Shown: piece after piece, positions 1 to 64,000 of the stretch
Layout of the letters: the number at the start of each line of letters is the position of its first letter
How positions within the stretch are numbered: the stretch's first letter is position 1
Assembly: GCA_038257185.1 (NCBI GenBank)
Contig: JBBSJO010000001.1
Span: 10,665 to 74,664 of the forward strand
Direction: 5' to 3'
Source: Rhodobacterales bacterium
GTDB taxonomy: Bacteria; Pseudomonadota; Alphaproteobacteria; Rhodobacterales; Rhodobacteraceae
DNA length: 64,000 bases
Notes under the pieces: model-generated
What the model saw: only the letters and a program-made list of their open reading frames with translations
Databases searched by the model: none
What the model was told of the DNA's origin: nothing
Program-made: the position numbers and the translations under genes

Positions 1-92
1 AAGGCCACGAGGTCGTAGCGGAACCGGCCCCAGAGCAGCAGGCCGAAGACGGCGGCGAAGAGGGTGAAGAGGATGATCTGATCTGTTGTCAT
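1..92 (-). CDS. SLC13/TrkA-C family permease, 5' end only (runs off the window)
   Basis: Reverse translation from ATG at 92: MTTDQIILFTLFAAVFGLLLWGRFRYDLVA, a typical N-terminus of alphaproteobacterial SLC13 permeases. Not in the ORF track. Confidence 0.75.
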   Translation of the reverse strand, partial: MTTDQIILFTLFAAVFGLLLWGRFRYDLVA

Positions 93-175
93 GGATCAGG
101 TCTAGCTTTTCGGCGAAGGGGGGAAAAGCAGACTTTGTACGCGTATCGCAAAACGCGCCGCAGGCCGCCCAGTGC

Positions 176-203
176 CTTGTGAGGCGCAAGGGGCTGGCCT
201 ATA
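176..203 (+). promoter_or_regulatory. Possible RpoH-type promoter of yebC
   Basis: CTTG-N18-CCTATA about 36 nt upstream of the ATG; resembles the alphaproteobacterial RpoH consensus. Confidence 0.3.
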
Positions 204-239
204 GAGGCCCAAACACTTGCATACTACACGAGGATCACC

Positions 240-980
240 ATGGCCGGCCATTCCAAATGGGCAAACATCCAGCACCGCAAGAACCGTCAGGATTCCGTGC
301 GGGCCAAGATGTTTTCCAAGATGTCCAAGGAAATCACCGTCGCCGCGAAGATGGGCGATCCCGATCCCGACAAGAACCCACGCCTGCGGCTGGCGGTGAA
401 GGAAGCGAAGTCAAGTTCGGTGCCCAAGGACGTCATCGACCGCGCGATCAAGAAATCGGTTCAGGGGGATGCTGAGGATTACGAGGAGATCCGCTATGAG
501 GGCTACGGCCCCAACGGCGTCGCGGTGATCGTCGAGGCGATGACCGACAACCGTAACCGCACCGCTTCCAACGTGCGTTCCACCTTCACCAAGAACGGCG
601 GCAACCTTGGGGAGACGGGTTCTGTCGGGTTCATGTTCGAGCGCAAGGGCGAGATCGAGTATCCCGCATCAGTCGGTGACGCGGACACGGTGATGATGGC
701 CGCGATCGAGGCTGGGGCGGAGGACGTGGAGAGCGCCGAAGACGGCCATGTGATCTGGTGCGCGGACACCGATCTCAACGGGGTTGCGACGGCGCTGGAG
801 ACGGCGCTGGGTGAATCCGACTCCACCAAGCTGGTCTGGAAACCCACCACCACGACCGAAATGGACCTCGAGAACATGCAAAAACTGATGAAGCTGGTCG
901 AGGCGCTGGAGGACGACGACGACGTCCAGCGCGTCACGACCAACTTCGAGGCTTCCGATGCGGTGATGGAACAGCTTTAA
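240..980 (+). CDS. yebC: YebC/PmpR family protein
   Basis: [14 protein letters not shown] start, [14 protein letters not shown] and LEDDDDVQ motifs. Confidence 0.97.
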
Positions 981-1179
981 GCGGCTCTCACCATTCCCCT
1001 CTCCCAAGCGGAGGGGGGCTTGCGGCGCTTCCGAAAAATGCAGGACCGTGGTCTGTGCCCCTTGTTCAATCCGGCGGGCGATCGAGAACGGGCCGCCTCC
1101 GGCGACGCGATTGCCATGGGCTTTGGCCCGATCTAGCGTGGCCCATGCGACGGAATCAGCTTACGCCGTGACCACAATG

Positions 1180-1202
1180 AAAAACCGCCCCCGAAGGGGC
1201 GG
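1180..1202 (-). terminator. Rho-independent terminator of the 80-aa gene
   Basis: On the minus strand: CCGCCCC-TTCG-GGGGCGG followed by TTTTT. Confidence 0.85.
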
Positions 1203-1231
1203 CTGAACGTCTCGTTAAATGTAAAAAACGC

Positions 1232-1474
1232 CTATCCCGGCAGGCCGGAGCGGCTGAACCAGCCGATGCGTGTGCGGCACTCGCGCTTGGCATCTGTCGG
1301 TTTCTGCGCTTCCAGGTGCGCCAGCACGCGCTTGACTTCGTTCAGACGGCGGCGGGCGTTGCTGCCTCCGGCACTGGCCTGGACATGAAGGATCTTGGAT
1401 TGGGTATGCAATGCGGATTCGATTGCGTTGAAATCTTCGGGGCTGATTTCCAGCTTCTGTTGTTTGTCGAACAT
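1232..1474 (-). CDS. Small hypothetical helical protein (80 aa)
   Basis: RBS-like AAGGAAAGAG before the ATG, its own terminator downstream, plausible amphipathic helices. Confidence 0.7.
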   Translation of the reverse strand: MFDKQQKLEISPEDFNAIESALHTQSKILHVQASAGGSNARRRLNEVKRVLAHLEAQKPTDAKRECRTRIGWFSRSGLPG

Positions 1475-1554
1475 GACTCTTTCCTTTTACTCTGAGGCGC
1501 ACATAAGGTCTCGGATTGTATTTCGCCAGAGGGCTCGGATCGGATCACTCCTTT

Positions 1555-1572
1555 GTGTCAGTTTTGTAACGG
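1555..1572 (-). promoter_or_regulatory. Pho-box-like 11-bp-period direct repeat
   Basis: Minus strand CCGTTAC-AAAA-CTGACAC; same architecture as the box upstream of ppk1. Confidence 0.5.
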
Positions 1573-1699
1573 GTTGACCGACGAAAGACTGTAAAGACAT
1601 GATTCCTCCCACCGGTGCCAGGGGCCGTGGATTCCGGATTGTGACCCTGCGCCCGCGCCGATAGGCACACGGTACAGACACCAAGGATACCGCCGCCCC

Positions 1700-2299
1700 G
1701 TGCTTACCGCCTTCCTGCCCGGCTTCGCGCTCAGTCTCACACTTATCCTCGCCATCGGGGCGCAGAATGCCTTCGTGCTGCGGCAGGGGTTGCGCCGCGA
1801 GCATGTGTTCTGGGTCTGCCTGACCTGTGCGCTGTCGGATGCCATCCTGATCGCGGCCGGAGTCGCAGGCTTCGGCGCACTGGCAGAGGCGATGCCCCGC
1901 TTCGAGACGGTGATGCGCTTTGGCGGCGCGGCCTTCCTGATCTGGTATGGCTTGCTGAACGCCCGCAGTGCCTGGCGCGGCGGCACGCAACTGAGGACGG
2001 AAGGACAGCCGGCCCAAAGCCTGCACCGCGCGATCCTGACCCTGCTGGCGCTGACCTGGCTCAACCCGCATGTCTACCTCGATACCGTGGTGCTGATCGG
2101 ATCGGTGTCGGCGCAATATCCGGACCGGATGGCCTTCGGGGCAGGGGCCGTCCTCGCCAGTTTCGTCTTCTTCTTTGCCCTCGGCTACGGCGCGCGCCTG
2201 CTGACACCGATCTTTGCCAACCCGCGCAGCTGGCAGGTGCTGGACGCCCTGATCGCCCTGATCATGTGGGGGATCGCCGCGAAATTGTTGTGGATGTGA
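1700..2299 (+). CDS. LysE/ArgO family amino acid exporter
   Basis: LAIGAQNAFVLRQGL and TWLNPHVYLDT motifs. Confidence 0.93.
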   Translation: MLTAFLPGFALSLTLILAIGAQNAFVLRQGLRREHVFWVCLTCALSDAILIAAGVAGFGALAEAMPRFETVMRFGGAAFLIWYGLLNARSAWRGGTQLRTEGQPAQSLHRAILTLLALTWLNPHVYLDTVVLIGSVSAQYPDRMAFGAGAVLASFVFFFALGYGARLLTPIFANPRSWQVLDALIALIMWGIAAKLLWM

Positions 2300-2336
2300 C
2301 CTTGTCCTTGCCGCCCGATTGCGAAACAAACCCGAT

Positions 2337-3239
2337 ATGACAACAACACTGCCACATCGCCCTGTCGCGGGCATCTTCTGGATGGTCGTGACGGGACTGT
2401 GCTTTGTCATGGTGACGGCCCTGGTAAAATACATGGGGCCGCGCCTGCCGTCTGCCGAAGCGGCTTTCCTGCGCTACTCCATGGGCCTCATCGTCCTGCT
2501 GCCCGCGATGGGCGCGCTGCGCAGCGCGCAGCTGAGCAAACGGCAATGGTCGTTGTTCGCCCTGCGCGGCTTCTTCCACGCCCTTGGCGTGATCCTGTGG
2601 TTCTACGCGATGACCCGCATCTCCATCGCAGAGGTGACGGCGATGAACTACTTGGCACCGATCTACGTGACTGTAGGGGCGGCGATCTTTCTGGGAGAGA
2701 CGCTGGCGCTGCGGCGCATCATCGCGGTAATTCTCGGGCTGGTCGGGGCCGCGATCATCCTGCGGCCGGGATTTCGCGAACTGAGCACGGGTCATTTCGC
2801 GATGCTCTGTGCGGCAGTGGTCTTCGCGGGCTCCTACCTGTTGGCCAAGGTGCTTGCGGACGAGGTAAAGCCGCTGGTCGTCGTCGTCATGCTGTCGATC
2901 TTCGTGACCATCGGTCTCGCCCCCTTTGCTCTGCCCGTCTGGATCGCCCCCACCTGGCAGGAGGTGGGCATCCTTCTCGGCGTCGCCTTCTTTGCCACGG
3001 GGGGCCATTTCACCATGACACTGGCATTTGCCGCCGCCCCGTTAACGGTCACCCAGCCCGTCACGTTCTTGCAACTGATCTGGGCGACGCTGCTCGGCGC
3101 CGTCATCTTCCACGAGGGTGTGGATGTGTGGGTCGTAATCGGAGGCTTCGTCATCCTCAGCTCCGTGACCTTCATCACCTGGCGCGAGGCGATGCTGAAG
3201 CGTCAGATCACGCCGCTGAGCCATGCCACGAAAGTATAG
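2337..3239 (+). CDS. DMT/EamA family transporter
   Basis: Ten hydrophobic segments in two EamA-like halves. ATG at 2337 chosen over TTG at 2319. Confidence 0.88.
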   Translation: MTTTLPHRPVAGIFWMVVTGLCFVMVTALVKYMGPRLPSAEAAFLRYSMGLIVLLPAMGALRSAQLSKRQWSLFALRGFFHALGVILWFYAMTRISIAEVTAMNYLAPIYVTVGAAIFLGETLALRRIIAVILGLVGAAIILRPGFRELSTGHFAMLCAAVVFAGSYLLAKVLADEVKPLVVVVMLSIFVTIGLAPFALPVWIAPTWQEVGILLGVAFFATGGHFTMTLAFAAAPLTVTQPVTFLQLIWATLLGAVIFHEGVDVWVVIGGFVILSSVTFITWREAMLKRQITPLSHATKV

Positions 3240-3254
3240 AACCGCGCACAGGTT

Positions 3255-3292
3255 TTTATTGATTGACGGGTCAATAAAGGGCGGCCTATCCT
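3255..3292 (+). promoter_or_regulatory. BetI operator overlapping a sigma70 promoter
   Basis: Palindrome TTTATTGA-N8-TCAATAAA (3255-3278) matches the BetI ATTGA-N8-TCAAT box; TTGACG (3263)-N18-TATCCT (3287). Confidence 0.85.
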
Positions 3293-3323
3293 GCGGTGTC
3301 ACCATCGCGAGGCCCGAATCCCC

Positions 3324-3899
3324 ATGCCCAAGGTCGGAATGGAACCCATCCGCCGCTCCGCTCTGGTCAAGGCGACCATCGCCGAGATCGGTGCCGCGCA
3401 TTCGCTCGACGTCACCGTGGGACAGATCGCCCGGCGGGCCGGCATGTCCACGGCGCTGGCACACCACTATTTCGGTGGCAAGGATCAGATTTTCCTCGCC
3501 GCGATGCGCCATATCCTGAAGGCATACGGTGCCGAGGTACGCGCGCGGCTGGCCGGAGCACGGGGACAGCGTGCAAGGGCCGAGGCGATCATCATCGCCA
3601 GTTTCGACGAGACCTGCTTTGACCCCGACACGGTGAACGCCTGGATGACGCTCTATGCCGCCTCGCGCACCAACGCGGATACCAAGCGCCTGCTGCGGCT
3701 CTATCAGGGCCGACTGCGCTCCAACCTCACCCACGCCCTGCGCGGGCTGAGCGCGCATCCGGTGGCGGACGCCGACACTTTGGCGGCCCTTATCGACGGT
3801 CTCTACCTCCGCGCTGCGCTCTCTGACGGCAGCACTGCCAATGCCGCCCGCGCCTCTGCGCTTTCCACACTCGACCTGCTGCTGAAGGACGCCCCATGA
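3324..3899 (+). CDS. betI: Choline-responsive TetR-family repressor
   Basis: MPKVGMEPIRR start, TetR HTH, LIDGLYLR C-terminus; heads the bet operon. Confidence 0.96.
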   Translation: MPKVGMEPIRRSALVKATIAEIGAAHSLDVTVGQIARRAGMSTALAHHYFGGKDQIFLAAMRHILKAYGAEVRARLAGARGQRARAEAIIIASFDETCFDPDTVNAWMTLYAASRTNADTKRLLRLYQGRLRSNLTHALRGLSAHPVADADTLAALIDGLYLRAALSDGSTANAARASALSTLDLLLKDAP

Positions 3900-5404
3900 G
3901 CAAGCCGAACATCCTGATTCTCATGGTCGATCAACTCAACGGCACGCTCTTTCCCGACGGTCCCGCGGACTGGTTGCATGCGCCCAACCTCAAGAAGCTG
4001 GCCGCACGCTCGACCCGCTTTGCCAATGCCTATACCGCCTCGCCCCTCTGCGCGCCGGGACGGGCGGCCTTCATGTCGGGGCAATTGCCTTCCGCCACGG
4101 GCGTCTACGACAATGCGGCGGAGTTCACCTCATCCATCCCCACCTACGCGCACCACCTGCGCCGCGCGGGCTACCAGACCTGCCTTTCGGGCAAGATGCA
4201 CTTCGTCGGCCCCGACCAGTTGCACGGGTTCGAGCAGCGCCTGACCACCGACATCTACCCCGCCGATTTCGGCTGGACGCCGGACTACCGCAAGCCGGGG
4301 GAGCGGATCGACTGGTGGTATCACAACATGGGCTCGGTGACGGGCGCGGGCGTCGCCGAGATCACCAACCAGATGGAATACGATGACGCGGTGGCCTATG
4401 AGGCCAATCGCAAGCTCTACGACCTCGCGCGCGGAGGCGATAAGCGCCCCTGGTGCCTGACAGTGAGCTTCACCCACCCGCACGACCCGTATGTGGCGCG
4501 GCGTAAATACTGGGACCTCTACGAGGATTGCGCGCACCTTCAGCCAGAGGTCGCAGCCTTCGATTACGAAGACCATGACCCGCATTCGCAGCGCATCTTC
4601 GACGCCAACAACTGGCGCGACTTCGACATCACCGCAGAGGATATCGCCCGTTCCCGCCGCGCCTACTTCGCCAACATCAGTTACCTCGACGCCAAGATCG
4701 GCGAGATCCTGCAAACGCTGGAGGATACGCGACAGGAGGCCATCATTGTCTTCGTCTCCGACCACGGCGACATGCTGGGCGAGCGCGGGTTGTGGTTCAA
4801 GATGAGCTTCCTCGAAGGCTCCTCCCGCGTGCCGATGATGATCGCCGCACCCGGTATGGAGCCGGGCCTGCACACAACACCTGTCAGCAATATCGACATA
4901 TGCCCGACGCTCTGCGATCTCGCGGGCGTCAGTATGGCAGAGGTGATGGACTGGACCACAGGCCAGTCGCTGGTGCCGATGGGGCAGGGCCGTGAGCGCC
5001 ACGAACCCGTGGCCATGGAATACGCCGCCGAAGCCTCGCAATCCCCGATGGTCGCGCTGCGACAGGGTCGCTGGAAGTATACCAACTGCGCCATCGACCC
5101 TGAACAGCTTTTCGACCTCCAAGCCGATCCCCACGAGTTGACCAACCTCGCCGAGGACCCAGCCCATGCCGCTACGCTGGAAACCTTCCGCGTGGAGGCC
5201 GCGGGCCGCTGGGATCTGGAGACCTTCGACGCCGAGGTGCGCCGCAGTCAGGCCCGCCGCTGGGTCGTCTACGAGGCTTTGCGGCAGGGCGGGTACTACC
5301 CCTGGGACTACCAGCCGCTGCGCCTCGCGTCCGAGCAATACATGCGCAACCACATGGACCTCAACGTTCTCGAAGAGAGCAAACGCTTCCCCCGGGGTGA
5401 ATGA
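3896..5404 (+). CDS. betC: Choline-sulfatase
   Basis: Sulfatase CAPGR motif, GKMHF, SDHGDMLGERGLW; ATGA overlap with betI. Confidence 0.96.
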   Translation: MSKPNILILMVDQLNGTLFPDGPADWLHAPNLKKLAARSTRFANAYTASPLCAPGRAAFMSGQLPSATGVYDNAAEFTSSIPTYAHHLRRAGYQTCLSGKMHFVGPDQLHGFEQRLTTDIYPADFGWTPDYRKPGERIDWWYHNMGSVTGAGVAEITNQMEYDDAVAYEANRKLYDLARGGDKRPWCLTVSFTHPHDPYVARRKYWDLYEDCAHLQPEVAAFDYEDHDPHSQRIFDANNWRDFDITAEDIARSRRAYFANISYLDAKIGEILQTLEDTRQEAIIVFVSDHGDMLGERGLWFKMSFLEGSSRVPMMIAAPGMEPGLHTTPVSNIDICPTLCDLAGVSMAEVMDWTTGQSLVPMGQGRERHEPVAMEYAAEASQSPMVALRQGRWKYTNCAIDPEQLFDLQADPHELTNLAEDPAHAATLETFRVEAAGRWDLETFDAEVRRSQARRWVVYEALRQGGYYPWDYQPLRLASEQYMRNHMDLNVLEESKRFPRGE

Positions 5405-5408
5405 CCCC

Positions 5409-5439
5409 CTCCTTCACCCTTTCTCAAATACCGCTGCAC
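5409..5439 (+). repeat. Dispersed intergenic repeat, copy A
   Basis: CTCCTTCACCCTTTCTCAAATACCGCTGCAC, 5 nt after the betC stop; near-identical to copies at 13981, 27717, 57322 and 57485. Confidence 0.9.
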
Positions 5440-5461
5440 CCCGCGGGAGACACCTCACGAC

Positions 5462-6919
5462 ATGCGTTATGATACTCAACCCGAAGCCAGTCATTTCATC
5501 GACGGTGAATACGTCGAGGACGCCGCAGGCATTCCCATCGACGTGATCTACCCCGCCAGCGGCAAGACGATCGCGACCCTCCACGCCGCGACACCCGCCA
5601 TCGTCGAGCGTGCCATCGCTAGCGCGAAGCGGGCCCAGCCTGCCTGGGCCGCGATGACCGGCACGGAGCGCGGCCGCATCCTGCGCCGCGCTGCGGACAT
5701 CATGCGCGAACGCAACCATGACCTGAGCGTGCTGGAGACGATGGACACCGGCAAACCCTATCAGGAAACCTCCGTCGCGGATGCCACCAGCGGTGCGGAC
5801 GCGTTGGAATACTTCGGCGGCATGGCGGCGACCTTGACGGGCGAGCATATCCAACTGGGCGAAAACTGGGTCTATACCCGCCGCGAGGCACTGGGCGTCT
5901 GCGTCGGCATCGGGGCCTGGAACTATCCCACCCAGATCGCCTGCTGGAAGGGCGCGCCGGCACTCGCCTGTGGCAACACGATGATCTTCAAGCCCTCCGA
6001 AACAACACCGCTCTGCGCCCTCAAGGTTGCCGAGATCCTGTACGAGGCGGGCCTGCCCGCCGGAATATACAACGTGGTGCAGGGCATGGGCGAAGTCGGC
6101 AACAGGCTGGTGACCGACCCCCGTGTAGACAAGGTGTCGCTGACCGGCTCGGTGCCGACGGGCCGCAAGGTCTATGCCGCCGCTGCGGCGGGGATCAAGC
6201 ACGTGACGATGGAACTGGGTGGCAAGTCACCTTTGATCGTTTTCGACGACGCCGACATCGAGAATGCCGTGAGCGGCGCGATCCTGGGTAACTTCTACAG
6301 TTCGGGTCAGGTCTGTTCCAATGGCACGCGGGTCTTCGTGCATACCGCGATCAAGGAGGCATTCCTGAAGCGGCTGACCGAGCGGCTTGCCAACGCGGTG
6401 ATCGGCGATCCGATGGACCCGGCCACCAGCTTCGGACCGATGGTGTCCGAGCGGCAGATGGCCCTCGTTCTGGGCTATATCGAAAAGGGCCAGGCCCAGG
6501 GCGCGCGGCTGGTAACGGGCGGCAAGCGGCTCGACCGCGAGGGGTTCTATCTGCAGCCCACCGTTTTTGCCGATGTCACCGACGATATGGCGATTGCCCG
6601 GGAAGAGATTTTCGGCCCGGTCATGGCGGTTCTCGATTTCGACGACGAGGACGACGTAATCGCGCGCGCCAACGATACGGAGTTCGGACTGGCGGCAGGT
6701 GTCTTCACCCGCGATCTCGCGCGCGCCCACCGGGTCGCGGCACGGTTCGAGGCGGGGACCTGCTTTATCAACACCTACAACGACGCGCCGGTGGAGGCAC
6801 CCTTCGGCGGATCGAAGATGTCGGGCGTGGGGCGCGAGAATTCGAAGGCGGCAATCGCTCACTACAGCCAGCTGAAATCGGTCTTCGTGCGCATGGGCGA
6901 CGTGGAGGCGCCCTTCTGA
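5462..6919 (+). CDS. betB: Betaine-aldehyde dehydrogenase
   Basis: ALDH motifs [21 protein letters not shown]; bet operon context. Confidence 0.97.
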
Positions 6920-7033
6920 GCGCAGCGTTATCCGGCGGCGCGCTGGCGCGCACGACATATTTGGCGCGCGCTGGTTTGTGAGCCATCTGCATACGACCGA
7001 TCGCTGGATGTGAGCGCGTAGAAAATCTGCTGA

Positions 7034-7072
7034 GAGGTGCTTGAGCCCACATCCTGTGGCTCAAGACACCTC
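7034..7072. other. Long hairpin in the betB-betA spacer
   Basis: GAGGTG-CTTGAG-c-CCACA-tcc-TGTGG-CTCAAG-a-CACCTC, about 17 paired bases. Confidence 0.7.
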
Positions 7073-7180
7073 GACAATTTTGGGATGCGATTCTCCGCCG
7101 CATCAAGGACGAGCCGTGCTGCGCACGGTGCTTCGCATCCTTGACCCGGCGCAGAATCACGAAGGAAGAAGAGACGGATA

Positions 7181-8839
7181 ATGCAGGCGGAATTCGTGAT
7201 CGTGGGGGCAGGCAGCGCGGGTTGTGCCGTGGCCTACAGGCTGGCGCAGGCGGGGCGGAAGGTCATCGTCATCGAACATGGCGGCTCGGACATGGGGCCT
7301 TTCATTCAGATGCCCGCCGCGTTGTCCTATCCGATGAACATGAAGCGATATGACTGGGGCTATCGCACCGAACCTGAGCCGCATCTGGGAGGGCGGCGTC
7401 TGGCCTGTCCGCGGGGCAAGGTGATCGGAGGGTCGTCGTCGATCAACGGGATGGTTTACGTGCGCGGGCATCCGATGGATTACGACCATTGGGAGGAAGC
7501 GGGCGCGCAGGGCTGGTCGTTTGCCGATGTGCTGCCCTACTTCAAGCGCATGGAGACCTGGCACGACGGCGGCCATGGCGGCGATCCTTCCTGGCGTGGG
7601 ACCGACGGGCCGCTGCACGTCAGCAGAGGCCCACGCGCCAATCCGCTTTTCGATGCTTTTGTGCAGGCGGGCCGACAGGCAGGCTACGAGGTCACCGATG
7701 ACTACAACGGGCAGCAGCAGGAGGGTTTCGGCCCGATGGAGCAAACCGTCTGGGGCGGGCGGCGCTGGTCGGCGGCCAATGCCTACCTGCGGCCTGCCCA
7801 GAAGACCGGAAACGTTCAGATCGTCCGCGCGCTTGCACGCCGCGTCGTGATCGAGGACGGGCGGGCGACCGGCGTGGAAGTATCGCGCGGGGGACGGATC
7901 GAGGTTATCGGGGCGGAGCGGGAGGTCGTCCTGGCAGCCTCCTCGCTCAATTCACCGAAGCTGCTGATGCTGTCGGGGATCGGGCCCGCGGCGCATTTGG
8001 CGCAGCATGGGCTGGAGGTGCATGCCGACCGCCCGGGCGTGGGGGCCAACCTGCAGGATCATCTGGAGCTCTATATCCAGATGGCTGCATCGCAGCCGAT
8101 CACGCTCTACCGTCATTGGAACCTGGTAAGCAAGGCCATGATCGGCGCGCAATGGCTGCTCACGAAGCGCGGGATGGGCGCCTCCAACCAGTTCGAATCC
8201 GCCGCCTTCATCCGCTCGCAACCCGGGGTGCCCTATCCCGATATCCAGTACCATTTCCTGCCGATCGCCGTGCGCTATGACGGGCAGGCAGCGGCGGAAG
8301 GGCACGGGTTCCAGGCCCATACGGGGCCGATGCGCTCAGCCTCGCGTGGGGCGGTCTCGCTGCGTTCTGCCGATCCGATGGACGACCCGATGATCCGGTT
8401 CAATTACATGTCCGAGGAAAGCGACTGGGTCGATTTCCGCACCTGCATCCGGCTCACGCGTGAGATATTCGCGCAGGACGCGTTCAAACCCTTCGTCAAA
8501 CACGAGATCCAACCGGGCGAGGCCGTCCGGTCCGACGCCGATCTCGACGCCTTCATCGGTGAGCATGCAGAGAGCGCCTATCACCCCTGCGGTACCTGCC
8601 GGATGGGCCGCGCCGATGATGCGCAGGCGGTGGTGGATCCGCAGGCGCGGGTGATCGGTGTCGAGGGGTTGCGCGTGGCCGACAGCTCCATCTTTCCGCG
8701 CATCACCAACGGCAACCTCAACGCCCCTTCGATCATGGTGGGAGAAAAGGTGTCAGATCACATCCTTGGCCTCGCCCCCTTGCCACGCGCCAACGACGAG
8801 CCCTGGGTGCATCCCAACTGGCAGATTGCGCAACGGTAG
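7181..8839 (+). CDS. betA: Choline dehydrogenase (GMC oxidoreductase)
   Basis: GAGSAG FAD-binding motif, [22 protein letters not shown]. Confidence 0.97.
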
Positions 8840-8896
8840 AAGGCGGTTAACCTCTCTTAACGAAACGCGTTGATGCGGCGGGAGTCTGCCGCCATA

Positions 8897-8911
8897 TTAA
8901 CGAAGTGTTAA
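8897..8911. promoter_or_regulatory. CtrA-type box
   Basis: TTAA-cgaagtg-TTAA (N7), overlapping the GTG of the nuclease gene; a TTAA-N6-TTAA also sits at 8847-8860. Confidence 0.55.
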
Positions 8912-9561
8912 GAATTTGTTCCTTGATCGTTCTTCTGCTGATGCCGGGCATAGCCTGTGCCGATGGTATCTTCGCGGGGAAGATCCGTGTGATTGACGGC
9001 GATACCTTCGATGTGGGGGCGCAACGGGTGCGTCTCTTCGGGATCGATGCGCCGGAGGCAGGACAGCCCTGCAAGACCGACAATGGCACCGATCACGATT
9101 GCGGCGATTGGGTCACGGCGCAGGTGCGCGACATCTTTCAGGGGAAAGCAGCGCGCTGCGAACCGCTTGACCGCGATCGCTACGGGCGCACCGTCGCGCG
9201 CTGTTACGTGGCGGATCAGGACGTGGGCCGCCGGCTGGTGAGTGACGGGCTGGCCTATGCCTACCGCCGTTACGCAATGGATTACGATCTGGAGGAAAAG
9301 GCGGCCCTTGTCGCCCTACGCGGCATCCATGGCTTTGTCCTTCAATCCCCCGCTCAACATCGCCTGACGCGGATACCGGGGCGCACCCCGGCCTCGGCGG
9401 CCTGTCCGATCAAGGGCAATATCTCCAAATCTGGCCGCATCTACCACATGCCGGGACAACGCGACTACGATCGGACCGGCATCGACGAAGCGCGCGGCGA
9501 ACGCTGGTTCTGTACGGAGGCCGAGGCTCGGGCGGCGGGCTGGCGGCCCTCGCGGAGCTGA
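8905..9561 (+). CDS. Secreted thermonuclease (SNase) family protein with C-terminal Cys-containing domain
   Basis: Signal peptide; VIDGDT, RVRLFGIDAPE, DRYGR; C-terminal CPIKGNIS...YHMPG...WFCTEAEARAAGWR. Confidence 0.9.
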   Translation: MLRICSLIVLLLMPGIACADGIFAGKIRVIDGDTFDVGAQRVRLFGIDAPEAGQPCKTDNGTDHDCGDWVTAQVRDIFQGKAARCEPLDRDRYGRTVARCYVADQDVGRRLVSDGLAYAYRRYAMDYDLEEKAALVALRGIHGFVLQSPAQHRLTRIPGRTPASAACPIKGNISKSGRIYHMPGQRDYDRTGIDEARGERWFCTEAEARAAGWRPSRS

Positions 9562-10962
9562 TCACTCCACCCGGTAGGGCAGGACATCTCGCTGGTTGAG
9601 ATCGACGACAACCTGCCGCTCCAGCGGTGGCACCGCGCGTTGATGGCAGGTCTTGCGTTCACAGATTCGGCAGGAAATGCCGATGGGTTCAAAGGCGCTG
9701 TCGCTGCCCAGGTCGAGGCCGTCGGCATAGACCATCGCCGCCGCATGGCGCACCTCACATCCAAGTGAGATGGCATAGCGCCGCACCGGTGCACCAAACC
9801 GCCCCGCGGGCTTGGAGATGTCGCGCGCCAGACTGATATAGCGCACCCCGTCCGGCGTTTCCGCAAGCTGGCGCAGGAATCGGCCGGGAGTCTCGAAGGC
9901 GCTGTGGACGTTCCACAACGGGCAGGCCCCGCCGAAGCGCGCGAATTGCAGGCGGGTGGCAGAGTGACGCTTGGTGATCGTGCCGGCCTGATCAACGCGC
10001 ACAAAGAAGAACGGGATGCCCTTGGCACCGGGGCGCTGCAACGTGGACAGCCGATGCGCCACCTGTTCGATGGAGGCCCCAAAGCGACTGGCCAGTACCT
10101 CCAGGTCATGGCGGCAGTCCTTGGCACCGTCCAGAAATGCGCCATAGGGCATCAACGCCGCGCCTGCGAAATAATTGGCCAGCCCGATCTTTGCGATGTC
10201 CCGAGCCGAAGTGCTGTGAAACCGAGCCAGATCCAGTGTCGCTTCCAGCAGCGCGTCCTGACGGGTCAGGGCAACCTGTAACAGAATCTGGAAGGTCTGG
10301 GTTTCAGGGGCGGCGCGGGTGGTCAGGTGCAGCATCCCGCGTGCGGGGTCGAAGCGGCGCAGCACATCGACATCGTCGAATTTCACGGTGATGCCGGCAT
10401 TGGCCAGCGCAGACACGGCAGCGACACGAATGTTGCGATGCCCGCCCTCACGACCTGCGAAATGTTCCGCCGCGCGGTCCACGGCGTCGATGTAATTGTC
10501 GCAATAGTGAAAGAAATCGCGCACCTCTTCCCAGGGCGACGGGCTGATCGCCGCATCCTCGCGCCCCAGCGCCTCGTCCAGCGAGGCGAGCCTTTCGTGG
10601 GTCTGCCGGTAGCTCTGGTGCAGTTCCAGAAATGCCCGCGCCAGTCCCGGCGCATTGGAGGCCGCAAGGCGCAGGTCGGCAATCGGGGGCATGATGCCGC
10701 CGAAAACCGGATCGCTGAGGGCCTCGCGCATGTCGCTCACCAGACGCTCGCCATCGCCTGACGAAAGTTCCGTCACGTCGAGGCCGAATTCGGAGGCCAG
10801 CGCCAGCACCACGGTGGTGCTGACGGGGCGGTTGTTATTCTCCATCTGGTTGAGATAGGGCAGGGAAACGCCAAGCCTTGCGGCGAAATCCTTTTGCGTC
10901 AGACCCAGACGCGTGCGCAATTCGCGCAGCTTGGCTCCGGCATAGAGTTTCTGAGTGGCCAT
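9562..10962 (-). CDS. pccR: Short-chain fatty acyl-CoA regulator (XRE/ScfR family, PccR-like)
   Basis: XRE HTH at the N-terminus (MATQKLYAGAKLRELR), ANYFAGA, GGACPLW, and C-terminal IGISCRICER...C..RA.PP; lies next to pccB. Confidence 0.9.
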   Translation of the reverse strand: MATQKLYAGAKLRELRTRLGLTQKDFAARLGVSLPYLNQMENNNRPVSTTVVLALASEFGLDVTELSSGDGERLVSDMREALSDPVFGGIMPPIADLRLAASNAPGLARAFLELHQSYRQTHERLASLDEALGREDAAISPSPWEEVRDFFHYCDNYIDAVDRAAEHFAGREGGHRNIRVAAVSALANAGITVKFDDVDVLRRFDPARGMLHLTTRAAPETQTFQILLQVALTRQDALLEATLDLARFHSTSARDIAKIGLANYFAGAALMPYGAFLDGAKDCRHDLEVLASRFGASIEQVAHRLSTLQRPGAKGIPFFFVRVDQAGTITKRHSATRLQFARFGGACPLWNVHSAFETPGRFLRQLAETPDGVRYISLARDISKPAGRFGAPVRRYAISLGCEVRHAAAMVYADGLDLGSDSAFEPIGISCRICERKTCHQRAVPPLERQVVVDLNQRDVLPYRVE

Positions 10963-10972
10963 CGCCGCGCCC

Positions 10973-11009
10973 TTTGCAAGTTTGCACATTTGCAGCGTAG
11001 CTTTGCAAA
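10973..11009. promoter_or_regulatory. TTTGCA box array upstream of pccR (probable autoregulatory site)
   Basis: TTTGCAAG TTTGCACA TTTGCAGC gtagc TTTGCAAA; matches the TTTGCAAA core known for Rhodobacter sphaeroides PccR. Confidence 0.75.
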
Positions 11010-11037
11010 CATGCTCCTGCAAGGTGGCGGGCAGTTC

Positions 11038-12261
11038 TTAACGTCCCGTTAAGCCGAGTTGTTTTTCTCGCCGGATCACGATCATGATGGACCCGATACC
11101 GGCAACCGCAGTCAGCACCATCAGCCAGAGCAGGGGGTAGGCGCCCGTTTCAGGCGTCAGCATCACGCCGGCGAGCACGGCCAGCGCCGATCCCCCGCCG
11201 ATCATGATGGCCCCGCCGAGACCCGACGCGGTGCCTGCCAGATGCGGCCGGACCGACAGCATGCCGGCAGTCGCGTTGGGGATGCACAGCCCGTTGCCCA
11301 GACCCACCAGGGTCATCATCCCGAAAAAGCTCAGGGCGGACCCGTAGCCCGCAAAGAAGATAAGGATCGACACCGAACTGCCTATGGCATTCGCAAGACA
11401 CCCCCAGAGGACCAGGGTGTTGATCCCAAACCGGGTCGCATAGCGGCCGGTCAGAAAGTTGCCGACGAAATACCCGATGGCCGGTGCTCCGAAAAATACA
11501 CCCAGCCAAAATGGAGTCATGCCGAAGACCACGCTGCCGACGAAGGGCGCACCGCCCAGGTAGGCGAAGAATGCCCCCGAACAGAAACCTGCCGCCAGCG
11601 CATATCCCCAGAAGCGGGGGGACCGGAAGAGTTCGGGGTATTCGCGGAACTGCGCCATCATTGTCTTGCCGGAGGGACGCGCGGATTCCCCCATGTCGGC
11701 AAAGACCAGCCAGGTGATGCCCGCGCCTGCCAGCAACATGAACCAGAAGCTGGCATGCCAGTCGAAAAACTCCTGCAGAACGCCGCCCATGGCGGGGCTG
11801 ATCATCGGCACCAGCGCCACCCCCATGGTGACATAGCCGATCATGGAGGCGGATTGCTCCTGCGTATAGAGATCGCGGATCACGGCGCGGCTGAGCACCA
11901 TTGCGGTGGCAATTACCGCCTGACCGATGCGAAAGACCAGAAAGAGCGTGGCGTTCGGGGCATAGATGCACCCGAGCGTTGCGAGCATGAAAAGCGCCAG
12001 CCCCCAGAGCATGACCTTCCGCCGTCCGAGATTGTCCGAGATCGGCCCGATGAAGAGCTGCATCACGGCGGAACAAAGCAGGTAGAGTGGCACGGAAAGT
12101 TGCATAACCCCATAATCGGTGTCGAAAAATTCGGCCATCTGTGGCAGGCTGGGCAGGAAGATGTTCATCACCATGGCCGAAAGCCCCGAAAGCAGGATCA
12201 GGGTGGCAATATGGGGTGGAGTGGTCCGGTCGAGAAAACGGACAGGCGCGACATCTTGCAT
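11038..12261 (-). CDS. Bcr/CflA family MFS efflux transporter
   Basis: MNIFLPSLP and GPISDNLGRRKV motifs, 12 hydrophobic segments; start MQDVAPVRFLDR at 12261. Confidence 0.92.
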   Translation of the reverse strand: MQDVAPVRFLDRTTPPHIATLILLSGLSAMVMNIFLPSLPQMAEFFDTDYGVMQLSVPLYLLCSAVMQLFIGPISDNLGRRKVMLWGLALFMLATLGCIYAPNATLFLVFRIGQAVIATAMVLSRAVIRDLYTQEQSASMIGYVTMGVALVPMISPAMGGVLQEFFDWHASFWFMLLAGAGITWLVFADMGESARPSGKTMMAQFREYPELFRSPRFWGYALAAGFCSGAFFAYLGGAPFVGSVVFGMTPFWLGVFFGAPAIGYFVGNFLTGRYATRFGINTLVLWGCLANAIGSSVSILIFFAGYGSALSFFGMMTLVGLGNGLCIPNATAGMLSVRPHLAGTASGLGGAIMIGGGSALAVLAGVMLTPETGAYPLLWLMVLTAVAGIGSIMIVIRREKQLGLTGR

Positions 12262-12312
12262 GCAAATGCAGCTACTCGGGGCCTTCAGGTTTGTCCATGG
12301 GATGCGACTTGA

Positions 12313-12368
12313 TTTGCAAGTTTGCGTTTTGCATAGATGCCTCTGAAAAGTATTTGCAAATTTGCAGA
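12313..12368. promoter_or_regulatory. TTTGCA box array between the divergent bcr and pccB genes
   Basis: TTTGCAAG (12313), TTTGCG (12321), TTTGCA (12328), TTTGCAAA (12353), TTTGCAGA (12361). Confidence 0.78.
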
Positions 12369-12431
12369 AAGCCCCTTTGGTCCGCCTTCGCGCTCCGATA
12401 GAGTGCGGCAAGGCATAGCCAGGGGACCATC

Positions 12432-13964
12432 ATGAAAGACATTCTGGAAGAACTCGAACAGCGCCGCGAAACCGCTCGTATGGGAGGCGGCGCCAAGCGT
12501 ATCGAAGCGCAGCACACACGCGGCAAACTGACAGCGCGGGAACGTGTGGAGCTTTTGCTCGATGACGGCAGTTTCGAGGAATTCGACATGTTCGTCACCC
12601 ACCGCTGCACCGACTTCGGGATGGAGAAGCAAAAGCCCGCGGGCGACGGCGTGGTCACTGGCTGGGGCACCATCAATGGTCGGCTGGTCTATCTCTTCAG
12701 TCAGGATTTCACCGTCTTCGGCGGCTCGCTGTCCGAAACCCACGCCCAGAAGATCTGCAAGATCATGGACATGGCAATCCAGAACGGCGCCCCCGTCATC
12801 GGCATCAACGATTCCGGCGGCGCGCGCATTCAAGAAGGCGTGGCGAGCCTTGCGGGTTACGCGGAGGTGTTCCAGCGCAACATCGAAGCCTCCGGCGTGA
12901 TCCCCCAGATCAGCGTGATCATGGGCCCCTGTGCGGGCGGTGCCGTCTATTCCCCTGCGATGACCGACTTCATCTTCATGGTGAAGGATACCTCCTATAT
13001 GTTCGTGACCGGCCCCGATGTGGTCAAGACCGTCACCAACGAGGTCGTCACGGCCGAGGAGTTGGGCGGCGCCGGCACCCATACCCGCAAGTCCTCCGTC
13101 GCAGATGCCGCCTTCGAGAACGACGTGGAGGCGCTGGCCGAAGTCCGCCGCCTCGTGGATTTCCTGCCCGCCAACAACCGCGAGAAGCCCCCGGTGCGGC
13201 CTTTCTTCGATGACCCGGAGCGCATCGAGCCCTCGCTCGACACACTGGTGCCTGCCAACGCCAACACGCCCTATGACATGAAGGAACTGATCCTCAAACT
13301 GGGCGACGAGGCAGATTTCTACGAGATCCAGGCGGAGTTCGCCAAGAACATCATCACCGGCTTCATCCGCATCGAAGGGCGTACCGTGGGCGTCGTCGCC
13401 AATCAGCCGATGGTGCTGGCGGGCTGCCTCGACATCGACTCATCCCGCAAGGCCGCGCGTTTCGTGCGCTTCTGCGATGCCTTCGAAATCCCGATCCTGA
13501 CGCTGGTGGACGTTCCTGGCTTCCTGCCCGGCACCAGCCAGGAATACGGCGGCGTGATCAAGCACGGGGCCAAGCTGCTCTTCGCCTATGGCGAGGCGAC
13601 CGTGCCCATGGTCACCGTGATCACCCGCAAGGCCTATGGCGGGGCCTATGACGTGATGGCGTCCAAACACCTGCGCTCCGATTTCAACTACGCCTGGCCC
13701 ACGGCGGAGGTTGCCGTGATGGGTGCCAAGGGGGCGACCGAAATCATTCACCGTGCCGACCTCGGCGACCCCGACAAGATCGCGCAGCACGCGAAAGACT
13801 ACGAGGGCCGCTTCGCCAATCCCTTCGTCGCCGCCGAACGCGGCTTCATCGACGAGGTGATCCAGCCGCGCACCACCCGCAAGCGAATCGCGCGCGCCTT
13901 CGCGAGCCTGCGGAACAAGCAGGCGAGCATGCCTTGGAAAAAGCACAACAACATTCCGTTGTGA
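12432..13964 (+). CDS. pccB: Propionyl-CoA carboxylase beta subunit
   Basis: Carboxyltransferase motifs [32 protein letters not shown]; region also holds pccA and the mutase. Confidence 0.95.
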
Positions 13965-13980
13965 GGTCCTCCCCCATGCC

Positions 13981-14002
13981 CCTTCACCCTTTTCCAAATA
14001 CC
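13981..14002 (+). repeat. Dispersed intergenic repeat, copy B (3'-truncated)
   Basis: CCTTCACCCTTTTCCAAATACC, 17 nt after the pccB stop. Confidence 0.85.
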
Positions 14003-14127
14003 ATCCCGTCCCCGCCGCGCACCCCTGCCGTCGGGGGAGGTATCGCCCGTAAGGTGGACGCCCCGTCCACCCCCGCAGGGTGGGCCATGCGCCGATCTTG
14101 CAACCTCGTGACGGGGGGCGTGGCCCC

Positions 14128-14541
14128 ATGACCTCCCCCTTTAAAAACCAATCCTTCACTATTACCCATGCAGACGAAGGCACGTTCAAGGGCGCGGGCC
14201 TGCGCCCCTTCTTCGAATACCGCGATCTCGGCATCACATCCGCCACAAAGGGCAGCTACGGCGCCCATGTCATCCGCGCTGTGCCGGGTATGGAATCCCC
14301 CGGCACCTGGCATTCGCACGATCTCGACTTCCAGATGGTCTATGTCACCAAGGGCTGGGTCGTCTTCGAATACGAAGGCCCCGAAGAATGCGGGGGCGGG
14401 GAGCATATCCTGCGCGCGGGCTCCTGCGTCTTGCAGCCGCCCGGCATCACCCACCGCGAAGTGCGCCATTCCGATGACATGGAGCTGATCGAGATCATCT
14501 CCCCCGCCGACTTCCCCACCACCGAGGAAGACGCCCCATGA
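14128..14541 (+). CDS. Cupin domain protein
   Basis: WHSHDLDFQMVYVTKG and QPPGITHRE cupin metal-binding motifs. Confidence 0.88.
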   Translation: MTSPFKNQSFTITHADEGTFKGAGLRPFFEYRDLGITSATKGSYGAHVIRAVPGMESPGTWHSHDLDFQMVYVTKGWVVFEYEGPEECGGGEHILRAGSCVLQPPGITHREVRHSDDMELIEIISPADFPTTEEDAP

Positions 14542-14918
14542 GAGTACTCGCTACCGCTCTGATCCTCGCTGCAACCCCGGCGCTGGCCATCGACGTGCCG
14601 ACGGGCCAGCCGGTGGAATTGCAGGAAGTGCTGGTGGATGTCATGGGCGCGGAGACATGGCTGCGGTTCCGCTTCGTGGCACCACAGATCGCCCGCGAGA
14701 CCGGCAGCGTCACCTTTGCGCAGGCCGAGCCCGACATGGTCTACCTCTGCGAGGCTGTGGCGCTTCCCTACATCGCCGAATATGCGCTGGACGGGCAGGT
14801 GATCGTCGTCTCGCTCTCCGATCGACCCACGGAATTCGGCCAACCGGACCCGGATGCGACCCAGTTCTTCGAGGCCTATCGACCGGATGGCGCTACCTGC
14901 ATTTGGGAAAACTTGTGA
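14538..14918 (+). CDS. Secreted DUF6497-like protein
   Basis: Signal peptide, WLRFRF.AP.I and QFFEAYR...CIWE; ATGA-coupled to the cupin. Confidence 0.75.
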   Translation: MRVLATALILAATPALAIDVPTGQPVELQEVLVDVMGAETWLRFRFVAPQIARETGSVTFAQAEPDMVYLCEAVALPYIAEYALDGQVIVVSLSDRPTEFGQPDPDATQFFEAYRPDGATCIWENL

Positions 14919-15132
14919 TGGAACACCAACATCTTGTCGAAAGACACCCGGTTCGCGCCTGTACTGATGCTTTGGAGTCACATAGGCGCCGATTGCGTGG
15001 ACCCCGGTATCATTCCTCCAAAGTTTCCCATATTATGCCGTTGAGGAATACCCATGTATCCCTTACCTCAGAATCGGGGTGTGCGAGGCATAATGCAGTG
15101 CCGCATCCCACTAACAGAGACAGGAGACTTAG

Positions 15133-15279
15133 ATGTCGAAGAGCATCAAAATGCTGGCAATTTTCGGCTTCGTTGCCGCAATTTCCGCGTGCACAAGTGG
15201 ACAGCAAGAAGAAGAGTACGTTGTGGTTGACCCGGAGCCCATCTCGGTCGAGCCCACATATACCGGCAAATACAAGTAA
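15133..15279 (+). CDS. 48-aa lipoprotein (not in ORF track)
   Basis: RBS CAGGAG; MSKSIKMLAIFGFVAAISAC-TSGQQEEEYVVVDPEPISVEPTYTGKYK with lipobox ISAC. Confidence 0.85.
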   Translation: MSKSIKMLAIFGFVAAISACTSGQQEEEYVVVDPEPISVEPTYTGKYK

Positions 15280-15285
15280 TTGCCT

Positions 15286-15315
15286 GCAGGGACGGGCGTT
15301 CGCGCCCGTCCCTGC
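15286..15315 (+). terminator. Perfect 13-bp stem with UUCG loop (stabiliser or terminator; no U-tract)
   Basis: GCAGGGACGGGCG-TTCG-CGCCCGTCCCTGC directly after the lipoprotein stop. Confidence 0.7.
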
Positions 15316-15351
15316 CCACCGCCGCACCGTCCCTGATGTCCGGGGGCTAAC

Positions 15352-15699
15352 GTGCTGAAACATCGCGGTTTTCCGGGGCGACTGCCCGGCACGGACTTTC
15401 AATTCATCATCCGCCGGGAGAACCCGAGAGGGGTCACCGCCATCGTGCGTCGCGAGCGGCGCTCGGATCGTCGTCCGCCGGACAAGCGGGCCGACACCTA
15501 TTTCGTCAAAGCCCTTTGGGAAGCCTTCGGGGATCAGCCGTTCGAGCGCGGGAATCTCGATGCGGGCCGACTCTCCTGGCTCTTCGGGCGCGAGGTGTTG
15601 CCCGCAACCGATCCCTTCGATCCGGCTGACTACGAAGCGCTGCTGGTGCTCGACGTGCCCGCCGCCCGGGCCGCATTTCCCGATGCGTTTGAAGGGTGA
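15352..15699 (+). CDS. Hypothetical protein (115 aa)
   Basis: GTG start, GC3-rich codons, ordinary globular composition (FPGRLPGTDFQF, GNLDAGRLSWLFGRE). Confidence 0.75.
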   Translation: MLKHRGFPGRLPGTDFQFIIRRENPRGVTAIVRRERRSDRRPPDKRADTYFVKALWEAFGDQPFERGNLDAGRLSWLFGREVLPATDPFDPADYEALLVLDVPAARAAFPDAFEG

Positions 15700-15870
15700 T
15701 CGGCGTGTTGTCGCCGGTTCCCGCCATGTATGAGCGCCACCTTGCCGATCTATGTGTCGGGCACGGATACCACTTTGGAAATTCCAGACGCGGCGGCAAG
15801 ATACAGGCAGTAGTTGGTCTGGCGCGATCGCTTGGACCTTCAGCTAACCAAGACCATACCCCTTCCCCTT

Positions 15871-15912
15871 GCGGGCAGCATGTCTTGACAGAGGCACGGC
15901 TGCCCGCTTTTT
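15871..15912 (+). terminator. Rho-independent terminator
   Basis: GCGGGCAGC-N19-GCTGCCCGC-TTTTT, about 170 nt after the previous stop codon. Confidence 0.75.
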
Positions 15913-16015
15913 GTGATGGGGCGTGTCCTGGACAGGACAAAGACGCGGACGGTACGAGACCGGGCAGCAAGTTCCGGTGGCGGTTCGCGGTAATGAGCAG
16001 TGAAGGAACAGGTCT

Positions 16016-16228
16016 ATGTCGATCAGAAACATCATCTTCGGGGTGGCCGCTTGCGGTGCCCTCGCCGCCTGCGGCGACAATCTTGGCGAACAGGCGCTCG
16101 GCGGTGCGGCCGTCGGGGCGGGTGCGGCGGCACTCACCAGCGGCAGCCTCGTTCAGGGGGCGGTCATCGGGGCAGGGGCCAACGTCGCCTATTGCCACCT
16201 CAATCCTGGAAAATGCCGGGGCTTCTGA
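16016..16228 (+). CDS. Glycine-zipper lipoprotein, paralog 1
   Basis: Lipobox LAAC, GGAAVGAGAA zipper, C-terminal Cys pair; RBS AAGGA. Confidence 0.85.
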   Translation: MSIRNIIFGVAACGALAACGDNLGEQALGGAAVGAGAAALTSGSLVQGAVIGAGANVAYCHLNPGKCRGF

Positions 16229-16240
16229 CCGCCGTTTTTC

Positions 16241-16265
16241 GGAACGTATTGAACGCTCGCGCGTT
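16241..16265 (+). promoter_or_regulatory. EcfG/sigmaT (general stress response) promoter
   Basis: Exact GGAAC-N16-CGTT, 36 nt upstream of the second lipoprotein ATG. Confidence 0.7.
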
Positions 16266-16300
16266 GGTGGTGCAATCGTATGCAACCACGGAGTAGCGTC

Positions 16301-16507
16301 ATGTCTTTCCCCAAGATCATCCTTACACTCGCAGCCTGTGCCAGCTTGGCCGCCTGCGGCGATACGCTCGGCAAGCAGGCTCTTGGCGGCGCTGCCGTCG
16401 GTGCAGGTGCCGCAGCCGTTACAGGCGGCAGCATCGGGACGGGGGCCGCAGTTGGCGCCGGTGCCAACGTGTTGGCGTGCCAATCCAAGCTGGTCAATTG
16501 CAGCTGA
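16301..16507 (+). CDS. Glycine-zipper lipoprotein, paralog 2
   Basis: RBS GGAG; MSFPKIILTLAACASLAAC-GDTLGKQALGGAAVGAGAA; clearly paralogous to 16016-16228. Confidence 0.85.
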   Translation: MSFPKIILTLAACASLAACGDTLGKQALGGAAVGAGAAAVTGGSIGTGAAVGAGANVLACQSKLVNCS

Positions 16508-16559
16508 CCTTCTGACCTCCAAGGCTGCCGCATCTGCGGCAGTCATTCTCGCTGAAAGA

Positions 16560-16591
16560 GACCGCCCGGCCCGTGCCGGAGCGGTCTTTTT
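16560..16591 (+). terminator. Rho-independent terminator upstream of pccA
   Basis: GACCGC-CCGGC-ccgt-GCCGG-a-GCGGTC-TTTTT. Confidence 0.8.
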
Positions 16592-16627
16592 CGCGTCCGC
16601 TTCCAATTCACATCCAAGGGACACGCC

Positions 16628-18667
16628 ATGTTCAAGAAAATCCTGATTGCCAACCGGGGCGAGATCGCCTGCCGTGTCATAAAGACCGCCCGCAAGATGG
16701 GCATTGCCACGGTGGCGATCTATTCGGATGCCGACGCGCAGGCGCTGCATGTGGAGATGGCGGACGAGGCCGTGCACATCGGCCCGCCCCCCGCGAATCA
16801 GTCCTATATCGTGATCGACAAGGTGATGGCGGCGATCAAGGCGTCCGGGGCCGAGGCGGTGCATCCGGGATATGGTTTCCTCAGCGAGAACAGCAAGTTT
16901 GCCGAGGCGCTTGAGAAGGCCGGTGTGGTCTTTGTCGGCCCGCCCAAGGGGGCCATCGAAAAGATGGGGGACAAGATCACCTCCAAGAAGATCGCGCAGG
17001 AGGCGGGCGTTTCTACCGTTCCCGGCTACATGGGCCTGATCGCGGACGCGGACGAGGCGGTGAAGATCTCCAACGAAGTGGGTTATCCGGTCATGCTGAA
17101 GGCCTCCGCCAGCGGCGGCGGCAAGGGCATGCGCATCGCCTGGAATGACGCGGAGGCGCGCGAGGGCTTCCAGTCTTCCAAGAACGAGGCGGCCAACAGT
17201 TTCGGTGACGACCGCATCTTCATCGAGAAATTCGTCACGCAGCCGCGCCACATCGAGATTCAGGTGCTTTGCGATGCCCACGGCAACGGCATCTATCTGG
17301 GCGAGCGGGAATGTTCCATCCAGCGCCGCAACCAGAAGGTGGTGGAGGAGGCGCCGAGCCCCTTTCTCGACGAGGCGACGCGCAAGGCGATGGGCGAGCA
17401 GGCGGTCGCCCTCGCGCAGGCCGTGGGTTACACCAGTGCGGGTACTGTCGAATTCATCGTGGACGGCGACAAGAACTTCTACTTCCTTGAGATGAATACG
17501 CGCTTGCAGGTGGAACACCCGGTGACGGAGCTGATCACGGGCGTCGATCTGGTCGAACAGATGATCCGCGTCGCGAACGGCGAGAAGCTGTCGATGAAGC
17601 AGAGCGACGTGAAGCTGAACGGCTGGGCCATCGAAAACCGGCTTTACGCCGAGGACCCCTATCGCGGCTTCCTGCCCTCCATCGGGCGGCTGACCCGGTA
17701 TCGCCCCCCGGCGGAGGTGACAGAGGACAGCCACGTGGTGCGCAACGATACCGGCGTCTACGAGGGCGGCGAGATCAGCATGTATTATGACCCGATGATC
17801 GCCAAGCTCTGCACATGGGCCCCCACGCGAGGCGAGGCCATCGAGCGGATGCGCGTGGCGCTTGACAGTTTCGAGGTGGAGGGCATTGGCCACAACCTGC
17901 CGTTCCTGAGCGCGGTCATGGATCATCCGAAGTTCGTGTCCGGCAATATCACCACCGCCTTCATCGCCGAGGAATACCCCGACGGGTTCAACGGCGTCGA
18001 ACTGGACGAGGCCGAGCTTCGCCGGATCGCTGCGGCCACGGCGGCGATGCACCGGGTCGCCGAAATCCGTCGCGCGCGGGTGTCGGGACGGATGGACAAC
18101 CATGAACGCAAAGTGGGTAGCGACTGGAATGTGACGGTGCAGGGCCACAGCTTTGATGTGGTGATCGACGCGGACCCCGGTGGTGCCACGGTACGTTTCG
18201 GCGACGGGGCGACAGGCGCCCAACCACCCGAAGGTGCCACGCTCGGTGCAGAGTACCGCGTCGGGGGCAACTGGACGCCGGGTCAGACGTTGGCGCGAAT
18301 GACGGTGAACGACGCGCCGCTGGTGATGAAGGTCGGCAAGATATCCGGCGGCTTCCGTATCCGCACCCGTGGGGCCGACCTCAAGGTCCATGTGCGCACC
18401 CCGCGTCAGGCCGAGCTTGCGCGGTTGATGCCGGAGAAACAGGCCCCCGACACCTCCAAGATGCTGCTGTGTCCGATGCCGGGTCTGGTGGTGAAGGTCA
18501 TGGTCGAGGTCGGCGACGAGGTGCAGGACGGCCAGGCGCTTTGCACCATCGAGGCGATGAAGATGGAAAACATCCTGCGCGCCGAACGCAAGGGCGTGGT
18601 CAGCAAGGTCAATGCCAGCGCAGGCGACAGCCTCGCCGTCGATGACGTGATCATGGAGTTCGAATAG
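16628..18667 (+). CDS. pccA: Propionyl-CoA carboxylase alpha subunit (biotin carboxylase-BT-BCCP)
   Basis: KILIANRGEIA, HPGYGFLSEN, FLEMNTRLQVEH, EAMKMEN biotinylation motif. Confidence 0.96.
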   Translation: MFKKILIANRGEIACRVIKTARKMGIATVAIYSDADAQALHVEMADEAVHIGPPPANQSYIVIDKVMAAIKASGAEAVHPGYGFLSENSKFAEALEKAGVVFVGPPKGAIEKMGDKITSKKIAQEAGVSTVPGYMGLIADADEAVKISNEVGYPVMLKASASGGGKGMRIAWNDAEAREGFQSSKNEAANSFGDDRIFIEKFVTQPRHIEIQVLCDAHGNGIYLGERECSIQRRNQKVVEEAPSPFLDEATRKAMGEQAVALAQAVGYTSAGTVEFIVDGDKNFYFLEMNTRLQVEHPVTELITGVDLVEQMIRVANGEKLSMKQSDVKLNGWAIENRLYAEDPYRGFLPSIGRLTRYRPPAEVTEDSHVVRNDTGVYEGGEISMYYDPMIAKLCTWAPTRGEAIERMRVALDSFEVEGIGHNLPFLSAVMDHPKFVSGNITTAFIAEEYPDGFNGVELDEAELRRIAAATAAMHRVAEIRRARVSGRMDNHERKVGSDWNVTVQGHSFDVVIDADPGGATVRFGDGATGAQPPEGATLGAEYRVGGNWTPGQTLARMTVNDAPLVMKVGKISGGFRIRTRGADLKVHVRTPRQAELARLMPEKQAPDTSKMLLCPMPGLVVKVMVEVGDEVQDGQALCTIEAMKMENILRAERKGVVSKVNASAGDSLAVDDVIMEFE

Positions 18668-18719
18668 GCCCGGTGTCTGGTCAGACTTCGATAGGCAATG
18701 GGTGTGGTGCGGAAACCGG

Positions 18720-19181
18720 CTATTGCAGGATCACGCCCAGCCGTTCCTTCTCTTCGCGGATCTCGCGTTGGCGCATCGGCATCTTGTCGATGCTGCGGGT
18801 GATTTCGCGCACGTCCCAGGGGAAGGGCTTGCGCTGCGCTACCCGGCCGTCCTTGCCCACCAGAACCAGCATGAACCCCCGCGGCCGCATCTTCAGCCGC
18901 AGCGCGCTGCGGGCGGCGGGGTCGGTGTCGGTCAGCACGACGACATCGCGACGCGCCAGATCATCCTCATGCAGGCGCAAGAGTTCGAGCTGTTCGACAT
19001 ACGCGGGGTCGTTCTCACTGTCGGCAAAAACCAGTACGGGCCGCTTTTTCCACTGGAATTCACTCAAATCTGCCATATCGGCGGGCGTGAACAGCATATT
19101 TGTCACCTCTTCCTCGGCGGACTGGGCAAAGCTGGCGGTGGCCAATAATCCAGCGAAAACAAGCAATACTAGTCGGTTCAT
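18720..19181 (-). CDS. Secreted DUF4174-like protein
   Basis: Signal peptide, FQWKKRPVLVFA, LVGKDG.V, IDKMPMRQRE. Confidence 0.85.
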   Translation of the reverse strand: MNRLVLLVFAGLLATASFAQSAEEEVTNMLFTPADMADLSEFQWKKRPVLVFADSENDPAYVEQLELLRLHEDDLARRDVVVLTDTDPAARSALRLKMRPRGFMLVLVGKDGRVAQRKPFPWDVREITRSIDKMPMRQREIREEKERLGVILQ

Positions 19182-20250
19182 CGGTTCTCCTGTCTGCCAG
19201 AATATAGGGCCTTTTCAGAGAATTGCGATGCCATACGTGGAGTCTTTCCGCATTAAGCACATCGCAAGAGGTTGCCGGGCATGAAGGGGCGACCCCGTCT
19301 CTCCCGGCCGACCGGGGCGGCCTGCAACCGCTGTCGGGGGCGCTTTGGCATGGACATCATTCTACATCTGGGCGTGCATCGCACCGGGACAACCAGCTTT
19401 CAGCACTATATGCGCGACAGCGCCGACACCCTTGCACAAGGGGCGATCGGCTTCTGGGGTCCCATGCGCACGCGCAAATCGGTGTTTCCCGGCCTCTTTC
19501 CCGGCCCGAAGACAGCGCGGGGCCGCAGCCTGTCGCGGCGGGCGGAGGGGCGGGTGCGGATACTGCTGGAACTCGCCAAGGCAGGCGGGACCCGGCAACT
19601 GGTGATCAGCGACGAGAACATGATCGGTACGCCGCAGCAATGCATGCGTCAGGGCGCGCTCTATCCCGCGATTGGCGACCGCATGGCGCGGCTCGATGCC
19701 GCATTCGGTGGCAAGGTCACGCGCATCGTGCTCAGCCTGCGCGCGCAGGATCTCTTTTGGGCCTCGTTGGCGGCCTACACGGTCGGTCGGGGGCACGGAC
19801 TGCCGGACGCCACCAGACTCGACCGGATTGCGCATAGCCCGCGCACATGGCGCGACGTGATCACCGATCTGGCCTGCGCCATGCCAGAGGCGGAGATCGT
19901 GGTCCTGCCATTCGAGCGTGTCGCAGGGCAGCCAAATGCGCTGCTGACTGCCGGAACCGGCGCAGCCGCGCCGCGACCTGAAAAGCTGCACTGGCTCAAC
20001 AAGTCGCCCGACCTCCGAACCCTTCGACGTCTCGTGGCGGAGCGCGGTATCGACCCCGACCCGGTGATGCCCGAAGGGGAAGGGCGCTGGCAGCCCTTCA
20101 GCCGCGCACAATGCGCGCAACTGGCCGAATCCTATGCAGACGACATGCACTGGCTCATCGCCGGTGCCGACGGTCTCGCCCATCTGACAGAGGACACCTC
20201 CCGCAACAGAAAAGGCTCAAGCCTGCCTGCGGGCGACATGACAAAAGGAC

Positions 20251-22392
<2,142 letters not shown>

Positions 22393-22400
22393 TTCGGTGG

Positions 22401-22596
22401 GTCGTTGATCCACAGGATCAGCGGTTTCAGCAGGCGCTCGCCGTTGACCAGCACGGCAAAGGTACTGCCCAGGGCGTTCCCGTAGGCAGCAGCCGTGCAG
22501 AATTTGCTACCACCATGGCTGCGGCAGCGGAAATCATCAGAAGGAGCCCCCTGCGGCGTCGGGGGCAAAGAAGCGGTCGCTGGCGCGCAGCAGCAT
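22401..22596 (-). pseudogene. nhaA: 5' fragment of an nhaA Na+/H+ antiporter gene with two frameshifts
   Basis: RBS GGAGGG, then across frames MLLRASDRFFAPDAAGGSF / MISAAAAMVVANS / YGNALGSTFAVLVNGERLLKPLILWIND. KPLxLWIND is the NhaA signature. The fragment is truncated next to the scpA stop. Confidence 0.8.
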
Positions 22597-22712
22597 CAAT
22601 TCCCTCCGTCTGGCTTCGGTAAGTGCTGGAAAGATGCTGCTGAATGGGTCAGGTACGAGTTAAGACATGCGCGTTATTGAAACGCCTGTTCAGTTTGTCG
22701 CAGGGGGCCGCC

Positions 22713-23324
22713 ATGGAACTTGATCACATCGCCGTCGCCGGGGAGAATTTGGCAGCTGCTTCGGCGCATCTCGAGGCCTGCCTTGGGGTAGCGCTTCAAT
22801 CGGGGGGGGAGCACGACGTCTTCCATACCCACAATCGACTGCTCGGGCTGGAGGACGGTCTCTATCTCGAGGCCATCGCGATCAATCCCGATGCGCCGGT
22901 GCCGGAGCGTCCGCGCTGGTTCGATCTCGACCGTTTCTCCGGCACGCCGCGCCTCACGAACTGGATCTGCCGCTGTACGGATCTTGATGCAACACTGGCC
23001 GCCCTGCCGGACGGCTTTGGTACCGCCGTATCCCTGCAACGCGGGGATTTGTGTTGGCGGATGGCCGTCCCTGCCTCGGGCATCCTGCCCTTCGACAATT
23101 GTGCGCCCGCGCTGATCGAATGGGAAGGGGCGGCGCATCCGGCGACGCGGCTCACCCCCTCTGGCTGCCGTCTGACCGCACTGACAGTCTCGCACCCGCA
23201 AGCCGCGGCGCTTCGCGAACTGTTGGCTGCGTTCCTCACGGACGACCGCGTTGCTTTCGTCACCGCACCTGCGGGGTTGCGGGCGCGTTTCGAGACGCCT
23301 GAAGGTGAAAGGGAACTGACATGA
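22713..23324 (+). CDS. VOC/glyoxalase-like family protein
   Basis: LDHIAVA, THNRLLGL, YLEAIA, P.LIEW motifs. Confidence 0.88.
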   Translation: MELDHIAVAGENLAAASAHLEACLGVALQSGGEHDVFHTHNRLLGLEDGLYLEAIAINPDAPVPERPRWFDLDRFSGTPRLTNWICRCTDLDATLAALPDGFGTAVSLQRGDLCWRMAVPASGILPFDNCAPALIEWEGAAHPATRLTPSGCRLTALTVSHPQAAALRELLAAFLTDDRVAFVTAPAGLRARFETPEGERELT

Positions 23325-23806
23325 GAATACGTCCCGCTCAACTGGGCGACGCCGAGGCCATCGCGGCCCTGTGGAACGCCATGATACGCGACACGCTGGC
23401 CACCTTCACCACCCAGGAAAAGACCGTGACCGGCACCGCCGCGCTGATCACCGAGCGGCAGGGGGGCTTCTGGGTCGCCGATCTGCACGGGCTACAGGGC
23501 TTCGTGACCTATGGACCGTTCCGTGCAGGCCCCGGCTATGCCGCGACGGTGGAGCATACTATTATCGTCGCCGCCCCCACCCAGGGCCGCGGCACGGGGC
23601 GGATGCTGATGCAGCAGGCGATCGTCGGGGCGGTGGCGCAGGGCCGACACGTCATGGTCGCGGCCATCAGCGGGGCCAACTCCGGCGCTGCATCTTTTCA
23701 CGCCAGGATGGGGTTCGAGCAGACCGGGATGATGCCGCAGGTGGGCCGGAAGGCGGATAGATGGCTCGACCTGATTCTGATGCAGAAAATCCTTTCCGCC
23801 ACCTGA
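23321..23806 (+). CDS. GNAT N-acetyltransferase (phosphinothricin acetyltransferase/YncA-like)
   Basis: QGRGTGR acetyl-CoA motif, FHARMGF, VGRK.DRWLDL. Confidence 0.9.
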   Translation: MRIRPAQLGDAEAIAALWNAMIRDTLATFTTQEKTVTGTAALITERQGGFWVADLHGLQGFVTYGPFRAGPGYAATVEHTIIVAAPTQGRGTGRMLMQQAIVGAVAQGRHVMVAAISGANSGAASFHARMGFEQTGMMPQVGRKADRWLDLILMQKILSAT

Positions 23807-23837
23807 CTTCCCCCGAACCTGCCTGTAAACTGACCCC

Positions 23838-24518
23838 ATGTCGATCTGGACGCGCATCACCGAGGCCCTGTCGGCCCTTGCCACGGGCGAAGGGCTGTCT
23901 GCGGTATTCGACCGGTTGCGCAGTCCGCCCGAACGCTCCGTTGCCTTCACCATCGCGGTGATCGCGCTGGGGGCCAAGATGGCCAAGGCTGACGGGCAAG
24001 TAACCCGCGACGAGGTGACGGCCTTCCGCGAGGTCTTCCGCATCGCCGAGGGCGACACTGCCGGAGCCGCGCGGGTGTTCAACCTGGCGCGGCAGGACGT
24101 GGCGGGGTTCGATGAGTACGCGCGGCGCATCGCCGCGATGTTCGAGGGCCAGCCCGAGATGCTGCGCGACCTGATGGAGGGGCTCTTTCACATCGCCATG
24201 GCCGACGGCGCTTATCACCCCAACGAGGACGCCTTTCTGGAGCAGGTTGGCGCGATCTTTGCCTTGCCCGAGGGCGATTTCGAAAGCCTGCGCGCCCGCT
24301 TCGTGCCCGATACCTCACCCTTGCCGCATACGGTGCTGGGCATTCGGCCGGGGGCAACGCTCGAAGAAGCGCGGGCGGCCTGGAGCAAGCTGGTGCGGGC
24401 CAATCACCCCGATGCGCTGGTGGCGCGCGGGCTGCCGGAAGAGGCGGTGAAGATGGCCGAGAAGCGGATGATCGACATCAACCGTGCCTGGGAAACCCTG
24501 TCGCGCAAGCGCGCCTGA
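23838..24518 (+). CDS. DjlA/DjiA-like co-chaperone (TerB-like domain plus J domain)
   Basis: AKMAKADG.V motif and C-terminal J domain with HPD. Confidence 0.9.
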   Translation: MSIWTRITEALSALATGEGLSAVFDRLRSPPERSVAFTIAVIALGAKMAKADGQVTRDEVTAFREVFRIAEGDTAGAARVFNLARQDVAGFDEYARRIAAMFEGQPEMLRDLMEGLFHIAMADGAYHPNEDAFLEQVGAIFALPEGDFESLRARFVPDTSPLPHTVLGIRPGATLEEARAAWSKLVRANHPDALVARGLPEEAVKMAEKRMIDINRAWETLSRKRA

Positions 24519-25543
24519 TGCGGATCGCCACTTACAACGTCGAGTGGTTTTCGGGCCTCTTTGACGCGCAGGACCAGCTTTACGATGATGAGGGCTGGTC
24601 GGCGCGGTATGATGTGACGCGTGCGGCGCAGACGGCGGCGCTGGGCCGCGTGTTCCGGGCGCTTGATGCCGACGCGGTCATGATCATCGAAGCGCCCGAT
24701 CAGGGGCGCAACCATTCCACCGTCCGCGCGCTGGAGGGTTTCGCCGCCCGTTTCGGCCTGCGCACCACCGATGCCGTGATGGGCTATGCCAACGATACCC
24801 AGCAGGAGATCGCGCTGCTTTACGACCCCACGAAACTGACCGCGCGGCACGATCCCCAGGGCGCGTTCACGGGGCCGGATGGCGCAAGGGGCGCGCCCCG
24901 CTTCGACGGGGCTTTCCGGATCGATCTCGATATCGACGCGAAGGAGGATCTCGTGGTCTTCTCCAAACCCCCGCTGGAACTGAGTGTGGAGACCGGGGGC
25001 GGTTTTGCCTTCCACATGATCGGCGTACACCTGAAATCGAAGGCGCCGCACGGGGCAACGACGCCCGCCGAGGTGATGAGCTTCGGCATCGCAAACCGAC
25101 GCAAGCAGCTGGCGCAGGCGGTCTGGTTGCGCGGACGGATCGAGGCGCATCTGGCGGCAGGCACGCCGCTCATGGTGATGGGGGACATGAACGACGGACC
25201 GGGGCTGGATGAGTTCGAGAACCTCTTCGGGCGCTCCTCGGTCGAAATCGTGCTGGGGCACGAGGGGCCGCAGGCGCTTTACGACCCGCACGCGCGTCAG
25301 GCGCTCAGCCGTAACCTTGCCGCCATGCCGACCACCGCGCGGTTCTGGATCAGGCCGGAGAAGCGCTATCTTCAGGCGCTGCTGGATTATATCATGGTAA
25401 CGCCGCATTTCCGGGAGCGGGGGGCGGTGTGGCGCATCTGGCACCCGATGGACGATCCCGAATGCTGGAAGAACGCGGAGTTGCGCGATGCCTTGGTCAC
25501 GGCGTCGGACCATTTCCCGGTCACGATAGATTTCGACGACTGA
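24518..25543 (+). CDS. Endonuclease/exonuclease/phosphatase family protein
   Basis: IATYNVEW, GVHLKS, GDMND, LLDYI, SDHFPV. Confidence 0.92.
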   Translation: MRIATYNVEWFSGLFDAQDQLYDDEGWSARYDVTRAAQTAALGRVFRALDADAVMIIEAPDQGRNHSTVRALEGFAARFGLRTTDAVMGYANDTQQEIALLYDPTKLTARHDPQGAFTGPDGARGAPRFDGAFRIDLDIDAKEDLVVFSKPPLELSVETGGGFAFHMIGVHLKSKAPHGATTPAEVMSFGIANRRKQLAQAVWLRGRIEAHLAAGTPLMVMGDMNDGPGLDEFENLFGRSSVEIVLGHEGPQALYDPHARQALSRNLAAMPTTARFWIRPEKRYLQALLDYIMVTPHFRERGAVWRIWHPMDDPECWKNAELRDALVTASDHFPVTIDFDD

Positions 25544-25547
25544 TCCT

Positions 25548-25574
25548 TAGAAATTGCGTGAGGCCATGCTATAT
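25548..25574 (+). promoter_or_regulatory. Possible RpoH-type promoter
   Basis: TAG-N18-CTATAT just upstream of the 25583 ATG. Confidence 0.4.
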
Positions 25575-25582
25575 AGAACAGC

Positions 25583-25963
25583 ATGAAACATTTTGCCGCC
25601 GCCACCCTTGTGATCAGCCTTGGAGCCGCCTCCGTTTCCGCACAGGAGGCGGACGGGACGGATCGTGGCCTTTCCCTGATGGAACGCGGCGCGCAACTCT
25701 TCATGGAAGGTATCATGAAGGAGATGGAGCCCGCGATCTCGGACCTCGAAGGGCTGGCGGACGACATCGGCCCGGCGATGAAGGATTTCGCCAGAAACAT
25801 GGGCCCGAAACTGAAGGAAATGTTCGACAAGGTCGATAACTGGGCCGCCTATCAAGCCCCCGAAATGCTGCCCAACGGCGACATTATCATCCGCCGCAAG
25901 CCCGATCATCCGATGGTCCCGCCCGAGGAGCCCACCGAACCGGAACCGCAGATCGAGATTTGA
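25583..25963 (+). CDS. Secreted hypothetical protein
   Basis: Signal peptide ending SAQ, acidic helical core, PE.LPNGDIIIRR. Confidence 0.8.
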   Translation: MKHFAAATLVISLGAASVSAQEADGTDRGLSLMERGAQLFMEGIMKEMEPAISDLEGLADDIGPAMKDFARNMGPKLKEMFDKVDNWAAYQAPEMLPNGDIIIRRKPDHPMVPPEEPTEPEPQIEI

Positions 25964-25985
25964 TACCCACCCGCCAGCGAGCGTC

Positions 25986-27572
25986 TCAGATCGTTACGGT
26001 CCGCCCCTTGAGCGTCTTGACCTCGACCTCCGCCCCCAAGGACGCCGCAAGCGAGTTAAGCCGGGCGACCGCCACTTCTCCGAAAAGCGGCATCATGTCG
26101 CGCGTGAGCCAGAGCTCCAGCCTCTTCTTCTTGGGGAACCAGCGCAGCTCGCCCCGCTCCTCGTCCTGATTCATCCACAGCATGGCCCCGAAACGCATCG
26201 CCTTGCCGAGGATTTCGGCCTCGTGCTGGGTCTTTTCGTCGACCATCTCGTAGAGGTCGGCAAAGCGGGTGTTCTCGCGCTTGTTGGAATAGCGGTGCAA
26301 CAGGGCGAGGCCGAGGTAGATGCGTTCGGAGTGTTTCAATCCCCCCAGGTTTGCGCGGGTCGCGGCATCGAAGCAGACCTCGGCGCGGTAGTCGGGGTGG
26401 GCGCGCCAGCTGACGTCGTGCAGCAGGCAGGCGGCCTTGACCAGACGCTTGCGTGGCAGCGGGGCGGATTTGTAGAGCGGCAGGATGAAGTTGTAGAGAA
26501 TCTTGCCGAAACCGGGGATCCGGGCATCCTTTGCTTCCGCAAAGCGGCAGGATTCGATCAGGGGATCGCGGTCGCGCAGGCGCTGGGGCATCTGTTCGTA
26601 AAGCATCCCCTCGCGGATGCCGTAGCTGGAGATGGCGATGTCCTTGGGCTTGAAGGACTTCACCAGACGGCTCAGCACTTCGGCAGCGTAGGGCACCAGT
26701 TCCATCCGGGAGGAGGAGACATTGCAGGCGTTGCGCAGCTCGTTCAGATCGGCTTTCTTGATGAACTTTACCGTCGCGCTGACCGAGCGGACGGTCATGC
26801 GGTATTCATGCAGCACGTGGAGCGGATAGCCGCGCCGGTACATGTCGATGCGGGCAATCGCGCGCCAGGACCCGCCGACGAGGAACAGACGGTCGCGTTG
26901 GGCACCCATGCGGTCCTGCAACCCTTGCATGACCTCCTTGATATGCGCCTGCCTGGCCTTCGCTCCGCCCTTGATGTCGCGCAGCTTGAGCGGGCCGAGC
27001 TGCGAGGAGACCCTGCGCCCAACGCGACCGCCGGAGATTTCTGCAAGCTCCATCGACGAACCACCGATGTCGCAGACAAGGCCATAGGCACCGGGCCAGC
27101 CCAGCATGACGCCCTGTGCGGACAGTCGCGCCTCCTCCTCGCCGTCGATGACCCAGATGCGCAGGCCGGTTTCGCGCAGGACGTCGTCGCAGAAGGCCGG
27201 CCCGTCGGTGGCGTCGCGCACGGCGGCGGTGGCGACGACGGTGAGTTCCGACAGGCCCATGCCTTCGGCCAGCTTGGCGAAGCGGCGCATCGCCGACAGG
27301 GCGCGGACCCGCCCGGTGGGTGACAGGTGCCCGGTTTCGGCCATGCCGGCCCCGAGGGCGCACATGATCTTTTCGTTGTAGAAGTAGGCAGGCGACCGCG
27401 CGGCCCCGTCGAAGACCACCAGACGGACGGAGTTGGAACCCACATCGACCACGCCGACCCGGCTCAGCGCCCGGGCGGAGGGGTCTTCGAACAGGGGTTT
27501 GCTGAAGGGCCCGAGGTCGGCCACGCCGGTTTCGGGGACCCCGGCGGGGTGCGGTGGCGTGAGCTCTGCCAT
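25986..27572 (-). CDS. ppx: Ppx/GppA exopolyphosphatase
   Basis: VVDVGSNSVRL, DIGGSSMEL, GIREG and HD-like LLHDVSW. Confidence 0.93.
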   Translation of the reverse strand: MAELTPPHPAGVPETGVADLGPFSKPLFEDPSARALSRVGVVDVGSNSVRLVVFDGAARSPAYFYNEKIMCALGAGMAETGHLSPTGRVRALSAMRRFAKLAEGMGLSELTVVATAAVRDATDGPAFCDDVLRETGLRIWVIDGEEEARLSAQGVMLGWPGAYGLVCDIGGSSMELAEISGGRVGRRVSSQLGPLKLRDIKGGAKARQAHIKEVMQGLQDRMGAQRDRLFLVGGSWRAIARIDMYRRGYPLHVLHEYRMTVRSVSATVKFIKKADLNELRNACNVSSSRMELVPYAAEVLSRLVKSFKPKDIAISSYGIREGMLYEQMPQRLRDRDPLIESCRFAEAKDARIPGFGKILYNFILPLYKSAPLPRKRLVKAACLLHDVSWRAHPDYRAEVCFDAATRANLGGLKHSERIYLGLALLHRYSNKRENTRFADLYEMVDEKTQHEAEILGKAMRFGAMLWMNQDEERGELRWFPKKKRLELWLTRDMMPLFGEVAVARLNSLAASLGAEVEVKTLKGRTVTI

Positions 27573-27604
27573 GCAGTCTCCTGGGGTGGTGCAGCTTGGG
27601 GCGT

Positions 27605-27633
27605 AAAATGGAGCAGCGGCGGGTTGAGGTCAA
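27605..27633 (-). promoter_or_regulatory. Sigma70-like promoter for ppx
   Basis: TTGACC-N17-CATTTT on the minus strand, about 33 nt before the ATG. Confidence 0.5.
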
Positions 27634-27716
27634 TCGCTAAGGGGGGCAGCGCGCCTGGGGCGCGCCACTACAAGGGGCCAGTGGCAGGCAGGGTCGGGGT
27701 GTCCATGGCCAGGGTT

Positions 27717-27747
27717 GTGCAGCGGTATTTGGAAAAGGGTGAAGGAG
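27717..27747 (-). repeat. Dispersed intergenic repeat, copy C
   Basis: Minus strand CTCCTTCACCCTTTTCCAAATACCGCTGCAC, 10 nt after the ppk1 stop. Confidence 0.9.
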
Positions 27748-27756
27748 GCAAGGGGC

Positions 27757-29931
27757 TCAATCCTCCGTATGGGTCAGCTTGGGGACATCGGTGGCACCGG
27801 CGGAACCGCGCCCCGAAAGCGAGGGGTTTTCCATGAAGAACCGGTGGCAGTTGAAGGCGAACTGGCCTTCGGGGACGGCGCTGCGCTCGAAGGTGCCATC
27901 GGGCGCCATGACCCAGCTTTGGGCCACATCCGCGAGGTTGGCGGCCATGATCTGGCTGGTGATCTGCGCCTTGACGGTGGCGTTCTCGATCTCCACCAGC
28001 GTCTCCACCCGGCGGTTCAGGTTGCGGCCCATCCAGTCGGCGGAAGAGATGAAGACCCGCGCCTTCTTGTGCGGCAGCCCGAAGCCATTGCCAAAACAGA
28101 CGATACGCGAATGTTCGAGGAAGCGCCCGACGATGGATTTCACGCGGATGTTGTCGCTCAGCCCCTTCACGCCGGGACGCAGCCCGCAGATGCCGCGCAC
28201 CACCAGACTGATCTTCACGCCCTTCTGGGAGGCGGCGTAGAGGGCGTCGATGACTTCGTCGTCGATGATGGAGTTCATCTTGGCCCAGATTTCGGCGGGT
28301 TTTCCGGCTTCGGCATGCTCGCCTTCGGCCTTGATCATTGCCAGCAGGCGCGGCTTCAGTGTGGTGGGCGAGATCGCGAGGTTATCGAGCCTTTCGGGCT
28401 GGGCGTAGCCCGAGAGGTAGTTGAAGACCTTCGTGGCGTCGCGCCCCAGTTTCTGGTCGCAGGTAAAGAGCGACAGGTCGGTGTAGATGCGCGCCGTTAT
28501 CGGGTGGTAGTTGCCGGTGCCGTAGTGGGTGTAGGTCACCAGCTGGTTGCCCTCGCGCCGCACCACGGTAGAGATCTTGGCGTGGGTCTTGAGGTCGATG
28601 AAGCCATAGACCACATGCGCGCCCGCACGTTCCAGCCGCCGCGACTGGCGGATGTTGGCGGCCTCGTCGAAGCGGGCCTTGAGCTCCACCAGTGCCGTGA
28701 CAGACTTGCCGTCCTCGGCCGCCTCGCAGAGCGCCTCCACAATGGGGCTGTCGCGCGAGGTGCGGTAAAGCGTCTGCTTGATCGCTACGACCTGAGGATC
28801 GCGCGCGGCCTGTGCGAGGAAACGCACCACCATGTCGAAAGTCTCGTAGGGGTGGTGCAGCAGCATGTCCTTTTGCCGGATTGCCGCGAGCATGTCGCCA
28901 TCGTGGTCGGAGACCCGTTCGGGAATGCGCGGCGTGAATTGCGGCCACAGCAGGTCGGGGCGCGCATCTGTCACCAGTTCGCTGAGATCGTCGATGCCGA
29001 TCATGCCGTCGATCTCGATCACGTCGCGGTCGTGCACCCCAAGCGATTCCATGACCACGGTCTTCAGCTTCTCCGGGGCGCCTGCAGAATGGGTCAGGCG
29101 TACCACCTCCCCCCGACGGCGGCGTTTGAGCGCCACCTCGAACTCGCGCACGAGGTCCTCGGCCTCTTCCTCCACCTCGAGGTCGCTGTCGCGCAGCACG
29201 CGAAATTCGAAATGCGCCCTCAGCTTGTAGCCGGGGAAGAGCCCCGGAATATTGATCACCAGCAGGTCTTCCAGCGGCAGGTAGCGCAGGCACCCCGGTT
29301 CGGCGGGCAAGGCCACGAAGCGGTCGATCTGCGCCGGGATCGGCAGCAGCGCCTGAAGCGGTCGCTTGTCGCGCTCGCGTTCGAGCTGCAGCGCCAGCGC
29401 GTAGCCGGTGTTGGGGATGAAGGGGAAGGGGTGCGCGGGGTCGATGGCCAGCGGCGACAGCACGGCGAAGACCTGGTTGAGGAAGACTTCCTTGAGGTAC
29501 TCACGGTCTCTCGGGGTGAGGTCGGCGGCGCGCTCCAGCATGATGTTCTGCGCGTCCATCGCGCTCATCAGGTCGACCAGCACGCGCTGCTGGTTCATCA
29601 TGAGGCGGCGCGCATCCTCGTTGATCAGCACCAGTTGCTCGGCGGGGCTGAGGCCGTCGGCGGCGGGCGTCGTATTGCCCGCCTGCGCCAGTTCGCGCAG
29701 GCCCGCGACGCGCACGGTGTAGAATTCGTCGAGGTTTCCGGCAGAGATCGACAGGAAGCGCAGGCGTTCCAGCAAGGGCACGCGGGGGTTTTCGGCTTCC
29801 TCCAGCACACGCCAGTTGAAGCTGAGCCAGCTCAGTTCTCGGTTGAAGAAGCGGCCCGGCCCGGTGATGTCGAGATCGGGCAGGTCGGTGGGGGGCGGGA
29901 ACGGCGCCTCTAGGAAATCGGCATGGGTCAT
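27757..29931 (-). CDS. ppk1: Polyphosphate kinase 1
   Basis: FFNRELSWL, LLHHPY, LKTHAK, GRFLEHSR, SADWM.RN. Confidence 0.97.
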   Translation of the reverse strand: MTHADFLEAPFPPPTDLPDLDITGPGRFFNRELSWLSFNWRVLEEAENPRVPLLERLRFLSISAGNLDEFYTVRVAGLRELAQAGNTTPAADGLSPAEQLVLINEDARRLMMNQQRVLVDLMSAMDAQNIMLERAADLTPRDREYLKEVFLNQVFAVLSPLAIDPAHPFPFIPNTGYALALQLERERDKRPLQALLPIPAQIDRFVALPAEPGCLRYLPLEDLLVINIPGLFPGYKLRAHFEFRVLRDSDLEVEEEAEDLVREFEVALKRRRRGEVVRLTHSAGAPEKLKTVVMESLGVHDRDVIEIDGMIGIDDLSELVTDARPDLLWPQFTPRIPERVSDHDGDMLAAIRQKDMLLHHPYETFDMVVRFLAQAARDPQVVAIKQTLYRTSRDSPIVEALCEAAEDGKSVTALVELKARFDEAANIRQSRRLERAGAHVVYGFIDLKTHAKISTVVRREGNQLVTYTHYGTGNYHPITARIYTDLSLFTCDQKLGRDATKVFNYLSGYAQPERLDNLAISPTTLKPRLLAMIKAEGEHAEAGKPAEIWAKMNSIIDDEVIDALYAASQKGVKISLVVRGICGLRPGVKGLSDNIRVKSIVGRFLEHSRIVCFGNGFGLPHKKARVFISSADWMGRNLNRRVETLVEIENATVKAQITSQIMAANLADVAQSWVMAPDGTFERSAVPEGQFAFNCHRFFMENPSLSGRGSAGATDVPKLTHTED

Positions 29932-29953
29932 GGCGGCCTTATGGCTCTGGTTT

Positions 29954-29971
29954 GTAACGATTTTGTGACGG
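29954..29971 (-). promoter_or_regulatory. Pho box upstream of ppk1
   Basis: Minus strand CCGTCAC-AAAA-TCGTTAC (11-bp period); ppk is a known PhoB target in alphaproteobacteria. Confidence 0.7.
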
Positions 29972-29997
29972 TGTTCGGGGTCCCGTCTGCCTTAGTA

Positions 29998-30678
29998 TCA
30001 CGCGCCTCCGGGGTCGTTGTCCAGCACGCGCGCGGCCAGATGCCGGGTCACGGGCCGTTTGAGCGCGAGGCTGGCGGCATCCAGCCGTTCGACGATGTCG
30101 ATGGCGGCGGCAAAGGAGCGGTCCATGCGGCTGAGCAGATAGGGTACGAGGTCGGGCCGGGGGGTCAGCTGCCGGTCAGCCAGCAGCTTGACCAGCAGGG
30201 CCGAGAGCAGTGCGTCGTCAGGAGGGGCAAGCGTGGCGGCGGTGGTGCCACGCAGACGGCTCATCAGGTCGGGCAGGGCAAGCGGCCACTGAGGTACTGC
30301 GCCTGATCCGGTCATCAGGAGGGCGTGACCTTCGGCCAGCACCAGATTGTGCAGGTGGAAAAGGGCGGTTTCAGCAGCGGCATCGCCCGCGATGTCGGGA
30401 ATATCTTCGACCGCGAGGGGGCCGGTTGCCAGATCGGGAGCGTCGGCAGGGGCAAGGCCCTGCGCGGAGACGATGCGAGCGCCACTCATGTCGGCCCAGA
30501 CGTGGGCCAAGTGCGTCTTGCCGGACCCTTGCGGCCCGGTCAGCACCAGCTTGCCGCCGGCCCAGTCGCGCCAGCCGTCGATCATCGCCATGGCCAGGGC
30601 ATTGGACGGGGCGACCAGAAAGGCGTCGCGCCCCAGCGCGGTGCGGCCGGGCAGGTCGAGACCCAACTGTCGGCTCAT
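29998..30678 (-). CDS. hdaA: DnaA regulatory inactivator Hda/HdaA
   Basis: N-terminal QLGLDL clamp-binding motif, GPQGSGKTHL, DLMSRL. Confidence 0.88.
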   Translation of the reverse strand: MSRQLGLDLPGRTALGRDAFLVAPSNALAMAMIDGWRDWAGGKLVLTGPQGSGKTHLAHVWADMSGARIVSAQGLAPADAPDLATGPLAVEDIPDIAGDAAAETALFHLHNLVLAEGHALLMTGSGAVPQWPLALPDLMSRLRGTTAATLAPPDDALLSALLVKLLADRQLTPRPDLVPYLLSRMDRSFAAAIDIVERLDAASLALKRPVTRHLAARVLDNDPGGA

Positions 30679-30679
30679 T

Positions 30680-31762
30680 TCAGGGAAGATCCTGCCGCGG
30701 GGAGGGCGGCGCTTCGCTGCCCTTGTAGAGCTGGCTTTGTTGGTACTGGTCGACCGCGAAGCGCGCGATCACGCCGAAGGCCGCTGCCACCGGCACCGCG
30801 ATCAGCATGCCGACGAAACCGAAGAGCGTGCCGAAGACGGATAGCGCCAGCAGCAGCCATACCGGGTGGAGGCCGACGGAGTTGCCGACGAGGCGGGGCG
30901 TGAGCACGTTGCCCTCCACCACCTGGCCCACGGCAAAGATACCCGCGACCAGCCCGATGGAGACCCAGTCACCCCAGAACTGGAAAAGGGCGAGGCCGAT
31001 GGCCAAGGTCCCTCCGATGAGGGCACCGAGGTAGGGGATGAAGGTGATGAGGCCGGCGATGAACCCCACCACCAGCCCGAATTGCAGCCCAACCAGCATC
31101 AGGGCGATGGCGTAGTAGGTGCCGAGGATCAGGCAGACGGTGCCCATTCCGCGCACGAAAGAGGCCAGTGTGCGATCAATGTCGCGCGCCAGCATGCGGA
31201 TCGTGGGGGCGTGCTCGCGCGGCAGCAAGGCGTCGACGGAGGCCACCATGCGGTCCCAGTCGAGCAGCAGGTAAACTGCCACGACAGGCACGATGACGAA
31301 AAGCAGCAACACGTTGATGATGGAGGCAAAGGAAGCCAGCGCCGTCTGCAGGAACTCGCCACCGCGTTCCTGTATGGTCGTGCCGATTGTAGTCAGTGAC
31401 GTGCGCAGGGTGGAGCCTTCTTCGGTGACGGATGGGAAGCGCGTGGTCAGGAAGTCGGTGAAATCGCGGAAGAGGTTGGGGGCGGTGTCCACCAGGCTAA
31501 CGGCCTGATTGACGAGTGTCGGAATGACGAGCAGGGCCATCAGGACGAAGATCATCAGGGCCACGAAGGTGATGACGGCGGTGGCCATGCCGCGGCTGAG
31601 ACCCAGCCGTTCGAGCCTGTCGGCCAGCGGGTCGAGGAAATAGGCGATTGCGGCGCCCATCAGGAAGGGCACCAGCACGTTGCCGAGGAACCACAGTGCC
31701 ACCATGAACACCGCTGCCGCGATGCCCCAGTATTTCAGTTGATCGCGGATCGGCAGGGCCAT
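30680..31762 (-). CDS. AI-2E (PerM) family transporter
   Basis: AYFLDPL..RLE, FIPYLG, EGNVLTPRLVG..VGLHPVW; usual neighbour of hdaA. Confidence 0.92.
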   Translation of the reverse strand: MALPIRDQLKYWGIAAAVFMVALWFLGNVLVPFLMGAAIAYFLDPLADRLERLGLSRGMATAVITFVALMIFVLMALLVIPTLVNQAVSLVDTAPNLFRDFTDFLTTRFPSVTEEGSTLRTSLTTIGTTIQERGGEFLQTALASFASIINVLLLFVIVPVVAVYLLLDWDRMVASVDALLPREHAPTIRMLARDIDRTLASFVRGMGTVCLILGTYYAIALMLVGLQFGLVVGFIAGLITFIPYLGALIGGTLAIGLALFQFWGDWVSIGLVAGIFAVGQVVEGNVLTPRLVGNSVGLHPVWLLLALSVFGTLFGFVGMLIAVPVAAAFGVIARFAVDQYQQSQLYKGSEAPPSPRQDLP

Positions 31763-31945
31763 CGGTCGCTCCGGCAAGGGTGTGGTCAAGACATCGCCCA
31801 TGGCGGCGCTTGTTTCAAGGGCCGGGTGCAGAAGAACACGCGGAACACGCTTTAATCGGACGTTCCTTCAGGCTCCTTGTCGAGAGTGGGGCTGTGGCTA
31901 CGGTTCAGTCGTGCAAAACCGTCGACCTGTCAAAGCGCATCACCC

Positions 31946-32515
31946 TCAGCTCTCTTTATCCCCATCCACCAGCGTCTTGATGATCGCGCGCGCGCTTGCG
32001 CTGGACCAGTCCGCATCGCCCCGCAGGCGGGCGATTTCGCGGCCTTCGGGGTCAAGGATCACGGTAATCGGCAGACCGAAGATGCCCATCTGGCTGGCAA
32101 GTTGCTGCTGGGGGTCCTGATGGCGCGGCAGGCTGTCAACTCCGGCTTCCGCGAAGAACCGTTGGATCCCTTCGGGGGAGTTGCGGCCCACGGCGATGGT
32201 CAGGACTTCGAACTTGTCGCCGCCGAATTCCTTTTGCAACGCATTGATCTGCGGCATTTCCTTGCGGCAGGGCGCGCACCAAGTAGCCCAGAAGTTCACC
32301 AGCACGTACTTGCCCTTGTAGTCGGCCAGCGTGGCGGTGCCCGCGTCGTCGGCGAGGTTGAACGGCGCGTCAGAGGTGGCTTCGGGCGTGTCATGGATGA
32401 CGAGCTTCTTCATGTCGCCGTCGCGCAGCCCGGCGATGTCCGGTGTCTGAGCCCAGCCGGGGTTTGCACCCAGCGTGAACGCCGTATAAGCAAGCGCCAA
32501 CACAAGTTTCTTCAT
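31946..32515 (-). CDS. TlpA family thiol-disulfide reductase
   Basis: Signal peptide and [16 protein letters not shown]. Confidence 0.92.
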
Positions 32516-32537
32516 CTGTCCCTCCGAGGGTTTCACC

Positions 32538-33929
32538 ATGACCGACACGACCTCCAACACGATGTGGGGCGGCCGCTTTGCCGCCGGTCCCGACGCGATC
32601 ATGGAGGCGATCAACGCCTCGATCGGGTTCGACAGGCGGATGGCCGCACAGGACATCGCGGGATCGCGCGCCCATGCCGCCATGCTGGCAGCCACGGGCA
32701 TCCTGACTGATAGCGATGCGCAAGCGATACGGGAAGGCCTGCTCACGATCTTGTCAGAGATCGAGGGGGGCACCTTCGAGTTTTCCACGGCGCTTGAGGA
32801 CATCCACATGAACGTGGAAGCGCGTCTGAAGACGCTGATCGGGGAGCCTGCGGGGCGGCTGCACACGGGTCGCTCGCGCAACGATCAGGTGGCGACGGAC
32901 TTCAAGCTCTGGGTGCGCGATCAACTGGATGCGGCGGAGGCGGGCCTCGCAGCGCTCGTGCAGGCGCTTCTCGGCCAGGCCGAGGCGGGGGCGGATTGGG
33001 TCATGCCGGGGTTCACGCACCTGCAGACCGCGCAGCCGGTGACCTGGGGCCATCACATGATGGCCTATGTGGAGATGTTCGGGCGCGACATGGGCCGGAT
33101 GCGGGATGCGCGGGTCCGGATGAACGAATGTCCGCTGGGGGCGGCAGCACTGGCGGGCACGTCCTTCCCTATCGACCGGGAGATGACGGCGGGCGCCCTG
33201 GGCTTCGACCGCCCTTCGGCCAATTCTCTGGATGCGGTGAGCGACCGGGATTTTGCGCTGGAGTTTCTGGGTGCTGCGAGCATCTGCGCGATGCATCTGA
33301 GCCGTTTTGCGGAAGAACTGGTGATCTGGTCTTCGGCGCAGTTCCGGTTCGTGGCGCTGAGTGACCGTTTCTCGACCGGCTCAAGCATCATGCCGCAGAA
33401 GAAGAACCCCGACGCGGCGGAGCTGATCCGCGCCAAGGTGGGCCGCATCTTCGGGGCGAACACCGCGCTGATGATGGTGATGAAGGGGCTGCCGCTGGCC
33501 TATTCCAAGGACATGCAGGAAGACAAGGAGCAGGTTTTTGACGCCGCCGACAACCTGATGCTGGCGCTGGCCGCGATGGAGGGCATGGTGCGCGACATGA
33601 CGGCGCATCGCGAGGCCCTCGCGGCGGCGGCGGGCAACGGGTTTTCCACCGCGACCGATCTGGCGGACTGGCTGGTGCGGGTGCCGGGCCTGCCCTTCCG
33701 CGACGCGCACCACGCGACCGGCGCGCTGGTCGGCATGGCTGAAAAGCAGGGCTGCGACCTGCCGGACCTCACGCTGGAGCAGATGCAGTCGGTACACCCG
33801 GAGATCACGGCAGAGGTCTTCGACGTTCTGGGTGTGGAAAATTCGGTGAATTCGCGTATGTCTTACGGGGGCACCGCACCGGAGCAGGTGCGGACCCAGA
33901 TCGCACGGTGGAAGGAAAAACTGGCATGA
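32538..33929 (+). CDS. argH: Argininosuccinate lyase
   Basis: [28 protein letters not shown]. Confidence 0.97.
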
Positions 33930-34099
33930 GACTTGCACTTTGGCTGGCTGGCGCCGCCCTGCTGGGCGGCTGCGGCGCGGACGGCGAACCGATCCCGCCT
34001 TCGGCGTCGGTGACTTTGAACAATAGCGGCGTGTCAGTCGGGACCTCGGTCGGTTACCGCCATGGGCCTGTCGCCCTGTCGTTGGGGTTGGGGTTGTGA
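33926..34099 (+). CDS. 57-aa lipoprotein A (LptM/YifL-like position and N-terminus)
   Basis: ATGA-coupled to argH; lipobox LGGC then GADGEPIPP; C-terminal alternating beta-strands. Confidence 0.85.
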
Positions 34100-34266
34100 G
34101 GGGGGCACTCGTCGTCCTCGCTCTGATTGCGATGGGCGGTTGCACGGGTTCGGCTGATGAGGAGCGCGTGCCGAGGCGGTCAGACACGCGGCAGCTTCCC
34201 ACCAATACCGAACCGGGCCTGCATGTGTCGGGCCATGTGAATATCGGTGTGGTGAAGAGTTTCTGA
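34096..34266 (+). CDS. 56-aa lipoprotein B (not in ORF track)
   Basis: GTGA overlap with lipoprotein A; [23 protein letters not shown]...PGLHVSGHVNIGVVKSF; its stop is 1 nt before the next ATG. Confidence 0.8.
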   Translation: MRGALVVLALIAMGGCTGSADEERVPRRSDTRQLPTNTEPGLHVSGHVNIGVVKSF

Positions 34267-34267
34267 C

Positions 34268-34585
34268 ATGTCTGTCCTGCGCATGATCTACCTCGCGCTG
34301 GCGCTCTGGGGGGCGGTGCATCCGATGTACTGGTTCGTAACCTGGTTCGCGCAGCATGGCGTGGATCTTGGCGGCATGGTCGCGGCATGGCACGCCAATG
34401 CCGCCTCCAGCGGGCTGGTCTGGGACCTGACCATCGCCGCCGTCACGCTGACGGTCTGGATTGTGGCGGAGGTCGCCGTGCGGCGGAACTGGGTCGCATT
34501 GATTGCGATTCCCGCGACCTTCTGTATTGGGGTGAGCTGCGGGTTGCCGCTCTATCTGTTTTTGCGGACGGCACCGGTTCGTTAG
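34268..34585 (+). CDS. DUF2834-like small membrane protein
   Basis: Three hydrophobic segments, WDLTIAA, IGVSCGLPLYL.LR. Confidence 0.82.
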   Translation: MSVLRMIYLALALWGAVHPMYWFVTWFAQHGVDLGGMVAAWHANAASSGLVWDLTIAAVTLTVWIVAEVAVRRNWVALIAIPATFCIGVSCGLPLYLFLRTAPVR

Positions 34586-34588
34586 GAC

Positions 34589-34626
34589 GGGAGCCTCCGG
34601 CGGGGAATATTTAAGGCCAAAAAGAG
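34589..34626 (-). repeat. Diverged member of the repeat family, before lysA
   Basis: GGGAGCCTCCGGCGGGGAATATTTAAGGCCAAAAAGAG; the reverse complement CTCTTTTTGGCCTTAAATATTCC resembles the YTTCA..AAATAYC core. Confidence 0.45.
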
Positions 34627-34627
34627 T

Positions 34628-35893
34628 ATGGATCATTTCCTCTATCGCGACGGCACACTTTACGCCGAGGATGTCGCCGTGGCCGAGATTGCGGCGGCGG
34701 TCGGCACACCCTTCTACGTCTATTCCACGGCCACGCTGCTGCGGCACTACCAGCTTTTCGACGAGGCGCTGGCGGGGATGGAGCATCTGGTGTGCTATGC
34801 CATGAAGGCCAATTCCAATCAGGCGGTGTTGCGGACGTTGGCGCAGGCCGGGGCGGGGATGGATGTTGTGTCGGGCGGCGAGTACCTGCGCGCCAAGGCG
34901 GCGGGCGTGCCGGGCGAGCGGATCGTTTTCTCGGGCGTCGGCAAGACGGCAGCGGAAATCCGATTGGCTTTGGAGGGCGGCATCCGCCAGTTCAACGTGG
35001 AGAGCGAGCCGGAGATGGTGGTGCTTGATGCGGTGGCGCAGAGCCTTGGGGTGGTGGCGCCGATCACGATCCGGGTGAACCCGGACGTGGATGCCAGGAC
35101 CCATGCCAAGATCGCCACGGGCAAGTCGGAGAACAAGTTCGGCATTCCCATCGCGCGGGCGCGGGACGTTTATGCCATGGCGGCGAAAATGCCGGGGCTG
35201 GATGTGATTGGCATCGATGTGCATATCGGCAGCCAGCTGACCGATCTTGCCCCTTACGAGCAGGCCTATGCCAAGGTGGCAGACCTCACTGAGGTGCTGC
35301 GTGCGGATGGCCATGTGATCCGGCGGCTGGATCTGGGTGGGGGTCTCGGGATTCCCTATGAGCGGACCAATACCGCGCCGCCGCTGCCATCTGATTACGG
35401 CGCACTGGTGCAGCGGACATTGGGGCATCTCGGCTGCGAGATCGAGATCGAGCCGGGGCGGCTGATCGCGGGGAATGCGGGGCTGATGGTAAGCGAGGTC
35501 ATTTATGTCAAATCCGGCGAGGGGCGCGACTTCCTGATCCTCGACGGGGCGATGAACGACCTGATCCGGCCTGCGATGTACGACGCCTGGCACGACATCG
35601 TCCCGGTGATCGAACCTGCACCGGGTGCAGAGCAGGCCCCCATCGACATCGTGGGGCCGGTCTGCGAATCCGGGGACACCTTTGCGAAACAGCGGATGAT
35701 GCCGCCCTTGGTCGCGGGCGACCTCGTGGCCTTCCGCAGTGCGGGGGCCTACGGTGCCGTAATGAGCAGCGAGTACAATTCGCGGGCACTTATTCCCGAA
35801 GTGCTGGTGAAGGACGATCAATTTGCGGTTATTCGCCCACGTCCGACCTTTGACGAAATGATAAATCGCGATACCATCCCACAGTGGCTATGA
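34628..35893 (+). CDS. lysA: Diaminopimelate decarboxylase
   Basis: YAMKANSN PLP-lysine motif, HIGSQ, EPGR, GPVCESGD, GAYG. Confidence 0.97.
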   Translation: MDHFLYRDGTLYAEDVAVAEIAAAVGTPFYVYSTATLLRHYQLFDEALAGMEHLVCYAMKANSNQAVLRTLAQAGAGMDVVSGGEYLRAKAAGVPGERIVFSGVGKTAAEIRLALEGGIRQFNVESEPEMVVLDAVAQSLGVVAPITIRVNPDVDARTHAKIATGKSENKFGIPIARARDVYAMAAKMPGLDVIGIDVHIGSQLTDLAPYEQAYAKVADLTEVLRADGHVIRRLDLGGGLGIPYERTNTAPPLPSDYGALVQRTLGHLGCEIEIEPGRLIAGNAGLMVSEVIYVKSGEGRDFLILDGAMNDLIRPAMYDAWHDIVPVIEPAPGAEQAPIDIVGPVCESGDTFAKQRMMPPLVAGDLVAFRSAGAYGAVMSSEYNSRALIPEVLVKDDQFAVIRPRPTFDEMINRDTIPQWL

Positions 35894-35921
35894 TGGCGTG
35901 TCGCCGTCATGGCACCGGGAG

Positions 35922-38558
35922 ATGGCCGCAATGACCTCATACACCCCCAACGATCTGCGTCGCGGGCTTGCGAAACTGCGCTGGCCGTTGCGGCTGACCT
36001 GGGCGGGGATGCTGGCAGAGGCGCTGGTACAGAGCCTCTGGCCGCTGATGGCCGTGACGCTGCTGGTGCTGGCGGCGCTGATGCTGGGGTTCCAGGATAC
36101 ACTGGCAATCGAGGCGGTCTGGGCCGGGGCGGTTGTGGCCGCCATCGCGCTGCTGGCAGCACTCTTTTATGCGTTCCGTCGTTTCCGGCTGCCGACCCGC
36201 GCCGCGGCGATGCTGCGGCTGGATCAAAGCCTGCCGGGGCGGCCCATTCAGGCAATGCTAGACGATCCCGCAATCGGGTCGGGGGACGATGCTGCAATGG
36301 CCGTCTGGCGCGCGCACAAGGCGCGGATGACGGCGCAGGCGGCGAAGGCGCGCGCGGTGCCGGCCGATCTGCGTGTGGCGCGGCGCGACCCCTATGCGCT
36401 GCGCTTCGTGGCGGTACTGGCCTTTGCCGTGGCGCTTTTCTTCGGGTCGATCTGGCGTGTTGGATCGGTGGCGGAAATGGTGCCGGGCGGTACGGGGCTA
36501 GCCAATGGTCCGGTCTGGGAGGGCTGGGCCGAGCCGCCGCGCTATACCGGCAAGCCGACGCTTTACCTCAACGATCTGGCGCAGGGGCCGATGAGCCTGC
36601 CCAAGGGCACGCTGATCACCCTGCGCTTCTATGGCGAAGTGGGCGCGCTGACGCTGGCCGAGACGGTCTCGGGTCGGACGGGCGAGGTGCCGGCCGCCTC
36701 TGACCCGCAACAGGATTTCGCGGTAGTGACGGCAGGGCGCATCGCCATCGACGGCCCCGGCGGACCCAGCTGGGAGGTGACGGTGCTGCCAGACACCGCG
36801 CCGCAGGTGGAACTGCTGGGCGAGCCGGAGGTCGCGGCCCTTGGCCAGATGACCTTGCCTTACAGGGCGCAGGACGATTACGGCGTGGAGGCGGGCGAGG
36901 CGCGCATCGCGCTCGACCTCACGAAGGTCGATCGCCGCTATGGCCTGATCATCGACCCCGAACAGCGCCCCGATATCGTGGTGCCCCTGCCCACGCCGAT
37001 TTCCGGCAGTCGCGCGTCCTTCGAGGAAAACCTGATCGAGGACTTCTCCAAGCACCCCTGGGCCAACATGCCGGTGCAGATCAGCCTCAGCGTTTTGGAC
37101 GCTGCCGAACAGCAAGGCACCACGGCACCTAAACCGATGACCCTGCCGGGTCGGCGGTTTTTCGATCCCGTCGCGGCGGCGGTGATCGAGATGCGGCGCG
37201 ATCTGCTTTGGTCGCGCGCAAACATGGGTCGCATGGCGCAGGTGCTGCGTGCGGTGGCCTATCAGCCGCAGGACGTATTTCGCGCTGAGACGACCGCGAT
37301 GCGGGTCCGCAAACTGATTTCGGAGCTTGAAGTGCATGCGCGTTTCGGGATGAGCGACGAGGTGCAGGAGCAGCTTTCAGAAGACATGTGGGGCCTTGCG
37401 CTTGAACTTGAGGAAGGCGTGCTGGCCGATGCGCTCGAGCGGATGCGTCGGGCGCAGGACCGTCTGAACGAAGCGATGAAGAACGGCGCCTCCAAGGAGG
37501 AAATCGCCGAACTGATGGACGAGCTGCGCCGCGCCACCGAAGAGTACATGCAGCAGTTGCAGCGTCAGCAGGCGATGGAAAACGAGGGTCAGGAAGGCGA
37601 GCAGGGCGAACAGGGCGAGAGCATGCAGATGACGCAGGACGACCTGCAACGCATGATGGACCGCATCCAGGAGCTGATGGAGCAGGGCCGCATGGCTGAG
37701 GCCGAGCAGGCGCTGAAAGAGCTTCAGGAGATGATGGAGAACATGCGCGTCACGCAAGGTCAGCAGGGTCAGGGCGGCAAGAGCCCCGGCGAGCAGGCCA
37801 TGGAGGGGCTGTCGGAGACGCTGCGCAACCAGCAGGGGCTGTCCGATCAGGCGTTTCGGGATTTGCAGGAACAGTTCAACCCCGACGCGCAGGCGGGCGA
37901 GAACCCGGGCAACGAGGGCAGGAACGGCGGCCAGGGCCGGGGCGAAAGCCACGAGGGACAGAACGGCGAAGGACAGGGCGACGGCGACCAGCGGCAGGGC
38001 CAGAATGGTCAGCAGGGTGGTCAGGACCAGCAGCCGGGTCAGGGGCAGGACGCGCAGGGACTGGCAGAACGCCAGCAGCAGCTGCGCGACGAATTGAGCC
38101 GCCAGCAGGGACGTCTGCCGGGTCAGGGCACAGCCGAGGGCGAGGCCGCGCGCGATGCGCTCGACCGGGCGGGTCGGGCCATGGATCAGGCCGAACAGGC
38201 GCTGAGGGACCGCGATCTGGCGGAAGCGATCGACAATCAGGCGCAGGCCATGGAGGCCTTGCGAGAAGGCATCAGATCGCTGGGCGAGGCGATGGCGCAG
38301 GAAGAACAGAACCGCCAGCCCGGTCAGGGAACCGCTGAATCGAACCGACGCGCAGATAATCGCGACCCGCTGGGCCGGGAGCGCGGCGAGAATGACAGTG
38401 CGAATTCAAATGTGCCCGGAGAGGGTCGGTTCCGTCGCGGGCCAGGGGGGGTGGACACCGCGCGCCGCCTGCTGGACGAGATCCGCCGCCGCTCGGCCGA
38501 AACGGCGCGACCCGAGGTTGAACGCGACTACCTCAACCGGTTGCTTGATCGGTTCTGA
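35922..38558 (+). CDS. TIGR02302/DUF4175 family membrane-anchored coiled-coil protein
   Basis: Three N-terminal TM segments, W..PP.YTGKP, DDYG, HPWA, Q/G-rich linker, C-terminal E.DYL.RLL; follows lysA. Confidence 0.88.
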   Translation: MAAMTSYTPNDLRRGLAKLRWPLRLTWAGMLAEALVQSLWPLMAVTLLVLAALMLGFQDTLAIEAVWAGAVVAAIALLAALFYAFRRFRLPTRAAAMLRLDQSLPGRPIQAMLDDPAIGSGDDAAMAVWRAHKARMTAQAAKARAVPADLRVARRDPYALRFVAVLAFAVALFFGSIWRVGSVAEMVPGGTGLANGPVWEGWAEPPRYTGKPTLYLNDLAQGPMSLPKGTLITLRFYGEVGALTLAETVSGRTGEVPAASDPQQDFAVVTAGRIAIDGPGGPSWEVTVLPDTAPQVELLGEPEVAALGQMTLPYRAQDDYGVEAGEARIALDLTKVDRRYGLIIDPEQRPDIVVPLPTPISGSRASFEENLIEDFSKHPWANMPVQISLSVLDAAEQQGTTAPKPMTLPGRRFFDPVAAAVIEMRRDLLWSRANMGRMAQVLRAVAYQPQDVFRAETTAMRVRKLISELEVHARFGMSDEVQEQLSEDMWGLALELEEGVLADALERMRRAQDRLNEAMKNGASKEEIAELMDELRRATEEYMQQLQRQQAMENEGQEGEQGEQGESMQMTQDDLQRMMDRIQELMEQGRMAEAEQALKELQEMMENMRVTQGQQGQGGKSPGEQAMEGLSETLRNQQGLSDQAFRDLQEQFNPDAQAGENPGNEGRNGGQGRGESHEGQNGEGQGDGDQRQGQNGQQGGQDQQPGQGQDAQGLAERQQQLRDELSRQQGRLPGQGTAEGEAARDALDRAGRAMDQAEQALRDRDLAEAIDNQAQAMEALREGIRSLGEAMAQEEQNRQPGQGTAESNRRADNRDPLGRERGENDSANSNVPGEGRFRRGPGGVDTARRLLDEIRRRSAETARPEVERDYLNRLLDRF

Positions 38559-38596
38559 GGTAGCATCAAAAGGTACGGGATGTTTCCGGAAGCGCT

Positions 38597-39436
38597 TCAG
38601 CCGTCTGATTGACTGGCGATCGAATCGAGCCATTGCAGCAGGCTCTGGACCTGCCCGTCCAGCCAGAGGCGCGTCTGATCCACCCAGCCGACATAACCCG
38701 AGAGGTAGGGATCGACCTGTGGCACGGCCTTGGCGATCTGGGGCGCGTAGACATAGAGCGCCGCGAGCAGAGCCATCAGGCAAAGGACAAACAGGAAACC
38801 GTTGCGAAAGCCCTGCCTGCCGCGCGCCTTTGGGGCGGCGTCGACCGCGCCATGCACATTGTGGTTCGCACCTCCCCGGTCGCCGTCCTTGCGCAGGGTG
38901 GAGTTGATTTCCTCGATGTCGGGCAACAGGCCGCGACGGGACGTGATCGCGGCACCCGTCACGGCGGCGTCCGGCACCGGCTGACCGCGCATCCGGGCCA
39001 TGCGCTGTCTCGCCTCCCGCGAGCGGCGCGCGGCCTCGTTTTCTTCATCCTCATCGTCAAGCGCGTCGTCGTCCCAATCTGTATTGTCGAGACCAAGGTC
39101 CGGCTGGCTTTCCAGTACCTCGGACTGGCGCTTGCGCCGTGCCTCATGCTCCGCCTCTGCTTCCTGTCGCAGGATGTCGGCCACTGCCGGGTCAAGTTGG
39201 CGGCGCTGCGGCTCCTCCTCGCGGACCGGCGGAGGCGGCGGCGGGGAGACCTCATCGTCCAAGGCGGGCGCATCCAGCTCGATGCCGCTCTCATCGTCTT
39301 CATCGGACGCGTGATCGGGGTGATGCTGGAACCAGGTTTGCCCGCAATTGGAGCATTGAACGTCACGACCGGTGACCGGAACGACCTCGTCTGGGACTTC
39401 GTACTGTGCATCGCAGTTGGGGCAAGTCAGCCGCAT
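38597..39436 (-). CDS. Zinc-ribbon (MJ0042-type) single-TM protein, ZitP-like position
   Basis: CPNC...CSNC zinc finger, acidic disordered linker, one TM segment near the C-terminus; divergent from ftsE. Confidence 0.85.
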   Translation of the reverse strand: MRLTCPNCDAQYEVPDEVVPVTGRDVQCSNCGQTWFQHHPDHASDEDDESGIELDAPALDDEVSPPPPPPVREEEPQRRQLDPAVADILRQEAEAEHEARRKRQSEVLESQPDLGLDNTDWDDDALDDEDEENEAARRSREARQRMARMRGQPVPDAAVTGAAITSRRGLLPDIEEINSTLRKDGDRGGANHNVHGAVDAAPKARGRQGFRNGFLFVLCLMALLAALYVYAPQIAKAVPQVDPYLSGYVGWVDQTRLWLDGQVQSLLQWLDSIASQSDG

Positions 39437-39601
39437 TGTCTATCCTGGTCGTTGCATTCGGTGCCCATTGGAGGGTTAACGGATAGCATATGTTTTAGTT
39501 TACAACAGTAAAAGTGATATCTGGGCGGGCGGCCTTAATCTGGTGCATTGAAACCCGAGCGGTGCTGAGGCACAACAGGTCGAATTGGACGGGGTACCTT
39601 T

Positions 39602-40279
39602 GTGATCGAGCTCGAAAACGTGGCCTACAGCTATGGGGGCGGTGAATTGCTGTCCGATATTTCCCTCAAGCTGTCGGCCGGGTCGTTCCACTTCCTGACA
39701 GGGCCATCAGGCGCCGGCAAGACCACGCTGCTGAAACTCTGCTACGGAGCGCTGCTGCCCACGGCGGGACACGTGCGGCTGTTCGGCGCGGATGTGCGGG
39801 GGTTGAGCCGGGATGACATCGCCCTCGTGCGCCGCCGTGTGGGGGTCGTGCATCAGGACGTCAAGTTTCTCGACCATCTGAATGTTTCCGAGAACGTGAG
39901 CCTGCCGCTGACGGTATCGGGGCGGCAGGGCGACACGGAGGGCGGCGATCTGGATGAACTCATGTCCTGGGTCGGGCTTACCAACCGATCGGACGCGTTG
40001 CCGCCCGAGCTGTCGGGGGGCGAGCGCCAGCGTGCGGCCCTTGCCCGCGCGGTAATCATGTCCCCCGATGTGGTGCTGGCGGACGAACCCACAGGCAACA
40101 TCGACTGGGACATGTCCCAGCGGTTGCTGCGTTTGCTGATCGAGCTGAACAAGATGGGCAAGACGGTGCTTGTCGCGACCCACGACCTGAGCCTGATCCG
40201 CGCCACCAAGGCGCATGTGCAGGCGCGGGTGCTGCGCATTGCCAACCGCCGCATCCAACTGGCGGGGGCGGATCTGTGA
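39602..40279 (+). CDS. ftsE: Cell division ABC ATPase
   Basis: GPSGAGKTT, LSGGERQR, ADEPTGN; followed by ftsX. Confidence 0.93.
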   Translation: MIELENVAYSYGGGELLSDISLKLSAGSFHFLTGPSGAGKTTLLKLCYGALLPTAGHVRLFGADVRGLSRDDIALVRRRVGVVHQDVKFLDHLNVSENVSLPLTVSGRQGDTEGGDLDELMSWVGLTNRSDALPPELSGGERQRAALARAVIMSPDVVLADEPTGNIDWDMSQRLLRLLIELNKMGKTVLVATHDLSLIRATKAHVQARVLRIANRRIQLAGADL

Positions 40280-41181
40280 AACTTGATCTGAAGGTATTGC
40301 AAGCCCTGCGCGCGGGGGATCGTCAAGCTGACCGGGTGGTGCCGCCGTCAGGGTTCACTGCGCAATTGACCCTTTTCGCTGCCGCCGCCATGGCGTTTCT
40401 GGCCGTCTTCGCGCTGGCGCTGTCTTTGGCGTCGGGCCGGTTGGCGCAGCGGTGGGGGGAGGAACTCGCCCGTTCCGCCACCATCCGCATCGTCGCCCCG
40501 CTGGACCAGCGTGCGGCCCAGACGGAGGCAGCACTGCGCATTCTTGAGACCACCAAGGGTGTGGCGAGTGCCCGGGCGCTGACGGATGAAGAACAGCAGG
40601 CGCTGCTGGAACCCTGGTTCGGGCCGGACCTCGCGCTGGATCAGTTGCCCGTGCCGCGTCTGATCGAGGTGATCGAGGATGGCGAGAGGATGGACCCCGC
40701 TGGCCTGCGCCTGCGGCTTACGGCGGAAGTGCCGGGGGCGGTGCTGGACGACCACAGCCGCTGGCGGGCCCCTCTGGTGCAGGCGGCCTCGCGGTTGCGG
40801 CTTCTGGGCTGGGTTCTGATCGGGCTGATCACCGCCACGGTGGCGGCGATGATCACGCTGGCCGCCAATGCGGCCCTTGCGGCAAATGCGCAGGTCATCG
40901 CCGTGCTGCGGCTGGTGGGCGCGACCGACCGCTATATCGCGCAGGCCTTCATCCGGCGCTTTACGCTGCGGGCCCTGTCGGGGGCGGCGGCGGGGACGGT
41001 GATTGCCCTGTTTGCGGTGCTGCTTCTGCCCGGAGCGAATTCGGGTATGGGCTTTCTGACCGGGTTGCGTTTTGAGGGCTGGCACTGGCTCCTGCCGCTG
41101 CTGATCCCGCTTCTGTCGGGGCTGGTCGCTTTCGCGGCCACGGGGGCTGCCGCGCGGCGCACACTGGGGGAGCTGACCTGA
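40276..41181 (+). CDS. ftsX: Cell division permease
   Basis: Four TM segments with a large periplasmic loop, I.VLRLVGATD.YI; GTGA-coupled to ftsE. Confidence 0.9.
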   Translation: MKLDLKVLQALRAGDRQADRVVPPSGFTAQLTLFAAAAMAFLAVFALALSLASGRLAQRWGEELARSATIRIVAPLDQRAAQTEAALRILETTKGVASARALTDEEQQALLEPWFGPDLALDQLPVPRLIEVIEDGERMDPAGLRLRLTAEVPGAVLDDHSRWRAPLVQAASRLRLLGWVLIGLITATVAAMITLAANAALAANAQVIAVLRLVGATDRYIAQAFIRRFTLRALSGAAAGTVIALFAVLLLPGANSGMGFLTGLRFEGWHWLLPLLIPLLSGLVAFAATGAAARRTLGELT

Positions 41182-41915
41182 TGCTGCAATGGGTGCGCTC
41201 GATCCTCTATATCGTTCAGGTCACGGTCGCGATGCCGGTTATCGGGCTGGCCTTCGCGCCCTGGGCGATGTTCTCCAAGCAGGGCGCCTATACCGCCTGC
41301 AAGACCTATGCCGCCTGGTGCATGTGGACCGCGCGCTGGATGATCGGGTTGCGCTGCGAAGTGCGGGGCACCGTGCCGCAGGGCGAGATGCTGGTGGCGG
41401 CCAAGCACCAGTCGTTCCTCGATATCATCATGATCTTCCACGCCCTGCCGCGCGCCAAGTTCATCATGAAGCGGCAGATCCTCTGGACCCCCGTGATCGG
41501 CCAGTACACCAAGCGGATGCAAATGATCGCGGTGGACCGGGGCAAACGCGGCAAGGCAATCAACAAGATGATCGCGGACGTAGACGCAGGACGGATCGAG
41601 CCTGGTCAGATCGTGATCTATCCGCAGGGCACGCGCGTGGCACCGGGGGCCAGGCGGCCCTACAAGGTGGGCACTGCGGTGCTTTACCAGCAGCTGGGAC
41701 AGCCCTGCGTTCCGGTGGCCACCAATGCGGGCTACTTCTGGCCGCGCCGGGGGCTTTATCGCCGCCCCGGCTTGGCGGTCGTGGAATTCCTGCCGGCCAT
41801 CGCACCCGGGTTGGGCAAGGACGCCTTCGTCGCGCGGTTGGAGCAGGAGATCGAGGCGGCATCGGATCGATTGCTGGCTGAGGCAGGTTGGAGGCACGCG
41901 AATGCGGCGGATTGA
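41181..41915 (+). CDS. 1-acyl-sn-glycerol-3-phosphate acyltransferase
   Basis: KHQSFLD (HX4D) and IYPQGTR motifs. Confidence 0.92.
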   Translation: MLQWVRSILYIVQVTVAMPVIGLAFAPWAMFSKQGAYTACKTYAAWCMWTARWMIGLRCEVRGTVPQGEMLVAAKHQSFLDIIMIFHALPRAKFIMKRQILWTPVIGQYTKRMQMIAVDRGKRGKAINKMIADVDAGRIEPGQIVIYPQGTRVAPGARRPYKVGTAVLYQQLGQPCVPVATNAGYFWPRRGLYRRPGLAVVEFLPAIAPGLGKDAFVARLEQEIEAASDRLLAEAGWRHANAAD

Positions 41916-42504
41916 GGACATCGCGGCGCTTGAGGCGCTATACAGCGAGGCGTCGGACGCGGCGATCCGCAAGGTCGCCCGGCGCATCACCCCTATGTAT
42001 CATCGCTGGATCGCCGCATCGCGGTTCTGTGTCCTGAGCACGGTGGGACAGGACGGCACGGACGGCACGCCGCGCGGCGACGACGGGCCGGTCGTGGAGA
42101 TCGCCGATCCGGGCACGCTGCTGATGCCGGACTGGCAGGGCAACAACCGATTGGATTCGCTGCGCAACATCGTGACCGACGGGCGCTTGTCGCTGATGTT
42201 CATGGTACCGGGTGACAAGATTGTCGTCCGTGTAAACGGACGCGGGGCGTTGACGGATGACGCAACAATGCGCGCGCGGTTCGCGCGGGGGTCATCGCAG
42301 CCCCGGACCGTGATTGTGATCGAAGTCGATGAGGTCTATGCCCAGTGCCCCAAGGCGCTGCTGCGTTCCGGCCTCTGGACGCGCGACGACGCGTCGCTTA
42401 CACCGAGCCTTGGTGATATCCTGTCCGAAATGACCAAGGGCGAGATCGACGCGGTGGAATGGGAAACGCACTATCCGAAGCGGGCCGCGCAGACTCTGTG
42501 GTAA
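41902..42504 (+). CDS. Pyridoxamine 5'-phosphate oxidase-like FMN-binding protein
   Basis: DGTPRGD, PDWQGNNRLDSLRNI, QCPKAL.RS.LW. Confidence 0.88.
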   Translation: MRRIEDIAALEALYSEASDAAIRKVARRITPMYHRWIAASRFCVLSTVGQDGTDGTPRGDDGPVVEIADPGTLLMPDWQGNNRLDSLRNIVTDGRLSLMFMVPGDKIVVRVNGRGALTDDATMRARFARGSSQPRTVIVIEVDEVYAQCPKALLRSGLWTRDDASLTPSLGDILSEMTKGEIDAVEWETHYPKRAAQTLW

Positions 42505-42510
42505 CGACAA

Positions 42511-42533
42511 GTGGGGGGCGAACCGCCCCCCAC
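42511..42533. terminator. Perfect 10-bp hairpin between convergent genes
   Basis: GTGGGGGGCG-aac-CGCCCCCCAC. Confidence 0.65.
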
Positions 42534-42544
42534 GCAAGCATGAA

Positions 42545-43933
42545 TCACATGTGGATCGCACCGTCGCCGCAGGCGAGGGCCGCTTCGCGGACGGCTTCGG
42601 AATAGGTCGGATGTGCGTGGCAGGTCATGGCGAGATCCTGCGCCGAGGCACCGAATTCCATCGCAACGCAGACCTCGTGAATGATGTCGCCCGCCCCCGG
42701 ACCGATGATGTGGCAGCCGAGGATGCGATCGGTCTCCTTGTCGGCGAGGATCTTGACGAAGCCGTCGCCCGCGAAAATCGCTTTGGCCCGCGCGTTGCCC
42801 ATGAAGGAGAACTTGCCGACCTTGTAGGCATGGCCCTTTTCCTTCAGCGTGGCTTCGGTTTCGCCGACAGAGGCGACTTCGGGATGCGTATAGATCACGC
42901 CGGGGATCACGCCGTAGTTGACATGGCCATGCTTGCCCGCGATGACCTCGGCCGCGGCCATGCCCTCGTCCTCGGCCTTGTGCGCCAGCATCGGGCCTTC
43001 GATCACGTCGCCGATGGCGTAAATGCCCTTGATGTTGGTCTGCCAGTGGTCGTTCACGGCGATCTGGCCGCGTTTGGTCATCTCGACCCCTAGTGCGTCC
43101 AGCCCCAGATTGTCGTGGTAGGGTTTGCGCCCCGTGGCAACCAGCACCACGTCGGCTTCCAGCACATGTTCGCTGTCGTCCTTGCGCAGCTTGTAGGTGA
43201 CCTTGGCCCTGCCCTTGCCTGTCTCGGTGCCCTGCACGGCGGCGCCCATGATGAATTTCAGACCCTGCTTGGTCAGCATCTTCTGGAACGACTTCTGCAC
43301 TTCGGGGTCCATGCCGGGCGTGATCGCGTCAAGGTATTCGACTACCGTCACCTCCGTCCCGAGGCGGGCATAGACACTGCCCAGTTCGAGCCCGATGACG
43401 CCTGCGCCGATCACCACCATGGAGCGCGGCACCTTGCCCAGTTCCAGCGCCCCGGTGGAAGTGACAACGACTTTTTCATCCACCTCGACACCGGGCAGGG
43501 AGGCGGCCTCGGACCCCGTGGCGATGATGATGTTCTTCGCCTCGTGGGTGTCGTCGCCGACCTTGACCTTGCCGGCCTCGGGGATGGAGCCCCAGCCCTT
43601 GAGCCAGTCGATCTTGTTCTTCTTGAACAGGAACTCGATGCCCTTGGTATTGGTGTCGATGGTGGACTGCTTGTACGTCAGCATCTGCTTCCAGTCGACC
43701 GAAGGGCTTTTGCCCTTCAGCCCCATTTCGGCGAAGTTCGTCTCCGCCTCGTGCAGCATGTGGGAGGCGTGGAGCAACGCCTTGGAGGGGATGCAGCCGA
43801 CGTTGAGGCAGGTGCCCCCCAGCGTTTCGCGGCCCTCGACGCAGGCGGTCTTGAGGCCCAGTTGGGCACAGCGGATGGCAGCGACATAGCCGCCGGGGCC
43901 TGAGCCGATCACGATGACATCATAGCTGGACAT
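42545..43933 (-). CDS. lpdA: Dihydrolipoyl dehydrogenase (E3)
   Basis: [21 protein letters not shown] redox disulfide, HAHPT. Confidence 0.97.
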
Positions 43934-43995
43934 GGGGGTCTCCTTTGGGTGTTTTCGGCGTCGATCTGGCGCTGGTGCATTCGGGGGGCAAGGTA

Positions 43996-44053
43996 GGGGG
44001 GCCAGCCCCCCGGCGCAAGCGCCTCCCCCCGGAGGTTTATGGGCAAGGTGAAA
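43996..44053 (-). repeat. Diverged member of the repeat family with GC-rich hairpin
   Basis: Directly after the MAPEG stop, minus strand TTTCACCTTGCCCATAAACCTCCGGGGGGAGGCGC... Confidence 0.5.
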
Positions 44054-44449
44054 TCAGAAGAGGGCCGCGAGCAGCATCAGCGCGGTTGCCAGAAAGCCGA
44101 TCCCCCAGATGATGGAGCGGTGGGGGCGCAGGCCGAGATAATAGGCGGGCACGTAGGCGATGCGGGCACCGAGGTAGACCCATGCGCAGATCGCGGTGAA
44201 GGTGCTGTTCTGCGTGGACATCTGGATCACGCCGACGGCGATGGCAAAGAGGATCAGTCCTTCGAAGTGGTTCTCGAAAGCGCGGCCGAGGCGCGCGGTA
44301 CGGTCCGACATCGCGCGCGAGGGGTCTCGGTCGCGGGAGGACATCGTGTAACCGGGGCCGAGTTCGCGGTTGGCTGGCACGGCGTAGAGGATGAATTGGA
44401 CGACCTGCAACAGGGCGGCGAGGGTGAGGGCGGTCAGTTCCGGTGTCAT
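44054..44449 (-). CDS. MAPEG family protein 1
   Basis: R..RAFENHFEGL..FA and Y...RIAYVPAY motifs. Confidence 0.88.
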   Translation of the reverse strand: MTPELTALTLAALLQVVQFILYAVPANRELGPGYTMSSRDRDPSRAMSDRTARLGRAFENHFEGLILFAIAVGVIQMSTQNSTFTAICAWVYLGARIAYVPAYYLGLRPHRSIIWGIGFLATALMLLAALF

Positions 44450-44997
44450 AGGGTATCCACGCTGGTGATTGGTGTTCCATCCGGTACATGGCTGCAGATG
44501 TCGCGCATCTGGGCGTTGGTTACGGCGATGCAACCGTCGGTGCAGTCCCGAAGCAGGTGCAGGCACCCCAGAAGCCCCCAGCCATTCGGCTGCCCGTGAA
44601 TCATGATGTTCCCGCCGGGACTGGCGTTCTCGGCTGATGCCGCGGCGGTGTCGGTGTCGTTCGGGTAGGAGATGTGCAGGCTCAGGTAAGCGACCGAACG
44701 TGCGTTCCGCCAGTCGATCACATATGTCCCTTCCGGCGTGCGTTCATCGCCCTCGCGGACCTTGTGCCCGCTGGGTCTTGCACCGAGTGACACCTGGTAG
44801 TGACGAAGGGTTTCGCCGTCCCGTTTCAGGAACAGTTCGCGGGTGGACTTGATGACCAGAACCTCGTCTGTCTGTTCGGAGGCCGTACTCATCTCTGGTG
44901 GTGTGCCGGAGCCGGTCCGCGCCATGACGGCGGTATAGAGGGTGATGCCGCCAGCGAGAACGAGGGCTGTCGCGCCGCAGATCAGCAGCTTCATCAT
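44446..44997 (-). CDS. L,D-transpeptidase (YkuD) family protein
   Basis: K.REGD.RTPEG.Y, LHISYPN, GGNIMIHG, TDGCIAV. Confidence 0.9.
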   Translation of the reverse strand: MMKLLICGATALVLAGGITLYTAVMARTGSGTPPEMSTASEQTDEVLVIKSTRELFLKRDGETLRHYQVSLGARPSGHKVREGDERTPEGTYVIDWRNARSVAYLSLHISYPNDTDTAAASAENASPGGNIMIHGQPNGWGLLGCLHLLRDCTDGCIAVTNAQMRDICSHVPDGTPITSVDTL

Positions 44998-45260
44998 CAG
45001 GCCGTTTCGATGAAATACGCCGAGGACGACGTGACCGTGCCGCCATCGTCCGAGGCCAGCGCGTTGGAGCGGTCGATCCAGCCCTGCGCCTTGTCGCGGT
45101 CTTTGACCTCCAGCAGGATGAAGGCGTGGGTGTCGCTGTCGGCATGTGTCCAGACCTGCAGCACGGTCAGGCCCGCGTTGCGCCGTGCCTCGGCGTCGGC
45201 CTCGAAGGCGGTTTTCCAGGCGGCAAAACCTGTGACGTTCTGATGGACGATCATCTGCAT
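44997..45260 (-). CDS. Small hypothetical protein, dimeric alpha+beta barrel-like
   Basis: V..FAAWK.AF pattern; RBS AAGGAG; stop overlaps the start of the next gene. Confidence 0.75.
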   Translation of the reverse strand: MQMIVHQNVTGFAAWKTAFEADAEARRNAGLTVLQVWTHADSDTHAFILLEVKDRDKAQGWIDRSNALASDDGGTVTSSSAYFIETA

Positions 45261-45272
45261 GAAAGGGCTCCT

Positions 45273-45656
45273 TCAGAGCGCGAGAAGGTAAAGGATGGCG
45301 GTGGCGGCGAATCCCGCGAGCCAGGCGAGCGTGCGGACCGCGGGCACGCCGAGGGCGTAGACCGGCAGATAGATGATGCGGGCGATCAGGAACACCTGCG
45401 CGGCAAGCAGGGTGGTCGCATTGGTCTTGTCCTGCACCACAAGGATAAGGATCGCGGGGGCAAAGAGCGTCATGGCCACGACGGAGTTGTCGAGCGCGCG
45501 CTTGATGCGGGCGGTCATCTTTCCGACCTCGCGCGGCTCGTCGCGGGCGGACATCAGGTAACCCATGGACAGGATGCGCATGGAGCCCAGAACCTGCATC
45601 AGAATGGTGATCATGATGAGCAGGCCGTAGGCGGCGAGGATGGTGGTTTCGGTCAT
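45273..45656 (-). CDS. MAPEG family protein 2
   Basis: R.KRALDNS and F..ARIIYLP.Y motifs; RBS GGGAGA. Confidence 0.87.
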   Translation of the reverse strand: MTETTILAAYGLLIMITILMQVLGSMRILSMGYLMSARDEPREVGKMTARIKRALDNSVVAMTLFAPAILILVVQDKTNATTLLAAQVFLIARIIYLPVYALGVPAVRTLAWLAGFAATAILYLLAL

Positions 45657-45795
45657 GACTTCTCCCTTGCGACGGCTACCGTGTTACCTGGGCAGCGCGC
45701 CGTTCGATTTGAACCTAGCTGCCCCTGAGGATGAATTCCACTCGGAAAGGGCAAGACGCCGGGGTCTGCTCCGCCGCGCCCTGACGGGTGCGCGC

Positions 45796-45887
45796 GCGGC
45801 TGACCGACAGATCAGCGAAGCGGTCGCCCTGAATGGTGATGTGGTCGCGCAGCGCAGGGTCGGCACCCCCGTGTCGCCCGCCAGGAG
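45796..45887 (-). pseudogene. 3' remnant of a GntR/FadR regulator (matR-like)
   Basis: Across one frameshift: LLAGDT / GADPALRDHITIQGDRFADLSVS, resembling the FCD-domain C-terminus of MatR-type regulators; divergent from the malonate TRAP operon. Confidence 0.6.
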
Positions 45888-45954
45888 GCGTTGGGGTGGC
45901 CGATGGTCCGATACAGCACCTTTGCTCAAGGTGCAGTGCATCAGTCGTCACAGA

Positions 45955-45964
45955 TTGTATACAA
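45955..45964. promoter_or_regulatory. MatR/GntR-type operator
   Basis: Perfect palindrome TTGTATACAA, about 100 nt upstream of the TRAP binding-protein gene. Confidence 0.8.
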
Positions 45965-46062
45965 GAATGTTGCAAAGGGATACTCCGCTTGCTACTCAGA
46001 GAGTATGCGACAAGGTCGGGAGGAGAATCGGCCATCGCCCAACCATTCGTGGAGGAACTCAC

Positions 46063-47049
46063 ATGACATATTTCAGAATCAGCGCGGTCGCCGCGGCCTT
46101 TACAGGCCTATTGGCGTCCACTGGCTTGGCCGAAACGCTCAAGCTGAGCCACCAGTGGTCCGAGGGCGACGTGCGCCACCAGGTCGCACAAATGGTGGCC
46201 GATGACGTGAAGGCGGCGGGCGTCGATCTGGATATCCAGATCTATCCCAACCAGACCCTGTTCAAGGCGCGCGAGCAATACACTCCGCTTTCGCGCGGCC
46301 AACTCGACATGACGATCTTTCCGCTGAGCTATGCAGGCGGCCAGCAGCCGGCCTATAACCTCACCCTGATGCCGGGCCTCGTGAAGAACCACGACCACGG
46401 CGCGCGTCTGTCGCAGTCGCCCTTCATGGACGAGATCCAGACGATCATGGCGGGCGATGACGTCACCACCATCGTGCACGGCTACCTGGCGGGCGGGTTC
46501 GGCTCCAACAAGGGTTGCATCACCGCACCCGAGGACGTGAAAGGCGTGAGCATCCGTGCGGCGGGCAAGTCCTTCGAGCAGATGCTGGCTGGCGCAGGGG
46601 CCTCCATCTCGTCGATGGCGTCGTCCGAAATCTATCCAGCGCTGCAGACCGGCGTGCTGGATGCGACGAATACCTCGTCCGAAAGCTTCGTCAGCTACCG
46701 TCTGTACGAGCAACTGAAGTGTTACACCCCGGCGGGTGAGTACGCGCTGTGGTTCATGTACCAGCCGCTTTTGATGAACAAGACCACCTTCGACGGGTTG
46801 AGCGCCGAGCAGCAGGCCGCGCTGATGGCGGCGGGCGAGAAGGCCGAGGCCTTCTATCTGGAGCAGGCCAAGCAGGGAGACGAGATCGCGGCCATGGCAT
46901 TCGCCGACGCGGGCGTGGAGCTGGCCGAGATGACCGAGGAGAACTTCAACGCCTGGCGCGATCTGGCGAAGACGACCTCCTACCCGGCCTTCGTGGAGGA
47001 GCTGCCGGACGGGCAGAAGCTGCTCGACATGGCCTTGTCGGTCGACTGA
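46063..47049 (+). CDS. TRAP transporter substrate-binding protein (DctP/MatP, probably malonate)
   Basis: Signal peptide, IYP.QTLF, EIY.ALQTGVLD; operon with matA and matB. Confidence 0.9.
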   Translation: MTYFRISAVAAAFTGLLASTGLAETLKLSHQWSEGDVRHQVAQMVADDVKAAGVDLDIQIYPNQTLFKAREQYTPLSRGQLDMTIFPLSYAGGQQPAYNLTLMPGLVKNHDHGARLSQSPFMDEIQTIMAGDDVTTIVHGYLAGGFGSNKGCITAPEDVKGVSIRAAGKSFEQMLAGAGASISSMASSEIYPALQTGVLDATNTSSESFVSYRLYEQLKCYTPAGEYALWFMYQPLLMNKTTFDGLSAEQQAALMAAGEKAEAFYLEQAKQGDEIAAMAFADAGVELAEMTEENFNAWRDLAKTTSYPAFVEELPDGQKLLDMALSVD

Positions 47050-47057
47050 ACTTGACA

Positions 47058-47086
47058 AGGGGCGGCGCGCGCGATGCGCCGCCCCT
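47058..47086 (+). other. mRNA-stabilising hairpin after the binding-protein gene
   Basis: AGGGGCGGCGC-N7-GCGCCGCCCCT. Confidence 0.6.
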
Positions 47087-47119
47087 CACCATTTCGGCCC
47101 CTGACCAAGAGGCGATACC

Positions 47120-47695
47120 TTGTCCGACTCCCCGATTTCCAAAACGCGACGCGCGAGCCCTATGCCGGTGCGGCTGATCTGCATGATCTCGTCGATCTGC
47201 GGCGTGATCGCCTCCTTCATGATCCTCGCCGCCGTGCTGATCACCTGCCAGATGATTTTTGTCCGGGCGGTCCTGAACAAGTCGACCATCTGGCAGACGG
47301 AGGTGGTGATCTTCCTGATGATCGCCGCCACGCTGATCGGTCTGCCTTATGTCCAGAAACTGCGCGGGCACGTAGGTGTCGACCTGCTGCCGACGCTGCT
47401 GCCGCAAAGCATGCGCCGCGCGCTGTCGGCGATCACGCTGATCGTCACCGCCGTGATGATGGTGATCATGCTCTTCTACGGCTACGAGATGTGGCACCTC
47501 GCCTGGGTGCGCAACTGGAAGTCCGAGACGGTGATGGCCTTCCCGCTCTGGATCCCCTACCTCGCCATTCCGGTGGGTTTCGGGCTCTTCGTGCTGCAAC
47601 TGCTGGCGGACATGTGGATGACGATGACGGGTGCCGACATTGACGACAAGGGCATGCCGATCCTTGACCGCGCCGACACCAAGGGAGGCCTGTGA
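47120..47695 (+). CDS. TRAP small permease (DctQ)
   Basis: Four TM segments, GHVGVDLL motif; TTG start. Confidence 0.88.
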   Translation: MSDSPISKTRRASPMPVRLICMISSICGVIASFMILAAVLITCQMIFVRAVLNKSTIWQTEVVIFLMIAATLIGLPYVQKLRGHVGVDLLPTLLPQSMRRALSAITLIVTAVMMVIMLFYGYEMWHLAWVRNWKSETVMAFPLWIPYLAIPVGFGLFVLQLLADMWMTMTGADIDDKGMPILDRADTKGGL

Positions 47696-49014
47696 TGGAA
47701 CCGCTGGTTCTGGGCGGGCTCGTCGCCCTCGCGACAGTGCTGATCCTGTTCTCCGGCGTGCCGGTGGGCGTCGGGCTGCTGATGGTTGCGACCTTCTTTC
47801 TCTATGTCTTCGATGGCCCCCGCAGCCTTCAGGCGCTGCCTGAACTGTTCTACGGCGATCTCAATTCCTTCGCGCTGCTGTCGATCCCGATGTTCATCAT
47901 CATGGGCTCGGCGATATCCTCGACGCGCGCGGGGCCCGACCTTTACGAAGCGCTCGAACGCTGGCTGACGAAGGTACCGGGCGGGCTGGTAGTGTCGAAC
48001 CTCGGGGCCTGCGCGCTTTTCGCCGCCATGTCCGGCTCCTCCCCCGCGACCTGTGCCGCCATCGGCAAGATGGGCATCCCCGAGATGCGCAAGCGCGGCT
48101 ACCCTGACGAAGTCGCCGCAGGCTCCATCGCGGCGGGCGGCACGCTGGGCATCCTGATCCCGCCCTCCGTCACCATGATCGTCTACGGCATCGCGACGGA
48201 GACCAGCATCGGGCGGCTCTTCCTCGCGGGTGTTCTGCCGGGCGTGCTGCTTGTCTCACTCTTCATCGCCTGGGCGATCTTCGACACCTGGCGGCGCGGG
48301 GCCGCGGGCGTGGCCCTGTCGGGCATCACCTACACCTGGGCAGAGCGGTTCGAGATCCTGCCCCGCGTGCTCCCCTTCATCGCGATCATCGCAGGCGTAC
48401 TCTATGCGCTTTACGGCGGGGTTGCGACGCCGTCCGAAACAGCGGCAGTGGGGGCGTTGCTTTGCATCATCGTCGCGGTTGTCGTCTACCGGATGTACCA
48501 GCCCACGGCGCTCTGGGCCGTGCTGAGGGATTCCACGCGGGAATCGGTGATGATCCTGTTCATCATCGGGGCGGCGGGGGTCTTCTCCTTCATGCTGTCC
48601 TCGCTCTTCGTGACGCAGTCGGTGGCAGCATGGATCGCCGATCTGGATGTGAACCGCTGGGTGCTGATGGGCATCATCAACCTCTTCCTGCTGGTTGCGG
48701 GTTTCTTCCTGCCCCCGGTGGCAGTGATCCTGATGTCCGCGCCGATCCTGCTGCCGATCATCACCACGGCGGGGTTCGATCCCTATTGGTTCGCGGTGAT
48801 CGTGACGATCAACATGGAGATCGGGCTTATCACGCCGCCCGTGGGTCTGAATCTCTACGTGATCAACGGCATCGCTCCGGACATCTCATTGAAGAAGATC
48901 CTCGTCGGATCGTTTCCCTTCGTGCTCTGCATGGTGCTGGCCATCGTGATCCTGTCGGCCTTCCCGGGGATCGTGACCTGGCTGCCGGATGTCGTCATGG
49001 GTCCGGAGATATAG
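47695..49014 (+). CDS. TRAP large permease (DctM)
   Basis: LLSIPMFI, MSGSSPAT, GTLGILIPPS, ITPPVG.NL. Confidence 0.93.
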   Translation: MEPLVLGGLVALATVLILFSGVPVGVGLLMVATFFLYVFDGPRSLQALPELFYGDLNSFALLSIPMFIIMGSAISSTRAGPDLYEALERWLTKVPGGLVVSNLGACALFAAMSGSSPATCAAIGKMGIPEMRKRGYPDEVAAGSIAAGGTLGILIPPSVTMIVYGIATETSIGRLFLAGVLPGVLLVSLFIAWAIFDTWRRGAAGVALSGITYTWAERFEILPRVLPFIAIIAGVLYALYGGVATPSETAAVGALLCIIVAVVVYRMYQPTALWAVLRDSTRESVMILFIIGAAGVFSFMLSSLFVTQSVAAWIADLDVNRWVLMGIINLFLLVAGFFLPPVAVILMSAPILLPIITTAGFDPYWFAVIVTINMEIGLITPPVGLNLYVINGIAPDISLKKILVGSFPFVLCMVLAIVILSAFPGIVTWLPDVVMGPEI

Positions 49015-49027
49015 GATGGATGGTGCG

Positions 49028-50296
49028 ATGAACCGGGCGGGGGGAATCCTCAACGACCTGATCGAGCGTGTGACGGACGCGGGCCGCGGGCTGATGAAGT
49101 CGGCCCCCAAGGGCGACATCTCTGCGATGTGCGAGGCGCTCGTTAGCGGGAAGGGCGAGGCGACCGGGCTGGCGCAGGCGAAAGCGATCTTCGATCTCTA
49201 CTCGAACTTGCCGGCAGAAAAGAAACGCGCGTTCTTCGAGATGCTGCGCGACCGCTTCGGGGTGGACCGGGAGCGCACGGAAGCGGTGCTGAACGATACC
49301 AGCGACACCTCCCTGCGCCGGTTGCACGCCGCGTCAGAGCCACGTTCGCAGGAGCTGGTCCGACGCCTGAACCGCGCGCCCGGTGGGACCATGCAGCTCG
49401 TGGCGATGCGGCGGGACCTGCTGGGGTTCATGGATGCCGATCCTTCCCTCAAACCGCTGGACGACGATTTCCGGCACCTGTTCGGGTCTTGGTTCAACCG
49501 GGGTTTCCTCGAATTGCGGAGCATCAGCTGGTTCACCTCCGCCGCGATCCTCGAAAAGATCATCCAGTACGAGGCGGTGCACGAAATCACCGGCTGGAAC
49601 GATCTGCGCCGCCGCGTGGCGGCACCCGACCGGAGGCTCTATGCCTTCTTCCATCCCGCCTTGCCCGACGACCCGCTGATCTTCGTCGAGGTGGCGCTGA
49701 CCGAGGACATCCCCGGCAACATCGGTGCCATCCTCGCCCCCGAACGCGACATGCTGCCGCCCGACAGTGCGGAAACGGCGGTATTCTATTCGATATCCAA
49801 CTGTCAGGACGGGCTGCGTGGTATTTCCTTCGGCAACTTCCTGATCAAGCAGGTGGTCGAGGAGCTGCGGCGCGATTTCACCAACCTCGATACCTTCGTC
49901 ACCCTGTCGCCGGTGCCGGGACTGCGCAAATGGGCGCTGGGACAGCGCGCGGGGGGAAACCTGCCCGACAGACTCGCGCATGTGGTGGAAGAAGCCGAAG
50001 CGGGCGCAAACCCGCCGGGCCTTTCGGAACTCACCGCGCATTACATGCTGGTCGCCCGTTCCCCGCGCGGAGGCGCGACCGACCCGGTGGCGCGCTTCCA
50101 CCTCGGCAACGGGGCGCGGCTGGAGAAAATCCACCTCGGCGCGGACGCCAGCGCAAGGGGGCAGGAGGCCTCATGGGGTGTGATGGTGAACTACCTCTAT
50201 GATCTCGCGACGATCGAGCGCAACCACGAAGCCTATTCGACCGCCGATGACATCATCGCCGCGCCTGCCGTGCGGCGGCTGGCGAAGACACGCTGA
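49028..50296 (+). CDS. matA: Malonyl-CoA decarboxylase
   Basis: YEAVHEI, FYSISNCQ.GL.GISFGNFLIK, TLSPVPG, DPVARFHL.NGA. Confidence 0.93.
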   Translation: MNRAGGILNDLIERVTDAGRGLMKSAPKGDISAMCEALVSGKGEATGLAQAKAIFDLYSNLPAEKKRAFFEMLRDRFGVDRERTEAVLNDTSDTSLRRLHAASEPRSQELVRRLNRAPGGTMQLVAMRRDLLGFMDADPSLKPLDDDFRHLFGSWFNRGFLELRSISWFTSAAILEKIIQYEAVHEITGWNDLRRRVAAPDRRLYAFFHPALPDDPLIFVEVALTEDIPGNIGAILAPERDMLPPDSAETAVFYSISNCQDGLRGISFGNFLIKQVVEELRRDFTNLDTFVTLSPVPGLRKWALGQRAGGNLPDRLAHVVEEAEAGANPPGLSELTAHYMLVARSPRGGATDPVARFHLGNGARLEKIHLGADASARGQEASWGVMVNYLYDLATIERNHEAYSTADDIIAAPAVRRLAKTR

Positions 50297-50310
50297 GAAG
50301 GACGAAATTC

Positions 50311-51828
50311 ATGTACGATTCCAACCACCTGGCAAAAGCGATGCGGGCGGCCTCCCTCGGGCGTGAGGATGCGACGTTCTCCACCGACGCGGTGAGCGGT
50401 GCCGTCACCAGCCTCGGCACGCTTTGGGGGAACGCGGAGCGCGTTGCCGGGGCGTTGGTGGCCCTGGGGGTGGAGCCCGGCGACCGCGTGGCCGTGCAGG
50501 CGGACAAGTCCATCGAGATCATCGAGCTTTACCTCGGCACGCTGCTGGCGGGGGCGATTCACCTGCCGTTGAACACGGGCTACACGGCGGCTGAGGTGGG
50601 GTACTTTCTTACGGACGCGTCCCCCCGCGTCTTCGTCTGCGATCCGGCCAAGGAAGCGGACCTCGGGGACGTGATCAAGGCGGCGGGCGTCGGGACGGTG
50701 CTGACGCTCGACAAGGCGGGCGCAGGGACGCTGACGAAAGCGGTGGCGGAGGCCACGCCGCTGGCGGAGGCCGTGGCGCGCGGGAAGGGAGACCTTGCCG
50801 CGTTCCTCTATACCTCCGGCACGACGGGGCGGTCCAAGGGCGCGATGCTGAGCCACGGCAACCTCGCCTCCAACGCTGAAACGCTGCGCAAACTATGGCA
50901 GTTCACCGAGCGGGACGTGCTGATCCACGCGCTCCCGCTGTTCCACACACACGGGCTGTTCGTGGCGATCAATGTCATGCTGACGGCGGGCGGGTCGATC
51001 ATCCTGCATCGCGGTTTCGACCCGGACGCGATCCTTGACGATTTCGCCCGCGCAACGTCGATGATGGGAGTGCCGACCTTCTACACCCGCCTGCTGGCCC
51101 ATCCAGGACTCACGCGGGAAGTGGCGGAGGGCATGCGCCTTTTCGTTTCCGGCTCCGCGCCGATGCTGACGGACACCCACCACCAGTGGCAGGACCGCAC
51201 CGGGCACACCGTGCTGGAACGCTACGGCATGACCGAGACCTGCATGAACACCTCAAACCCCTACGACGGCACGCGCAAGCCCGGCACCGTTGGGTTGCCG
51301 CTGGAGGGCGTCGAAGTGCGGCTCGCCACGCCGATGGGCGAGCTACTTCCCGCAGGCGAGGCCGGCGGGATCGAGGTGCGCGGGCCGAACGTGTTCCGGG
51401 GCTATTGGAACATGCCCGAAAAAACGGCGGAGGAGCTGCGCCCCGACGGCTGGTTCATCACCGGCGATATTGGAGAGATCGACGCGGATGGCTATCTGAC
51501 CATCGTGGGGCGGTCCAAGGACCTGATCATTTCAGGCGGGTACAACATCTATCCCAAGGAGATCGAGACGCTTGTGGACGGGGTCGACGGCGTGGTTGAA
51601 AGTGCTGCCTTCGGCGTGCCGGATGCGGACTTCGGCGAGAGTGTCGCCGTGGCCGTGGTCCGCGAAGAGGGGAGCGACCTGACCTCCGAAGCTATTCTGG
51701 AGGCCGTGTCGGACGATCTGGCACGCTTCAAGCATCCGCGCCGGATCTTCTTCCTAGATGCCTTGCCGCGTAACACGATGGGCAAGGTGCAAAAGAACGT
51801 ACTGCGGACGGAGCATGGGCAAGGTTGA
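50311..51828 (+). CDS. matB: Malonyl-CoA synthetase
   Basis: YTSGTTGRSKG, HALPLFHTHGLFV, ERYGMTET, MGKVQKN. Confidence 0.93.
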   Translation: MYDSNHLAKAMRAASLGREDATFSTDAVSGAVTSLGTLWGNAERVAGALVALGVEPGDRVAVQADKSIEIIELYLGTLLAGAIHLPLNTGYTAAEVGYFLTDASPRVFVCDPAKEADLGDVIKAAGVGTVLTLDKAGAGTLTKAVAEATPLAEAVARGKGDLAAFLYTSGTTGRSKGAMLSHGNLASNAETLRKLWQFTERDVLIHALPLFHTHGLFVAINVMLTAGGSIILHRGFDPDAILDDFARATSMMGVPTFYTRLLAHPGLTREVAEGMRLFVSGSAPMLTDTHHQWQDRTGHTVLERYGMTETCMNTSNPYDGTRKPGTVGLPLEGVEVRLATPMGELLPAGEAGGIEVRGPNVFRGYWNMPEKTAEELRPDGWFITGDIGEIDADGYLTIVGRSKDLIISGGYNIYPKEIETLVDGVDGVVESAAFGVPDADFGESVAVAVVREEGSDLTSEAILEAVSDDLARFKHPRRIFFLDALPRNTMGKVQKNVLRTEHGQG

Positions 51829-51843
51829 TGGGTCAAGGTGACG

Positions 51844-51857
51844 GGTGCGCGCACCCA
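51844..51857. terminator. Palindromic hairpin between convergent matB and anbu
   Basis: GGGTGC-GC-GCACCC. Confidence 0.4.
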
Positions 51858-51867
51858 TCGCGTGGGT

Positions 51868-52599
51868 TCAAATCTTGTAGCTCGGCAGCAGTTGGAACGC
51901 ATTGCGCAGCGACTCGCCCCAGCCGTTCGAGATGACCTGATAGACCTCGTCGTCCTTGTTGATCCGCTTCCGGCGGCTGAGATCGAAGGATTCGTTCTCA
52001 TAGATCTGCACATCAATCGGCAGCCCCACAGACAGGTTGGACTTGATCGTTGAATCGAAGGACACGATCAGCAGCTTCAACGCCTCGTCGAACTCCATCG
52101 CAGGGTCATAGGCACGCACGAGGATTGGCTTGCCGTACTTGGCTTCGCCCACCTGAAAATACGGCGTGTCGTCGGTGATCTCGATGAAGTTGCCTTCGGG
52201 GTAGATCAGGAAGATCGTGGGGCGCCCGCCCTTGATCTGGCCGCCGATGACGACCGAGGCGCGGAACTGGTCATCCGAGGTCTGACCCTCGGGCGACGTA
52301 TCATGGATCACCTCTTTGAGCGTGGCCCCGACAAGACGCGCGACCTGGAACATCGTGGGCTGGCGCAGGATCGAGGGATCACGCTCCGCCCCGGCTTTGG
52401 AACGCTCTTCCAGCAGGCTGATCATCGACTGCGTGGTGGCAAGGTTCCCGGCGGTCATCATGATGATCGCCCGCTCGCCCGGGACGCACCAGGAAAACAT
52501 CTTCTTGCTGGTTGAGAAGTTGTCCACCCCCGCGCTGGTACGGGTGTCGGACATGAAGACAAGTCCGTGGTTCAGCCGCATGCCGATGCAGTAGGTCAT
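51868..52599 (-). CDS. Proteasome-type (Anbu) peptidase
   Basis: M-TYCIG start with catalytic Thr1, SDTRT.AGVD, GNLAT.Q, GE.KYGKPIL. Confidence 0.92.
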   Translation of the reverse strand: MTYCIGMRLNHGLVFMSDTRTSAGVDNFSTSKKMFSWCVPGERAIIMMTAGNLATTQSMISLLEERSKAGAERDPSILRQPTMFQVARLVGATLKEVIHDTSPEGQTSDDQFRASVVIGGQIKGGRPTIFLIYPEGNFIEITDDTPYFQVGEAKYGKPILVRAYDPAMEFDEALKLLIVSFDSTIKSNLSVGLPIDVQIYENESFDLSRRKRINKDDEVYQVISNGWGESLRNAFQLLPSYKI

Positions 52600-52633
52600 C
52601 TTGATTCGCCTGTGGGGAAAGCCCAATGCCTGA

Positions 52634-53431
52634 TTACTGCTGCACCTGCAAAGATACAATCAACGTCTCTTCCGCAGAGCCCATTCGCAGCCCTTCCACG
52701 GGCGATGCGTCGCGGGCATCGCGCCCGATGGCGAGCCGCACGTAGCGTTCGTCCGGGGAGACACCGTTGGAGACGTCGAAGCCGACCCATCCAAGCCCGG
52801 GCACATGGGCTTCGGCCCAGGCATGGGTCGCTTCCTGATCGATCCGGTCGTTCATCTTGAGATAGCCGCTGACATAGCGGGCAGGAATGCCCGACAACCG
52901 CGCGGCGGAACAGAAGATCTGGGCGTGATCCTGACAGACCCCGCGACCGCCCTTCATCGCCGCCTCTGCCGTCGTGCCCGCGTGGGTACCGCCGGTCTCG
53001 TAAGGCACCACCTTCAGGATCGCGGCAGACAACCCGTGCAGGCGGCGCACCATCTCGTTCTCGTCGCCTCCTATGGAGGGAAGCGCGCGGATCGCCTCTC
53101 CGGCGGTTGTCGCTGCGGTGGGCTGGAGGAAATGCCAAAGCGGTGCCCGCCCGTAAACCGGCCCCAGGATGCCTGTCGTCACGAGGGTCGAAACCGTCCC
53201 CGACGCCCGCAGCGTCAGAGCCTGGGCACCCGGATCGATACTGACGAGGTCGACATGGTTGCCGTAGTGATCGATATAGCTGGTCTCAAGCTTGCCACCG
53301 GTGATCTCGATATTCCAGGCCGCCAGCTCCTGCATGGTGGACGGCAGGGGCCGCAGGCGCACTTTCTGCAGCGCGTAGTCGACGGGCGCGCTGTAGCTGT
53401 ACTCGGTGGTATGATTGATCCTGAGTTCCAT
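52634..53431 (-). CDS. Transglutaminase-like protein
   Basis: H.TEYSY N-terminal domain; catalytic triad GVCQD / HAW / FD. Confidence 0.93.
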   Translation of the reverse strand: MELRINHTTEYSYSAPVDYALQKVRLRPLPSTMQELAAWNIEITGGKLETSYIDHYGNHVDLVSIDPGAQALTLRASGTVSTLVTTGILGPVYGRAPLWHFLQPTAATTAGEAIRALPSIGGDENEMVRRLHGLSAAILKVVPYETGGTHAGTTAEAAMKGGRGVCQDHAQIFCSAARLSGIPARYVSGYLKMNDRIDQEATHAWAEAHVPGLGWVGFDVSNGVSPDERYVRLAIGRDARDASPVEGLRMGSAEETLIVSLQVQQ

Positions 53432-54373
53432 TCAGCTGATGAACCTGTAATCGCGCTCGATCTGCTGGGCCAGTTGCGCAGTATCGTCGAGAACTCCGCC
53501 GATGAATTCATGCAGCCCCTCGTCGAAGATCGACGTGATGTTCCGGTTGCGCAGGCGCGCGTGCAGGGCGGCCGCCTTCTCCTGCGCCGGGGAGCGGCCG
53601 TTGTAATCCTCTGCGATCTGATCGAGGTGCGCCACGATCTGGCCAGCACAGAACGACAGGGAGCGGGGCATCCGTCGGTCGAGGATCAGGAAATCCGCGA
53701 TGGCGGGGGCGGTGAAGTCGTCCTCTACGGCCCAGCGGAATGACCGGTGAGCCGAAACCGAACGCAGCAGGGTTTCCCACTGCACGTTATCGAGCCTGCT
53801 GCCCACGAAGGCGGGCGAGGGCAGGAGCGAATAATATTTCACGTCGATGATCCGAGCGGTGCTGTCGATGCGTTCGATGAAGGTGCCCAGGCAGCAGAAA
53901 TCGTAGATGTCATTGCGCAGCATGGTGCCATGCAGTGCCCCGCGTACCAGCCCTGACTGCTGCCGGATTGTGGCGAGCACGGCGGGCAACTCGGTTTCCG
54001 GGATCGGCTCCTTCAGAAGGTCCGTGAACAGCATCCAGGTCTCGTTGATCGCCGCCCAGACCTCGGTCGTGATCGCCGTGCGCACCAGCCGCGCGTTGTC
54101 GCGGGCGGATTTGATCACGGACAGGACGGAACTTGGGTTGGACGGATCGCGCAGCAGAAAATCGATCACCTGCGCGCTGCCGTACTGGTCGTGTCTGGCT
54201 TCGAATGGCCCTTGAGCCGCGGATGTCACGATGACCGACTTCCACTCCGCCTCGGCATTGCTGGACCGGGTCAGTGCGATGCGGAACCCCGCCTCGATCA
54301 GCCGCGCGGTATTCTCAGCCCGCTCAAGGGAGCGGAACATCCAGTAGAGGCCCCCTGCGGTCTTTCCCAGCAT
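53432..54373 (-). CDS. Alpha-E domain protein
   Basis: LYWMFR.LERAENTAR, AR.NAR.VR, GTFIER.D, PRSL.FC. Confidence 0.93.
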   Translation of the reverse strand: MLGKTAGGLYWMFRSLERAENTARLIEAGFRIALTRSSNAEAEWKSVIVTSAAQGPFEARHDQYGSAQVIDFLLRDPSNPSSVLSVIKSARDNARLVRTAITTEVWAAINETWMLFTDLLKEPIPETELPAVLATIRQQSGLVRGALHGTMLRNDIYDFCCLGTFIERIDSTARIIDVKYYSLLPSPAFVGSRLDNVQWETLLRSVSAHRSFRWAVEDDFTAPAIADFLILDRRMPRSLSFCAGQIVAHLDQIAEDYNGRSPAQEKAAALHARLRNRNITSIFDEGLHEFIGGVLDDTAQLAQQIERDYRFIS

Positions 54374-55797
54374 CAGTCTTCCAGTACCCAGGTGTCTTTG
54401 GTGCCGCCGCCTTGGCTTGAGTTCACCACCAGCGATCCCTCCTTGAGCGCCACGCGCGTCAGTCCCCCCGGCGTGATGTTCACGCCACGCGGACTGACCA
54501 GCGCGAAGGGGCGCAGATCGACGTGGCGCGGGGCAAGGCCCGCGTCAGTCAGGATCGGCACGGTGGAAAGCGCCAGCGTGGGCTGGGCGATGTAGTTCGA
54601 CGGGCGCGCCTTGAGCTTGTCGGCGAAATCCGCGATCTCCTTCTTGCTCGCGGCAGGGCCCACCAGCATGCCGTAGCCACCCGAGCCATGGACTTCCTTG
54701 ACGACGAGATCCTTGAGGTTGTCGATCACGTACTTCAGGCTGTCGGCCTCCGAGCAGCGGAAGGTCTCCACGTTCTTCAGGATCGCCCGTTCGCCGGTGT
54801 AGAATTCCACGATGGCCGGGACATAGCTGTAGATCGCCTTGTCATCCGCCACCCCGGTGCCCGGAGCGTTGGCGATGGTGATGTTGCCCGCGCGGTACAC
54901 ATCCATGATCCCCGGCACGCCCAGCATGGAGTTCGGGTTGAAGGTGAGCGGATCGAGGTATTCGTCGTCGACCCTGCGGTAGATCACATCGATGACCTTG
55001 TAGCCGCGCGTGGTACGCATTGCGATGCGCCCGTCCACGACACGCAGGTCATGCCCCTCCACCAATTCCACGCCCATCTGGTCGGCCAGAAAGCTGTGTT
55101 CGAAATAGGCGGAGTTATGAATCCCCGGCGTCAGGACCACCACGCAGGGCCGCCCTGTGCAGGAGGTGGGGGCGGAGGCTTCGAGAGAGCGGCGCAGGTT
55201 CTTGGGGTAGTCACTGACCGGCTGCACCTTGATCGTGCTGAACAGCTCCGGAAACATCTGCAACATCGTCTCGCGGTTTTCGAGCATGTAGCTGACACCC
55301 GAGGGCGTGCGCGCATTGTCTTCCAGAACGAAGAAGTCATCCTCGCCGGTGCGCACGATGTCGGTGCCGACGATGTGAGTATAGACGTCACCCGGCGGGG
55401 TGAAATCCATCATCTGCGGCAGGAAGGCATCGTTGTGGGCGATCAGCTCCGTCGGGATGATGCCCGCGCGCAGGATTTCCTGACGGTTGTAGATGTCATG
55501 CAGGAAGGCGTTGATCGCCGTCACCCGCTGTTCGATGCCCTTCGACAGCCGCGTCCATTCGCGGGCCGACAGGATACGCGGCACCAGATCGAAAGGGATC
55601 AGCCGCTCTTCCGCGTCGGCCTGCCCGTAGACGTTGAAGGTGATGCCGGTGCGGCGGAAGAAAGCTTCCGCCTCCTTCGACTTGCGTGACAGCCGATCGT
55701 TGTTCTGAGCGCAGAACCAATCATTGTACTTGCCGTAGGGGTGGCGGGGGCCACCCTCGGAGAGCATTTCGCTGAAATATGAATTGTCCTGCGTCAT
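54373..55797 (-). CDS. Circularly permuted type 2 ATP-grasp protein
   Basis: GITFNVYG, PFDLVPRI, LEDNARTPSGVSY, HVDLRPF, NSSQGGG.KDTWV. Confidence 0.94.
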   Translation of the reverse strand: MTQDNSYFSEMLSEGGPRHPYGKYNDWFCAQNNDRLSRKSKEAEAFFRRTGITFNVYGQADAEERLIPFDLVPRILSAREWTRLSKGIEQRVTAINAFLHDIYNRQEILRAGIIPTELIAHNDAFLPQMMDFTPPGDVYTHIVGTDIVRTGEDDFFVLEDNARTPSGVSYMLENRETMLQMFPELFSTIKVQPVSDYPKNLRRSLEASAPTSCTGRPCVVVLTPGIHNSAYFEHSFLADQMGVELVEGHDLRVVDGRIAMRTTRGYKVIDVIYRRVDDEYLDPLTFNPNSMLGVPGIMDVYRAGNITIANAPGTGVADDKAIYSYVPAIVEFYTGERAILKNVETFRCSEADSLKYVIDNLKDLVVKEVHGSGGYGMLVGPAASKKEIADFADKLKARPSNYIAQPTLALSTVPILTDAGLAPRHVDLRPFALVSPRGVNITPGGLTRVALKEGSLVVNSSQGGGTKDTWVLED

Positions 55798-55877
55798 TGC
55801 CTCAGCTTAACGCTTTGCGGGGCGTTGGCAACGGCACCTCTGCGGCGCAGAATGGCGGGATCAATCAATTGCGTCAC

Positions 55878-55894
55878 TGCTTATTATTTAAGCA
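55878..55894. promoter_or_regulatory. NtrC-like operator upstream of the Anbu operon
   Basis: TGCTTA-TTATT-TAAGCA, a 17-bp GC-N11-GC palindrome; a weaker second site lies at 55841-55857. Confidence 0.6.
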
Positions 55895-56009
55895 CATCGC
55901 AGCGCGTCGACGGCTGTTTTCCGGCTTTTCACAGCACATCTGCTGAAGAGATCACTGGTGACCTAAGGTAAGCCACTTGGTTCGCAGCATTTTTGTCCGC
56001 CGACAGAGG

Positions 56010-56140
56010 CTGCCGGAACCTTCTGGTGTTTTCATGTATGTGTGCGTGGATGCCTGCTGCCTTGGCATGGTGACAAACTGCCCCTTGTCATGCACATTGC
56101 CAAGGACGACGAGAGCGGCATCGTAAATCAGCACGTTCCT
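56010..56140 (-). pseudogene. Possible fragment of an NTF2/SnoaL-like (DUF4440) gene
   Basis: NVLIYDAALVVLGNVHDKGQF...STHTYMKTPEG resembles the C-terminal beta-strands of that fold; no start or RBS. Confidence 0.35.
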
Positions 56141-56153
56141 TGCCGCCGGGGGA

Positions 56154-56573
56154 TCAAGCCGCAACCGGCACCATCGTACCCTGCAGGAGCGCGATCAGCG
56201 TTTGCTCGCCCGCCGCAACGGCGTGAACCTCTGCCGTCACGACGCATAGCCGCCGACCCGGTTTGATCACCCGCCCTGTTGCGATCAGGCGGTCGCCGCG
56301 TGCGGGGGCAAGCAGGTTCACCTTGATCTCGGCCGTCAACACATCCATGTCGGCCGCCAGCATGGTCAGGGCGGCATAGCCCGCAGCGGTGTCGCCCAGC
56401 GAGAAGGTCAGCCCCGCGTGCCCGAACCCCTGCTGCTGCCGCGCGCCGGGCAGGATCGGGGAGGTGATCACGACGCGTCCCTCCGCCACCTCGGAGAGTT
56501 CCGCGCCAAGGGTTTTCATCATGCTTTGCGCGGCAAAGCTGCGGTGGATGCGGTCCACCATCGTCTGGTCCAT
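56154..56573 (-). CDS. PaaI/hotdog-fold thioesterase
   Basis: QQGFGHAG, GDTAAGYAA, E.KVNLLAPA. Confidence 0.92.
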   Translation of the reverse strand: MDQTMVDRIHRSFAAQSMMKTLGAELSEVAEGRVVITSPILPGARQQQGFGHAGLTFSLGDTAAGYAALTMLAADMDVLTAEIKVNLLAPARGDRLIATGRVIKPGRRLCVVTAEVHAVAAGEQTLIALLQGTMVPVAA

Positions 56574-56582
56574 GAGAGTCTC

Positions 56583-57245
56583 CTACCTTGGCATTGGAAT
56601 GGCAACGGGCGCGGGTCCGGTGAGAATGGCGCAGGTCTCGGCCCGCATGAGACGGCAGAGCACCTCGGACTGGCTGCGCAGCCCTCCGGTATAGGTGCCG
56701 TAAGCGGGCAGGATCACGCGGTCACGATCAAAGAGAAACGCAGGCCGGGAGATGGATCGTCCACGTGCATGAACGCTGGCCTTGGGATGGTAGTGACCCG
56801 AGACCTCGCCCTGCGCGCCGGGCTGCGCCATATGGCGGAAGGTCAGCGGCGGAAAAGGCAGTTCGGCCAGATGGCTGCCGCCCAGGTCGATCGGGCCGGG
56901 ATCGTGGTTGCCTTCGATCCAGACCCATTGGCGTCCGGCCTGGAGGCGTGCGATCCAGAGACGTTCCGCCTCGGGCAGCGCCATCGCAGCGCCCAGGTCG
57001 TCGAAGCTGTCGCCCAGGCAGATTACTGTCCGTGGATCGGTGAGCGCGATGTCGGCGGCAAGCCGGGTGAGAGTATCCCGGGTGTCGTAGGGCGGCAGGG
57101 AGGCTCCGCCGCGACGGGCGATCCGTTCCGACTTGCCCAGATGCAGGTCGCTGACGCAGAGCAATCCCGCGTCAGGCCAGTAGAGAGCACCGGAGCCGAG
57201 GGCGGTCAGGCGCGCGCCAAAGAGGGTGAAGGGGCAGCCGTTCAT
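56583..57245 (-). CDS. pdeM: Ligase-associated DNA damage response endonuclease
   Basis: Metallophosphoesterase motifs DLHLGK, GDSFD, GNHD, GHYHP, PAYG..TGGL; downstream of the Lhr-like helicase. Confidence 0.92.
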   Translation of the reverse strand: MNGCPFTLFGARLTALGSGALYWPDAGLLCVSDLHLGKSERIARRGGASLPPYDTRDTLTRLAADIALTDPRTVICLGDSFDDLGAAMALPEAERLWIARLQAGRQWVWIEGNHDPGPIDLGGSHLAELPFPPLTFRHMAQPGAQGEVSGHYHPKASVHARGRSISRPAFLFDRDRVILPAYGTYTGGLRSQSEVLCRLMRAETCAILTGPAPVAIPMPR

Positions 57246-57254
57246 CCTTTGTTC
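57240..57254. promoter_or_regulatory. Alphaproteobacterial LexA (SOS) box over the pdeM start
   Basis: Exact GTTC-N7-GTTC (GAACaaaggATGAAC on the coding strand). Confidence 0.7.
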
Positions 57255-57319
57255 ATGTGTCAAAGCGGGTGATTTGGCAAGGGGTGCAAACCCCGGTCGT
57301 CGCGGGTGCGGTAGGGGTG

Positions 57320-57513
57320 GCGCAGCGGTATTTGAAAAAGGGTGAAGGAGAAGTTCACACTCTGTTAACCGGGTTCTGATCTTATCGAGGGGCGGTACAG
57401 GCTGTGGAGCCGATGACCGCAAAGGGTGAAGGCGCGCCTTATCCGCCGAGGTCAGGACCTCACTGAAGGCGCGTCTTCTTCTCTTTTTCACCCTTTTTCA
57501 AATACCGTTGCAC
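57320..57513. mobile_element. MITE-like element bounded by inverted copies D and E of the dispersed repeat
   Basis: Left GCGCAGCGGTATTTGAAAAAGGGTGAA versus right TTCACCCTTTTTCAAATACCGTTGCAC (2 mismatches in 27 bp); no ORF; internal partial copy AAAGGGTGAAGG at 57421. Confidence 0.6.
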
Positions 57514-57545
57514 TGGCCTCTCGGACCTTGGCCGGTCGAGAAGGC

Positions 57546-59999
57546 TCAGTACCCCACCCGCCAGCGTGGCTTGTTCGACGGGGCGGGCGCGATCTGAGCG
57601 AGACCGGACGTCTCCATCAGCCGCGCCGCTTCTGCTGCGAGGATGCGCTCCTCCGCCTCTCCCTTGACGGGCACACGGCCCATTTCGAGGAAGAGGGGGG
57701 CCGCCAGCGGCGTGACGCGGGTCAGGCGGCGGTGGTCGATGCGTCCGTCGATGCGGGCGATCATCTCCTCGATGCGGCCGAAGTCGACGAGGCCGCGCAG
57801 CGCCTCTTCGCGGGTGATCTGCAGCATCAGGTGGTCGGGTTCGTAGCGGTGCAGCGTGTCATAGAGGATGTCGGAGCTGAAGGTCGCCTGCCGCCCGGAC
57901 TTACGCGCGGAAGGCGTGTTGCGTTCGATCAGCCCCGCGATAGTGGCGGAGGCGCGAAAGGTGCGTTTCATCACCGCGTTGCCCGCAAGCCAGGTCTCCA
58001 GCCCGTCCTGCAGGGCGGTCAGATCGAAGAGCGGGGCGGGGTCTTCCACCGCGTCGAGGCCCCAGATCAACGTGGCGTAGTCGGTGGCGACGAAGCCCAT
58101 GGGGTGCAGGCCCAACTCCTCCATCCGTTTGGTCAGAAGCAGGCCCAACGTTTGCATCCCGTTGCGGCCCGCGAAGCCGTAGATGACGGTCTGTTCGCGG
58201 CCATCGTGGGGAAAGCTCTCGATCAGCAGGCGGCCCGGCTGCGGCAGTTGGCTGACCTCGCGTTGCAGGTGCAGCCACTGGGCGGTGTGGTACGGCAACT
58301 CCGGCCAGTCGTCCTGCGTGAACATCCGCTGGATGCGGGCGGAAAGCTGGGTGGATGTGGCGAACTTGGTGCCCATGAAGGTTGCGATCTTGGGCTTCTT
58401 GGCGGCGTCCCGGCTGACCTCCACTGTCATCTCGCGCAGGCCCTCGTATTTCACGATCTGCCCGCCGATCAGGAAGGTATCACCGGGAGTGAGGGTCGCG
58501 GCGAAGCCCTCCTCGATCTCACCCAGAGGCTTGCCGCCGCGATTGCGCCGCATGCGGACCTTGAGGGTATCGGTGTCCTGAATGGTGCCGATGTTCATGC
58601 GGATGCGCTGTGCCGCGCGCGGGTCGCGGAGTTGCCAGAGACCGTCGGGGCGTTGCAGCAGGCGCTGCCATCGGTCGTAGGCGCGCAGGGCGTAGCCGCC
58701 TGTGGCGCAGAAGGCGAGGCAGGCGTCGAAGTCGGGGCGTGATAGCGTGGCATAGGCCCCGGCGGAGATGACTTCGGCATAGAGCGCATCGGCGTCGAAG
58801 GGGCCGGCGCAGGCGGTGATGAGGATGTGCTGGCAGAGCACGTCGCGGGGACCGGGGCCGCGCGGGTCTCCGTCGAGTTCACCCGCGAGCACGGCTTCGA
58901 GGGCCGCCACACATTCGACGACTTCGAAACGGTTGGCGGGGACCAGCAGCGCCTTGGAGGGCGCGTTGTAGCGGTGGTTGGCGCGCCCGATGCGTTGCAC
59001 GAGGCGCTTGACGTTCTTCGGCGCGCCGATCTGGATCACGAGGTCTACGTCGCCCCAGTCGATCCCGAGATCGAGCGAGCCTGTGCAGACGATGGCGCGC
59101 AATTCGCCGCGCACCATCGCCCCCTCGACCCGTTCGCGCTGTGTGCGGTCGAGCGAGCCATGGTGGATGCCAATTGGCAGGTGATCCTCGTTGGCGAGCC
59201 AGAGGTTGTGGAAGAAGATCTCGGCCTGCGCGCGGGTGTTGTGAAAGATCAACGTGGTGTTGTGCTGGCGGACCTGTTCCAGCACGGCGTTTGTCGCATA
59301 GGCCGCCCCGCCGCCTGACCAGGGCGGCGCTTCCTCGGTGCGCAGCATCTGGATATCGGGGGCAGGTCCGGGATCGGCGAGCAGGATGTCGCAGGGGTCG
59401 GGGTGGCGGGCCATGAGGTGGGCGATTGCGGCCGGGTCCTCGACCGTGGCGGAAAGGCCGACGCGCTTGAGGTCGGGGCAGAGGGTCTGGAGACGGGCGA
59501 GGGCGAGCATCATCTGGTCGCCGCGCTTGGATTCCGCAAGCGCATGGATTTCGTCGATCACCACACGCTTGAGGCCGCGAAACATTTGGGCCGCGTCCGG
59601 GTAGCTGACCAGCAGGGCAAGGCTTTCGGGGGTCGTCAAAAAGATGTTCGGCGGGTCCGCGCGCTGCCGCTTGCGGCGGCTTTGTGGCGTGTCGCCGGTG
59701 CGCTCGTCTATGGTGATGGGCAGGTGCATTTCCTGCACCGGGGTCGTGAGGTTGCGTTTGATGTCGGCGGCGAGTGCCTTGAGTGGGGAGATGTAGAGCG
59801 TGTGCATCCCCTCATGTTGCCCTTCCGCGAGGTCTATCAGCGTGGGCAGGAAGCCCGAGAGCGTCTTGCCGCCCCCCGTGGGCGCGATGAGCAGGAGGGC
59901 GGGCGCGTCGGCGCGGTCCAGCATGGCCTGCTGGTGCGGGTGGATGAACCAGCCCTTGGCGGCGAACCAGTCGGTGAATTTGGGGGGCAGGGCGCGCAT
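57546..59999 (-). CDS. Ligase-associated DNA damage response DEXH-box (Lhr-like) helicase
   Basis: APTGGGKT, DEIH, SAT, HHGSL, QRIGRANH. Confidence 0.93.
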   Translation of the reverse strand: MRALPPKFTDWFAAKGWFIHPHQQAMLDRADAPALLLIAPTGGGKTLSGFLPTLIDLAEGQHEGMHTLYISPLKALAADIKRNLTTPVQEMHLPITIDERTGDTPQSRRKRQRADPPNIFLTTPESLALLVSYPDAAQMFRGLKRVVIDEIHALAESKRGDQMMLALARLQTLCPDLKRVGLSATVEDPAAIAHLMARHPDPCDILLADPGPAPDIQMLRTEEAPPWSGGGAAYATNAVLEQVRQHNTTLIFHNTRAQAEIFFHNLWLANEDHLPIGIHHGSLDRTQRERVEGAMVRGELRAIVCTGSLDLGIDWGDVDLVIQIGAPKNVKRLVQRIGRANHRYNAPSKALLVPANRFEVVECVAALEAVLAGELDGDPRGPGPRDVLCQHILITACAGPFDADALYAEVISAGAYATLSRPDFDACLAFCATGGYALRAYDRWQRLLQRPDGLWQLRDPRAAQRIRMNIGTIQDTDTLKVRMRRNRGGKPLGEIEEGFAATLTPGDTFLIGGQIVKYEGLREMTVEVSRDAAKKPKIATFMGTKFATSTQLSARIQRMFTQDDWPELPYHTAQWLHLQREVSQLPQPGRLLIESFPHDGREQTVIYGFAGRNGMQTLGLLLTKRMEELGLHPMGFVATDYATLIWGLDAVEDPAPLFDLTALQDGLETWLAGNAVMKRTFRASATIAGLIERNTPSARKSGRQATFSSDILYDTLHRYEPDHLMLQITREEALRGLVDFGRIEEMIARIDGRIDHRRLTRVTPLAAPLFLEMGRVPVKGEAEERILAAEAARLMETSGLAQIAPAPSNKPRWRVGY

Positions 60000-60038
60000 G
60001 GGCGTCAGATAGCACGGACGATCAGCAGGGCGAGTGCC

Positions 60039-60638
60039 TCAGCGCCGCGCGGATGCCCAGGGTCTTTTCGTGAGAACCGCCGCAAGCGATGCCAGCGCGA
60101 CCCCTGCACAAAGCACCACTTTCGACAGGGTCTCCATCGTGCCATCGATCAGCAAGGCGTGCAGGATTGTGCAAATGACGATGAGCACCGCAAGAAGACG
60201 GTGCGCGACGGTCCAGATATTTGGCCGCAGGCGCAGCGGACGGCGCAGCAAGGCAAGGATGGCCTTCAGGAAGAGCGCCCACATGCCGACCACCCCCCAA
60301 GGCGAAAAAGCCGTGGGCGAGGCGAATGTCAAAGCGTCGATAACGTCGGGCGGGCTGGTGATCCACAGCGTGGCGACATGAATCACCACGAGCAGCACCA
60401 ACAGCGCGCCGAGCCCCGCGTGCAACCGGCGCGCACCTCTCGTCCGAAGCCCGAGAAAACCGCCGGAAAGCAGTGGCTGGAACAGAAGGACGACGAAGCC
60501 CAGGACGCCCGCGAACCCGGCAGTGATGTAGATCGCATCGCGGTAGTTCAGCAGGGGACTGAACGCGGCAAGAGAAATCGCAGCGGCGGCCATGCCAAGC
60601 GCAATGATCCAGACAACCCAGGGAGCGGGACGTATCAC
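60039..60638 (-). CDS. Ferric-reductase/MsrQ-like transmembrane protein
   Basis: Five to six hydrophobic segments with four in-membrane His (RRLH, VIH, AHR, ILH); no FAD/NADPH domain. Confidence 0.8.
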   Translation of the reverse strand: MIRPAPWVVWIIALGMAAAAISLAAFSPLLNYRDAIYITAGFAGVLGFVVLLFQPLLSGGFLGLRTRGARRLHAGLGALLVLLVVIHVATLWITSPPDVIDALTFASPTAFSPWGVVGMWALFLKAILALLRRPLRLRPNIWTVAHRLLAVLIVICTILHALLIDGTMETLSKVVLCAGVALASLAAVLTKRPWASARR

Positions 60639-60653
60639 GGTTTGTCAGGTAGC

Positions 60654-61130
60654 TCAGGCGGGAACAACGACGAAATCGGCGTGGAGCGTGGTGACACCGG
60701 GATCGTCCATCACGGGGCGCAGGAAGACGGTTTGAAAACCTTCGTTCTCGTAGGCGAGGTGACCATGTGCCTGACCGAAGGCCGGCACGATCTGCGGCAT
60801 CTCGAGGCGAAATGCACCGTTGGTATCTGTCATGGTCGCACCGTGGCTCGCCGCGTCGCTTTCGTGACCTTCCGTCGTATGCGCCCAGATCTGCACGCGC
60901 TGTCTGGGCAGGGGTGCCCCATCGCTGGCGCGATGGACGGTCCCGGTCATCCAGAACCCGCCATTGCCGATCCTGTCGACGACGGGGGCGCCGGGCAGGT
61001 AATTGTTGGCACCGCCGCGCATCGTCGGCGTCGGGGAAAGGGCCTGCGCGCGCGCTGGAACGGCGGTGGTCACAAGCGCGGCGCTGCTTGCGGCAATCAG
61101 GGTGCGACGTGTCATCAGGGATGGGGGCAT
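60654..61130 (-). CDS. Tat-exported intradiol-dioxygenase-fold protein
   Basis: TRRTLI twin-arginine signal; G.V...DG.PL....VQIW and TD.NG.F.L pattern; HGH motif; RBS AAGGAG. Confidence 0.8.
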   Translation of the reverse strand: MPPSLMTRRTLIAASSAALVTTAVPARAQALSPTPTMRGGANNYLPGAPVVDRIGNGGFWMTGTVHRASDGAPLPRQRVQIWAHTTEGHESDAASHGATMTDTNGAFRLEMPQIVPAFGQAHGHLAYENEGFQTVFLRPVMDDPGVTTLHADFVVVPA

Positions 61131-61262
61131 CTGCTTGTCTCCTTCGGTCTGCGGTTAGGCTGTTTCCCGACCTGTTCCGAAAAAGATAGACGACATCGGA
61201 CATAGTTAAAGCCGCCGACCCGCAATCTCACGTTCTTATGACCTGATGGCGCGCGCGGCCGC

Positions 61263-62570
61263 CTACTTCACGATCACCTCGTCCTTGACGAACATGTTGG
61301 CCCAGGCGCGGTCGATGAGCGCCGGGGACATCTGATAGGGGATGCCCTCGAAATCGCAGATCGCGATCATCTGGTCGATCAGGAAGATCGGTTGGTAATT
61401 GGCGTAGATGTTGTCGATGGTCGGGTACTTCACCTTCAGCAGATGCACCAGCGATGCCTCGTCCAGCGCCATCTTGCGCTTGCGGGCGACCATGGCGAAG
61501 ATCTTGAGGAAGTTCTCCTGGTTGGGGCCGTCGATCTTGATCTTGAAGAAGATCCGGCGCAGGGCGGCCTGGTCGAAGATCTCGTTCGGGTGGAAGTTGG
61601 TGGAGAAGATCACCAGCGTGTCGAAGGGCACCTCGAACTTCTCGCCCGATTGCAGGGCGAGGATGTCCTTGCCCTCTTCCAGCGGCACGATCCAGCGGTT
61701 GACGATGGATTGCGGCGGTTCCTTCTGGCGGCCAAGGTCGTCGACGATGAAGATGCCGCCCGTGGATTTCAACTGTAAAGGGGCCTGGTAGGTCCGCGCG
61801 GTGGGGTTGTAGACCAGATCGAGCATGTCGACGGTCAGCTCGCCCCCCGTAATCACCGTGGGCCGCTCGCAGCAGACGTAGCGCGCGTCGTAACGGGTGA
61901 TGCGGCGCAGGGCGTTGGGGTTTTCCTGCTCCTCCTTGGCGAGCACATGCACGATCGGGTCGTAGAGCGTGATGACCTGAGAGGCATATTCGATGGCGCG
62001 GGGGACATAGACCTGATCGCCAAGGGCGTCGCGGATGCCGTTGGAGATCGAGGATTTGCCGTTGCCGGGTGGGCCGTACATCAGGATCGAGCGCCCGGCG
62101 GAGACCGCGGGGCCCAGGTGGTCGAGCAGGCTGTCGGGCAAGACGAGGTGGCCCATCGCGCCGGTCAGTTGGGACCGGGTGATCTGGATGTTGCGCACCG
62201 ATTGCCGCTGGACCTGCTCGCGGTAGACATCGAGCGGGACCGGCATTGCGCCGAAGTATTCCGACTGCGCCAGTGCGTCCAGCGCGCGGGCCTTGCCGAC
62301 ATCGGTGAGCTGATAACCCATCTCGTTGCCGTTATTGGCATTCAGCGTGCCCGTCGCCTCCAGCAGGCGCTGGGTGCGGGCCATGTCGACCAGTTCCTGC
62401 ACCACCGGGATCGGCAGGCAGACCGCCTTGGACAGGTCGCTGACTTGTTCGACGTTTTTGCGAAATATCGTTTTCAGCAGGATGTCCCGCATCATCACCA
62501 GAGGCAGTTTCATGTCCTCCAGCCGCTTGGGGGGCGGGGGGGCGACGACGGACGTGGCTTGCATGTTCAT
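61263..62570 (-). CDS. Uncharacterised AAA+ ATPase linked to the Tad locus
   Basis: Walker A GPPGNGKS, Walker B IVDDLG, FSTN sensor, AALRR arginine finger. Confidence 0.85.
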   Translation of the reverse strand: MNMQATSVVAPPPPKRLEDMKLPLVMMRDILLKTIFRKNVEQVSDLSKAVCLPIPVVQELVDMARTQRLLEATGTLNANNGNEMGYQLTDVGKARALDALAQSEYFGAMPVPLDVYREQVQRQSVRNIQITRSQLTGAMGHLVLPDSLLDHLGPAVSAGRSILMYGPPGNGKSSISNGIRDALGDQVYVPRAIEYASQVITLYDPIVHVLAKEEQENPNALRRITRYDARYVCCERPTVITGGELTVDMLDLVYNPTARTYQAPLQLKSTGGIFIVDDLGRQKEPPQSIVNRWIVPLEEGKDILALQSGEKFEVPFDTLVIFSTNFHPNEIFDQAALRRIFFKIKIDGPNQENFLKIFAMVARKRKMALDEASLVHLLKVKYPTIDNIYANYQPIFLIDQMIAICDFEGIPYQMSPALIDRAWANMFVKDEVIVK

Positions 62571-62648
62571 GGGGCAAATCCTTGAGCGGAAGGGCAGGTG
62601 CGGTTCAGAGTGCAGTATCGGCTCTGAAGATGGCGTGAATATGGAACG

Positions 62649-63143
62649 CTATGCGCCATATCGCGCCCCCAGGATGAGATAGATCGCCAGTGCGCTGCCA
62701 AGGGCGAGGCCCATGGGGAACTTCTTGCCCTGCTCCCAGCTGGTCCAATGCGGCGCAAGACGGCGCAGGGGGGTATGCTTGATGCCGCGGTGGGTGATGG
62801 CGGCGGCCAGCAGCGTCGCCATGAAGAGCGCGATCAGCAGGCGCAGGTCCCCGATTGCGATATAGGGGGCGGCGGCGGCGGCGAACTTGGCGTCCCCGGC
62901 CCCCAGCGCCCCCGCGACATTCAGGATCACCCCCACGGCCAGCACGATGACCAGCGCCAGCAGCCGCCAGAGGTAGGCGTTGAAGGGCATCAGGAAGAAA
63001 CCCAGCACGATAAAGACCAGCGCCAGCAGTATCACCGCCTGATTGGTGATGCGCATCTGCGCCATGTCGGTGAAGGCGACATAGAGGCAGATCGGGAGGA
63101 CGAAGGGCAGGAACCACAAGGCGGTCGTGGCGGAGATCGCCAT
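62649..63143 (-). CDS. cpaA: A24 prepilin peptidase (CpaA/TadV)
   Basis: AFTD.....ITN and LGAGDAKF catalytic Asp motifs, FPMGLAL. Confidence 0.88.
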   Translation of the reverse strand: MAISATTALWFLPFVLPICLYVAFTDMAQMRITNQAVILLALVFIVLGFFLMPFNAYLWRLLALVIVLAVGVILNVAGALGAGDAKFAAAAAPYIAIGDLRLLIALFMATLLAAAITHRGIKHTPLRRLAPHWTSWEQGKKFPMGLALGSALAIYLILGARYGA

Positions 63144-63147
63144 GGCC

Positions 63148-64000
63148 TCAGCCGCTGGCTTCGAGCGCGCGGAGCGACCGGACGGCGGCCTCGAAATGCT
63201 GCGGATGGGTGTCGATTGCCTCGCGCAGCAGGCCCTTGCCGGTCTCGACATCGCCCTGCTTGATCGCGCTCAGCGCCATGGTGTGCAGCAGTTGCGCCCG
63301 CTCCGTCTGATCCATCGGGATCACGGGGAGGGAATAGTCGCGCTGTGCGGCACGGGCCAGAACGAGGTTGTTCTTGGCGGTAAAGAGCGTGCTGTCCTGG
63401 CGGATCGCCTCGGCAAACAGGCGCTCGGCTTCCTTGTAGTCGCCGCGCGTCAGCTTGGAATAGCCCCAGTTGTTCATCACCGAAGCGGGCGTGGTGGTCA
63501 GGCCAACGGCGGTTTCATAGAAACTGTCGGCCTTCGTCCACTCCTGCTTGCTGTCGGCGACCATCGCCTCCAACCGGTAGCGTTTGAATGTCTCGTGCGT
63601 GGGGGGGACGCCGTGCAGGACCTTTTCGGCCCGAGCCCAGTCGCCTGCGCGGATCAGGACGTCGGCGTATTCCACGCTGTCGTCCGTGGTCGCAGCGGGC
63701 ATCTTGGTGACCTTTTCCCATTCGATGGAGCCTTCGGTCACGCGCTTGGCACGGACGAGGGAGGAGGCCAGACCGCGCTGGTGGTCGATGCGGGTCGGGT
63801 CCTGTGCCAGCGAGCGCGTGAAATAGCTCACGGCCTCATTTGGGTCGGCCACGGTCAGCATCACGTCGGAAAGGTTGCTTTCGTCGACGACGTTCACGTC
63901 CTTGAAGGCGCGCTCGACGGTCGCGTTTGCGTCTTTTTCACCGCAGCCTGCAACGGCGGTGACGCCTGCAATGCAGACGGCCAGAATCATGGGGTGGCGC
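63148..64000 (-). CDS. TPR lipoprotein (TadD/CpaO-like); start probably just beyond the window end
   Basis: Lipobox VAGC, TPR repeats, NNWGYS and A.NNLVL motifs; upstream of cpaA. Confidence 0.8.
   Translation of the reverse strand, partial: RHPMILAVCIAGVTAVAGCGEKDANATVERAFKDVNVVDESNLSDVMLTVADPNEAVSYFTRSLAQDPTRIDHQRGLASSLVRAKRVTEGSIEWEKVTKMPAATTDDSVEYADVLIRAGDWARAEKVLHGVPPTHETFKRYRLEAMVADSKQEWTKADSFYETAVGLTTTPASVMNNWGYSKLTRGDYKEAERLFAEAIRQDSTLFTAKNNLVLARAAQRDYSLPVIPMDQTERAQLLHTMALSAIKQGDVETGKGLLREAIDTHPQHFEAAVRSLRALEASG

Follow-up and report, generated by a model that had tools for sequence, protein, structure and literature searches.

Two conserved micro-lipoprotein genes between argH and lysA in a Sulfitobacter-like marine bacterium, the first a putative positional counterpart of lptM

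What do two overlapping, very small lipoprotein genes do between the amino acid biosynthesis genes argH and lysA, and is either of them likely to work at the outer membrane? The question is raised by a 64,000-nucleotide stretch of a Rhodobacterales contig (JBBSJO010000001.1; hereafter the window). The argH-lysA interval of this Sulfitobacter-like marine bacterium holds two real, conserved very small lipoprotein genes, here called A and B, followed by the gene of a small membrane protein of the DUF2834 family (Table 1). A sequence-only reading had described A and B as translationally coupled lipoproteins of 57 and 56 aa, and this description holds: both open reading frames are real, both proteins have a lipobox, and the frames are joined by start/stop overlaps. 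The ATG of A overlaps the argH stop (ATGA), and the GTG of B overlaps the stop of A (GTGA). Mature B opens with CTGS and closes with PGLHVSGHVNIGVVKSF.

Table 1 Features of the argH-lysA interval, in coordinates of the window.
Feature	Coordinates	Strand	Description
argH (argininosuccinate lyase)	32538..33929	+	Pfam Lyase_1 2e-78, ASL_C2 6.8e-28; heads the overlapping chain
Lipoprotein A, 57 aa	33926..34099	+	Signal peptide 1-15, lipobox LGG/C16; ends LSLGLGL
A, mature N-terminal decapeptide	33971..34000	+	Lipidated; C/G/G/P spacing equal to that of E. coli LptM C20-P29
A, C-terminal part	33989..34096	+	Predicted three-stranded amphipathic beta-meander; conserved turns G35, G47-P48, G54
Lipoprotein B, 56 aa	34096..34266	+	Signal peptide 1-15, lipobox MGG/C16, variable linker 17-28
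B, C-terminal 18-residue motif	34210..34263	+	E-P-G-L-H-V-S-G-H-V-N-I-G-V-V-K-S-F
DUF2834 small membrane protein, 105 aa	34268..34585	+	Pfam PF11196 4.4e-30
lysA (diaminopimelate decarboxylase)	34628..35893	+	Pfam Orn_Arg_deC_N 2.4e-59, Orn_DAP_Arg_deC 2.1e-29; closes the canonical lptM neighbourhood on the downstream side

The DUF2834-like protein had also been recognized correctly: its gene starts 1 nt after the stop of B and scores 104.3 bits against PF11196 (cut-off 22.9), covering 95 of the 96 profile positions. A Shine-Dalgarno-like stretch, GGAAGGA, lies upstream of the A start and is made up of the codons for RWKE at the C-terminus of argH. The NTGA start/stop overlaps are kept in 18 of the 20 loci whose junctions were compared, and scans for promoters, terminators and Rfam families gave nothing above background inside the argH-lysA unit. 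The interval may thus be read as a single housekeeping transcription unit, argH-A-B-DUF2834-lysA, in which the frames are chained by start/stop overlaps. At three related loci (L020, L021 and L027) an extra tiny lipoprotein gene is inserted.

A belongs to a family of 1289 homologues of about 56-62 aa. All are annotated as hypothetical, and insofar the earlier statement that no description of the A/B pair is known is borne out; Pfam and NCBIfam scans of both proteins returned nothing significant. The family consensus at the mature N-terminus is C-G-[AV]-D-G-E-P-[VI]-x-P, and across 60 sequences C16, G17, D19, G20, P22 and P25 are invariant. It is this decapeptide, not the glycine-rich part with its glycine at every fourth residue (G35, G39, G43 and G47), that is most strongly conserved. 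The decapeptide is kept even in fused or truncated variants (L011, L013, L015 and L028), while in the S. mediterraneus locus, L013, the C-terminus of A is degenerate. An AlphaFold2 model places strands at residues 22-32, 35-46 and 49-56 with a mean pLDDT of 64, so that the beta-strands with which A had been said to end are indeed predicted, at low confidence only.

The position of A recalls that of LptM (YifL), which was first described in 2023 and which in E. coli is a small lipoprotein subunit of the LptD/LptE LPS translocon and a factor in its assembly. According to the LptM study, the two genes found most often beside lptM-like genes in Proteobacteria encode a PF02784 decarboxylase and a PF00206 lyase, and the gaps average <32 nt (PMC10567701 supplement). 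A lies in this canonical neighbourhood, as the sequence-only reading had recognized: argH (PF00206) overlaps it upstream, and on the downstream side lysA (PF02784) is the nearest conserved gene, directly adjoining A at loci L002 and L003. The LptM of E. coli is ordered on LptD only over C20-P30, and its stretch C20-F28 suffices while the C-terminus is non-essential (bioRxiv 10.1101/2025.01.03.631273). A resembles it in being a small lipoprotein, of 41 mature residues against the 48 of LptM, that carries Gly at +2, the lipobox Cys-Gly being present as LGG/C-G. The conservation of A, centred on the first ten mature residues and with a dispensable C-terminus, parallels the finding made for C20-F28.

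At the level of individual residues the likeness is partial. Set against the LptM motif C-G-x-[KR]-G-[PD]-L-x-x-P, A has the C, G+1, G+4 and P+9, which coincide with those of E. coli LptM, although ten residues are too few for statistics. The Lys/Arg at +3 and the Leu at +6 of LptM are replaced in A by invariant Asp and Pro, and the C-terminus of A is a conserved beta-region punctuated by Gly and Pro, whereas the tail of LptM is disordered and polar. Within the window, only A matches C-G-x-[KRD]-G-x-[LP]-x-x-P.

Membership of the LptM family was judged by the gathering threshold of Pfam PF13627 (LptM_cons), which is 27.3 bits. The HMM search proposed earlier as a check on A went against membership: A from the window gave no match at E <= 10, and among 16 of its homologues six matched weakly, the best with 14.9 bits (E 0.024) and mostly over the signal peptide and lipobox, whereas E. 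coli LptM, run as a control, scored 33.9 bits. Of the claimed similarity to the LptM motif, the spacing C-G-x-x-G-x-x-x-x-P therefore stands, while the profile threshold is missed and the residues at +3 and +6 differ. Because A falls below the Pfam cut-off despite its slot and its decapeptide, we describe it, from these sequence comparisons, as a divergent positional counterpart of LptM and not as a proven member of the family. A-type motifs were not found among the supplementary sequences of the LptM study, as far as that material extends, and a literature search found no paper connecting LptM with Rhodobacterales.

Natural fusions connect A with B. Three lineages (L011, L015 and L028) carry an in-frame fusion that joins the N-terminus of A to the C-terminus of B, the B motif replacing the C-terminus of A, which argues that A and B act in the same place. 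Tandem paralogy of the two genes was considered and is unsupported: hhalign gave a probability of 94% for the full-length proteins, and the similarity vanished after removal of the signal peptides (4.3% over 10 columns for the mature regions).

In E. coli, a Gly or Thr following the lipidated Cys directs a lipoprotein to the outer membrane. By this +2 sorting rule, A and B would both be sorted there. The reading that we tentatively prefer, while placing it somewhat short of an even chance, is that the genes form one unit in which A would fill the conserved lptM slot in Rhodobacterales. The functional core of A would be the lipidated decapeptide C-G-[AV]-D-G-E-P-x-x-P, which by analogy may dock on the LptD/LptE translocon in the way that the nine-residue core C20-F28 of E. 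coli LptM does. The three-stranded beta C-terminus of A would be specific to this lineage, added to the core and lost again in some species. B would have joined later. It would combine a lipid anchor with a variable, disordered tether and a conserved, glycine-punctuated amphipathic beta-hairpin or strand of 18 residues, ending exactly at the C-terminus, and presumably folds only on a partner, via beta-sheet augmentation. Since three lineages fuse the N-terminus of A to the B motif, A and B probably work in one and the same outer-membrane complex.

Should A be the Rhodobacterales counterpart of LptM, a peptide whose charge is inverted at the key position can occupy the lptM slot. Surveys based on PF13627 would then miss A-type proteins, and the reported 57% occurrence in Alphaproteobacteria would be an underestimate. 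The absolute constraint would lie on the lipidated decapeptide alone, in agreement with the E. coli truncation data, and LPS-translocon-binding peptides would gain a second natural template in the decapeptide. B, which occurs as a separate protein, as part of a fusion or not at all, would form a natural genetic system for the roles of variable micro-lipoprotein tails.

A and B might instead be generic small outer-membrane lipoproteins of the OsmB or glycine-zipper kind that have no link to LptD, their position between argH and lysA being inherited synteny without meaning. We regard this as a real though rather unlikely possibility. It agrees with the failure of A to reach the LptM_cons threshold, with the purely hypothetical annotation of the family members and with the further tiny lipoprotein genes at three loci, which may mark a permissive spot. 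A also has the GxxxGxxxGxxxG spacing of glycine-zipper lipoproteins, and OsmB, SlyB/PCP and Rick_17kDa_Anti are likewise tiny lipoproteins with regular glycines. However, A matches no Pfam glycine-zipper family at E <= 10, its glycine-rich part is predicted to form beta-strands instead of a helical hairpin, and its conservation peaks in the N-terminal decapeptide; the glycines of B are spaced by five residues, not four. The slot of A and its C/G/G/P spacing, moreover, agree with LptM. If neither A nor B touches LptD, they are merely another pair of uncharacterised small lipoproteins.

The other neighbour of B is the DUF2834 gene, which succeeds it at every examined locus for which downstream sequence is available, with a spacing of 0-2 nt or an overlapping start; the exception is L016, which carries A and B, the latter with Asp at +2, and no DUF2834 gene. 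Loci L002 and L003 have neither B nor DUF2834, and the sample contains no locus with DUF2834 that is missing the B motif. A literature search found no functional work on DUF2834. The tight adjacency and shared absence could mean that B and DUF2834 constitute a two-gene module in which the lipoprotein might, for instance, regulate or stabilise the small inner-membrane protein; the adjacency of A would then be incidental.

Several observations make such a module unlikely. DUF2834 proteins are also found in Vibrio, Deinococcus, Spirosoma, Tsukamurella and Pseudalkalibacillus, and thus even in groups that have no outer membrane. In Deinococcus and Spirosoma the gene has other neighbours and no B-like gene upstream (the neighbours in the Vibrio record are unannotated). 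DUF2834 thus occurs in unrelated bacteria and beside other genes, and its partnership with B is not obligate. L016 shows that B can occur without DUF2834, and shared ancestry can explain a co-occurrence that is confined to one narrow clade. Of 34 B sequences, 31 have G or T at +2, a residue that points to the outer membrane under the E. coli rule, and in the A::B fusions the B motif is tied to the A anchor. Given the near-constant adjacency of DUF2834, an inner-membrane partner for B nonetheless keeps some probability beside the outer-membrane complex that we prefer.

The part of B that would engage a partner is its C-terminus. In 34 distinct sequences the last 18 residues align without an indel, and the motif is flush with the C-terminus in every one of them. 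P-17, G-16, G-11 and G-6 are invariant, position -8 is N in 25 sequences, position -3 is R or K in 29 and never aromatic or hydrophobic, and position -1 is F or Y in 29, with N, I or L in the other five. Hydrophobic and polar residues alternate across 15 residues of the tail, with glycines five residues apart. The motif is symmetric about G-11, with V/V, H/N, V/V and G/G as flanking pairs, and this symmetry fits a hairpin. Ahead of it, the linker varies in length and sequence among homologues and is predicted to be unstructured, in line with the disordered linker described from the sequence alone. AlphaFold2, run on the B monomer with a 14-sequence alignment, gave no fold and no strand (pLDDT about 64). 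Metal binding by the two His residues of B was set aside, the second His being Y, S, D or Q in 10 of the 34 sequences.

More specifically, B could be a lipid-tethered mimic of an edge strand whose C-terminal Gly-punctuated hairpin pairs with an open beta-edge of an essential outer-membrane machine, either the lateral gate or beta-taco of LptD or strand 1 of BamA, and tunes that machine alongside A, the charge-inverted LptM analogue. We consider this narrower proposal distinctly unlikely as it stands. Were it true, B would be nature's own protein equivalent of gate binders of the darobactin type, and the A::B fusions would be single-chain versions of a two-part regulator.

The B tail had also been likened to known barrel sequences, and these comparisons fared less well. 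The beta-signal at the C-terminus of outer-membrane proteins (OMPs) follows the pattern polar-x-G-x-x-aromatic/hydrophobic-x-aromatic/hydrophobic. The tail of B resembles it in its polar -8, G-6, terminal F/Y and alternating hydrophobic and polar residues, but departs from it at -3, which is basic instead of aromatic or hydrophobic. The analogy of the terminal Phe with a BAM beta-signal breaks down at this position, and the last residue is not always aromatic. The cited first strand of a Rhodobacter porin is quoted correctly (2POR residues 1-24), and B has an h-x-h-S-G-x-x-x-h-G-V pattern in common with 2POR residues 2-13. However, neither the B profile nor its last 30 residues match any PDB chain at E <= 10, be it 2POR or another porin or OMP, and B is a 40-residue lipoprotein with no barrel. 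Neither likeness of B, to a porin strand or to a BAM beta-signal, thus has statistical support. When the PDB was searched with the profiles of A and B and with the B tail, signal-peptide noise was all that came back; one such match, to the 67-aa 'Lipoprotein' chain 9leg_D (E 0.27), lies over the signal peptide alone and was rejected.

These comparisons also bear on the idea that the B C-terminus mimics the signal of an unassembled OMP, which would make B a substrate or modulator of BAM, a small oligomeric barrel or a PDZ ligand of a periplasmic protease. The idea accounts for a motif that always ends at a free C-terminus, for its alternation over 15 residues and for the agreement at three of the four beta-signal positions (a polar residue at -8, the invariant G-6 and, in 29/34, F/Y at -1). 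We nevertheless hold it to be very unlikely: R/K stands at -3 in 29/34 sequences, 5/34 end in N, I or L, a motif of 17 residues is short for a transmembrane hairpin, the PDB yields no porin or OMP match, and the monomer model is without a strand.

That B is a gene at all follows from its relatives. B-type reading frames with a lipobox occur at the same position and in the same frame in 12 Sulfitobacter genomes, 8 metagenome contigs and further contigs, the metagenome scan having used a 7-sequence alignment, and a full HMMER scan of 1.84 billion proteins yielded 13 clusters of homologues. A word-indexed homology search with B found no match because none of its homologues has as many as three 5-residue words in common with it. 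The proposed collection of B homologues thereby brought together about 30 related loci in which the reading frame is intact and the C-terminus strongly conserved. Over the last 22 codons pN is 0.23 and pS 0.68, and the latter value means that synonymous sites are saturated. The start codon differs among loci (ATG, GTG or TTG), and the overlap with the stop of A is retained. By this comparative evidence B is a real gene, and its family, which is uncharacterised, is restricted to Sulfitobacter and close relatives.

The notion of a chance reading frame in G+C-rich DNA, for which the many long spurious frames on both strands of the window, the GTG start of B and its want of a Pfam, NCBIfam or word-index match might speak, is refuted for practical purposes by the frame, lipobox and C-terminal motif that about 30 loci share despite saturated synonymous divergence, by an overlap with the A stop that persists as the start codon varies, and by the survival of the motif in in-frame fusions. 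B is present without a gene call in Sulfitobacter sp. SK011 (CP025803), which makes its absence from the list of open reading frames of the window plausible; that gene callers miss B in some genomes amounts to an annotation gap.

Expression searches found the locus in no RNA run and retrieved only fragmentary contigs of close relatives, from soil, sediment and salt-marsh metagenomes, too little to serve as evidence. One of these contigs carries V25A in the B linker and a synonymous change at S29.

The interval between argH and lysA holds three forward-strand frames arranged end to end (33926-34585): two small lipoprotein genes, A and B, and a DUF2834 gene (see table). The N-terminus of A has a basic n-region and a hydrophobic core ahead of the lipobox. 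Scans for promoters, terminators and Rfam families inside the argH-lysA unit gave nothing over background. The surroundings are ordinary chromosomal core, with ppx, ppk, an hda-like gene, an AI-2E transporter and a TlpA-like redoxin farther upstream and DUF4175, ftsE/ftsX and an acyltransferase farther downstream. The DUF4175 gene begins 4 nt past lysA and is kept 3' of it in all longer related loci; in its product, membrane segments at the N-terminus are followed by a long C-terminal half of Gln/Glu/Gly-rich low complexity.

Features of the argH-lysA region in the window and in related loci (L handles: loci from other genomes or metagenome contigs, with local coordinates)
Feature	Location	Strand	Remarks
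TlpA-like periplasmic thioredoxin/redoxin gene	31946-32515	-	divergent from argH
argH	32538-33929	+	Lyase_1 2e-78, ASL_C2
ORF A, 57 aa	33926-34099	+	ATG overlapping argH stop (ATGA); lipobox L-G-G/C16
ORF B, 56 aa	34096-34266	+	GTG overlapping A stop (GTGA); lipobox M-G-G/C16
DUF2834 gene	34268-34585	+	start one base past B stop; Pfam 4.4e-30
lysA	34628-35893	+	Orn_Arg_deC_N 2.4e-59
DUF4175 gene, 886 aa	35898-38558	+	Pfam 2e-268
Antisense ORF, 335 aa	33381-34388	-	
Antisense ORF, 595 aa	34034-35821	-	
B, Sulfitobacter sp. SK011 (CP025803)	L033:2177-2353		not gene-called
A, S. mediterraneus DSM 12244	L013:2831-3001		beta-region replaced
Fused A::B, 61 aa, in frame	L011:3001-3186; L015:2968-3153; L028:1501-1686		single lipoprotein
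X, about 41 aa	L020:3879-4004; L021:346-471; L027 about 1030-1153		...SCGP...LE[ST]Y...; between A and B, stops/starts overlap

Because the window is G+C-rich and carries many long spurious ORFs, the reality of the two genes had to be judged by comparison. The antisense ORFs opposite argH through lysA look like artefacts of G+C composition, and ORF length alone is unreliable here. In a word-indexed search A as a single query found two relatives only; a profile of 16 A sequences returned 1289 proteins of 56-62 aa, those with names being Sulfitobacter nearly throughout. All are annotated as hypothetical save for a few transferred names, such as UniRef clusters called ‘Argininosuccinate lyase’, a label that does not fit a 59-aa protein. 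B matched nothing in the word-indexed search, and HMMER run in full over 1.84 billion representatives yielded 13 clusters of 54-67 aa lipoproteins. Among them are RefSeq records named ‘hypothetical protein’ from S. brevis and S. aestuariivivens and one record from a Paracoccaceae MAG. In a pattern scan limited to a single genome for each species, 12 carried B (11 with the label Sulfitobacter, 1 unclassified Alphaproteobacteria MAG), a metagenome scan added 8 loci, and B is also present in loci found through A homologues (L001, L031/32, L033 and L035). The complete genome of Sulfitobacter sp. SK011 carries an uncalled B, which fits the earlier remark that B is absent from the ORF track.

Across 20 loci synonymous differences are saturated (mean pS about 0.69) and pN is 0.23 for the last 22 codons of B. 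The B start codon differs by species (ATG, GTG or TTG); in 18 of these loci it overlaps the stop of A, and in the other two a third tiny lipoprotein gene intervenes. A and B are thus real genes: the tandem arrangement proposed in the sequence-only reading is confirmed and strengthened by the comparative data, and B is conserved across genomes, metagenome loci and HMMER clusters. A sediment-metagenome contig of a close relative (window 34063-34258) has two base differences in B: one gives V25A in the variable linker, the other is synonymous and affects S29. Soil, sediment and salt-marsh metagenomes contain the species at low depth.

The argument that A occupies an LptM slot is good. According to the LptM discovery paper (PMC10567701), two genes most often adjoin lptM-like genes across Proteobacteria, one for a PF02784 decarboxylase and one for a PF00206 lyase, at mean gaps below 32 nt, and A sits exactly in such a slot, between lyase and decarboxylase genes. 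E. coli LptM (MG1655 record) starts C-G-L-K-G-P-L-Y-F-P, and A shares C, G+1, G+4 and P+9, counted from the lipidated Cys. In E. coli LptM the nine residues C20-F28 suffice for function, the C-terminus is non-essential, order on LptD is limited to C20-P30, and G21W abolishes binding (bioRxiv 10.1101/2025.01.03.631273). The conservation pattern of family A matches this functional core: among 60 sequences C16, G17, D19, G20, P22, P25, G35 and G47 are invariant and E21, P48 and G54 almost so, and mature A therefore starts with a fixed decapeptide, C-G-[AV]-D-G-E-P-[VI]-x-P.

The formal family test nevertheless failed. The window's A had no match to Pfam LptM_cons, and its best relative scored 14.9 bits, aligned mainly over the signal peptide, against a cut-off of 27.3 and an E. 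coli control of 33.9. Where the LptM-like sequences of that paper's dataset carry [KR] (+3) and L (+6), A has invariant Asp and Pro, and A-type sequences were not found in the accessible part of the discovery paper's supplementary sequences (PMC10567701). We therefore file A not as a demonstrated member but as a divergent positional counterpart of LptM, probably LptM-like in action. In the remainder of A, hydrophobic and small residues alternate, with conserved Gly/Pro at presumed turns; AlphaFold2, run on the 60-sequence alignment, predicts the suggested C-terminal strands as a three-stranded meander (22-32, 35-46 and 49-56), but with a pLDDT of only 64. As LptM of E. coli has a role in oxidative LptD maturation, the TlpA-like redoxin gene beside argH is worth mention; its divergent arrangement is kept in related loci.

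After its lipobox, B has a linker of about 12-30 residues, followed in most members by [ST]-D-T-R-Q-Q-P-S-N and then a C-terminal tail of 18 residues that shows no indels in 34 distinct sequences. P-17, G-16, G-11 and G-6 (counted from the C-terminus) are invariant, and -15, -13, -7 and -5 are V/I/L. H occurs at -14 (28/34), H/Y at -10 (30/34), N at -8 (25/34), R/K at -3 (29/34) and F/Y at -1 (29/34), other terminal residues being I, L or N; SK011 B, ending ...GVSTVN, lacks both the basic residue usual at -3 and the aromatic one at -1. The tail is symmetric about G-11 (V/V, H/N, V/V, G/G), and from this pattern we read it as a short hairpin of amphipathic character whose turn spans three residues, then a five-residue tail; one long strand is the alternative. 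For the B monomer AlphaFold2 predicts no structure from a shallow 14-sequence alignment. This, with the linker's variable length and sequence, bears out the disorder proposed for the linker. The absence of predicted structure would also suit a segment that gains its fold only from a partner.

The specific analogies drawn for B are leads rather than evidence. The N-terminus of R. capsulatus porin was quoted correctly (2POR residues 1-24) and shares the pattern h-x-h-S-G-x3-h-G-V with the tail, but neither the B profile nor the tail matched any PDB chain at E <= 10. Three of the four defined positions of a BAM beta-signal agree, the exception being -3. A possible role as a beta-strand mimic is compatible with the anatomy of B, but these analogies lack statistical support. 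Paralogy of A and B was also considered and is unsupported, as a full-length profile comparison gave 94%, falling to 4% with signal peptides removed.

Most loci read argH-A-B-DUF2834-lysA, with argH-A-lysA in L002/L003, argH-A-B-lysA in L016, and argH-A-X-B-DUF2834-lysA, where X is a third lipoprotein, in L020/L021 and L027; micro-lipoprotein genes seem to build up at this locus. In three Sulfitobacter lineages a fusion occupies the place of separate A and B. It joins the A signal peptide, decapeptide (CGADGEPVQPT) and about ten residues to the conserved C-terminal region of B, and the junction falls on a Ser-Asp common to both (in L028 ...NNLSD/TRQQHSNYTPGVHVSGHVNIGVTKGI). These fusions are in effect a natural deletion experiment: the A beta-region, B signal peptide and B linker are dispensable, and what is retained is the decapeptide of A with the tail of B, two parts which can function on one lipid anchor and hence share a place of action. 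The C-terminal part of A, absent from the fusions, is partly altered in L020, and in S. mediterraneus the signal peptide and CGADGEPVRP are kept while the degenerate beta-region is replaced by an unrelated AANDTAAEAVVLAAALEMEQSLFGPAKGQNT, with B and DUF2834 intact.

The interpretation given in the sequence-only reading is partly supported. A would dock on LptD by its lipidated decapeptide and B would contribute a partner-induced beta-hairpin within the same complex, a model to which we give slightly less than an even chance. LptM-type micro-lipoproteins are known, and B is an uncharacterised, clade-restricted companion family.

We found no functional work on DUF2834 in the literature. Members are present in Vibrio, Deinococcus, Spirosoma, Tsukamurella and Pseudalkalibacillus as well, and the annotated records from Deinococcus and Spirosoma place them among unrelated genes, with no gene for a small lipoprotein upstream. 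This wide occurrence argues for an independent small membrane protein that in this clade happens to adjoin B. A clade-specific partnership with B is possible; among the examined loci DUF2834 follows B wherever sequence past B is available, except in L016.
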